A DNA stretch of 40,000 nt from positions 353,249 through 393,248 of the forward strand of contig NZ_JADWMY010000003.1 in the NCBI RefSeq assembly GCF_015767275.1, given 5' to 3'. The notes below the pieces were generated by a model that was not told where the DNA came from, did not search any database, and was given only the letters and a program-made list of their open reading frames with translations. This DNA comes from Herbaspirillum sp. AP02 (GTDB taxonomy: Bacteria; Pseudomonadota; Gammaproteobacteria; Burkholderiales; Burkholderiaceae_D). How positions within the stretch are numbered: the first letter of the stretch is position 1; the number at the start of each line of letters is the position of its first letter. The position numbers and the translations under genes were made by a program. This document shows, one piece after another, positions 1-40,000 of the stretch.

Positions 1-1
1 A

Positions 2-1195
2 GGACAGCGGGATCATCACGTTGAAGTGCAGGTTGCCATCGCCCAGGTGGCCGAAGTTGATGATCTGCGCGGCGAGGCCGCAATCGGCGATGCGCGCCTC
101 GGCCTGCGCCACGAAGCCGGCGATGGCCGAGATCGGCAGGGCGATATCGTGCTTGATGACCTTGCCGGCGCGTACCTGCGCCTGCGAGATGCCTTCGCGG
201 ATTTTCCACAAGGCTGCGGCTTGCGTGCCGCTGGTGCAGAACATCGCATCGCTGATCGTTTCATCCTCCAGGGCCTGGCCCAGTACCTCTTCCAGCATCG
301 CCTGCAGGCCCAGGTCTTCGGTATCGGCCAATTCGATCAGGGCGTTGTAGGGCGTCGCCTGGGCCAGCGGGGCGCGGGTGTCCGTGACGTACTGCAGCAC
401 CAGTGCCAGTGAAGCAGCAGACATCATTTCAAAGGCTACCAGGCGGTCGCCGCAACGGGCACGGGTGCGTGCCAGCAGATCGGCGAGCTGCGCCGGCGAG
501 TCGGCACCCACCCAGGCGGTGGCACGGGCGTGCGGCTGCGAGAAGAGCTTCAGCACCGCGCCGGTGATCACGCCCAGCGTGCCTTCCGAGCCGATGAAGA
601 GATCCCGCAGGTCGTAGCCGGTATTGTCCTTGCGCAGGCCGCGCAGGCCGTTCCAGATACGTCCGTCGGGCAAGACCACTTCCAGCCCCAGGGCCAGTTC
701 GCGCATGTTGCCAAAGCGCAGCACGGCGATCCCGCCGGCATTGGTGGCGAGATTGCCGCCGACCGTGCAGCTGCCCTCGGCGCCCAGGCTCAGCGGGAAA
801 TAGCGTCCCGCGCTGCGTGCCGCCTCCTGCGCATGCGCCAGGATCACGCCGGCATCCACGGTCATGGTGTTGTTGATGGGGTCGACCTCGCGCACACGGT
901 TCATGCGGGTGGTGGACAGGATCACCTGGGCGCCGCTGTCGTCAGGCGTGGCACCACCGCTCATGCCGGTGTTGCCACCCTGGGTCACGATGGGGGTGTG
1001 GGTGAGATGGCACAGCCGCACCACCTCGGCGGTCTGCGCCGTGTCGGCCGGGCGCACTACCACCGCCACGCGGCCCTGCCACTTGCCGAGCCAGTCCTTG
1101 AGATAGGGCGCCTGGGCCTCGGCCTCGGTGACCAGTCCGGCATCGCCGACGATGGCGTGCAACTGGCGGATCAGTTCCTGGGTGTTCTCGCTCAT
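2..1195 (-). CDS. FAD-linked oxidase (GlcD / D-2-hydroxyacid dehydrogenase family), C-terminus cut by the window edge
   Basis: Absent from the supplied ORF track because it has no in-window stop. Manual reverse-complement translation from ATG 1195-1193 gives MSENTQELIRQLHAIVGDAGLVTEAEAQAPYLKDWLGKWQGRVAVVVRPADTAQTAEV. At the window edge it reads INFGHLGDGNLHFNVMIPLS, containing the GHxGDGNxH motif of this family. I checked the frame at both ends only. Confidence 0.8.
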   Translation of the reverse strand, partial: MSENTQELIRQLHAIVGDAGLVTEAEAQAPYLKDWLGKWQGRVAVVVRPADTAQTAEVVRLCHLTHTPIVTQGGNTGMSGGATPDDSGAQVILSTTRMNRVREVDPINNTMTVDAGVILAHAQEAARSAGRYFPLSLGAEGSCTVGGNLATNAGGIAVLRFGNMRELALGLEVVLPDGRIWNGLRGLRKDNTGYDLRDLFIGSEGTLGVITGAVLKLFSQPHARATAWVGADSPAQLADLLARTRARCGDRLVAFEMMSAASLALVLQYVTDTRAPLAQATPYNALIELADTEDLGLQAMLEEVLGQALEDETISDAMFCTSGTQAAALWKIREGISQAQVRAGKVIKHDIALPISAIAGFVAQAEARIADCGLAAQIINFGHLGDGNLHFNVMIPLS

Positions 1196-1203
1196 GTCAG
1201 ACC

Positions 1204-1890
1204 TCATGCTCCATGCCAGTTCATCTTGATGCGGCCGATGGCCATTGCCGCAGCGGCCTGGCTGGGCTCGACCACGGGCAGGCCCAGCGCCTGCTGCAGG
1301 GGATCGCGATAGGCCGCCATGCCGGCGCAGCCCATGACGAGGACATCGGCACCATGTTCGTCGCGCAGGCGGCGACCGACCTCGATCATGCGCGCCAGGG
1401 TGCGTTCGTATTGCGCCAGTTCGGTCACGTTCAGGCCGATGGCCAGCTCGCCGGCCAGCCGTGCCTGCACCCCCATGGCGCCATAGGCGCGCAGGTGGCG
1501 CGGGATCGAGCCCGGCAGGATGGCGATCACGCCAAAGCGCTGGCCCAGCGTGAGGGCGGTCAATACACCGCTTTCCATGATGCCCAGCACCGGCACGTCC
1601 ACCGCCTCGCGCACCGCATGCAGGCCGGGATCGGAGTAGCAGGCAATCACGAAGCCTGCGGCCCGGGGACGCAAGGAGCGCGCCAGCGCCACCAGTTGCG
1701 GCGCCACGCTGTCCACGTCCTGCTGGGTCTGGATGCCGGGTGGCCCCGACTGCAGCGACAGGCATGCGATGGCCGGGCCGCCCGCCATGCGCAGCGGCGC
1801 CATGGCGGCGTCGATGCCGCGCGTGACAGCGGCCGTACTATTGGGATTGATGATGAACAGTGCAGGGCCGTCGGCCGGGACAATGGACAT
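1204..1890 (-). CDS. Asp/Glu/hydantoin racemase family protein (hydantoin-racemase-like)
   Basis: 228 aa. N-terminal LFIINPNSTAAVT resembles the hydantoin racemase IxVINPN motif. The two family cysteines sit in FVIACYSDPGL and VLVMGCAGMA. The gene lies 8 nt upstream of the FAD oxidase start on the same strand. Confidence 0.8.
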   Translation of the reverse strand: MSIVPADGPALFIINPNSTAAVTRGIDAAMAPLRMAGGPAIACLSLQSGPPGIQTQQDVDSVAPQLVALARSLRPRAAGFVIACYSDPGLHAVREAVDVPVLGIMESGVLTALTLGQRFGVIAILPGSIPRHLRAYGAMGVQARLAGELAIGLNVTELAQYERTLARMIEVGRRLRDEHGADVLVMGCAGMAAYRDPLQQALGLPVVEPSQAAAAMAIGRIKMNWHGA

Positions 1891-2018
1891 GATGGTTTCT
1901 CGCGGGTTCTCGCAAAACAGGAGTCAGCACAGGCAAGGACTGTACCCCAGGCCGACGGGCATGCTCCTTGCTCATTTGTCGGTTCCCCTTAACATGCTGT
2001 TATGCGCGACGAGGATCC

Positions 2019-2963
2019 ATGGCACTGAACCTGCGTCAGATCGAGGTATTCCGGGCGGTCATGACGACCGGTTCCATCAGCGGCGCCTCGCAATTGCTGT
2101 TCGTCTCCCAGCCTGCGGTGAGCCGCCTGCTGTCCCACACCGAGCAACGGGTGGGCTTCGCCCTGTTCGAACGCATCAAGGGCCGGCTCTATGCCACGCC
2201 GGAGGCCAAGAAACTGTTCCATGAGGTGGAGCACGTCTACCAGGCCGTGCAGCGCGTCAACGAGCTGGCCACCGACCTCTCGGAAAACCGCAGCGGCATC
2301 CTCAACATCGTCTCCAGTCCCAGCATCGGCCAGATGCTGATCCCGCAGGCCATCGCCCTGTTCCGCAACCGACATCCGGATGTCAAGCTGACCTTTCATT
2401 GCCTCAATTACGGCTATCTGAAGGATCGCCTGCTGGCGCGCCAGGCCGACCTGGGCATCATCATCCTGCCCATGGAACATCCCAGCCTGCAGGTCACGCC
2501 CCTGTGCAGCAACCGACTGGTGTGCGTGCTGCCCTACAACCATGAACTGACCCGGCGCGGCACCCTGAGCCTGGCCGATCTGCGGCCCTTCCCGCTGATC
2601 TCCTACAACCGCGATTCCCCCTTCGGCGGCATCGTCGGCCGCTTCTACCAGTCCGAGGAAGAGCCCTTGCGACCGATCATGGAAGTGGGCTCGCCGCAGA
2701 ACGCCTGTTCGCTGGTGCAGATGGGGGCCGGGGTGGCGCTGGTGGATGAATTCTCGGTACGCAGCTGGGCCGGTACCAGCCAGATGGTGGTGCGTCCGGT
2801 GGCGCGCGCGCCCATCCTGCGGGCCAACCTGGTGCATGTGCGCACCGAGCCGCTGTCGCAGCTGACCCAGGCCTTCGTCGCCGAGCTGCAGCAGCTGGTG
2901 CGGGCCCAGGGCTACGGCCTGCCGCATGAAGAGGTGGTCAATGCTATCGATGGCGAGCATTAA
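2019..2963 (+). CDS. LysR-family transcriptional regulator
   Basis: Track ORF 1968..2963. I prefer the internal ATG at 2019, giving MALNLRQIEVFRAVMTTGSISGASQLLFVSQPAVSRLL, a typical LysR HTH N-terminus. Divergent from the racemase/oxidase pair. Confidence 0.85.
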   Translation: MALNLRQIEVFRAVMTTGSISGASQLLFVSQPAVSRLLSHTEQRVGFALFERIKGRLYATPEAKKLFHEVEHVYQAVQRVNELATDLSENRSGILNIVSSPSIGQMLIPQAIALFRNRHPDVKLTFHCLNYGYLKDRLLARQADLGIIILPMEHPSLQVTPLCSNRLVCVLPYNHELTRRGTLSLADLRPFPLISYNRDSPFGGIVGRFYQSEEEPLRPIMEVGSPQNACSLVQMGAGVALVDEFSVRSWAGTSQMVVRPVARAPILRANLVHVRTEPLSQLTQAFVAELQQLVRAQGYGLPHEEVVNAIDGEH

Positions 2964-3086
2964 CACCACGTTAAGGCGTGCGCACAAAAAGGCATGCGAC
3001 AAGCACGGATGACTCCACGACAATCGTTTCCATCCTGTCCGGCCTGGCCCAGCGCCCGGTCGCCGCTGCCACCATCTCTTCATGGA

Positions 3087-4037
3087 ATGTCGCGCATGTC
3101 TTCTTCGTCCACCTCTGCTTCTTCGCTGGCCACCGCACGCGGTGTCTACACCATCTGCCCCACACCCTTCCACGCCGATGGCGGTCTGGACCTGGGCAGC
3201 ATTGCCACCCTGGTCGAGTTCCAGATCCAGGCCGGCGTCTCGGGCCTGGCCATCCTCGGTTTCCTGGGCGAGGCGCACAAGCTCTCCAATGCCGAACGGC
3301 GCGCCGTGACCGCCACCTTCGTCAAGTGCGCCGCCGGTCGCGTGCCAGTCTGGGTCGGGGTGCGCGCACTGGGCCTGGCCGGTGCCATCGAGCAAGCCAC
3401 CGAAGCCGCCGAGGCCGGCGCTGCCGCCGTCTTCGCCGCACCGCTGGACATGGCCTCGGACGCCGTGCAGTTCGATTACTACAAGTCGCTGGCGGCGGCC
3501 CTGAACATCCCGGTGGTGATCCACGATTTCCCCGACTCCTTCGGCACCGAGATCAAGGCCGAAGTGATCGCCCGCCTGGGCCGCGAAGGCGGAGTCAACT
3601 TCATCAAGATGGAAGAGCCGCCGGTAGGCCAGAAGATCAGCCGCATCCGCGACCTGGCCGGCGAATCCATGCGCATCTTCGGTGGCCTGGGCGGGGTGTA
3701 CTTCCTGGAAGAGCTGCAGCGCGGTGCGGTCGGCACCATGACCGGCTTTGCCTTCCCTGAAATCCTGGTGCGCATCTATGACCAGTTCGCCGCTGGCGAC
3801 CTGGCCGGCGCGGCGGCCACCTTCGACAAGTATTGCCCGCTCATCCGCTATGAATTCCAGCCCAAGATCGGCCTGTCGCTGCGCAAGTATGTCTACCGCA
3901 AGCGCGGCGTCATCGCCAGCGACGCCATCCGCTCGCCGGGCATGCGCATCGATCCCGAGACCGAGCGCGAACTGGAAGCCGTGATCGCCCGCGTGGGCCT
4001 GGACCTCAACCAGCGCGGCGCGCTGGTCATCCAGTAA
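3087..4037 (+). CDS. Dihydrodipicolinate synthase (DapA/DHDPS) family lyase
   Basis: Track ORF 2994..4037. Contains GVYTICPTPFHADGGLDLGSIATLVEFQIQAGVSGLAILGFLGEAHKLSNAERRAV, typical of the DHDPS/NAL family. Start is uncertain: ATG 3087 or 3096, and neither has a clear SD. Confidence 0.75.
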   Translation: MSRMSSSSTSASSLATARGVYTICPTPFHADGGLDLGSIATLVEFQIQAGVSGLAILGFLGEAHKLSNAERRAVTATFVKCAAGRVPVWVGVRALGLAGAIEQATEAAEAGAAAVFAAPLDMASDAVQFDYYKSLAAALNIPVVIHDFPDSFGTEIKAEVIARLGREGGVNFIKMEEPPVGQKISRIRDLAGESMRIFGGLGGVYFLEELQRGAVGTMTGFAFPEILVRIYDQFAAGDLAGAAATFDKYCPLIRYEFQPKIGLSLRKYVYRKRGVIASDAIRSPGMRIDPETERELEAVIARVGLDLNQRGALVIQ

Positions 4038-4047
4038 GGAGCCGCGC

Positions 4048-4836
4048 ATGGACCTGGGAATCGCCGGACGTCGCGCACTGGTCTGCGCCTCCAGCAAGGG
4101 GCTGGGCCTGGCTTGTGCCATCTCGCTGGCGCGCGAAGGCGTGGCCGTGACCATGACCGCACGCGGTGCCGAGGCGCTGGAGGCAGCCGCGCAGCAGGTG
4201 CGTGAGGCTGCCGGTGCCGCCGGTGCCACCGTCATCGCCGTGGCCGGCGACATCACCACGCCCGAAGGCCGCGCCCTGGCGCTGGCGGCCTGTCCCGATC
4301 CGGACATCCTCATCACCAACGCCGGTGGTCCCAAGCCCGGCGACTTCCGCGAGTGGTCACGGGAAGACTGGATCGCCGCCGTGGACGCCAACATGCTCAC
4401 CCCCATCGAGCTCATCAAGGCCACCGTGGACGGCATGATGAAGCGCGGCTTCGGTCGCATCGTCAACATCACCTCCGGTGCAGTGAAGGCGCCCATCGAC
4501 ATCCTCGGCCTGTCCAACGGCGCACGCTCCGGGCTGACCGGTTTCGTCGCCGGCCTGGCGCGCAAGACCGTGGCCCACAACGTGACCATCAACAACCTGC
4601 TGCCGGGCCCGTTCGAGACCGATCGCCTGCTGGCCACGGCCGCCGCCGCTGCTCGTGGGACCGACAAGAGCGTGGAGCAGGTCCTGGCGGCCCGCCGCGC
4701 CGCCAATCCGGCCGGACGTTTCGGCCAGCCCGGCGAATTCGGCGATGCCTGTGCCTGGCTGTGCAGCGCCCAGGCCGGCTTCGTCACCGGGCAGAACCTG
4801 CTGATGGATGGCGGCGCCTATCCCGGCACTTTCTGA
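4048..4836 (+). CDS. SDR-family oxidoreductase
   Basis: 262 aa. N-terminal ALVCASSKGLGLA is a TGxxxGxG-like Rossmann motif; NAGG and NITSG motifs are present. SD-like AAGGAG lies 7 nt upstream of the start. Confidence 0.85.
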   Translation: MDLGIAGRRALVCASSKGLGLACAISLAREGVAVTMTARGAEALEAAAQQVREAAGAAGATVIAVAGDITTPEGRALALAACPDPDILITNAGGPKPGDFREWSREDWIAAVDANMLTPIELIKATVDGMMKRGFGRIVNITSGAVKAPIDILGLSNGARSGLTGFVAGLARKTVAHNVTINNLLPGPFETDRLLATAAAAARGTDKSVEQVLAARRAANPAGRFGQPGEFGDACAWLCSAQAGFVTGQNLLMDGGAYPGTF

Positions 4837-4860
4837 ACGCAGACTCCGATAAGGAAGGCA

Positions 4861-6339
4861 ATGAGCATGGACTTCGACCTCACCATCCGCAACGGCCGCA
4901 TCTCCACCGACCGTGACACCTTCGTGGCCGACATCGGCGTCAAGGATGGCGTGATCGTGCGCATCGCACCGGGCCTGTCGCCCGGGCGCGAAGACATCGA
5001 CGCGGCCGGTCGCTGGGTGCTGCCCGGTGGCATCGACAGTCACTGCCACATCGAACAGCTTTCCGGCATGGGCATGATGTGTGCCGACGATTTCTATTCC
5101 GGCACCGTGTCGGCGGCCTTCGGCGGCACCACCACCATCATTCCCTTCGCCGCCCAGCATCGCGGCAAGCGCATTCCCGACGTCATTGCCGACTACGCGC
5201 AACGCGCCCGTGAAAAGGCGGTGATCGACTACGGCTTCCACCTGATCCTGGCCGATCCCGACGAGCAGGCACTGCAACACGACCTGCCGCAGGCCATCCG
5301 CGACGGCATCACCTCGCTGAAGGTCTACATGACCTACAACGCCTTGAAGCTGGACGACTACCAATTGCTGGACGTGATGGCGCTGGCCGGCAGGGAAGGG
5401 GCGCTGGTGATGATCCACGCCGAGAACCACGACATGATCCGCTGGCTCGCCTCGCGCCTGCTGGACCAGGGCCATACCGCACCCAAGTTCCACGCAGTGG
5501 CGCACGACCCGCTGGCCGAAGCCGAAGCCAGCAACCGCGCCATTGCACTGTCGCGCCTGATCGGCGTGCCGGTACTGATCGTGCACGTGGCCGGCGCCGA
5601 AACCGTGCAGACCATCCGCAACGCCAAGCTGCTGGGCGCGCAGATCTATGCCGAGAGCTGCCCGCAATACCTGTTCCTCACCGCCGAGGATATCGACCTG
5701 CCCGGTGTGGAAGGCGCCAAGTATTGCTGCAGCCCGCCGCCGCGCGACGCCAATGCCCAGGAGGCGGTCTGGGCCGGCCTCAAGGATGGCACGCTGGGCA
5801 TGTATTCCTCCGACCATGCGCCTTACCGCTTCGACGAAAGCGGCAAGCTGCCGCGTGGCGAAGACACCACCTTCAAGGAAATGGCCAATGGTGTGCCCGG
5901 TATCGAACTGCGCCTGCCACTGCTGTTTTCCGAAGGCGTGCTGGGCGGGCGCATCGACATCCACGAATTCGTGCGCCTGACCGCCACCAATCACGCCCAC
6001 ATGTATGGCCTGTCGCACTGCAAGGGCAACATCGCCGAGGGCCTGGATGCCGACCTGGTGATCTGGAACCCCGAACGCGAGACCACCATCACCGCCGACC
6101 TGTTGCACGACAACGTTGGCTACACCCCCTATGAAGGCCGGCAGATCAAGGGCTGGCCGGAGGTGGTCACCAGCCGAGGCCGGGTGGTGGTCAGCGAGGG
6201 CGAACTGAAAGTGCAGCGCGGATCGGGCCGCTATATCGCGCGCCAGTGTCCGGAACCGGCCAGCATCACGCAACGGCCGACGCGCAGCCATCTGCCGGGC
6301 TTGCTCGGCCTCAAGGGAAAAGCATGGGAGCAGCAATGA
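4861..6339 (+). CDS. D-hydantoinase / dihydropyrimidinase (cyclic amidohydrolase)
   Basis: 492 aa. Metal-binding signature GGIDSHCHIE, KVYMTY (position of the carbamylated lysine), MIHAENHD, IVHVAG and YSSDHAPY. These are the classic dihydropyrimidinase/hydantoinase motifs. Confidence 0.9.
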   Translation: MSMDFDLTIRNGRISTDRDTFVADIGVKDGVIVRIAPGLSPGREDIDAAGRWVLPGGIDSHCHIEQLSGMGMMCADDFYSGTVSAAFGGTTTIIPFAAQHRGKRIPDVIADYAQRAREKAVIDYGFHLILADPDEQALQHDLPQAIRDGITSLKVYMTYNALKLDDYQLLDVMALAGREGALVMIHAENHDMIRWLASRLLDQGHTAPKFHAVAHDPLAEAEASNRAIALSRLIGVPVLIVHVAGAETVQTIRNAKLLGAQIYAESCPQYLFLTAEDIDLPGVEGAKYCCSPPPRDANAQEAVWAGLKDGTLGMYSSDHAPYRFDESGKLPRGEDTTFKEMANGVPGIELRLPLLFSEGVLGGRIDIHEFVRLTATNHAHMYGLSHCKGNIAEGLDADLVIWNPERETTITADLLHDNVGYTPYEGRQIKGWPEVVTSRGRVVVSEGELKVQRGSGRYIARQCPEPASITQRPTRSHLPGLLGLKGKAWEQQ

Positions 6340-7298
6340 ACGCAAGCAAGGACAAACGCTTCGGCCTGGCCGTGGCGCAGATGGGGCCGGTGCAACTGGC
6401 CGAGGATCGTGCCACCGTGGTGCGCCGCCTGCTGGAGATGATGCGTGAAGCCGCCTCGCGCGGCGCGAAGATGGTGGTCTTCCCCGAACTGGCACTGACC
6501 ACCTTCTTCCCGCGTTACTGGATGGAAGACCAGGCCGAGGTCGATGCCCGTTTCTTCGAAGCCGAGATGCCGGGGCCGCAGACCCGCCCGCTGTTCGAAC
6601 TGGCGGCGCAACTGGGCATCGGCTTCTATCTCGGCTATGCCGAACTGACCGCCGACGGCCATCACTACAACACCGCCATCCTGGTCGATGACAAGGCGCA
6701 GATCGTGGCGCGGTATCGCAAGATCCACCTGCCCGGCCATAGCGATCACAAGCCCGAGGCGCCGTTCCAGCACCTGGAAAAGAAGTACTTCGAGGTCGGC
6801 AACGATGGCTTCGGCGTCACCGACATGCTGGGCACCCGCATCGGCCAATGCCTGTGCAACGACCGCCGCTGGCCCGAGACCTATCGCGTCATGAGCCTGC
6901 AGAGCGCACGCATCGTCACGCTGGGCTACAACACGCCGTCCTGGAACATCCACTGGAACGAGCCGCCGCACCTGCGCATGTTCCACCACCTGCTGTCGCT
7001 GCAGGCCAATGCCTACCAGAACGGCCTGTGGGTGGCGGCCGCCGCCAAGTGCGGGTTTGAAGACGGTTTCCACATGATCGGCGGCTCGGCCATCGTCGCG
7101 CCTTCCGGCGAGATCGTGGCGCAGGCCCAGGGCGAGGAAGACGAAGTGATCTTCGCCAACTGCGACCTGGGCCTGGGCGAGACCTTCCTGCAGCACGTCT
7201 TCAATTTCGCCAAGCACCGTCGTCCCGAACACTACCGTCTCATCGTCGAACGTACCGGTGCCGGCGAGCCGCTGGCGCCCTCCGAACTGTCCACCTGA
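6336..7298 (+). CDS. N-carbamoyl-D-amino-acid hydrolase (D-carbamoylase, nitrilase superfamily)
   Basis: Track ORF 6246..7298. The ATG at 6336 overlaps the hydantoinase stop (ATGA at 6336-6339), with GGGAG 5 nt upstream. Strings VVFPELALTTFFPR, YRKIHLPGH, FQHLEKKYFE, CNDRRWPE and FHHLLSLQA match my recollection of the Agrobacterium D-carbamoylase, including the Glu/Lys/Cys triad contexts. Confidence 0.85.
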   Translation: MNASKDKRFGLAVAQMGPVQLAEDRATVVRRLLEMMREAASRGAKMVVFPELALTTFFPRYWMEDQAEVDARFFEAEMPGPQTRPLFELAAQLGIGFYLGYAELTADGHHYNTAILVDDKAQIVARYRKIHLPGHSDHKPEAPFQHLEKKYFEVGNDGFGVTDMLGTRIGQCLCNDRRWPETYRVMSLQSARIVTLGYNTPSWNIHWNEPPHLRMFHHLLSLQANAYQNGLWVAAAAKCGFEDGFHMIGGSAIVAPSGEIVAQAQGEEDEVIFANCDLGLGETFLQHVFNFAKHRRPEHYRLIVERTGAGEPLAPSELST

Positions 7299-7335
7299 AT
7301 CCTGTCCACCTTCCACCCAATCGAGGAGTGTTGCG

Positions 7336-8208
7336 ATGTTGCCCTTCCTGGCCCTGCCGTCCAAGTTATCCCTGAAGTGTTCCCTGCTGGTCGCCCTGTC
7401 GGCCAGCGCGCTGCTGTCGGCCGGGGCATTCGCCCAGGGCGCGCCGCTGCGCACCGGCGTGGATGCCACCTTCGCCCCGCATGCCATGGTCAAGCTGGGC
7501 GGCGGCCTGCAAGGCTTCAACATCGACCTGGGTGAAGAACTGGCGCGCCGCCTGGGCCGCAAGATCGAGATCGAAGGCACCGAATTCTCCGGTCTGGTGC
7601 CGGGCCTGAACGCCAAGAAATACGACTTCGTGCTGGCACCGGTCACCGCCACCCCCGAGCGCGCCAAGGCCATGCTCTTCACCGAGGGCTATCTCGATAC
7701 CGACTACACCTTCGTCATCAAGAAGGGCGCGCCCGCCATCACCGGCCTGGAAGACCTCAAGGGCAAGACCATCTCGGTCAACAAGGGCTCGGCCTATGAA
7801 CTGTGGGCGCGTGACAATGCGCCCAAGTACGGCTTCAAATACGACGTCTACGGCAACAACGCCGATGCCGTGCAGGCGGTGCAATCGGGCCGTGCCGACG
7901 CCAACCTGGCTGGCAGCACGGTAGCGGCCTGGGCCGCCAAGCAGAACCCGGCCGTGCAGACCACCTATACCGTCAAGACCGGTCTGGTCTGGGCCCTGGC
8001 CTTCCGCCTGGACGACAAGGCCGGCCGCGACGCCGCCGGCATGGCCCTCAAGTGCATGAAGCAGGACGGCACGATGGGCAAGATCGCCCAGAAGTGGTTC
8101 GGCTATACGCCCGCACCAGACGCCACCGTGGTCAAGGTCGGCGTGGGGCAGGGCGTGCCGGGCCTGGATGGCTACGACCCGACACCGGTCACGCTCAAGT
8201 GCCACTGA
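7336..8208 (+). CDS. Polar amino-acid ABC transporter periplasmic substrate-binding protein (family 3)
   Basis: Track ORF 7258..8208. The ATG at 7336 is preceded by GAGGAG (7323-7328). Signal peptide MLPFLALPSKLSLKCSLLVALSASALLSAGAFAQG. Family-3 SBP-like core: GVDATFAPH, KYDFVLAPVTATPER. Confidence 0.85.
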   Translation: MLPFLALPSKLSLKCSLLVALSASALLSAGAFAQGAPLRTGVDATFAPHAMVKLGGGLQGFNIDLGEELARRLGRKIEIEGTEFSGLVPGLNAKKYDFVLAPVTATPERAKAMLFTEGYLDTDYTFVIKKGAPAITGLEDLKGKTISVNKGSAYELWARDNAPKYGFKYDVYGNNADAVQAVQSGRADANLAGSTVAAWAAKQNPAVQTTYTVKTGLVWALAFRLDDKAGRDAAGMALKCMKQDGTMGKIAQKWFGYTPAPDATVVKVGVGQGVPGLDGYDPTPVTLKCH

Positions 8209-8238
8209 TCCCGGCCTTTTTCACCGGATGACCCACCC

Positions 8239-8988
8239 ATGAACCTTGCCGCCCCCATCCTCGAAATCGTCGGCCTGCACAAGTCCTATGAAGGCAATAC
8301 GGTCTTGCGCGGCATCGACCTGCGCGTGCGCACCGGCCAGCTGATCTGCGTGATCGGCCCGTCCGGCTCGGGCAAGAGCACCATGCTGCGCTGCTGTAAC
8401 CGGCTGGAAGAACCCAGCGCCGGGCAGATCGTGGTGGACGGGGTGGACATCATGCATGCCCGCACCGACCTCAACGCCGTGCGCCAGCAGATCGGCATGG
8501 TGTTCCAGCAGTTCAACCTGTACCCGCACCTGAGCGTGCTGGGCAATGTGATGCTGGCCCTGAAGAAGGTGCAGAAGCACTCGCATGCCGAGGCCGAAGC
8601 CCGTGCACGGCGGGCGCTGGAGCAGGTGGGCATGCTGGAAAAGGCGGCCGCCTATCCCGGCCAGTTGTCCGGCGGCCAGCAGCAGCGCGTGGGCATTGCC
8701 CGCGGCATCGCCCTGCAGCCCAAGGTGATGCTGTTCGACGAACCCACCAGCGCGCTCGACCCCGAGCTGGTGGGCAGCGTGCTACAGGTCATGCGCCAGT
8801 TGCGCGAGGCCGGCATGACCATGCTGGTGGTCACCCACGAGATGGCCTTCGCCCGCGCGGCGGCCGACCGCGTGGTGTTCATGGATGGTGGCGTGATCGT
8901 CGAGGAAGGTCCGCCCGAACAGATCTTCGGCGATCCGCAACAGGCCCGCACCAAGGCCTTCGTGGCCCGCTACGCCGCACAGCACTGA
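8239..8988 (+). CDS. Polar amino-acid ABC transporter ATP-binding protein
   Basis: 249 aa. Walker [10 protein letters not shown], signature LSGGQQQRV, Walker [12 protein letters not shown]. GlnQ/HisP-like. Confidence 0.9.
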
Positions 8989-8991
8989 GCC

Positions 8992-9663
8992 ATGGAGCAA
9001 TTCCTCTTTACCTTCTTCAATGCCGAGATCGCCGCCCGCTACTGGCCGGACATCCTGCGCGGCATGGGCGTCACCGTCCTGCTGAGCCTGGCCGTGATCG
9101 GCGCCGGGCTGCTGCTGGGCCTGTTGCTGGCGGTGCTGCGCGCCACCGGCAAGCGCGGCCTGGTGTTCATGGTGGTGGCCTTCGCCGATGTCATGCGGGC
9201 CTTGCCGCCGCTGATCCTGATCATCGTGCTGTTCTTCGCCTTCCCCTATATCGACCTGTCCATGTCGTCCTTCACCGCCACCTGGCTGGCGCTGAGCCTG
9301 GTGCTGGCCGCCTACGCCGAGGAAAGCATCTGGGCCGGCATCGCCTCCTTGCCGCGTGGCCAGAGCGAAGCGGCGCGCTCCACCGGCCTGTCCTGGGGCC
9401 AGACCATGGCCGCGGTGATCCTGCCGCAGGCCCTGCGCATGGCCGTGCCGGCACTGACCAACCGTGTCATTTCGATCACCAAGAACACCGCGCTGGGCTC
9501 GGTGGTGGCCCTGTCGGAAATCCTCAATACCGTCCAGGCCGCCAGCAGCAATGCCGGCAATCCCACGCCGCTGATGCTGGGGGCGGCGGCCTACCTGCTG
9601 ATCTTCATTCCGGTGGTCTTGTTCGCGCGCTGGCTGGAAACCCGCTGGCGCTGGAAACGATAG
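8992..9663 (+). CDS. Amino-acid ABC transporter permease (His/Glu/Gln/Arg/opine family)
   Basis: 223 aa, multi-TM. EAA-loop-like SLPRGQSEAARSTGLSWGQTMAAVILPQALR. Confidence 0.9.
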   Translation: MEQFLFTFFNAEIAARYWPDILRGMGVTVLLSLAVIGAGLLLGLLLAVLRATGKRGLVFMVVAFADVMRALPPLILIIVLFFAFPYIDLSMSSFTATWLALSLVLAAYAEESIWAGIASLPRGQSEAARSTGLSWGQTMAAVILPQALRMAVPALTNRVISITKNTALGSVVALSEILNTVQAASSNAGNPTPLMLGAAAYLLIFIPVVLFARWLETRWRWKR

Positions 9664-9675
9664 GAGAGGGCGCAC

Positions 9676-10350
9676 ATGGAAGCCTTGTTGCAGAATTTCT
9701 TCAACCTGGAGGTCTATCGCCAGGTACTGCCCTTCCTGCTGGGTGGCCTGTGGACCACGGTCTGGCTGTCGCTGCTGGTGATTCCCATCGGCGTGCTCTC
9801 GGGCCTGCTGCTGGCCTTGCTGGCCACCCAGAGCCGTTCACGCGCGGTGCGCATTGCGGTGGCGGTGTATGTGGACTTCTTCCGTTCCTTCCCGCCGCTG
9901 GTGCTGCTGATCCTGATCTATTTCGGCACCCCTTTCCTGGGACTGGAACTGCCCAAGCTGGTGGCCGTGGCGCTGGGCTTCATGTTCAACAATTCCAGCT
10001 ATTTCGCCGAGGTGCTGCGCGCCGGTATTGAAAGCGTGCCCAGCGGCCAGATGGAAGCGGCGCGCTCCACCGGCCTGTCGCGCTGGCAGGCGCTGGCCTA
10101 TGTGGTGGTGCCGCAGGCGGCGCGCAATGCACTGCCTGATCTGGTGGGCAATTGCATTGAGGTCATCAAGCTGACTACCATCGCCAGCGTGGTGGCTCTG
10201 CCGGAATTGCTGCGGGTGGCACGCGACGCCCAGTCGCTGGTCTACAACCCCTCGCCCATCGTGCTGGCAGCGCTGCTCTACCTGATCCTGCTGCTGCCGC
10301 TGGTGCGCTGGCTGTCGCGGCTGGAACACCGGGGCCGCAGCCTGCACTGA
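9676..10350 (+). CDS. Amino-acid ABC transporter permease (second subunit)
   Basis: 224 aa, multi-TM. EAA loop SVPSGQMEAARSTGLSRWQALAYVVVPQAAR. Confidence 0.9.
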   Translation: MEALLQNFFNLEVYRQVLPFLLGGLWTTVWLSLLVIPIGVLSGLLLALLATQSRSRAVRIAVAVYVDFFRSFPPLVLLILIYFGTPFLGLELPKLVAVALGFMFNNSSYFAEVLRAGIESVPSGQMEAARSTGLSRWQALAYVVVPQAARNALPDLVGNCIEVIKLTTIASVVALPELLRVARDAQSLVYNPSPIVLAALLYLILLLPLVRWLSRLEHRGRSLH

Positions 10351-10390
10351 TTCCACTGCCTTTCCCTCCCTCTTTCTTCCCCGCTTAATA

Positions 10391-10416
10391 CGCCGGCCGC
10401 TTCAGGCCGGCGTTTT
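10391..10416 (+). terminator. Rho-independent terminator of the amino-acid ABC operon
   Basis: Perfect 8-bp GC stem cgccggcc (10391-10398) / ggccggcg (10405-10412), 6-nt loop gcttca, then TTTT (10413-10416). Confidence 0.8.
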
Positions 10417-10420
10417 CATT

Positions 10421-10730
10421 GTGCGCCCAGCATGGGCGTACTCCTGCGGGTGCAAGTCCCGCCATAAGCTGGTCACAGTGAATGAAGTGAAGCGCAACTG
10501 CATGAGGGCGACCGAATGTGGTAAGGAAGCGTGGAGCGTAAATCGCGAGCCGATGAACAAGAATCGCATAGAAGGCGCTACCGAGCAGTGCGAGCGTGCA
10601 ATGAAGCGCGAAGCTCTTGTGACCAAGGCGAGGCGGCGTAAATGCGGCGGTTCTGCGATGAAGGAGTGCGTTCTTACCTGGGGAGGCTGCGCCTCATGCC
10701 TGAAAGGGCGTGATCAATCTCCGACCATCC
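10421..10730 (+). ncRNA. Group IIC intron domains I-III
   Basis: GTGCGCCCAGCATGGGCG...GGGTGCAAGTCCCG opens the element. GATGAAGG is at 10657-10664 and TTCTTACCTGGGGAGG at 10671-10686. A hairpin gaggc-tgc-gcctc follows (10683-10695), then a 6-bp GAAA-tetraloop hairpin atgcct-gaaa-gggcgt (10696-10711). From memory these strings closely parallel the Oceanobacillus iheyensis IIC intron (GUGUGCCCGGCAUGGGUG..GGGUGAGAGUCCCG; GAUGAAGGG..UUCUUACCCGGGGAGG). Candidate EBS1 AAUGA (10600-10604) complements the last 5 exon nt UCAUU (10416-10420). Confidence 0.7.
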
Positions 10731-11137
10731 CATTTCATTCGCGTATAAAACGCGATCCAAAAACATTTCAGAAAATGCAAACCGTACCCCTAAGGCAGGT
10801 TTGATGTGGGCCGTGAAAAGATGGTTTTCATGAGACGCAACCTCCTGATTACGCGCGCGTTGATTGCCACGCCGAACATAAGTTTTGCTTGCTTGAAAAA
10901 TTTTGGGCAAGCAAGGCAAATAGGCTTTCGCCTGCCGAAAACCCTGCCACTATGGCGATATTCGAGCACCGTGGTGACCTCCTTTTTGAACTGCAGCGTA
11001 CGTCGTTTTCTTCCATGCTGAATGCTCAATCCACGGCTACTAGACGAGTCATACGTAGTGTGAAATGAAAAACCGTACAGTCATTTGGTATGGCTTTGCA
11101 TGCATCACAACAACACCTACTGAAGGACACTTAAAGC

Positions 11138-11833
11138 ATGGGCCTAGTCATCGTTCCCGCTTTTCTGATCGCACTCTTAATTCTTTTCGTGCTCATCATA
11201 TTGGCTCTGAGAGTGCCCAAGACGCGATGGGGGAAACTGTTTTCGCTTGCTGTCGTACTGTCCCCCGTGGTCTGGCTCACGTGGGACATTCCGTATGGTT
11301 ATGTCCGGTTCAAGATGGCTTGTTACGCCGATGCCGGCTTGAAGGTCTACGAAAAGGACCTTCCTCCCGCGAAGCGGATCAGGTTGGTGGATGGCTTACG
11401 CAGCGGAGTGCACGTGTTTGAAAACTACCCATCGATACAACAGATTGAGGCACGCGACGAGGAATTCGACTATGTCAGGCCAACTGCCTACGCAGTTTAC
11501 GAAAGGGGCGAGGACGGCAAGTTGATTTCAACCTCCATGGATAAGGTCGAGAGGGTTCGAGGTTCGTTGACGCTTATTGAATCTGCCCCCTCTAAAGCAG
11601 ATTACGTGGTCAGCCAGACGCGCGAGATTTTGCCTTATCGCTTACACAGAAATCACTACACATTAAGCAGAAAAAATCAGCAGCTTGTCGCTGAGACAGT
11701 TGCCTACACCTACAAAACTGGCGATTTCATCTGGGTTGGCGCTGAATGTGGGCCGCTTGGATCAAGCTATTACGAGCTAGATACTTTACTTTCTTTTGTC
11801 ACCCGCAGCGAGAAACCGGATTTGGCGGACTGA
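11138..11833 (+). CDS. Hypothetical membrane-anchored protein (two N-terminal TM helices plus a ~170-aa soluble domain); orphan
   Basis: 231-aa ORF and the only substantial sense ORF inside the intron. N-terminus VIVPAFLIALLILFVLIILAL and LFSLAVVLSPVVWLTW are hydrophobic helices. I see no RT motifs (no YxDD block) and recognise no family. Codon usage is AT-rich relative to its neighbours. The SD is weak. Confidence 0.5.
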   Translation: MGLVIVPAFLIALLILFVLIILALRVPKTRWGKLFSLAVVLSPVVWLTWDIPYGYVRFKMACYADAGLKVYEKDLPPAKRIRLVDGLRSGVHVFENYPSIQQIEARDEEFDYVRPTAYAVYERGEDGKLISTSMDKVERVRGSLTLIESAPSKADYVVSQTREILPYRLHRNHYTLSRKNQQLVAETVAYTYKTGDFIWVGAECGPLGSSYYELDTLLSFVTRSEKPDLAD

Positions 11834-11896
11834 GAATTAACTAACTCAGGGCTTGTATCGGCAGCAGCATACGCTCAGCCACCTCAACTATTCCAA

Positions 11897-11969
11897 CTGC
11901 CCGGTGCGGACCCGCATGCCGGGTGGTGTGGGAGGGGATCGGCCACTTACTGGCCGCCCCTATTCCGAT
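11897..11969 (+). ncRNA. Group IIC intron domain V (11897-11926) and domain VI (11930-11965) with the 3' end
   Basis: Domain V folds as follows. The 9-bp lower helix pairs 11897-11905 with 11918-11926 and includes the G-U wobble of the triad (UGC here, CGC in O. iheyensis). There is a 2-nt 3' bulge AU (11916-11917), a 3-bp upper helix GCG/CGC and a 4-nt loop GACC. This is the same length and geometry as the shortened class C domain V. It is followed by GGUGGUGUG as in O. iheyensis. Domain VI is a hairpin with loop CUUAC and a single bulged A at 11962 on the 3' strand, 7 nt before ..GAU (11969). Confidence 0.65.
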
Positions 11970-12152
11970 TCCGGCGCACCACACTGTGTCGTCGTCGCGA
12001 CAGGGGCCGCCACGGTGCAAAAGGCGCACCGGGCCGGCGCTACGTGCCTGTCTTTGGTGAGTTCCCAGCCCCGAAAAGCGCAGAAATCAGGCTTTCCAGC
12101 CTGGCACGCTGTTTGCATAAAACGAGCAAAACGGTTTTTATATAAACCATCA

Positions 12153-12167
12153 GTTCATATATGAAAC
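12153..12167. promoter_or_regulatory. Palindromic operator-like site GTTCATATATGAAAC (copy 1)
   Basis: The core TTCATATATGAA is a perfect 12-bp palindrome. A near-identical copy lies 83 bp downstream. Immediately adjacent is a 9-bp inverted repeat AAACAAAAT/ATTTTGTTT (12164-12186). Confidence 0.4.
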
Positions 12168-12202
12168 AAAATAAGTCATTTTGTTTTGAGATATCTGCTA
12201 TA

Positions 12203-12230
12203 TTGACTGCGAATATCTCCCATATATAAA
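12203..12230 (+). promoter_or_regulatory. Putative sigma70 promoter of the 18-gene operon
   Basis: TTGACT (12203-12208), a 16-nt spacer, then TATAAA (12225-12230). It lies between inverted repeats GAGATAT (12188-12194) and ATATCTC (12213-12219) and just upstream of palindrome copy 2. Called by eye only. Confidence 0.35.
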
Positions 12231-12235
12231 TTGCT

Positions 12236-12251
12236 GTTTCATATATGGAAC
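12236..12251. promoter_or_regulatory. Palindromic operator-like site GTTTCATATATGGAAC (copy 2)
   Basis: Same TTCATATATG core as copy 1. Positioned at or just after the predicted transcription start, as expected for a repressor site. The operon-internal IclR regulator is a candidate binder. Confidence 0.4.
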
Positions 12252-12347
12252 GTTTCGGTGCCCGGCAGGAGGCACCCGTCCGCAGAGACGGCAGCCGGGA
12301 AGAATAGCTGGGCGCAACAGCGCGCTATGGCAATCAGCAGAGGCAAC

Positions 12348-13133
12348 ATGATCGAAATCGAATTCCGCAAGGTCGGCAAAAGCTTTGTCGATCGCCAGAC
12401 GGCGCAAGCGCGCGCCGCTGTCACCAACGTCAACCTGTCCATCAAGAGTGGTGAGGTGGTCTCCATCATCGGCCCCTCGGGCTGCGGCAAGAGCACTCTG
12501 CTCAACATGGGGGCGGGGCTCTACCTGCCCACCGAAGGCGAAGTCTTCGTCAGCGGCGAGCGCGTGACCAAGCCGGTCCGCAAGGTGGCCTTCATGCTGC
12601 AGAAGGACCTGCTCATGCCCTGGCGCAATATCCGCGCCAACGTCACCCTGGGCCTGGAAATCGACGGCATGCGCGAGGCCGAGCGTCGGCGCATCGCCGA
12701 CGAGCTGCTGGCCAAGTGCCACCTCAAGGGCTTTGAAGAGCATTACCCGTACCAACTCTCCGGCGGCATGCGCCAGCGCGCCGCGCTGGCCCGCACGCTG
12801 GCGGTGGACCCGCAGGTGCTGCTGCTGGACGAACCGTTCTCGGCCCTGGATGCGCAGACCAAGATGGTGCTGCAGCAGGACCTGGCCAAGATGCTCTACG
12901 AAAAGAAGAAGACCGCGCTCTTCATCACCCACGATCTGGTGGAAGCCATCGCCCTGTCGGACCGCCTGCTGGTCATGAGCGAGCGTCCCGGCACCATCGT
13001 CGAGGAAATCGTGGTGGACCTGCCGTTCCGCGACAACCCGCTGGAGCGTCGCAAGCTGCCCGAGATCGGCCCCTTGCAAGGGCGCCTGATGGAACTGCTC
13101 AAGGTGGGCAAAGAGACCGCCGAGCTGCACTGA
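12348..13133 (+). CDS. ABC transporter ATP-binding protein (NitT/TauT, nitrate/sulfonate/bicarbonate-type family)
   Basis: Track ORF 12231..13133 starts at TTG. I prefer ATG 12348 (MIEIEFRKVGKSF, GAGG 4 nt upstream); ATG 12327 is an alternative. Walker A GPSGCGKST, signature LSGGMRQRAALAR, Walker B LLLDEPFSALD. Confidence 0.85.
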   Translation: MIEIEFRKVGKSFVDRQTAQARAAVTNVNLSIKSGEVVSIIGPSGCGKSTLLNMGAGLYLPTEGEVFVSGERVTKPVRKVAFMLQKDLLMPWRNIRANVTLGLEIDGMREAERRRIADELLAKCHLKGFEEHYPYQLSGGMRQRAALARTLAVDPQVLLLDEPFSALDAQTKMVLQQDLAKMLYEKKKTALFITHDLVEAIALSDRLLVMSERPGTIVEEIVVDLPFRDNPLERRKLPEIGPLQGRLMELLKVGKETAELH

Positions 13134-13188
13134 TTTCACGCTGCATCTTCACCCGTCAACAGAGAGACCCCAAGGGAGAGCCAGAAAC

Positions 13189-14184
13189 ATGAAGAACCTG
13201 TTCGCATCCGCCTGTAGTGCACTTGCCCTGGTCGCCGCCACGGGCGCCGCCGTCCTGCCCATGGCCGCGCATGCCGCGCCGGAAGAAGTGACCTACCTGC
13301 TGCCTGCACCACCCAACTCGCCGGCCTTCGCCCCCTGGGTGCTGGCCCAGCACAAGGGCTATTACGCCGATGAAAACCTGAAGGTCAGCTTCATCGTCGC
13401 CAAGGGCGGCGTGGACGTGGCCAAGCAGATCGGTGCCGGCAATGCCGTCATCGGTGGCGCCATCGGCGACACCCCCATCGTGGTGCGCGCCAACGGCATC
13501 CCGGTCAAGGCCATCGCCGTGCTGGGCGCCGGTTCGGTGACCATGGTGGCGGCCAATCCGGCCGACGGCATCAAGGGCCTGAAAGACCTCAAGGGCAAGA
13601 CCGTCACCGTGATGTCCTATACCGACACCACCTATTACGCCTTCCTGGGCAGCCTGAAGACGGCCGGCCTGTCCAAGACCGACGTGCAGATCCAGGCCGC
13701 CGGCCCCTCGGGCGTCTGGCAGTTGTACACCTCGGGCAAGTCGCAGGCCTTCGCTGGCGTGCCGGACTGGGTGGTCAATGCCACCGATGCCGGTGCCAAG
13801 GTGGAGCTGCTGGACAACGGCGGCTTCAAGAGCATGGCCCAGGCCATCCTGGCCTCCGACGACACCATCAAGAAGAACCCGGAGCTGCTGAAGCGCCTGG
13901 TGCGCGCCACCCTGCGCGGCATGCAGGACATCATGAAGGACCCCAAGGCCGCCGCCGATGACTACGTCGCCGCACTGCCCACCTACAAGGGCAAGGAAGC
14001 CAGCATCCAGGCCACCTTCGAGATGTACAACAAGTATGTCTACGCCAACCAGAAGACCCTGGGCCAGATCGATCAGGCGCGCATGGAAGCGGTGCAGAAG
14101 TTCTATGTCAGCGAAGGCATCGTCACCAAGGCCACGCCGGTCAACGAGCTCTTCACCAACCAGTTCGTCGGAGTCGCCAAGTAA
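13189..14184 (+). CDS. ABC transporter periplasmic substrate-binding protein (NMT1/THI5-like, SsuA/TauA-type)
   Basis: 331 aa. Signal peptide MKNLFASACSALALVAATGAAVLPMAAHA. Family assignment is from overall resemblance and operon context with NitT/TauT-type partners. Confidence 0.8.
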   Translation: MKNLFASACSALALVAATGAAVLPMAAHAAPEEVTYLLPAPPNSPAFAPWVLAQHKGYYADENLKVSFIVAKGGVDVAKQIGAGNAVIGGAIGDTPIVVRANGIPVKAIAVLGAGSVTMVAANPADGIKGLKDLKGKTVTVMSYTDTTYYAFLGSLKTAGLSKTDVQIQAAGPSGVWQLYTSGKSQAFAGVPDWVVNATDAGAKVELLDNGGFKSMAQAILASDDTIKKNPELLKRLVRATLRGMQDIMKDPKAAADDYVAALPTYKGKEASIQATFEMYNKYVYANQKTLGQIDQARMEAVQKFYVSEGIVTKATPVNELFTNQFVGVAK

Positions 14185-14186
14185 TC

Positions 14187-15056
14187 ATGAATACCACCAC
14201 AGCCAAAGACCTGACCATGTCCAGTCCCGAGCCAACGTCCTCGCCCAATCCGGTCAAGCCGACGGCACGCCGTCCGCTGTTGAACGACAAGGCCCGCACG
14301 GTATGCGGCAGCCTGGCGCTGCTGGTGGTGTTCATCGCCGCCTGGCAGTGGGGCCCGGGCATGCTGGGCATGCCCGAATACATCCTGCCCAACTTCATGC
14401 AGGTGGTGCGTGAAGCGGTGGTGATGTGGAATAACGCGCAACTGTTGCAGCACTTTGGCATCACCGCCATGGAAGTGGTGTTCGGCTTCCTCTTCGGCGC
14501 CTTGCTGGGACTGGCCGTCGGTGTCGCGCTGGGCCTCTCGCCGCGTGCCGAGGCCATGCTCTCGCCCTACATCCTGGCGCTGCAGATCGCGCCCAAGGTG
14601 GCCTTTGCACCCCTGTTCGTGATGTGGCTGGGCTACACCATCTATCCCAAGATCATCGTGGCGGTGCTGATCGTGTTCTTCCCGATCATGATCAACGTGC
14701 TCTCGGCCATCCGTACCGTCGATCCCGACATGGTCAACCTGGTGCGCACGCTCAATGCCGGCCGCTGGCAGATCTTCCACCTGGTCGAGTTCCGTTCGGC
14801 GCTGCCGGCGCTGTTCTCGGGCCTGCGCATCGCCTCCACGCTGTCGGTGATCGGCGTGACCGTGGGTGAACTGGTGGGGGGCAACCAGGGCCTGGGTTAT
14901 CTGCTGGTCGATGGTGAAGGGCAGGGCAATACCGCCGCCGTCTTCGTCTCCATCGTGGCACTGACCCTGATCGGCGTGGTCACCTACGGCGTGGTGGTCT
15001 GGGCCGAACGCAAGGTCCTGCACTACCTGCCCAAGGCCAATACCAGCACCGTCTGA
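14187..15056 (+). CDS. ABC transporter permease (NitT/TauT family)
   Basis: 289 aa, multi-TM. Starts 3 nt after the SBP stop. The family call rests on operon context with the NitT/TauT-type partners. Confidence 0.85.
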   Translation: MNTTTAKDLTMSSPEPTSSPNPVKPTARRPLLNDKARTVCGSLALLVVFIAAWQWGPGMLGMPEYILPNFMQVVREAVVMWNNAQLLQHFGITAMEVVFGFLFGALLGLAVGVALGLSPRAEAMLSPYILALQIAPKVAFAPLFVMWLGYTIYPKIIVAVLIVFFPIMINVLSAIRTVDPDMVNLVRTLNAGRWQIFHLVEFRSALPALFSGLRIASTLSVIGVTVGELVGGNQGLGYLLVDGEGQGNTAAVFVSIVALTLIGVVTYGVVVWAERKVLHYLPKANTSTV

Positions 15057-15092
15057 ATCCAGAGACTCAACCAGCGCAACAGGAGCAAGCAC

Positions 15093-15863
15093 ATGTCAGC
15101 AGCAAGCACGGCGACACTTTTGGCGGGACGACGCATTCTGGTCACTGGCGCGGCACGCGGCCTCGGCCTGGCGTTCGTGGATGCCATCGCTGCCGCCGGG
15201 GCCACGGTGGCCATGGCCGACATCCTGCAGGAAGAACTGGCGGCCTCGGTGGCCGCCCTGAAACAACGTGGCCTGCAGGTCGAGGGCTTTGCACTGGACC
15301 TGGCCGATCCGGCCGCGGTGAAGGCCTGCGCGGCGGCCGCCACGCAATGGCTGGGCGGCCTCGATGGCCTGGTCAACAACGCCGCCATCACCAACTCCGG
15401 CGGCAAGAGCAGCGAGCAGCTGGAAGTGGACATGTGGGACCGCGTCATGGATGTCAACGTGCGCGGCACCTGGCTGATGACCAATGCCTGCCTGCCGGCG
15501 CTGCGTGCCTCGGGGCGCGGCGCGGTGGTGAACCTGTCGTCCGATACCCCGTTGTGGGGCGCCCCCAATCTGCTGGCCTACGTGGCCAGCAAGAGCGCGG
15601 TGATCGGCATGACCCGTTCCCTGGCACGCGAGCTGGGCGCCGACAACATCACCGTCAATGCGGTGGCACCGGGCCTGACGCTGGTGGAAGCCACCCAGTA
15701 CGTACCGCAGGCGCGGCACCAGCACTACCTGGACGGCCGTGCCATCCGGCGCGACCAGTTGCCCGAGGATGTCTGCGGCGCGGTGGTGTTCGCGCTGTCG
15801 GAGATGGCGCGCTTCTTCACCGGTCAGGTGATGGCGGTCAACGGTGGCTTCGTGATGCATTGA
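15093..15863 (+). CDS. SDR-family oxidoreductase
   Basis: 256 aa. ILVTGAARGLGLA glycine motif, NNAA, and YVASKSAV (YxxxK catalytic motif). Confidence 0.85.
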   Translation: MSAASTATLLAGRRILVTGAARGLGLAFVDAIAAAGATVAMADILQEELAASVAALKQRGLQVEGFALDLADPAAVKACAAAATQWLGGLDGLVNNAAITNSGGKSSEQLEVDMWDRVMDVNVRGTWLMTNACLPALRASGRGAVVNLSSDTPLWGAPNLLAYVASKSAVIGMTRSLARELGADNITVNAVAPGLTLVEATQYVPQARHQHYLDGRAIRRDQLPEDVCGAVVFALSEMARFFTGQVMAVNGGFVMH

Positions 15864-15921
15864 AAACGTATTTCTTGCCAGATCAACCCGGATCATTCCG
15901 GACCCCTTCAAGGAGAAAAGC

Positions 15922-16458
15922 ATGACCGATATGTCCGAACAGGAAAACATGGGCCGCAGCTGGGATCGCCCCGCCGGCGCCAGCTTCGCCGACTGGATGG
16001 AGTCGCGCGTGGCGCGTCTGTCCACCCGCAAGTACGACTGGAACGCACTGAAGTTCCAGGCCGACTACGACCCCAAGTACCGTCGCGCCCAGATGCGCTA
16101 CATCGGCACCGGTGGCACGGGTGTGGCGCATGACGCCAACGTCATCCCCTCCGAGCATTTCACCTTCTCGACCATGATCATCCCGGCCGGCCACGAAGGC
16201 CCGTCGCACCTGCACGTGGACGTGGAAGAAGTGTTCTTCGTCCTGCGCGGCAAGCTCAAGCTGGTGCTGGAAAAGGATGGCGAGCGCTTCGAGACCATCC
16301 TCACCGACCGTGACGTGGTCTCGGTGCCGCCGGGCGTGTATCGCGAAGAGATCAACATCGGTGACGAAGACGCCCTGATGTGCGTGATGCTGGGCGCCAA
16401 GAAGCCCATCACCCCGACCTATCCGCCGGATCATCCGCTGACCGCCATCAAGCGCTGA
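15922..16458 (+). CDS. Cupin-domain protein
   Basis: 178 aa. The cupin metal-motif region GHEGPSHLHVDVEEVFFVLRGKL is followed by VSVPPGVYREEINIG. Confidence 0.65.
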   Translation: MTDMSEQENMGRSWDRPAGASFADWMESRVARLSTRKYDWNALKFQADYDPKYRRAQMRYIGTGGTGVAHDANVIPSEHFTFSTMIIPAGHEGPSHLHVDVEEVFFVLRGKLKLVLEKDGERFETILTDRDVVSVPPGVYREEINIGDEDALMCVMLGAKKPITPTYPPDHPLTAIKR

Positions 16459-16475
16459 TTGCAGAGATCGACACC

Positions 16476-17363
16476 ATGCATCCCGACACCTCCATCGCCT
16501 CCGCCACCGCAGTCAGCTGCGACGACGCCCTGCGCGAACCGCTGGCCCTGCTGGAAGGCCGCTTCGCCGAGGGCAGCGTCGAGGTGCCGGGTGGCCGTGT
16601 CAGCTACCGCAGCTGCGGCAGCGGTCCGGTGGTGGTGCTGTTGCATGGCATCAGCTCGGGCGCGGCCTCGTGGTTGCAGTGCGCGCTCAAGCTGGAGTCG
16701 CAGGCCCGCGTGATCGCCTGGAACGCGCCCGGTTACGGCCGTTCCACACCGCTGACGATGAGCCAGCCCAAGGCGGTCGATTATGCAAGGCGTCTGCAGG
16801 ACATGCTGCTGGCGCTGGAGGTCGAGCAGTGCGTGCTGGTCGGCCATTCGCTGGGGGCGTTGATGGCCGCAGCCTACCTGGCCCATGGCGATGGCCGCGC
16901 ACGCCGCACGCTGCTGGCCGATCCGGCACTGGGCTACGGCGCCGCCGCCAAGCAAGAACGGGCGCACCAGGTGCGGGAAGAGCGCCTGGGCGCCTTGCGC
17001 ACCCTGGGCATCGCCGGCATGGCGCAGAAGCCGACACGCCTGCTGTCGGCCCACGCCAGCGCCCAGGACCACGCCTGGGTGCGCTGGAACATGCAGTGGC
17101 TGGACGCCTCGGGCTACACCCAGGCCGTGCAATTGTTGTGCGGTGACGATATCACGCCCTACCTGCAGGCTGCACCACGACGGGGGTTGTCGGTGGCATG
17201 CGGAGCCGAGGACATCGTCACCACCCCGGAGGCCAGTGAAGGGCTGGCCAGGCAATTCGAACTTCCCTTCAAGCTGGTGGATGCGGCCGGTCATGCCTGC
17301 TATATCGAGCAGCCGTCGCAATTTGCTGCGCTGGTCAGCGCGCAACTCACCTCAACCAACTAG
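16476..17363 (+). CDS. Alpha/beta-fold hydrolase
   Basis: Track ORF 16380..17363; the internal ATG 16476 avoids overlap with the cupin gene. HG motif VVLLHGISSG, nucleophile elbow LVGHSLGA, and a C-terminal AGHACYIEQP histidine region. Confidence 0.8.
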   Translation: MHPDTSIASATAVSCDDALREPLALLEGRFAEGSVEVPGGRVSYRSCGSGPVVVLLHGISSGAASWLQCALKLESQARVIAWNAPGYGRSTPLTMSQPKAVDYARRLQDMLLALEVEQCVLVGHSLGALMAAAYLAHGDGRARRTLLADPALGYGAAAKQERAHQVREERLGALRTLGIAGMAQKPTRLLSAHASAQDHAWVRWNMQWLDASGYTQAVQLLCGDDITPYLQAAPRRGLSVACGAEDIVTTPEASEGLARQFELPFKLVDAAGHACYIEQPSQFAALVSAQLTSTN

Positions 17364-17377
17364 AACAGAAAATCATC

Positions 17378-18211
17378 ATGAACAAACCAGTGATGCCAGA
17401 AGAAGAGTCGCAAGACAAGTATTCCGTCCCCGGCCTGGAACGCGGCCTGCGCCTGCTGTGCGAATTCAGCCGCCAGGACAAGACCCTGTCCGCGCCCGAA
17501 CTGGCGCGTCGCCTGGACATCCCGCGCTCTACCGTGTTCCGCCTGCTGGCCACGCTGGAACGCATGGGCTTCGTCGAGCGCGCCGATGGCGGGCGTGATT
17601 ACCGCCTGGGCATGTCGGTGCTGCGCCTGGGCTTCGAATACCTGGCCTCGCTGGAACTGACCGAGATCGGCCGCCCGCTGCTGGACCGCCTGCGCGACGA
17701 GATCGGCTACTCCTGCAACCTGGTGGTGCGCGATGGCCGCTCCATCGTCTATGTCGCCAAGTCGGTCACCCAGACCGCCTTCACCAGCCACGTCAACGTC
17801 GGTACCCGCCTGCCGGCGCATGCCACCGTGCTGGGCCGGGTGCTGCTGGAAGACCTGAGCCTGCCGCAACTGCGCGCCCTGTATCCGGAAGAACACCTGG
17901 AAGTCTTTTCCAGCAACACCCCCAAGACCGTGGTCGAACTGTTCGACATGGTGCAGGCCGACAAGGAGCGTGGCTTCGTGCTGCAGGAAGGTTTCTTCGA
18001 AACCAGCATCTCCACCGTCGCCGCACCGGTGCGCGATCATTCCGGCAATGTGGTGGCCGCCATGGGCGCCACGATCCCTTCGCCGCACATCGACGCCAGC
18101 CAGCTCGACATCATCGTGGCCCGCGTGCGCGATACCGCGGCCGAACTGTCCCGCCTGCTGGATCACGCCCCGCAGGGTGGTGCCAAGGTAGTCAACATGT
18201 GGCGGGGCTGA
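17378..18211 (+). CDS. IclR-family transcriptional regulator
   Basis: 277 aa. The N-terminal wHTH region (LERGLRLLCEF...LSAPELARRLDIPRSTVFRLLATLERMGFVER) and C-terminal effector domain are typical of IclR. It is embedded mid-operon. Confidence 0.85.
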   Translation: MNKPVMPEEESQDKYSVPGLERGLRLLCEFSRQDKTLSAPELARRLDIPRSTVFRLLATLERMGFVERADGGRDYRLGMSVLRLGFEYLASLELTEIGRPLLDRLRDEIGYSCNLVVRDGRSIVYVAKSVTQTAFTSHVNVGTRLPAHATVLGRVLLEDLSLPQLRALYPEEHLEVFSSNTPKTVVELFDMVQADKERGFVLQEGFFETSISTVAAPVRDHSGNVVAAMGATIPSPHIDASQLDIIVARVRDTAAELSRLLDHAPQGGAKVVNMWRG

Positions 18212-18212
18212 G

Positions 18213-19037
18213 ATGGCGATGACTTCTCTCCAGGGCAAGGTGGCCGTGGTCACCGGCGGCTCTTCCGGCATCGGCCTGGCGACCGTGGAACTGCTGCTGG
18301 AAGCGGGCGCAGCCGTGGCCTTCTGTGGCCGTGATGGCGCCCGGCTGAAGGACGCCGAAGCCGCGCTGCGCGAGCGCCATCCGCAGGCCCGCCTGTATAG
18401 CGCCCCCTGCGACGTGCTCTCGCAGGAGCAGGTGCAGGCCTTCGCCGCCTCGGTGGAAAACACCCTGGGCGGGGTGTCCATGCTGGTCAACAACGCCGGC
18501 CAGGGCCGCGTCTCGACCTTTGCCGATACCGCCGACGAGGCCTGGAGCGAAGAGCTGCGCCTTAAATTCTTTTCCGTGATCTACCCGACCCGCGCCTTCC
18601 TGCCACAACTGCAGGCCATGAGCGCGCAGCACGGGGATGCCGCCATCGTCTGCGTCAATTCGCTGCTGGCCACGCAACCCGAGCCGCACATGGTGGCCAC
18701 TTCCGCCGCCCGCGCCGGCGTGCACAACCTGGTGCGCTCACTGGCCACCGAACTGGCCAATGGCGACGCCGCCCGCGTGCGGGTGAACGGCATCCTGATC
18801 GGCCTGGTGGAGTCGGGCCAATGGCGCCGCCGCTATGCCGCACGCGGCCCCGAACTGCAGGACCAGAGCTGGGCCCAATGGACCGCCGCGCTGGCCGCAA
18901 AGAAACAGATTCAACTCGGCCGTCTCGGCCTTCCCCGGGAAGCCGCGCAGGCGATCGTGTTCCTCGCCACGCCGCTTTCCTCGTACACCACAGGCAGCCA
19001 TATCGATGTTTCAGGAGGACTTTCCCGCCATGCCTAA
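18213..19037 (+). CDS. SDR-family oxidoreductase
   Basis: 274 aa. VAVVTGGSSGIGLA glycine motif and NNAG. The start lies 1 nt after the IclR stop. Confidence 0.85.
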   Translation: MAMTSLQGKVAVVTGGSSGIGLATVELLLEAGAAVAFCGRDGARLKDAEAALRERHPQARLYSAPCDVLSQEQVQAFAASVENTLGGVSMLVNNAGQGRVSTFADTADEAWSEELRLKFFSVIYPTRAFLPQLQAMSAQHGDAAIVCVNSLLATQPEPHMVATSAARAGVHNLVRSLATELANGDAARVRVNGILIGLVESGQWRRRYAARGPELQDQSWAQWTAALAAKKQIQLGRLGLPREAAQAIVFLATPLSSYTTGSHIDVSGGLSRHA

Positions 19038-20769
19038 TACCAACCCCCAAGTGACCGTCGGCTGCGCCATCGCAGCTTTCCTCGAACAGTGCGGCGTGAA
19101 GGCTGCCTTCGGCGTGATCTCGATCCACAACATGCCCATCCTCGACGCCTTCGGCGAGCGCGGCAAGATCCGCTTCATCCCGGCCCGCGGCGAAGCCGGC
19201 GGCGCCAACATGGCCGACGCCTATGCCCGCACCACCGGTGGCCTGGGCGTGTGCCTGACCTCCACCGGGACCGCCGCCGGCAATGCCGCCGGTGCCATGG
19301 TGGAAGCCTTGACCGCCGGTACGCCGCTGCTGCACCTGACCGGTCAGATCGAGACGCCTTACCTGGACCAGAGCCTGGCCTACATCCACGAAGCGCCGGA
19401 CCAGTTGAGCATGCTCAAGGCCATCTCCAAGGCGGCCTTCCGCATCCGCAGCGTGGAGACCGCCATCAGCACCATCAAGCTGGCCGTGCAGACTGCACTG
19501 ACCCCGCCGATGGGCCCGGTCTCGGTGGAAATCCCCATCGACATCCAGGCTGCCCTGATCCCCATGCCCAGCAACCTGCAACCGCTGGCCATCCCGCAAA
19601 GCGTGCCGTCGGCGCGCGCGCTGGATGAACTGGCCGAGCGCCTGATGAAGGCCAAGCGTCCGCTGCTGTGGCTGGGCGGCGGGGCGCGGCATGCCGGTGC
19701 GCAGGTAAAGCGCCTGATGGACCTGGGCTTCGGCGTGGTCACCAGCACCCAGGGTCGCGGCATCGTGGCCGAGGATGATCCGCGCTCGCTGGGCGCCTTC
19801 AACCTGCACAAGCCGGTCGAGCATTTCTATCAGAGCTGCGACGCCATGCTGGTGGTCGGCTCGCGCCTGCGCGGCAACGAAACCCTGAAGTACGAACTGA
19901 AACTGCCGCGCCCGCTGTATCGCGTGGATGCCGATCCGGCTGCCGAAGGCCGCTGCTACACCAGCGACTATTTCGTCTGCGGTGATTCGGCGCTGGTACT
20001 GTCCGGCCTGGCCGACCGTCTGGCCGCGCTGAAGGTCGATCCGGGCTTCATGGCCGACCTGCAGAAGGCACGCGATACCGCCGTGCATGGCCTGGTCGAT
20101 GGCCTCGGCCCCTATAGCGCCCTGGTGGAACAGTTGCAGCAGGCGGCCGGCCGCGAGTTCAACTGGGTGCGCGACGTCACCGTCTCCAACAGCACCTGGG
20201 GCAACCGCTACCTGCGCATCTTCGATCCGCGTGCCGGCGTGCATGCGCTGGGCGGCGGCATCGGCCAGGGTCTGGCCATGGGTATCGGCGCGGCCATCGG
20301 CGCAGCGGTCACGCAGTCCGGCAAGAAGACCTTCACCCTGGCCGGTGATGGCGGCTTCATCCTCAACCTGGGTGAGCTGGCCACGGCCGTGCAGGAACAG
20401 GCCGACATGGTGATCGTGCTGATGAACGACAAGGGCTACGGCGTCATCAAGAACATCCAGGATGCGCAATACGGCGGTCGTCGCCACTACGTGGACCTGC
20501 ACACCCCCGACTATGCCGAACTGTCCTCGGCGCTGAAGCTGCGTCACCAGCGCGTGGGCAACCTGGCCGAGGTGGCCGGGGCGCTGGACGAGGCGTTGTC
20601 GCAGAAGGGCCCCTTCCTGCTGGAGATCGACATGCTGACCATCGGCAGCTTCAAGACCGCCTTCGCCGGCCCGCCGGTCAATCAAGCGGAAAACGCGGAA
20701 AGCGCGGAAAAGGCCGCCGCCGCAGCAGCCGCCGTGGTTGCCGCTGCCGCCACTGCGGCCACCGCCTGA
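19030..20769 (+). CDS. Thiamine-diphosphate-dependent enzyme (acetolactate synthase / decarboxylase-like)
   Basis: Track ORF 18835..20769. The ATG at 19030 (MPNTNPQVTVGCAIAAFLEQCGV) overlaps the upstream stop by 8 nt. ThDP-binding motif GDGGFILNLGELATAVQEQADMVIVLMNDKGYG. Unusual Ala-rich C-terminal tail. Confidence 0.85.
   Translation: MPNTNPQVTVGCAIAAFLEQCGVKAAFGVISIHNMPILDAFGERGKIRFIPARGEAGGANMADAYARTTGGLGVCLTSTGTAAGNAAGAMVEALTAGTPLLHLTGQIETPYLDQSLAYIHEAPDQLSMLKAISKAAFRIRSVETAISTIKLAVQTALTPPMGPVSVEIPIDIQAALIPMPSNLQPLAIPQSVPSARALDELAERLMKAKRPLLWLGGGARHAGAQVKRLMDLGFGVVTSTQGRGIVAEDDPRSLGAFNLHKPVEHFYQSCDAMLVVGSRLRGNETLKYELKLPRPLYRVDADPAAEGRCYTSDYFVCGDSALVLSGLADRLAALKVDPGFMADLQKARDTAVHGLVDGLGPYSALVEQLQQAAGREFNWVRDVTVSNSTWGNRYLRIFDPRAGVHALGGGIGQGLAMGIGAAIGAAVTQSGKKTFTLAGDGGFILNLGELATAVQEQADMVIVLMNDKGYGVIKNIQDAQYGGRRHYVDLHTPDYAELSSALKLRHQRVGNLAEVAGALDEALSQKGPFLLEIDMLTIGSFKTAFAGPPVNQAENAESAEKAAAAAAAVVAAAATAATA
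20686..20712 (+). repeat. 3 x 9-bp in-frame tandem repeat (GCGGAAAAC GCGGAAAGC GCGGAAAAG)
   Basis: Read directly. It encodes AEN-AES-AEK at the start of the low-complexity tail of the ThDP enzyme. Confidence 0.85.
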
Positions 20770-20779
20770 GGAGCCGAGC

Positions 20780-21580
20780 ATGCTGCACGTATCGATGATC
20801 GGATGCGGCGCCATCGGCGTGGGCGTCATGGAGATATTGAAGAGTGACCCCGAGGTCGCCTTCGACATGGTGGTGGTGCCGGAGGCGCACATGGAGCGTG
20901 CCCGCAGCACCGTCTCCACACTGGCGCCCACGGCCCGGGTGGTGTCGCGGCTGGGGGACGAGCGTCCCGACCTGCTGATCGAATGCGCCGGTCACCAGGC
21001 CATCGCCGAACACATCATCCCGGCGCTGGAGCGCGGCATCCCCTGCATGGTGGTGTCCATCGGCGCCTTGTCCGAACCCGGCCTGGTGGACCAGCTGGAA
21101 GCCGCCGCCCGTGCCGGCAAGACCCAGGTGCAGTTGCTCTCCGGTGCCATAGGCGCCATCGACGCCCTGGCCGCGGCCAAGGTCGGTGGGCTGGAATCGG
21201 TGGTCTATACCGGCCGCAAACCACCGCAGGCCTGGAAGGATACGCCGGCCGAGGCTGCCTTCGATCTGGATGCGCTCAAGGAGCCGACCGTCATCTTCGA
21301 AGGCAGCGCCCGCGAAGCGGCGCGCCTGTATCCCAAGAATGCCAACGTCGCCGCCACACTGTCGCTGGCCGGCCTGGGCCTGGACCAGACCCGGGTGCGC
21401 CTGTATGCCGATCCGGGCGTGAGCGAGAACGTGCACTACGTGGAAGCGCGGGGCGCCTTCGGCGGCTTCGAGCTGACCATGCGCGGCAAGCCGCTGGCGG
21501 CCAATCCCAAGACCTCGGCACTGACCGTCTACAGCGTCGTACGCGCCCTGGGCAATCGTGCCCATGCGCTGTCGATCTGA
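20780..21580 (+). CDS. Aspartate dehydrogenase-domain protein (NadX-like)
   Basis: Track ORF 20738..21580. ATG 20780 is preceded by GAGGAG (20768-20773). N-terminal Rossmann motif VSMIGCGAIGVGV. The central region (ECAGHQAI, VSIGAL, SGAIGAID) and C-terminal region (PKNANVAATLSLAG, HYVEARGAFG) resemble L-aspartate dehydrogenases. Confidence 0.75.
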   Translation: MLHVSMIGCGAIGVGVMEILKSDPEVAFDMVVVPEAHMERARSTVSTLAPTARVVSRLGDERPDLLIECAGHQAIAEHIIPALERGIPCMVVSIGALSEPGLVDQLEAAARAGKTQVQLLSGAIGAIDALAAAKVGGLESVVYTGRKPPQAWKDTPAEAAFDLDALKEPTVIFEGSAREAARLYPKNANVAATLSLAGLGLDQTRVRLYADPGVSENVHYVEARGAFGGFELTMRGKPLAANPKTSALTVYSVVRALGNRAHALSI

Positions 21581-21609
21581 GCAGTTGAATATCTGAGCAT
21601 CGCAAGGAC

Positions 21610-23097
21610 ATGTCGACCATGATGAATCTGAACGAAACGCTGCCGATCTGCATCGCCGGTCAATGGCGACTGGGTGGCGGCGACCGTTATGCCACGCTCT
21701 ACCCGGCCACGGGTGAGCCGGTGGCCTACCTGAATGCGGCCAGCGTGGCTGATGTGGGAGAGGCCATCGCCGGTGCCGACCACGCCTTCCGCACCAGCGG
21801 CTGGGCGCAGAAGAAGCCGCATGAACGTGCCGCCGTGCTGTACCGCGTGGCGCAGCTGATCCGCGAACGTGGCGAAGCGCTGGCGCAGATGCAGCGCCTG
21901 GACAATGGCAAGCCCATCAGCGAGACGCGCAATCTGGTGGCCAGCGCTGCCGCTACCTTCCAGTTCTTCGCGGCCGCCTGTGAAACCCTGGAAGAAACCC
22001 TCACGCCCATGCGTGGCGACAACCTCACCATGAGCGTGTATGAACCCATGGGTGTGGTGGCCGCCATCACGCCGTGGAATTCGCCGATCGCCAGCGAGGC
22101 GCAGAAGATGGCGCCGGCCCTGGCTGCCGGCAATGCAGTGGTGGTCAAGCCGGCCGAGGTGACCCCGCTGGCCGCGCTGGAACTGGCGCGCATCTGCATC
22201 GAAGCCGGCGTGCCGGCCGGCATGATCAGCGTGCTGCCGGGCAAGGGCTCGGTGATCGGCGACGCCATCACCCTGCATCCGCTGGTCAAGCGCGTCTCCT
22301 TCACCGGTGGCACCACCACCGGCAAGCACATCGCCCACATCGCCGCCGACAAGATGATGCCGGTCTCGCTGGAACTGGGCGGCAAGTCGCCCACCATGGT
22401 GTTCGAGGATGCCGATCTCGACCATGCCGTGGCCGGTGTGCTGTATGGCATCTTCAGCAGTTCCGGCGAATCCTGCATCGCCGGCTCGCGCCTGTTCGTG
22501 GCGCGCTCGCTGTATGACGGCTTCATGGAACGCCTGGCTGCCGGCGCCGCCGCACTGCGCGTGGGCGATCCGGCCGACGAGCGCACCCAGATGGGGCCGC
22601 TGATCACCGCCCGCCATCGCGAAGGCATCGAGCGCTACGTCGACATCGGCGTCACCGATGGCGGCCGCATCCGCACCGGTGGCGTGCGTCCGCAGGGTGC
22701 GCAGTTCGAACGTGGTTACTACTACACCCCGACCATCATCGAAGGCGTCAGCAATGAGCAACGCATCTGCCAGGAAGAAATCTTCGGGCCGGTGCTGGTG
22801 GCCATGCCCTTCGACAACGAAGACGACCTGATCCGGCAAGCCAACGACAGCGTCTACGCGCTCGCCGCCGGTATCTGGACGCGTGACTACAAGCGCGCCT
22901 GGCGCATCGGCCGCGCAGTGCAGGCCGGCAATGTCTGGATCAACACCTACAAGCAATTCTCGATCTCGACCCCCTTCGGCGGCTGGCGCGACAGTGGCCT
23001 GGGTCGCGAGAAGGGCAGGCTGGGCATCCTGCAGTACATGGAGCAGAAGGCCATGTACTGGGGCATGAACGAACAGCCCTTGCCCTGGGCCGGCTAA
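21610..23097 (+). CDS. NAD(P)-dependent aldehyde dehydrogenase
   Basis: 495 aa. ITPWNSP, the catalytic-Glu motif VSLELGGKSP, the catalytic-Cys region SSGESCIAGSR, and EEIFGPV. Confidence 0.9.
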   Translation: MSTMMNLNETLPICIAGQWRLGGGDRYATLYPATGEPVAYLNAASVADVGEAIAGADHAFRTSGWAQKKPHERAAVLYRVAQLIRERGEALAQMQRLDNGKPISETRNLVASAAATFQFFAAACETLEETLTPMRGDNLTMSVYEPMGVVAAITPWNSPIASEAQKMAPALAAGNAVVVKPAEVTPLAALELARICIEAGVPAGMISVLPGKGSVIGDAITLHPLVKRVSFTGGTTTGKHIAHIAADKMMPVSLELGGKSPTMVFEDADLDHAVAGVLYGIFSSSGESCIAGSRLFVARSLYDGFMERLAAGAAALRVGDPADERTQMGPLITARHREGIERYVDIGVTDGGRIRTGGVRPQGAQFERGYYYTPTIIEGVSNEQRICQEEIFGPVLVAMPFDNEDDLIRQANDSVYALAAGIWTRDYKRAWRIGRAVQAGNVWINTYKQFSISTPFGGWRDSGLGREKGRLGILQYMEQKAMYWGMNEQPLPWAG

Positions 23098-23133
23098 GAG
23101 CGCCGCCCCCCTGAACACGTATTGGAGACACAC

Positions 23134-24105
23134 ATGGACGTATTGGGTATCGACGAAATCATCTACGGCGCGGACGACTTGCCGACCTGCCGCCAGTTCT
23201 TCCTCGACTGGGGCATGCTGCTGGCGCAGGAAAGCGCGGCCGAACTGGTCTTCGAATCGCAGAACGGCTGCCGCGTCATCGTGCGCGACAGCGCCGATCC
23301 CGGCCTGCCGCCGGCCATCGAAGCCGGACCGACCCTGCGCGAGGTGGTGTGGGGCGTGTCCTCGGCCGCCGTGCTGGACAAGTTCGCCGACCGCATCGCT
23401 GCTCTGCCGGGCTACGTCAATGACGGCAAGCGCGTCGGTTGCACCGATCCGAATGGCCTGGCGGTGCGCTTCCAGGTCTCGGTCAAGCGCGATGTCGAGG
23501 TCGAATGCGCACGCATGAACACCTGGAACGAAAAGAACCGCATCAACCAGCGCAGCCCCATCTACGAACATGCCACGCCCATCGAGGTGGGCCACGTGGT
23601 GTTCTTCGTCAAGGACGTCAAGGCCTGCGAACGCTTCTATTGCGAGAACTTCGGCTTCGTGCCCTCGGACCGCTATCCGGAACGCGGCGCCTTCCTGCGC
23701 TGCGCCGATGTCGGCGGGCATCACGACATCTTCCTGCTGCAACCGCCGGAGGCAAGGTCGGGCTTGAACCACGTTGCCTTCACCGTGCGCGACATCCATG
23801 AAGTCTTCGGCGGTGGCATGCACATGTCGCGCAAGGGCTGGGATACCCAACTGGGTCCGGGCCGTCATCCGATTTCCTCGGCCTACTTCTGGTACTTCAA
23901 GAATCCGGCCGGCGGCCTGATCGAATACTACGCCGACGAAGACCAGCTCGATGCCCACTGGGAGCCGCGTGACTTCGAACCCGGCCCGACCGTGTTCGCC
24001 GAATGGGCCATCGATGGCGGCATCGACGGCAACACCCGCCGCCAGAAGAATGCGCAAGGCCCCAGCGGCAAGTTCCTGACCGACCGCGCGCCGGCCGGCA
24101 AGTAA
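23134..24105 (+). CDS. VOC-superfamily two-domain protein, extradiol ring-cleavage dioxygenase-like
   Basis: Track ORF 23122..24105 starts at TTG. ATG 23134 has GGAGA 5 nt upstream. The C-terminal module (VGHVVFFVKDV, GGHHDIFLL, LNHVAFTV, IEYYAD) resembles the His/His/Glu ligand contexts of type I extradiol dioxygenases. Confidence 0.7.
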   Translation: MDVLGIDEIIYGADDLPTCRQFFLDWGMLLAQESAAELVFESQNGCRVIVRDSADPGLPPAIEAGPTLREVVWGVSSAAVLDKFADRIAALPGYVNDGKRVGCTDPNGLAVRFQVSVKRDVEVECARMNTWNEKNRINQRSPIYEHATPIEVGHVVFFVKDVKACERFYCENFGFVPSDRYPERGAFLRCADVGGHHDIFLLQPPEARSGLNHVAFTVRDIHEVFGGGMHMSRKGWDTQLGPGRHPISSAYFWYFKNPAGGLIEYYADEDQLDAHWEPRDFEPGPTVFAEWAIDGGIDGNTRRQKNAQGPSGKFLTDRAPAGK

Positions 24106-24140
24106 GACGGCAATCCGTCATTTGTAGAAAGGAGATCCAG

Positions 24141-25301
24141 ATGTCCTTCAAGATCGGAATCCTGGGCGCCGGCATCGGCGGCCTGACCGCCGCCATCGCC
24201 CTGCAGCGCGCGGGCCATGAGGTGGTGGTGTATGAACAGTCCAAGCAATTCCTGCGCGTGGGCGCGGATATCAACCTCACCCCCAACGCAGTGCGTGCAC
24301 TCGATGGACTGGGCATCGCCGAGGCCGTGCGCCGCACCGCCGCCCGTCCCACCCACCGCATCAGCCGTACCTGGGACAGCGGCGAGGAAACCTCGCGCCT
24401 GGCCATGGGCGACACCGCCGAGCAGAAATACGGCGCACCGCAACTGACCATCCACCGTGCCGACCTGCTGGCGGCGCTGGCCGAGGTATTCCCGCTGGAG
24501 CAGGTGCGCTTTGCCAAGCGCGCCGAGCAGATCAGCGAAGAGGGCGATGGCATCCATCTGCACTTCACCGATGGCAGCACGGACCGCGTGGACGTGCTCA
24601 TCGGTGGCGACGGCATCCACTCTGCCGTACGCACTGCCATGTTCGGTGCCGAGAGCCCGCGCTTCACCGGCGTGGTGGCCTTCCGCGCCGTGGTGCCGGC
24701 CTCCCGCGTGGCCGGCGTGCCCAATCTGCAGGCCTTCACCAAGTGGTGGGGACCGAACCCGGAAAGTCAGATCGTGACCTTCCCGCTCAATCGCGGTGAA
24801 GACATCTTCATCTTCGCCACCACCGCGCAAGAAAGCTGGCACCTGGAATCCTGGACCACCCCGGGCAACGTGCAGGAACTGCGCGATAGCTACGCCGGTT
24901 TCCACCCCGACGCCACGGCCTTGCTGGACGCCTGCGACGAAGTGCTCAAGACCGCGCTGTATGAACGCGATCCGCTGCCGGCCTGGGCGCGCGGCAACAT
25001 GGCGCTGCTGGGCGATGCCTGCCACCCGATGATGCCGTTCATGGCGCAGGGCGCCGGCATGGCCATCGAGGATGCGGTGGTGCTGGCGCGCTGTCTGGCC
25101 AAGGTCACCACGCTGGAGCAGGTGGCAGGATCCTTGCATGCCTATGCGCAGTTGCGCATGGAACGCGCCTCGAAGATTCAGATCGGTTCACGTGGCAACA
25201 ACTGGCTGCGCGAGGGCGGCAACGCCGACTGGGTCTATGGCTATGACGCCTGGACCACGCCGCTGGATGCGCAGCCTGAATCCACCGCCGTCCCTGCGTG
25301 A
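24141..25301 (+). CDS. FAD-dependent aromatic monooxygenase (salicylate / 3-hydroxybenzoate / 6-hydroxynicotinate hydroxylase-like)
   Basis: Track ORF 24003..25301. ATG 24141 is preceded by AAAGGAGA. GxGxxG motif ILGAGIGGLTAA, then LIGGDGIHSAVR and LLGDACHPMMPFMAQGAGMAIEDA (the DG and GD motifs of class A flavin monooxygenases). Confidence 0.85.
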   Translation: MSFKIGILGAGIGGLTAAIALQRAGHEVVVYEQSKQFLRVGADINLTPNAVRALDGLGIAEAVRRTAARPTHRISRTWDSGEETSRLAMGDTAEQKYGAPQLTIHRADLLAALAEVFPLEQVRFAKRAEQISEEGDGIHLHFTDGSTDRVDVLIGGDGIHSAVRTAMFGAESPRFTGVVAFRAVVPASRVAGVPNLQAFTKWWGPNPESQIVTFPLNRGEDIFIFATTAQESWHLESWTTPGNVQELRDSYAGFHPDATALLDACDEVLKTALYERDPLPAWARGNMALLGDACHPMMPFMAQGAGMAIEDAVVLARCLAKVTTLEQVAGSLHAYAQLRMERASKIQIGSRGNNWLREGGNADWVYGYDAWTTPLDAQPESTAVPA

Positions 25302-25308
25302 GCCAGCG

Positions 25309-25641
25309 ATGAGTGCAGAGACCCACTCCGACCGCATGCTCCTGACCATCTTGCTCAGGCATGACCAGTCGAAGAACCTGGAGCAGATCCAGGCGCACAT
25401 GAAGCAGATGGACTGGTGGGAGCGCTTCCCGGTGGAAGGCTGTCGCGTGGTGTCCTGGACCGTGGCCATGGGCCTGGGCCAGATCGTCACCCTGGCGCTG
25501 CCGCCGGCGCTGCTGCCGCAAGTCAATGTCGAGCTGGAGCGCTCGGCCTGGGGCGTGTTCCGTACCGAGTGCTACCCCACTTACGATTTTGTTCCCGTGC
25601 GCGAGCGTATCCGCGAGCGCGTCAGAAATGGAGGCCAATGA
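25309..25641 (+). CDS. Small hypothetical protein (110 aa)
   Basis: Internal ATG 25309 of track ORF 25072..25641, 8 nt after the monooxygenase stop. I recognise no family. Coding is supported only by tight operon packing and the ATGA coupling to the next ORF. Confidence 0.5.
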   Translation: MSAETHSDRMLLTILLRHDQSKNLEQIQAHMKQMDWWERFPVEGCRVVSWTVAMGLGQIVTLALPPALLPQVNVELERSAWGVFRTECYPTYDFVPVRERIRERVRNGGQ

Positions 25642-25874
25642 TGGTTGCAACTGTTACCGATGTCTATCTCAATCCGCACCAGGCACGTCGCCGTGCGCCG
25701 ACCCAGTTCGAAGACCTGCTGGGCGACTCCATCGAGCGCGCCTATGCCGCTGGCATCCACGAACTGGATGCGCTGGTGGCACACCTGAACCGTACCGGCC
25801 CGAGCTGCCCCTACAACCAGGGCGTGTGGACCGCCGCCAACTTCCAGGAAGAGATTGCCCGCCTGGCCGCCTGA
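25638..25874 (+). CDS. Small hypothetical protein (78 aa)
   Basis: Internal ATG 25638 of track ORF 25416..25874, overlapping the previous stop (ATGA). No family recognised. Confidence 0.45.
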   Translation: MMVATVTDVYLNPHQARRRAPTQFEDLLGDSIERAYAAGIHELDALVAHLNRTGPSCPYNQGVWTAANFQEEIARLAA

Positions 25875-25914
25875 TCCGTCCAGACGCCAAGCCAGCCTAC
25901 AGGAGAGTATCCAA

Positions 25915-26964
25915 ATGAGAACCACCGCCAATGATCCCGTCGACGCCGTCCTCGCCGTCGGCCTGAAAGACCTGTGGTACCCGATCTGCCCGTCCGAGTT
26001 CGTGGCCGAGAAGCCGGTCTCGCTGCGCCGCCTGGGCAAGAAGTTCGTATTCTGGCGCGAGCCCTCGGGCAAGCTGCATGCCCTGGAAGACCACTGCCCG
26101 CACCGTGGCGCGCCGCTCTCCATGGGCATCCCCATGGGGGACCGCATCGCCTGTGGCTACCACGGCGTGCAGGTGCGCTTCGACGGCGTGGTCACCAGCG
26201 TACCCGGCAGCCCCGGCTGCAAGCTGGAAGGGGCCAAGGCCACGCGTCGCTTCCACGTCACCGAAGCGGCCGGCGCCATCTTCCTCTACAACAGCATGGA
26301 AGACGTCGACACCCCGCCGCCGCTGCGCCTGCCGGAAGAACTGACCAGCCCCGAGTATTCCAACTTCCTGTGCTACACCGAATGGAAGGGTGATTACCGC
26401 TACGTGCTGGACAACGTGATGGACCCGATGCACGGCACCTTCCTGCACAAGCAGTCGCACTCCATGGCCGAAGGCGACAACACTGCCAGCTTCGGCATCC
26501 GCGAGACCGACATCGGCTTCGTCTTCGAAAAGGAAGGCCAGCGCGACGTCAACTTCGACTGGACCGAATGGGGCGATACCGACCTGCACTGGATGCGCCT
26601 GGCCATTCCCTATCCCAAGACCGGCGGCCCGGGCGGCAGCTTCGTCATCATCGGCAGCTACACGCCCATCGTGGACAACATCGCCGCGGTGTTCCACTGG
26701 CGCTGCCGCAAGCTGTCCGGCTGGCAGCGCGACACCTGGCGCTTCCTCTACCGCAACCGCCTGGAAGCGCGCCACTGGAACGTGCTGGAACAGGACCGCG
26801 TGGTGCTGGAACTGATGGAGCCCGACGCCAACCAGCGCGAGATGCTGTACCAGCACGACATGGGCATCGTGCGCCTGCGTCGTCATCTGCGTGGTCTGGC
26901 CAAGGCCCAGCTGGCGCGGGAAGAAGAACTGGCCGCGGCCAAGGCGCCGGTGAAGGCAGCATGA
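25915..26964 (+). CDS. Rieske [2Fe-2S] non-heme-iron oxygenase, alpha-only (VanA / phthalate-family type)
   Basis: Track ORF 25855..26964 starts at TTG. ATG 25915 is preceded by AGGAGAG (25901-25907). Rieske motif CPHRGAPLS...CGYHG. ~350 aa with no beta subunit, as in class IA two-component oxygenases. Confidence 0.85.
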   Translation: MRTTANDPVDAVLAVGLKDLWYPICPSEFVAEKPVSLRRLGKKFVFWREPSGKLHALEDHCPHRGAPLSMGIPMGDRIACGYHGVQVRFDGVVTSVPGSPGCKLEGAKATRRFHVTEAAGAIFLYNSMEDVDTPPPLRLPEELTSPEYSNFLCYTEWKGDYRYVLDNVMDPMHGTFLHKQSHSMAEGDNTASFGIRETDIGFVFEKEGQRDVNFDWTEWGDTDLHWMRLAIPYPKTGGPGGSFVIIGSYTPIVDNIAAVFHWRCRKLSGWQRDTWRFLYRNRLEARHWNVLEQDRVVLELMEPDANQREMLYQHDMGIVRLRRHLRGLAKAQLAREEELAAAKAPVKAA

Positions 26965-27392
26965 ACCACGCAGCAAGCCCGGTCGCCGTGCGCCATGTGA
27001 AGACCGACAAGGTCCCCGAACTGGCCACGGCCACCTGGTCCAACTGCCTGGTGGTGGGTGACGAGATCGTGATGTCCGGCATGACCGCACATCCGGCCTC
27101 GCGCCAGCAGACGCTGGACACCTACCAGCAGACACTGGTGGTGCTGGGCAAGATCCGCGATCTGGTGGAAGCCGCCGGCGGCAACGTCGGCAGCATCACC
27201 AAGCTGGTGATCTATGTCACCGACATCGCGCACAAGGACGAGGTAGGACGCGCCCGGCGCGACTTCTTCGGTACGCCTTATCCGTGCTCGACGCTGGTGG
27301 CGGTGAGCGCACTGGTGTTTCCGGAACTGACGGTGGAGATCGATGCCTTCGCGCGCCTGGGTGTGGACCTGCGGCAGGCAGTGGGCGGTTGA
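26961..27392 (+). CDS. RidA / YjgF / UK114-family protein (enamine/imine deaminase-like)
   Basis: Internal ATG 26961 of track ORF 26568..27392, overlapping the oxygenase stop (ATGA). 143 aa. LVIYVTD and the C-terminal LTVEIDAFA are typical of the family. Confidence 0.75.
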   Translation: MNHAASPVAVRHVKTDKVPELATATWSNCLVVGDEIVMSGMTAHPASRQQTLDTYQQTLVVLGKIRDLVEAAGGNVGSITKLVIYVTDIAHKDEVGRARRDFFGTPYPCSTLVAVSALVFPELTVEIDAFARLGVDLRQAVGG

Positions 27393-27453
27393 TGCAAGTG
27401 GCAGCAAGTGACACGAGGCGGTTTGAACAATCTGATGTGATGGTGGTGCATTC

Positions 27454-28401
27454 ATGAGCAGTCCTCTTATTTCCGTGCGCGTGCAGGCCATGCGCTTTGA
27501 AGCGCAAGGCGTGGTCAGCGTCGAACTGCGCCTGCCCGAGGGCGGCGAGCTGCCGGCCTTCGAGGCCGGTGCGCATATCGACCTGCACCTGGGCAATGGC
27601 CTGGTGCGCAGCTATTCGCTGTCGAACTCGCCGACCGAGCGGCATCGCTATGTGGTCGGTGTGCTCTACGACCGAGGTAGTCGCGGCGGTTCGCGCTACG
27701 TGCATGAACAACTGCGGGTCGGTGCCAGCCTCACCATCTCGGCACCGCGCAACAATTTCCCGCTGGAAGACGCGGCGCCGTTGTCGGTGCTGATCGCCGG
27801 TGGCATCGGCATCACGCCGATCTCCTGCATGTATCACCACCTGCGCGCCCAGGGTCGGGAAGCGGTGTTGCACTACTGCGCCCGCTCGCGCAAGGAAGCG
27901 GCCTTCACCGCCGAGCTGCTGGGCGAGCCGGGTGTGTCCAGCCACTTCGATGACGAGGCCGGCGCGCCGCCTGACCTGCAGGCTTTCCTCGCCGCGCATC
28001 CGAAGGACGCACATTTCTATTGCTGCGGGCCGACGCCCATGCTCAACGCCTTCGAAAACCTGTGCGAAGAACTGGGCCTGCCCAACGTGCACATCGAACG
28101 CTTTGCCGCCGAAAAGGTGGAGGCGGTCCAGACCGGCAGCTACGTGGCCGAACTGGCGCGCAGCAAGTCCAGCGTCACCGTCCCGGCCGGCAAGTCGCTG
28201 CTGGACGCCTTGCTGGATGCCGGCATTGCGGTCGATCACAGCTGCCGCGAAGGGGTTTGCGGCGCCTGCGAGACCAAGGTGTTGGAGGGTGAACTGGAAC
28301 ATCGCGACGGCGTGCTCAGCAAGGCCGAGCGCGCTTCCGGCAAGACCATGATGGTGTGCGTATCCGGCTGCAAGGGACAACGCCTGGTGCTGGACCTGTA
28401 G
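27454..28401 (+). CDS. Oxygenase reductase, phthalate-dioxygenase-reductase type (flavin/NAD domain plus C-terminal plant-type [2Fe-2S])
   Basis: 315 aa. RSYSLSN flavin motif, LIAGGIGITP NAD motif, and a C-terminal CREGVCGACETKV...MVCVS ferredoxin cysteine pattern. Confidence 0.85.
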   Translation: MSSPLISVRVQAMRFEAQGVVSVELRLPEGGELPAFEAGAHIDLHLGNGLVRSYSLSNSPTERHRYVVGVLYDRGSRGGSRYVHEQLRVGASLTISAPRNNFPLEDAAPLSVLIAGGIGITPISCMYHHLRAQGREAVLHYCARSRKEAAFTAELLGEPGVSSHFDDEAGAPPDLQAFLAAHPKDAHFYCCGPTPMLNAFENLCEELGLPNVHIERFAAEKVEAVQTGSYVAELARSKSSVTVPAGKSLLDALLDAGIAVDHSCREGVCGACETKVLEGELEHRDGVLSKAERASGKTMMVCVSGCKGQRLVLDL

Positions 28402-28453
28402 CTGGATCTGGATCTGTAATGCAGCGTGGCCCGGGCAGCATTTGCCCGGCCCC

Positions 28454-28484
28454 ATGCCCGTGCTCAGGCACCGGGCATTTTTTT
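28454..28484 (+). terminator. Rho-independent terminator ending the 18-gene operon
   Basis: Stem atgcccg (28454-28460) / cgggcat (28472-28478) with an inner tg/ca extension, followed by a 7-T tract. It is preceded by a second GC hairpin (28428-28451) that has no T tract. Confidence 0.65.
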
Positions 28485-28696
28485 GAGCCTGATGAATTTT
28501 GTGGAACGTCGATCCATAGGTGAAACAGATAACACCGGATCACGCACCACCTGGCAAGCGGCGCCCGCCGACCATGCGGGACAGGGCGCAGCGCTTGTCG
28601 GCAGAAGTCACCTTCCCTGCGCACGGGGCGCCGGGGAGCAGTGAGTGCAAGCGGCCTGGCCGCATGTTTGGACTTTATTCGTTGAAGGGGAGTTTG

Positions 28697-29782
28697 ATGA
28701 AGAAGTTAATGATTGCCGCAGCGGCATCCTGTCTATCGACAGCTGCCTTTGCGCAGAGCAGCGTCACCATCTACGGCAGCCTCGATGCTGGCGTGGCCTA
28801 TATCAACAACCTCAATGGCGGATCGGTGTCGCGCCTGGATCAGGGCACGATGCAGCCGGATCGTATCGGCTTTCGTGGCACCGAGGACCTGGGCGGCAAT
28901 CTGAAGGCGATCTTCCAGCTGGAAGCCGGCTTCTACACCGACACCGGCGGCACGCCCAATTCCTCCAAGCTGTTCAATCGCTACAGCACCATCGGCCTGT
29001 CCGGCGACTTCGGCGCGGTGACCCTGGGCCACATGCCGGACGTGGTGTTCGACTACGTGGGCAAGCTGTCCAACGGCTTCCAGCTGACCAACTGGTACCT
29101 GTTCCACCCGGGTAACCTGGACAGCCTCGCCAACACCTACCAGTCCGACAATGCGGTGCGCTATACCTCGCCCACCGCAGGCGGCTTCCAGGGCAGCCTG
29201 ATGTACGGCTTCGGCGAAGTGGCCGGCGACAGCAGCAACGGTCGCAACGTCAGCGCCGGTGCGACCTACACCAATGGCCCGTTCCGCGCGGCCCTGGCGT
29301 ATTCCAAGCTGAACAACCGTGCCGCCGGTTACGCCGGTACCTTCCTCAGCAGCGTCGGCCTGGGCAATGCGGCGACGGTCTTCAACAGCCTGACCACCAC
29401 CGCCGGCGGCCTGGGTTACACCATCGGCAGCGTGCGCCTGAACACCGCCTACACCCAGGTCAAGCTGGCCATGCCCAGCGGCGCCACGCCCAAGCAGAAG
29501 AACCTGGACCTGGGCGCGGCCTGGCGCTATGCCACGCTGGACACCATCAACTTCGGTTATGGCCTGTCCAAGCTGGAAGGCGCGCGCTGGAACACCTTCA
29601 GCCTGTCGCACGTGCATGAGTTCTCCAAGCGCACCCAGTGGTACGTGCAGGCCGCCTACCAGCGTGCCGGCGGCGATGCGCGCTTTGCCGTCATGAACGG
29701 TACCGGTGCCAGCGGTTCCACCGGTGTCTCCGGCGGCCAGGGCCAACTGGTCACCACCATCGGCATGCACCACTCGTTCTAA
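28697..29782 (+). CDS. Outer-membrane general porin (betaproteobacterial OmpC/Omp32-like)
   Basis: Track ORF 28520..29782; internal ATG 28697. Signal peptide MKKLMIAAAASCLSTAAFAQ, then SSVTIYGSLDAGV, typical of Burkholderiales porins. C-terminal ...IGMHHSF ends in Phe. Confidence 0.85.
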   Translation: MKKLMIAAAASCLSTAAFAQSSVTIYGSLDAGVAYINNLNGGSVSRLDQGTMQPDRIGFRGTEDLGGNLKAIFQLEAGFYTDTGGTPNSSKLFNRYSTIGLSGDFGAVTLGHMPDVVFDYVGKLSNGFQLTNWYLFHPGNLDSLANTYQSDNAVRYTSPTAGGFQGSLMYGFGEVAGDSSNGRNVSAGATYTNGPFRAALAYSKLNNRAAGYAGTFLSSVGLGNAATVFNSLTTTAGGLGYTIGSVRLNTAYTQVKLAMPSGATPKQKNLDLGAAWRYATLDTINFGYGLSKLEGARWNTFSLSHVHEFSKRTQWYVQAAYQRAGGDARFAVMNGTGASGSTGVSGGQGQLVTTIGMHHSF

Positions 29783-29874
29783 GGCCATCTTTGGATGGCT
29801 GGCATTACCTTCTGTGAATAGTCTTGTCTTGCGTATTCCGACCCTGGAGCGGGTTGGGATTTCGTAGTGCCTTG

Positions 29875-29908
29875 GGCGGAGGAAGTCCTCTTTCTCCGCC
29901 ATTTTTTT
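29875..29908 (+). terminator. Rho-independent terminator of the porin gene
   Basis: 11-bp stem ggcggaggaag / ctttctccgcc (one G-T wobble), loop tcct, followed by A then 7 T (29902-29908). Confidence 0.8.
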
Positions 29909-29983
29909 ATCCAAACCGAATTCATTGCCGGTGGGCATCAGCACATCGTCCCCCTGGCATTCTTGCGTTGCGGAGAAAGCCTC

Positions 29984-31651
29984 ATGATTGCAAATCTCAA
30001 ACTGGGCGCCCGTCTTGGACTGGGCTTCGGACTGGTACTGGCGCTGCTGGCCGGGATCACGGGACTGGCCATCGCCAGCCTGTCCACGCTGCACCAGGGC
30101 ACGCGCCAGATCGTCGAAGACCGCTACCCGCAGGTCTTGCTGGCCAATGACGTGCTCTTGCGCATCAGCGAGAATGCCAGCGCCATGCGCAACCTGCTGC
30201 TGCTGGACGACCACCAGAAACTGATCGAGGAAATCGCCCGCATCGACAAGGGGGAAGCCGCCATCGGCGGAGATCTCGGCAAACTGCAGGCGCGCCTGTC
30301 CAGCGAGCAGGGCCGCAAGTCCTTCGCCGAGATATTGTCCCTGCGTGCCAGCTACCGGCAGGGCCAGCAGCGTTTCCTGCAACTGGCCTCCACCGGCGCC
30401 ACCATGGATGCCACCGAGCTATTGATGACCAGCCTGCGCCAGGACCAGGACAAGTACATCGCCCGCCTCAAAAGCTATATTTCGGTGGGCACCATGATGA
30501 TGGAGCGCAGCGGCCAGGAAGCCGCCGACCAATACCACGGCAAGACCCTGATCATGCTGGCCATCGCTGCCCTGGCGGTGTTGCTGGGTGGCGGCTTTGC
30601 CTGGTGGACCACGCGTTCCATCACGCGCCCGGTGCGCCATGCAGTGGAGGTGGCGCAGCAGGTGGCCGATGGCAACCTGTGCAGCGAGATCCGGGCCGGC
30701 GCGCGTGACGAGATCGGCCAGTTGCTGGAGGCCTTGCGCCAGATGAATGGCAGTCTCACCCGCATCGTGGCCGATGTGCGCGGCGGGGCCGAGACCATCG
30801 CCACCGCCTCGGCCGAGATCGCCGGTGGCAACCTGGACCTCTCGGCGCGCACCGAACAGCAGGCCGGATCACTGGAAGAAACGGCGGCGGCGATGGAGGA
30901 ACTGACGTCCACCGTGCGCCAGAATGCCGAGAACGCGCAGCAGGCCAACCAACTGGCCTCGGATGCCTCCGGCGTGGCGGCGCGCAGCGGGGAAGTGGTG
31001 CAGCAGGTGGTGAGCACCATGCAGGGCATCAGCGAGGCCTCGCGCCGCATCGTCGACATCATCGGCGTGATCGACGGCATCGCATTCCAAACCAATATCC
31101 TGGCGCTCAATGCGGCGGTGGAGGCGGCGCGTGCCGGCGAGCAGGGCAGGGGCTTTGCAGTGGTGGCCTCGGAAGTGCGCTCGCTGGCCCAGCGCTCGGC
31201 CACGGCGGCCAAGGAGATCAAGGCGCTGATCGATGATTCGGTGGCGCAGGTGGATGCCGGTGGGCGCCTGGTGGTACAGGCCGGCACCACGATGGGCGAG
31301 GTGGTGGACAGCGTGCGACGGGTGTCGCACATCGTCGGCGAGATCAGCATGGCCACGCAGGAACAGCGCGCCGGTATCGAACAGGTCAATCACGCCATCA
31401 CCCACATGGATGAAACCACCCAGCAGAACGCGGCGCTGGTGGAACAGGCCGCCGCCGCGGCCCAGTCCTTGCAGGACCAGTCGCAGCGGCTACGTGAGCT
31501 GGTGGGTGTGTTCCGGCTGCATGACGTGCGACCGGAGCGGACGATGCTTCAGGCCGCCGAGGTGGACGATGAGGAAGCTGTCGCGGCCTTGCCGCGATAC
31601 AGCACCAGTGTGGCGATCAGCCCGCAGAGGGCGGCAAAGCTCATCCAGTAA
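29984..31651 (+). CDS. Methyl-accepting chemotaxis protein
   Basis: Track ORF 29867..31651. Internal ATG 29984 follows GGAGA and gives [25 protein letters not shown] (TM1). A second TM and a HAMP domain follow. The highly conserved signalling hairpin is present: [40 protein letters not shown]. Confidence 0.85.
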
Positions 31652-32862
31652 CCCGGTGCTGCCTTGTCACCTGAGGTCTCGATCAGCCAGGTCGAGACCA
31701 GCGGCGTGAAGCCGCCGAAGATGGCAGTAGCCAGGCTGTAGGCCAGCGAGAAACCGACCGTGCGCACATGCGCCGGCATCACCTCGGTGAGCGCCACCAC
31801 GGCCGCGCCGTTATAGCTGGCATAGAGGAAGGACAACCACAGTTCGGTGATGAGCAGGTTCTTGAAGCTGATGTCCGAGACCAGCCACGACATGATCGGG
31901 TAGGCGGTCAGCAGGGTCAGCACCGTGAAGGCCACCAGCACCGGGCGGCGCCCCACGCGGTCCGACAGCGCGCCCATGATGGGCAGCCAGCAGAAGTTGG
32001 ACAGGCCCACGCAGAAGGTGACGATGAGGCTATCCGAGGACGACAGCTTGAGCACGTTCTTGCCGAAGGTGGGGGTGTAGACCGTGATGAGATAGAAGGA
32101 CACGGTCGTCATCACCACCATCATCATGCCGGCCACCACGATCTTCCAGTTCTGTGCGATGGAGGCCATGATTTCGCCAAAGCGCGGATGGTGCTTGCGG
32201 GCCAGGAATTCCTCGGTCTCCTGCAGCGAACGGCGGATGATGAAGATGGCCGGTACGATCAGGCAGCCGATGAAGAAGGGAATGCGCCAGCCCCAGTCGC
32301 TGATCTGCGCCGGTGCCAGCGACTGGCTGACCAGATAGCCGATCAGGGCGGAGGCCATGATGGCCGCCTGCTGGCTGGCGGACTGCCAGCTGACATAAAA
32401 GCCCTTGTTGCCAGGCGTGGCCATTTCGGCCAGATAGACCGACACGCCACCCAGTTCCACCCCCGCCGAGAACCCTTGCAGCAGCCGCCCGGTCAGCACC
32501 AGGATGGGCGCGGCCACGCCGATGGTGGCGTAGCCCGGCACGAAGGCGATCAGCAGTGTGCCGATGGCCATGATGGCCAGCGTCACGATCAGGCCCTGGC
32601 GGCGGCCGACGCGGTCGATGTAGCTACCCAGGATGATGGCGCCCAGGGGACGCATCAGGAAGCCCGCACCGAAGGTGCCGAAGGTCAGGATCAGCGAGAC
32701 GAACTCGTTGTCCGACGGGAAGAAGGTCTTCGAAATGTAGCTGGCATAGAAGCCATACAGGAAGAAGTCGAACATCTCCAGGAAGTTGCCGCTGGTCACC
32801 CGCAGGACGGTGGACAGCTTGGAGTGTTGGATGCTTTTTGTGTTTGTTGTGCTTGTGGTCAT
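31549..32862 (-). CDS. MFS transporter, metabolite:H+ symporter family (KgtP/ProP/citrate-like)
   Basis: 437 aa, ~12 [19 protein letters not shown] matches the MFS loop 2-3 motif, and LSDRVGRRP is the repeated motif in the second half. Confidence 0.85.
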
Positions 32863-32910
32863 GTCGGTCTCTCTCTTCTTTCTTTATTCAGGCGCTGGAT
32901 CAGCCGTCGA

Positions 32911-33699
32911 TCAGCGCGGCGCCGGGTCCAGGCCGGAGGCCTTGATGGCCGCCTCGGCTTCCGGCGAGGCCAGGTATTGCAGCAGTTCCCTGGCGGCCTG
33001 CGGCTCCTTGGTGCCGACCACGACGCCTACGGAGAACGGAGTAAGCTGCTGCGCGCTTTCGGGGATGGGGCCGATGATGTCAATGCCCTTGATCGGCTTG
33101 AGCTCGGAGATCTGCTGCAGTCCGATTTCTGCCTCGCCGCGCGCCACCACTTCACCCACCGGCTCGGCGGGGATCATGCGGCCCTTGTAGGCCATCTGCT
33201 GGTCGATGCCCAGGCGCTTGAACAGCTTGGTGGAGAGGAATACGCCGCTGGCGCTATCCGAATAGACCACCGAGTGCGCCGTCAGCAGCGTGCGCTTGAA
33301 GGCATCCAGCGTGGAGATATCAGGCCGGGGTGCGCCGGCCTTGACCGCCAGACCGATGCGCGAGAGCGCCAGCAGCTTGTGCTCGGAGCGCGACACCTTG
33401 CCCTCGGCCACCAGCTTGTCCAGCGCGTCACCGACCATGATCACCACGTCGATAGGTTCACCGCGCTTGAGACGGTTGGGGATGGCCTGCGGGGTTTCGC
33501 CCATGGAAGGGCCCCAGCCGGAGATGAGCTTGTGGCCGGTCTTCTTCTCGAAGTCCGGGGCCAGTGCCTTGTAGGCGGCGGCAAAACCGCCTGAGCTGAC
33601 CACGTGGATATCGGCTGCGGTGGCCAGGCTGCTGGCAGCACCGATGACCAGGGCCAGCACGCTGCGCTGGAGGACGGAATGGGTGAGGATGCTTTTCAT
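32911..33699 (-). CDS. Periplasmic substrate-binding protein, ModA/PBP2-like (no cognate ABC permease or ATPase nearby)
   Basis: 262 aa. Signal peptide ending SLATA/AD. IHVVSSGGFAAAYKALAPDFEKKTGHKL resembles molybdate/tungstate-type type II binding proteins. Co-directional with and 48 nt upstream of the MFS gene. Confidence 0.65.
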   Translation of the reverse strand: MKSILTHSVLQRSVLALVIGAASSLATAADIHVVSSGGFAAAYKALAPDFEKKTGHKLISGWGPSMGETPQAIPNRLKRGEPIDVVIMVGDALDKLVAEGKVSRSEHKLLALSRIGLAVKAGAPRPDISTLDAFKRTLLTAHSVVYSDSASGVFLSTKLFKRLGIDQQMAYKGRMIPAEPVGEVVARGEAEIGLQQISELKPIKGIDIIGPIPESAQQLTPFSVGVVVGTKEPQAARELLQYLASPEAEAAIKASGLDPAPR

Positions 33700-33764
33700 G
33701 GGATCTCCGATTGGCGTTTTTAATTTGAACTAGCCCGGCAGTGTGCGGAGTATCCTTTGAAAAG

Positions 33765-33778
33765 TTAATTGCATTTAA
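33765..33778. promoter_or_regulatory. Possible LysR box (TTAATTGCATTTAA, T-N11-A type imperfect palindrome)
   Basis: Lies in the 97-bp divergent intergenic region between the SBP/MFS pair and the LysR gene. Called by eye only. Confidence 0.25.
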
Positions 33779-33796
33779 TCTTGGGATTGATAAAAA

Positions 33797-34723
33797 ATGC
33801 GCATCAATATCGAGACCTCCGAATTACAGGCTTTCATCGCCGTGGCGCGCCAATCCAGCTTCCGGGCGGCGGCCGAGGGCCTGTTCATCACCCAGCCGGC
33901 GCTGAGCCGGCGCATCGAGAACCTGGAACAGGCGCTGCAGGAACGCCTGTTCGACCGCACCACTCGGCGCGTTTCCCTGACCCCGGCGGGCGAGCTGTTC
34001 CTGGTGCATGCCCAGGCGGTGATGGAAGAACTGGAACTGGCCGTCAAGAGTGTGGAGCAGGGCATGGCGCAACGCCGCCAGCATGTGACGGTGGCCTGCG
34101 TGCCTTCGGTGGCCAACAACCTGCTGCCGCTGGTATTGAAGCCCTATGCGCGCAGCCATCCCAATGTGCGGGTGCGCATCATCGACGAGAGCGCGGCTGA
34201 CGTACTGGAGAGCGTGCGCAAGGGCGAGGCGGACTTCGGCGTGAACTTCATCGGCGCACAGGAGGCTGAGATCGATTTCGAGGAGCTGACCCGCGAGCGC
34301 TACCTGGCGGTCATGCCGGCCCATCATCCACTGGCAGTGCATGCCACCCTGAACTGGAAATCGCTGGCCGGGGAAAAGCTGGTCTCGGTCTCGTCCAGCA
34401 GCGGCAACCGCAGCCTGATCGACAATGCCTTCGCCCGCGTACCGCAGCGCCCGGTGATCCAGTACGAGACCAACCACGTGGCCGGCGCCATCAGCCTGGT
34501 CGCCGCCGGCCTGGGCGTAGCCCTGCTGCCGGAGCTGGCGCTGCGTAACGCCCCCTACAAGGGCATCGTGGCGCGCCCGGTAACCAGCCCGGTCCTCAGC
34601 CGCGCCATGGGCCTGATCAGTTTGAAGGGACGGGTACTCAACCCGGCCGCAGCGACGCTGGCCCAGGCGTTGCGCGATGCGATCATGACCAAGGGCAAGA
34701 GATCGTCAGCGCGGGAAGACTGA
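33797..34723 (+). CDS. LysR-family transcriptional regulator
   Basis: 308 aa. N-terminal HTH LQAFIAVARQSSFRAAAEGLFITQPALSRRIENLE. Divergent from the SBP-MFS pair. Confidence 0.85.
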   Translation: MRINIETSELQAFIAVARQSSFRAAAEGLFITQPALSRRIENLEQALQERLFDRTTRRVSLTPAGELFLVHAQAVMEELELAVKSVEQGMAQRRQHVTVACVPSVANNLLPLVLKPYARSHPNVRVRIIDESAADVLESVRKGEADFGVNFIGAQEAEIDFEELTRERYLAVMPAHHPLAVHATLNWKSLAGEKLVSVSSSSGNRSLIDNAFARVPQRPVIQYETNHVAGAISLVAAGLGVALLPELALRNAPYKGIVARPVTSPVLSRAMGLISLKGRVLNPAAATLAQALRDAIMTKGKRSSARED

Positions 34724-34802
34724 CCCTGGCCGGACTGCCTATTTTTTGTGCGGTTTATTGGGAGGGCAGGCGGGGACGCCGCTTGCGCATCGGGGAAATG
34801 GG

Positions 34803-34837
34803 TTATCCACAAATTTATGCACATAAATCGTGGATAA
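34803..34837. promoter_or_regulatory. Cluster of three DnaA-box-like 9-mers
   Basis: TTATCCACA (34803-34811, perfect consensus). TTATGCACA (34815-34823, fits TTATNCACA). TTATCCACG on the opposite strand (34829-34837, 8/9). Together they form an imperfect 35-bp palindrome around an AT-rich centre. Confidence 0.35.
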
Positions 34838-34900
34838 GTTTCCTGTAATGACGGGGTTTCTGGCGGTGTTGCGTAAATTGTTTGCAAAAACGCGGCCCAT

Positions 34901-34932
34901 AAAAAAAGGCCCTCGCTGGGGAGGGCCTTTTT
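34901..34932. terminator. Bidirectional rho-independent terminator not attached to any annotated gene
   Basis: A7 tract, stem ggccctc (34908-34914) / gagggcc (34921-34927), then a T5 tract. The nearest plus-strand gene end is 180 nt upstream. The nearest minus-strand gene end (TetR) is about 300 nt away. Confidence 0.6.
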
Positions 34933-35229
34933 GGGGTGTTCTTGTCTGGTTCGGGGGCGGGTTTTCCTGCCTGGCAGGGCTGCCGAATTCCGAAGAGGGG
35001 CGATTATATAGGCTCTGCCAAAAAAATGAAACTGCTCTTGGTAGAAAAAAGATCGGTTTGTTGGCGGGCGGTGCGGAGGCATTGATCCGGGGGATTTTTC
35101 ACGGGTTCCCGGGAGGATTGGTGCGAGGAAACCGGTTTATCTGAACGGGAGCCGGCCTTGTAGAGAATCCATCCCCGACCATGCGCGCAGTTGACCTCCC
35201 GGTAACGACTGTCTGTCGTCAGACTGGCT

Positions 35230-35811
35230 TCATTTCTTTCCCGGTAATAATCCGGCAGAGAGATAACTGCGAATGAGCTGGTCATACACCGAAACATCGC
35301 TTCGGCTCCGGGCGATCAATTGGGCGCCTGCGATTGCCGAAAAAATGGCTTCTGCGCGGCTGCCGCATTCCTTGGCAGGTATCGCGGCCTGACTGACAAG
35401 CATACGTTTCAACCACGCGACATTGACCTCGGCGAATTTTCGCACCTCACTCTTGATCTCTTCGGGAAGATCGTCCATTTCGGCTGCCAGGAAACTACAC
35501 AGGCAGATGCGATTGTCCCGGTCAAGGGCAGTACGGAAGGTGTCGGGATATCTGCGCAGGCATTCCAGCGGGGAGCCTGCGGTTTCTTCTATCGTCCGTA
35601 GCGTCGCCTCGGAATCTTCCCAGTAGCGCCTGGCTACTGCAGCGCCAAGCGCCGCCTTGCTGGCGAAATGATGATAGACGCTGGCCGCCTTGATACCGAC
35701 GGCGCTAGCCAGATCGCGAACGTTCAGCCCATTGTAGCCATGCGCCTGCGCAATCCTCGTGGCCTCCACAAGGATCTTTTCCCTTGAGTTGGCTCCTGCT
35801 TCGATTTTCAC
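35230..35811 (-). CDS. TetR/AcrR-family transcriptional regulator
   Basis: Track ORF 35230..35841 starts at GTG. I prefer the GTG at 35811, which has AAGGAG 5 nt upstream on the coding strand. HTH REKILVEATRIAQAHGYNGLNVRDLASAVGIKAASVYHHFASK. Divergent from the GST gene. The intergenic region holds ACCTA-N8-TAGGT (35867-35884), a possible operator. Confidence 0.8.
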   Translation of the reverse strand: MKIEAGANSREKILVEATRIAQAHGYNGLNVRDLASAVGIKAASVYHHFASKAALGAAVARRYWEDSEATLRTIEETAGSPLECLRRYPDTFRTALDRDNRICLCSFLAAEMDDLPEEIKSEVRKFAEVNVAWLKRMLVSQAAIPAKECGSRAEAIFSAIAGAQLIARSRSDVSVYDQLIRSYLSAGLLPGKK

Positions 35812-35932
35812 TGTGGCTCCTTGCAAAAAAAGCGTTGACACGCCGGAGTATAACGCAATATCGTTAACCTATCGAACGTTAGGTAGGTTTCGATCAGGTC
35901 TTTTTTCTTTTCATTGATTCCAGGAGCAGGCA

Positions 35933-36619
35933 ATGACATCCACCCCGACACACGCTGAGCCCAATAGCTCTCCCTCCATGACGATCTACGACTTCCCCGT
36001 AGGTCCTTACCCGACACGCGTTCGCATCGCCATCGCAGAAAAGGGGCTGCAAGATAAGGTCCAGTTCAAGATGGTCGATCTGTACAAGGGCGAGCACAAG
36101 ACGCCGGAATTCATCGCGCAAAAGAATTACTCGGGCACGCTGCCCGTCCTGGAGCTGGCAGATGGCACGCTCATCGCGGAATGCACTGCCATCACGCAGT
36201 ATCTCGATACGCTGGACGGTTCGCCCAGCCTGACAGGCAATACGCCACTGGAGCAGGGATTGATCCACATGATGAGCAAGCGGGTGGAGATCGAAGTGCT
36301 GGACGCCATCAGCGTCTATTTCCACCACGGCACACCCGGCCTGGGGCCGTTGGTGGAGCTGTATCAAAATCCGGAGTGGGGATTCCGTCAACGTGACAAG
36401 GCGATCCGGGGTATGCATTACCTTGACAAGGTGCTGCAGCGACACGCGTACGTTGCGGGAGAGAGTTTTTCGATGGCCGACATCACCCTCATTGGCGGCC
36501 TGGTATTTGCCGCCATCGTGAAGCTGGAGATTCCAGCGGAATGCAGAGCGCTTCTTTCCTGGTACGAGAGAATGAAAGGACGCAAGAGCGTAGCGAATCA
36601 GCCGGCGTTTGCTGGTTAG
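35933..36619 (+). CDS. Glutathione S-transferase
   Basis: 228 aa with AGGAG 6 nt upstream. The N-terminal thioredoxin-like domain (TIYDFPVGPYPTRVRIAIAEKGL...GTLPVLELADGTLIAECTAITQYL) matches the GST N-domain pattern. Confidence 0.85.
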   Translation: MTSTPTHAEPNSSPSMTIYDFPVGPYPTRVRIAIAEKGLQDKVQFKMVDLYKGEHKTPEFIAQKNYSGTLPVLELADGTLIAECTAITQYLDTLDGSPSLTGNTPLEQGLIHMMSKRVEIEVLDAISVYFHHGTPGLGPLVELYQNPEWGFRQRDKAIRGMHYLDKVLQRHAYVAGESFSMADITLIGGLVFAAIVKLEIPAECRALLSWYERMKGRKSVANQPAFAG

Positions 36620-36663
36620 GCAGACTGTTCGGGTGTTGGGATGGAGAGAGGGAGGGCGTCCAT

Positions 36664-36879
36664 TCATCTATCTCCTGCCCAGTGCAGCAGCAGTATCGGG
36701 CAATGATCGAACAGCAGTGGCGACGTATCGCAAGCAAAACGATCAAGATGGATGTCGGCATCGCGCCACGAAAAGTAGGACTCGGCCGGGGCATCGTGAT
36801 CACCGATACGCGCATATTCAGGGAGTAAGACCTGATACCGCTTCCAGTAATCATCGGTGCTGTAGCTGGATGGATGCAT
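36664..36879 (-). pseudogene. Remnant of an alpha/beta-hydrolase gene (N-terminal ~70 codons only)
   Basis: The 71-aa ORF reads ...SYFSWRDADIHLDRF...PILLLHWAGDR*. It resembles the N-terminus of alpha/beta hydrolases up to the HG(G) oxyanion motif (LLLHG-), then stops. No continuation is visible in any frame before the convergent GST gene end. Confidence 0.4.
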
Positions 36880-37245
36880 GCGTGTTGTGGGCGGCCTGCA
36901 TCATGGGGATGACGGGCCGCCTTTCAAAGGTCCGCCAATATGACACCGGGCGCAAGAACTCCGGTTTGCGGACGTCTCCCGCTGGCCGATAGCAGATGGT
37001 CGCGGGCAGGCCACGCGGTCGACTGAGCCTCAGGAGTCAGCTCGTCGTTGTTGCCGGTACCGGCCTGAACATTTATTCATTTTTCGATTAGATATTGTTC
37101 ATGTTTGCAGGATTCCGCCAAAAATTGGTGAGATCTAATATGCGTTCCAAGCAAGGCATTCAGCCTGGAGACCTGACGAAGAGACGTCATTGCCAGCCGA
37201 TGCATTGCGATCCAGCGCATCGATATTCATCCAAAGGAACGCATC

Positions 37246-37992
37246 ATGAAACTCAGCAACAAAGTGGCATTTATCACCGGTGGCACCTCAGGCATCGGCC
37301 TGGAAACCGCAAAACTGTTCCAGGCGGAAGGGGCCAGCATCGTGTTGGTCGGTTCGAACGCCGAACGTCTGGCCGAAGCGGGCAAGGCGCTCCATGGCAA
37401 GGCTGTGTTGATCCAGGCCGATATCCGCAAGGTGTCCGACATCGAACGTGCGGTAGAAGAGACCCGTCGCAAGTTCGGCAAGATCGACGTGGTGTTTGCC
37501 AACGCCGGCGCCAGCACGGTCGCCCCTCTCGACGCGGTCACCGAGGACTACATCAACGACAACATCGCGTTGAACTTCACCGGTACCTTCTTCACGATCC
37601 AGAAAACCACCGCCCTGATGAGTGCGGGCGGTAGCGTGATCGTCACGACTTCTTTCCTCAACACCATCGGCTATCCTGGTCTGTCCATCCTGGCAGCGAC
37701 CAAGGCGGCGACGCGCTCCCTGGTGCGCACCCTGGGTGCTGAACTGGCATCGCGCGGTATTCGCGTGAATGCCGTCAGCCCCGGCGCGATCGCCACGCCC
37801 TTCTACAGCAAGATCGGCCTGCCTGACGACGTGCTGGCCCAGGTCGCTGCGAGCATCACCGACAAGGTTCCTCTCAAACGGTTCGGCCAAGCGGAGGAAC
37901 TCGCCAAGACGGCATTGTTCCTGGCCAGCAATGATTCGTCGTATACCACCGGTACCGAACTGGTGGTCGATGGCGGACTGACCCAGTTCTGA
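37246..37992 (+). CDS. SDR-family oxidoreductase
   Basis: 248 aa. VAFITGGTSGIGLE and NAGA motifs. The YxxxK position is unusual (LAATKAAT), as in some SDR subgroups. Confidence 0.85.
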   Translation: MKLSNKVAFITGGTSGIGLETAKLFQAEGASIVLVGSNAERLAEAGKALHGKAVLIQADIRKVSDIERAVEETRRKFGKIDVVFANAGASTVAPLDAVTEDYINDNIALNFTGTFFTIQKTTALMSAGGSVIVTTSFLNTIGYPGLSILAATKAATRSLVRTLGAELASRGIRVNAVSPGAIATPFYSKIGLPDDVLAQVAASITDKVPLKRFGQAEELAKTALFLASNDSSYTTGTELVVDGGLTQF

Positions 37993-38109
37993 GGCGCGGA
38001 AACGATTCGCCGCCCTGCGGAGCAGCCCTGGTCCTGGCGGATCGGGGCTGGGATCATTGGGGGCCGTCAAGAGTAGAATTGCTTTTTCATATTTTTCTCA
38101 GAGTGCCAC

Positions 38110-39030
38110 TTGGACAGACTAGAAGCCATGGCAATGCTGGTGGCGGCGGTGGAGGAGGGCAGCCTGTCGGCCGCTGCCAGAAAACTGAATATTCCAGTTG
38201 CCACGCTCACCCGGAACGTCAATGACCTGGAAAGCGCGCTGGGTACGCGCTTGCTCGTCAGGACGACGCGCAAGCTCGCGTTGACGGATGCGGGGGATGA
38301 ATACGTGGTGGTGGCCAAACGTATCCTCGAGGAAGTGGATGAACTGGAGAGACGCGCCGCCGGCGAATTCACGACACCGCGAGGGGAGTTGGTGGTGGCT
38401 TCCCCGGTACAGGTCGCGCGTCTGAGAGTGCTGCCGGTCATCAATCAGTTTCTGGCGCTGCACCCCGAGATTCGCATTCGCTTGATACAGTCTGACAGGG
38501 TCATTGACCTGGTCGATGAGCGAGCCGACGTCGCAATCCGTGTTGGCCGGCTGCGTGACAGCAGTTTGATCGCAACCAGGGTCGGGACATTGCGGGTGGT
38601 GACGGTGGCGAGTCCCGCTTTCCTGCAAAAGTATGGTCGCCCGCAGACGCCCGACGACTTGCGCAATTTGCCTTGTGTCGTCTTCGACAGTCCCAGTCTT
38701 TCGCCCTGGCGTTATCTCTGTCGTCATACGGGACAGGCCTTTACGGTTGCCGATACGCCGCGACTGCTCGTTTCGTCCCCGGACGCCGCAGTCGATGCCG
38801 CGATTGACAGCATTGGTGTGACATTTGTTCTCGAGCACGATGTGCACGACGCAATCATCGCGGGAAAGCTGCAAACCATCTTGCAAGCGTTCGAGATTGA
38901 ACCGATCCCGATCCATGTGGTTTATCTCTCCAGAGAGGGGATCCCTGCCAAGCTACGGCGATTCATTGATTATGCCGTGCCACAGCTGCGCAAATTGCTT
39001 GCGGAATTCGGACGCATTCCTGCTGAGTAA
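38110..39030 (+). CDS. LysR-family transcriptional regulator
   Basis: 306 aa from a TTG start. MDRLEAMAMLVAAVEEGSLSAAARKLNIPVATLTRNV matches the common MDRLxxMxxFVxVVExGS subfamily N-terminus. ATG 38128 is an alternative start. Confidence 0.8.
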   Translation: MDRLEAMAMLVAAVEEGSLSAAARKLNIPVATLTRNVNDLESALGTRLLVRTTRKLALTDAGDEYVVVAKRILEEVDELERRAAGEFTTPRGELVVASPVQVARLRVLPVINQFLALHPEIRIRLIQSDRVIDLVDERADVAIRVGRLRDSSLIATRVGTLRVVTVASPAFLQKYGRPQTPDDLRNLPCVVFDSPSLSPWRYLCRHTGQAFTVADTPRLLVSSPDAAVDAAIDSIGVTFVLEHDVHDAIIAGKLQTILQAFEIEPIPIHVVYLSREGIPAKLRRFIDYAVPQLRKLLAEFGRIPAE

Positions 39031-39403
39031 GTCCCTTGGGACCCTGACCATCATCCAATATGGCAGCTGCGCAGATCGCGCCGGCTGTGCTTGTCTATTG
39101 CCGCGTTCTGTCATCACGTTTGGTGTTCCTCCCTTCTGCCAGCAGGCGCTCGGCCCGGACAGGCTTTGATTGGCGCAGCGTCAACGCGCCTTATGGTTCG
39201 CCTTGCCTAGTCATTTCTTGATCAGATGTTTGTCGGGTTTGCGTCATTCCGCTTCGAATTTGTCAGGCGCATGATTGATCTCAGGTGAAACGATCCGCCT
39301 ACCCAAATGGCCGAATCGGTTTGCTGATGGAGAAAACCCCGATTCGCATTTTTGCTTGCCGATTTTCTCGGCCGCTCAAACTAATCCATGTGAGATAAAT
39401 GAA

Positions 39404-40000
39404 ATGAAGCTCGTGAACAAAGTTGTACGTAACCCTGGTCTCCAGCCTGATGCTGGTGCGCCTTATGCGAAAGTTTACCTAGGGAAGTCGGCGCTCGCTG
39501 TCATGGTGGCCGTCATCGGACTGATGTCTCAGGAACAGGCTCAGGCGCAGGTATCGATCAGCGGCGCGAGGCTGCCTCTGAACGCGGCCGTTATTGCCGC
39601 GCAGACGGCCGTGGAGACCTGCAAAGCCAATGGCTATGACGTCACCGCGACGGTCGTTGACGTATCGGGGACTCCGCAGGTTGTTCTGCGTGGCGACCAT
39701 GCGGTGATCCACACCAGGGACAGCAGTTTCCGCAAAGCCTATACGGTAGTGACCATGGGGCCGATCTTCCATGTCGATACGACCAGTGGCTATATCGGTG
39801 TCCTGTCGAAGTATCCGCCGCTGCTCGCTCAGTCGCTGGCCAGCACTCCGAATGTCACGGCCTTGCCTGGCGGAGTGGCGTTCAAGGTGGGCGACGAGAC
39901 GATCGCCGGGCTCGGTGTGGGCGGCTCGCCGGGTGGTGACAAGGATGAAGTGTGTGCCCAGGCCGGTGTGGCAAAGGTGGCGGAGCTTCTGAAGAAATAA
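39404..40000 (+). CDS. GlcG/HbpS-like (DUF336) putative heme-binding protein, probably exported
   Basis: Track ORF 39275..40000; internal ATG 39404. A hydrophobic stretch LAVMVAVIGLMS precedes AQAQ. The core (AVIAAQTAVETCKANGYDVTATVVDVSGTPQVVLRGD...AGLGVGGSPGGDKDEVCAQAG) is typical of GlcG/DUF336. Stop TAA at 39998-40000. Confidence 0.7.
   Translation: MKLVNKVVRNPGLQPDAGAPYAKVYLGKSALAVMVAVIGLMSQEQAQAQVSISGARLPLNAAVIAAQTAVETCKANGYDVTATVVDVSGTPQVVLRGDHAVIHTRDSSFRKAYTVVTMGPIFHVDTTSGYIGVLSKYPPLLAQSLASTPNVTALPGGVAFKVGDETIAGLGVGGSPGGDKDEVCAQAGVAKVAELLKK

Follow-up and report, generated by a model that had tools for sequence, protein, structure and literature searches.

The element at positions 10421–11969 (+ strand, 1549 bp) of the analysed window, a stretch of 40,000 nucleotides from Herbaspirillum sp. 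AP02, begins and ends like a class C group II intron and encloses a membrane-protein gene, and it raises the question of whether a bacterial intron can carry such a gene as cargo. The sequence-only reading of this DNA had proposed either a cargo-carrying intron mobilised in trans, or a dead intron whose reverse transcriptase (RT) had been replaced by foreign DNA. The best explanation, and in our view a likely one, is a decayed class C intron with an internal replacement by foreign DNA; rather than a novel type of mobile intron with cargo, the element is most likely an isolated fossil that no longer functions. The second proposal thus stands as regards the dead intron and the foreign DNA, but what was replaced was part of the ribozyme core and most likely not an RT. 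The features of the locus, with the evidence for each, are as follows.

10390–10413, + strand: intrinsic terminator hairpin of an ABC-transporter permease gene (terminator scan)
10421–10682, + strand: domain I, from GUGCG to the closing helix CCCAG (10426–10430) / CUGGG (10678–10682) (RF02001, relatives)
10683–10710, + strand: truncated domain II (alignment with relatives; RNAalifold on 7 relatives; model R1 alignment)
10711–10719, + strand: junction filler of 9 nt, TGATCAATC (no match to intron relatives or foreign-DNA homologues)
10720–11137, + strand: foreign non-coding DNA preceding the cargo gene (blastn; Rfam scan of homologous loci; boundary inspection)
11138–11833, + strand: cargo ORF of 231 aa (homologues, dN/dS, AlphaFold2)
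11804–11896, + strand: retained 3' part of domain IV (alignment with RT-less relatives, shuffles)
11897–11926, + strand: domain V, short class C form with 2-nt bulge (RF00029 alignment, fold, near-invariant among relatives)
11927–11969, + strand: J5/6 and domain VI, with bulged A 11962 and 3' end ...CCGAU (RF00029, fold, relatives, empty sites)

Intron Ends and Insertion Site

The element opens with GUGCG at 10421 and closes with ...CCGAU at 11969, in agreement with the GUGYG and AY boundaries of group II introns, and these ends are exact relative to empty sites. The Rfam model group-II-D1D4-3 (RF02001) matches 10502–10673 over its full length with 101.9 bits (E 7e-20, gathering score 32). Intron_gpII (RF00029, D5/D6) matches 11895–11969 from end to end with 33.1 bits (E 3e-4), below its gathering score of 40, which intact relatives of the same lineage also miss, reaching only 36–38 bits. 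The covariance models for which the earlier reading had called therefore match both arms, and its assignment of the ends to class C is borne out. The arms are 84–92% identical to introns of many Burkholderiales and Rhizobiales (5' arm, positions 1–290, blastn and alignment), the closest RT-bearing relatives being one on plasmid 2 of Polaromonas sp. JS666 and one at metagenome locus L098, whose 5' arm is 91.7% identical. They show little decay: among the positions that are invariant in five relatives, 7 of about 190 are changed in the 5' arm (10421–10710) and one of 48 in the 3' arm. Both ends of 10421–11969 read as genuine class C group II intron sequence.

Class C introns target intrinsic terminator motifs (PMC4424553). 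Here, a hairpin of 9 bp, 8 of them G-C, followed by the T-run TTTTCATT, terminates the permease gene (9676–10350), and the intron starts 7 nt past the stem; all relatives are located at the same kind of site. Empty sites were found in three Herbaspirillum genomes, namely, Herbaspirillum sp. ASV7, a Herbaspirillum MAG and H. frisingense GSF30 (loci L015, L016 and L017), where 10420 is joined directly to 11969/70; the comparison places the 3' end of the intron at 11968/11969. One of these three genomes belongs to the same species and lacks the insertion between flanks 97–98% identical, which indicates that insertion and replacement were both fairly recent and makes a two-step history less parsimonious than a single event.

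The Missing Catalytic Core

Homology to each of the seven relatives compared stops at 10710, within domain II (DII). All that remains of this domain is the 5' strand of its closing helix, GCUGCGCCUCAU, which carries three clustered changes with respect to all relatives, and hairpin 1 (GCCU-GAAA-GGGC, 10698–10709). The second DII hairpin, the DII 3' strand, J2/3, all of domain III (DIII) and the 5' part of domain IV (DIV) are absent, so that about 200 nt of the intron have been deleted rather than interrupted. A covariance model spanning DII, J2/3 and DIII (model R1) scores 25.3 bits here, all from its first ~45 positions, compared with 130–150 bits on the seven relatives on which it was trained, a level reached by construction. 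Furthermore, the conserved GAAGUCAGCAGAGGUCGUAGUAG motif does not occur in 10300–12100, and Rfam RF01998, which intact relatives match in this region at 47 bits, has no match in the window at E<=10. The earlier reading had described the ribozyme halves as intact-looking; in fact the GAAA-tetraloop hairpin belongs to a pair in DII of which the second has been lost, together with all that normally follows it as far as the 5' part of DIV.

In the Oceanobacillus iheyensis intron, J2/3 (A287-G288-C289) contributes to the catalytic triple helix (PMC3669008), which cannot form here because there is no J2/3. With neither J2/3 nor DIII, no splicing or reverse-splicing is expected; to judge from the missing domains, the element should most likely be dead.

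The 3' Arm and the Parent Lineage

Domain V (DV) is followed by the GGUGGUGUG linker and by domain VI (DVI), whose bulged A lies 7 nt from the end; both domains are near-identical to those of relatives, and the RF00029 alignment and the fold support this part of the earlier description. The arm is longer than had been assumed, since alignment takes its start from ~11881–11897 back to about 11804. This added stretch opens with GCAGCGAGAAACCG, which is identical in an RT-less element of 648 bp on a Cupriavidus campinensis plasmid, and the distance from GCAGCGAGAAACCG to DV is 93 nt here versus 94 nt there. The whole of 11804–11896 is homologous to the DIV of that element and of a ~628-bp RT-less element on a plasmid of Rhizobium sp. 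CIAT894, with local alignment scores of 17 (versus 7.3 +/- 1.2 in 2000 shuffles) and 14 (versus 7.4 +/- 1.2 in shuffles), respectively. A reading of GCAGCGAGAAACCG at 11804 as a displaced DII 3' strand with J2/3 and DIII was rejected: the stretch is collinear with DIV in relatives whose DII, J2/3 and DIII are all present further upstream, and model R1 gives it only 7 bits.

With regard to the RT, six-frame translations contain no Pfam match to RVT_1 or GIIM, and the search for RT relics that the earlier reading had recommended, by tblastn with two closely related intron RTs, returned nothing better than E about 1, the positive control reaching 1e-129. DIV thus contains no RT/maturase ORF, and the interior is devoid of RT motifs, as had been claimed. 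The proposal that an RT had been replaced does not hold in the same way: the retained DIV matches a lineage that is already RT-less, so an RT was most likely not what the foreign DNA displaced, and the parent intron had probably lost its own beforehand. That the RT-less relatives follow different terminators from genus to genus suggests mobilisation of this lineage in trans. Of note, it is common in Burkholderiales and on plasmids of Rhizobiales, has a DIV of its own, and is represented on plasmids of Cupriavidus and Rhizobium and on P1-like plasmids of E. coli.

The Foreign Interior and Its Gene

The interior (10711–11803) amounts to about 1.09 kb with 49% GC, and its AT-richness relative to the arms had been correctly noted (GC 0.49 against 0.59–0.60). 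Its segment 10720–11291, which comprises the upstream stretch and the first 51 codons of the cargo gene, is 89.5% identical by blastn to metagenome loci L006–L009, in which an Rfam scan found no intron. Likewise, no intron arms were found around the cargo homologues of Herbaspirillum sp. DW155 and four metagenome families. Because these homologues lack intron flanks and the GC content is 0.49 versus 0.64 in the whole window, the interior is, by sequence comparison, foreign to the intron. The 5' junction is real, since an independent Logan contig reproduces it with 100% identity; the filler TGATCAATC occurs only once in the window. No terminal repeats were found at 10711/11803, and no transposase. 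A transposon, IS or MITE nested in the intron was rejected for these reasons and because the ~200 nt were deleted, not interrupted. An Rfam search of the interior at E<=10 gave only chance-level matches, and neither the region preceding the cargo gene nor the homologous boundary in L007 showed a sigma-70-like promoter in a crude scan.

The only sizeable sense ORF in the element is that of 231 aa, as reported earlier. The predicted protein has two N-terminal TM helices and a soluble domain of ~170 aa, with conserved Cys62 and Cys204, and has no match in Pfam, NCBIfam or PADLOC. The N-terminal module of the family is also found adjacent to lipase-like (GHSLGG) proteins. Codons 1–222 (to 11803) are foreign, whereas the intron DIV supplies the stop and the 8 codons before it (SEKPDLAD); the foreign piece therefore ends inside the ORF, 8 codons short of the natural end of the gene, and includes 418 nt upstream of it. 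Nucleotide identity to Herbaspirillum sp. DW155 is 81% over 11123–11787. The AlphaFold2 model (pLDDT 90.9) gives a confident predicted fold with no PDB match, and the dN/dS of the family is 0.22, which identifies the cargo, on sequence grounds, as a small uncharacterised membrane-protein family under purifying selection. Because the family is under selection and the ORF stays open, ending in a borrowed tail, the captured gene probably still functions; its expression would need signals within the foreign DNA or read-through. The identical protein (WP_180670732.1) occurs under several NCBI accessions from unclassified Herbaspirillum, while the protein database holds no source copy from the same genome and the plasmid collection no match.

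The earlier reading had also called for a search for other copies, which yielded no second chimera in the window, plasmids, phages or metagenomes. Searched as a whole, the element matched plasmids through its arms alone and phages not at all. Exact-match scans returned zero hits for the window-specific DII strand in JGI metagenomes and IMG/VR and for the cargo upstream module in JGI metagenomes, both weak negatives as exact identity is required. Among the best 120 of 640 translated homologues of the 5' arm, none continues beyond the arm.

Comparison with Known Group II Introns

The element resembles bacterial class C introns such as O.i.I1 of O. iheyensis in its GUGCG start, domain I core, short DV and bulged A of DVI, and in its insertion just past an intrinsic terminator with no target duplication. 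It differs from them by the lack of an RT/maturase, the second DII hairpin, J2/3, DIII and 5' DIV, in place of which it has 1.09 kb of unrelated DNA. The ORF-less class C introns of C. campinensis and Rhizobium sp. CIAT894 are closer, with arms 85–90% identical and a DIV of the same RT-less type as the 3' half retained here, and represent the probable parent lineage. However, they are compact (0.48–0.65 kb) and keep DII, J2/3 and DIII, which the 1.55-kb element has lost. HYER ribozymes are a described functional class of such ORF-less introns (Liu et al. 2024, as cited in PMC11754743). At 1549 bp, with a truncated DII, no J2/3 or DIII and a 231-aa ORF, the element does not belong to this type of compact, complete domain I–VI ribozyme (about 0.4–0.65 kb, no ORF), and HYER-like activity would not be expected of it; its link to the ORF-less lineage appears to be one of ancestry only, through the homology of the DIV 3' part.

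Decayed or interrupted bacterial group II introns likewise keep their ends and are damaged inside, as in the S. meliloti pSymB copy, which has a 5'-truncated RT, or the copy of Paraburkholderia sp. JPY169, in which a second intron is nested in DIII. Here, by contrast, the damage is a non-mobile protein-coding replacement and neither RT truncation nor insertion of an IS or intron. A non-RT ORF inside a group II intron is also known from LAGLIDADG-encoding introns (fungal mitochondria, Thiomargarita) and from engineered cargo targetrons, but these have a complete ribozyme, with the ORF or cargo in a tolerated DIII or DIV loop. Moreover, the LAGLIDADG protein drives mobility, while the product of the present gene is a membrane protein with no sign of such a role: two TM helices and no Pfam, NCBIfam or PADLOC match.

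Origin of the Chimera

We propose that a member of the RT-less class C lineage integrated immediately past the permease-gene terminator, in the manner usual for class C introns, and that it did so in a single lineage close to Herbaspirillum frisingense. Some 200 nt of the intron core would then have been exchanged for ~1.09 kb of lower-GC foreign DNA, or may have been exchanged during insertion itself, bringing in the membrane-protein gene with 418 nt upstream and without its last 8 codons. The chimera would have persisted as a harmless intergenic fossil, as class C introns lie outside genes.

A rival account is a one-step origin through template switching by a trans-acting RT, in which the cargo would be the reverse-transcribed copy of an mRNA and so a bacterial retrogene made by a group II intron. 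In this account, the RNA of an intact RT-less intron would have reverse-spliced behind the terminator; after copying DVI–DV and the retained DIV stretch, the RT would have switched to the membrane-protein mRNA near its 3' end, copied it 5'-ward and returned to the intron RNA at DII hairpin 1, leaving an equally dead product. Group II RTs switch templates readily, and a single event of this kind would account at once for the exact boundaries, the little-decayed arms and the recent date of the insertion. Cargo and intron point in the same direction, the foreign piece is centred on a gene, breaks 8 codons before the ORF end and has no transposon-like terminal repeats, and the filler at the 5' junction looks untemplated. 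Nevertheless, co-orientation is expected by chance at 50%, two internal switches are required, a 5' leader of 418 nt is unusually long, and no promoter-like site stands just upstream of the homologous point in L007 by the crude scan. A same-genome source copy is missing from the protein database, and DNA-level repair with a captured fragment gives the same anatomy; we therefore regard this origin as unlikely.

A natural cargo-carrying intron whose splicing and mobility depend on an RT/maturase supplied in trans from another locus would fit the exact ends, the clean empty sites, the well-preserved domains I, V and VI and the dispersal of RT-less relatives behind different terminators in different genera. 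It is nonetheless very improbable: the ribozyme lacks J2/3 and DIII and also the 5' part of DIV, the usual RT-binding part; the cargo spans DII–DIV instead of lying cleanly in DIV, and truncates its own gene. Neither junction has a second copy in the window, plasmids, phages, metagenomes or the best 120 of 640 arm homologues, and cargo homologues elsewhere are never intron-borne. That resident DNA simply lies between two unrelated intron fragments, or that the assembly is chimeric, is more improbable still, even though the DNA separating the arms is unrelated to them and differs in GC content. The direct joining of 10420 to 11969/70 in three related genomes means that nothing between the arms is resident DNA and rules out the former, an independent assembly repeats the 5' junction exactly, and the identical protein recurs under the unclassified Herbaspirillum accessions.

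Significance

As a decayed class C intron with an internal replacement, the locus represents a well-resolved example of how these elements decay and carries the lesson that two intact-looking ends do not make an intact ribozyme. The analysis has two by-products that may be useful, namely, the RT-less class C lineage, widespread and distinguished by a DIV of its own, and an uncharacterised small membrane-protein family with a confident predicted fold that has no match in the PDB. If the replacement was RT-mediated, a bacterial group II intron would have captured a cellular mRNA, in a parallel to LINE-1 transduction and retrogene formation in eukaryotes, and this would constitute a new route of gene movement in bacteria.

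Insertion site and identity of the intron

The element at 10421-11969 runs from a 5' GUGCG to a 3' CCGAU, and its recognition by the sequence-only reading as a class C group II intron rested on a real observation, both ends being matched by Rfam. RF02001, the curated model of group II domain I, matched over its full length at 10502-10673 (101.9 bits, E 7e-20), and the D5/D6 model RF00029 end to end at 11895-11969 (33.1 bits; E 3e-4 for a search of 1.8 kb), which, together with the fold of 11880-11975, bears out the domain V and domain VI hairpins described earlier. The 33.1 bits lie below the RF00029 gathering score of 40, but undoubtedly intact relatives of the same lineage reach just 36-38 bits, which puts the low value down to the short domain V of class C introns rather than to decay.

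The intron starts 7 nt beyond the stem of a terminator hairpin:

10390-10413, G+C-rich terminator hairpin of 9 bp, then TTTTCATT

Insertion behind intrinsic terminators is a hallmark of class C introns (PMC4424553), and all seven relatives inspected occupy the same position behind a stem-loop, with a T-run in most. Orthologous loci were retrieved via the neighbouring permease gene (9676-10350). In Herbaspirillum sp. ASV7 and a Herbaspirillum MAG, window position 10420 is joined straight to 11969/70, and the ASV7 empty site reads ...GGCGTTTTCATT followed directly by TCCGGCGC, with no target duplication. The element is likewise absent from H. frisingense GSF30, where the permease is 100% identical and the flanks are 97-98% identical. 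It is one precise insertion, and these three empty sites indicate that no resident DNA lies between the arms. An independent Logan assembly is 100% identical to window 8655-10906, 5' intron/interior junction included, and several NCBI accessions from unclassified Herbaspirillum hold the identical cargo protein; the element is therefore not an assembly artefact.

At the GSF30 locus, the permease stop codon and the terminator are separated by an additional element of about 265 bp (6692-6956) that contains inverted repeats (GACCGTTCGTCCTGAGTAG ... CTACTCAGTCCGAACGGTT). Its place in the window is between 10366 and 10342-10420; it is absent there and in ASV7, and looks like a MITE or REP-type insertion.

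Relatives of the two arms

In blastn searches of plasmids and fetched loci, positions 1-290 (10421-10710) and 1461-1549 (11881-11969) of the element match many introns. Decay is slight: of the positions invariant among relatives, the 5' arm has changed at 7 of about 190 and the 3' arm at 1 of 48.

Relatives of the element, with identity to its 5' and 3' arms
L098, metagenome locus; 5' 91.7%, 3' 87.9%; full-length, RT-bearing
L097, Paraburkholderia sp. JPY169; 5' 91.7%, 3' 85.6%; truncated RT, second intron nested in domain III
L010, Cupriavidus campinensis plasmid; 5' 90.3%, 3' 87.6%; 648 bp, RT-less
L012, Polaromonas sp. JS666 plasmid, intron 2; 5' 89%, 3' 84% (partial); RT-bearing
L011, S. 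meliloti pSymB; 5' 84%, 3' 84%; 5'-truncated RT, YADD kept
L095, Rhizobium sp. CIAT894 plasmid; 85.1%, both arms combined; RT-less
L096, S. chiapasense plasmid; 83.0%, both arms combined; intact RT ORF absent, first ~42 RT codons kept
L013, E. coli P1-like plasmids; 5' 75%, 3' 83%; 483 bp, RT-less

Several of these loci have features of their own. L097 (3001-6257) and L098 share the highest 5'-arm identity, but L097 is interrupted: the 5' end of a second intron, GUGCG...GGGUUGAAGUCCC, starts within domain III (about 3330), an additional D5/D6 Rfam match lies at 4665-4747, and the whole appears to be a nested, twintron-like intron with a truncated RT. Polaromonas sp. JS666 plasmid 2 has two RT-bearing class C introns head to tail (2255-4086 and 4087-5936), the second beginning one nucleotide after the ...CCGAU end of the first, and a TnpB gene adjoins the pair. 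The 483-bp intron of the E. coli IncY/P1-like plasmid pCombat11I9-3 (3001-3483), found in 96 E. coli plasmid records, is complete, from domain I through DII-J2/3-DIII to domains V and VI; in many E. coli phage-plasmids it lies behind a stem-loop and beside the phage holin gene, and it belongs with the compact IIC elements without an ORF that have been described as HYER-like.

Missing parts of the catalytic core

All relatives, whether RT-bearing, truncated or RT-less, have a hairpin GCCU-GAAA-GGGC and then a second one, CGGC-loop-GCCG, followed in order by GAGCGAGAAGUCAGCAGAGGUCGUAGUAG, a variable hairpin and GAAGGNCCGAACGA. According to RNAalifold (n=7), their domain II is a three-way junction with compensatory changes in the closing helix CUCG/CGAG and in the second hairpin, and 3' of it come a single-stranded AGCAG and a helix GGYC/GRCC, again with compensatory changes; these two correspond to J2/3 and to the base of domain III. 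We take the conserved AGC to be the probable equivalent of A287-G288-C289 of O. iheyensis. In the class C structure from O. iheyensis, the catalytic triple helix is formed by these J2/3 residues together with the triad and the bulge of domain V (PMC3669008).

Homology of the window to these introns ends at 10710, directly after the first domain II hairpin, and the next bases, TGATCAATCTCCGACC..., are unrelated. The J2/3-DIII motif was not found anywhere in 10300-12100 with up to 4 mismatches allowed. R1, a covariance model built here from the relatives and covering DII-J2/3-DIII, scores 25.3 bits on the window versus 130-150 bits on the relatives used to build it; none of the score arises beyond the first ~45 positions, the second hairpin and domain III are deleted, and the closing helix is unpaired. 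The Rfam model RF01998 (group-II-D1D4-1, gathering score 35), which covers this region exactly in intact relatives (L098 437-522, 47.1 bits; L013 3270-3351, 46.8 bits), has no match in the window at E<=10. These four results together show that the ribozyme lacks domain III as well as an essential piece of the active site, and the description of its halves as intact-looking does not hold.

The 5' strand of the domain II closing helix (10686-10689) is GCUG in the window versus AYCU or UUCU in all relatives. The three changes lie close together, about 20 nt from the breakpoint, and could be decay after loss of the partner strand or a rearrangement scar.

A probable RT-less parent

The 3' arm is longer than apparent, being intron-derived from 11804. 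The segment 11804-11896, upstream of domain V, is collinear with domain IV of the RT-less C. campinensis and Rhizobium elements: its first 14 nt, GCAGCGAGAAACCG, are identical, the distance to domain V is the same (93 versus 94 nt), and local alignment scores of 17 and 14, versus 7.3 +/- 1.2 in shuffles, were reached by none of 2000 shuffles. This domain IV of ~200 nt, not derived from an RT, is common to L010 (3376-3575) and L095 (about 1876-2075). Its presence in Cupriavidus (beta-proteobacterial) and Rhizobium (alpha-proteobacterial) plasmids implies an RT-less sublineage that would spread between genera, presumably mobilised in trans.

The absence of an RT from the element was upheld. With the L098 and Polaromonas RTs as tblastn queries, no RT relic was detected in the window, L010 or L095 (E about 1), whereas the same search recovered the S. 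meliloti relic at 1e-129 and the 42-codon N-terminal relic of S. chiapasense at 4e-4; a six-frame Pfam search of the interior was empty too. Most simply read, these results mean that the parent had lost its RT before the replacement. It was ~200 nt of ribozyme that the foreign DNA displaced, namely distal domain II, J2/3, domain III and 5' domain IV. The cargo would then stand in place of the ribozyme core and not, as initially supposed, of the RT.

The foreign interior and its gene

The interior is indeed AT-richer than the arms (GC 49% at 10711-11803; arms 59-60%, window 64%), and its matches show it to be foreign and mosaic. Its 10720-11291 part is 89.5% identical to four metagenome loci (L006-L009), where the homologue lies 3' of glnA-ntrBC-like genes and precedes a 168-aa protein having only its first 51 residues in common with the cargo protein. 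The 11123-11787 part is 81% identical to a Herbaspirillum sp. DW155 gene adjoining an IS fragment. No group II sequence was found at the DW155 or L006-L009 loci. At the left junction, 9 nt (10711-10719) are unlike either partner; at the right one, homology to the protein family extends as far as Arg222 (nt 11803), the very point at which intron homology starts, and the last 8 codons and stop of the cargo ORF are intron-derived. Neither inverted nor direct repeats were found at the ends of the foreign segment.

Loci of the cargo family:

11138-11833, window, sense strand of the intron, cargo ORF of 231 aa
1115-2112, metagenome locus L007

Among 1.84 billion representative proteins, 37 relatives of the ORF were found, mostly of 220-245 aa; their shared features are a pair of TM helices at the N terminus and a conserved domain in which two cysteines are nearly invariant. 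The dN/dS of 0.22 versus the DW155 homologue indicates a real gene family. The AlphaFold2 model is confident (pLDDT 90.9, pTM 0.81) and has three helices, then a mainly beta domain; Foldseek gave no significant PDB match, and Pfam, NCBIfam and PADLOC gave none for the protein. The two-TM module at the N terminus recurs in a 164-aa protein encoded alongside in L007 (95.6% probability by hhalign) and in a lipase-like (GHSLGG) protein, P0005, of metagenome loci, which suggests a modular set or cassette of membrane-anchored periplasmic proteins.

Origin of the replacement

That the chimera is itself a cargo intron mobilised in trans is very unlikely, since it lacks J2/3, domain III and the usual RT-binding part of domain IV, and no second copy was found. 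The window holds none, the whole-element search of plasmids and phages matched the arms at most, and the window-specific domain II strand had no exact match in JGI metagenomes or IMG/VR, exact identity being required. A protein search with a spurious ORF reading through the 5' arm into the interior retrieved 640 translated 5' arms, and among the best 120 none extends past the arm and none is from Herbaspirillum.

One possible route to the replacement, at the DNA level, is a break in the intron repaired with a captured fragment, which fits the ragged ends and the filler. The other is a single event in which an RT switched template from the intron RNA to the cargo mRNA and then returned. It would account for gene and intron having the same orientation, for a gene-centred fragment stopping within the ORF, for the precise outer boundaries, for the recent insertion and for the well-kept arms; we consider it improbable.

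The element is thus a class C intron, most likely from a lineage without an RT, in which a foreign DNA fragment has taken the place of the catalytic core, with a captured gene that is probably functional. It is most likely a single-copy fossil of a known kind, the decayed group II introns, and of modest significance unless an RT-mediated origin is demonstrated.
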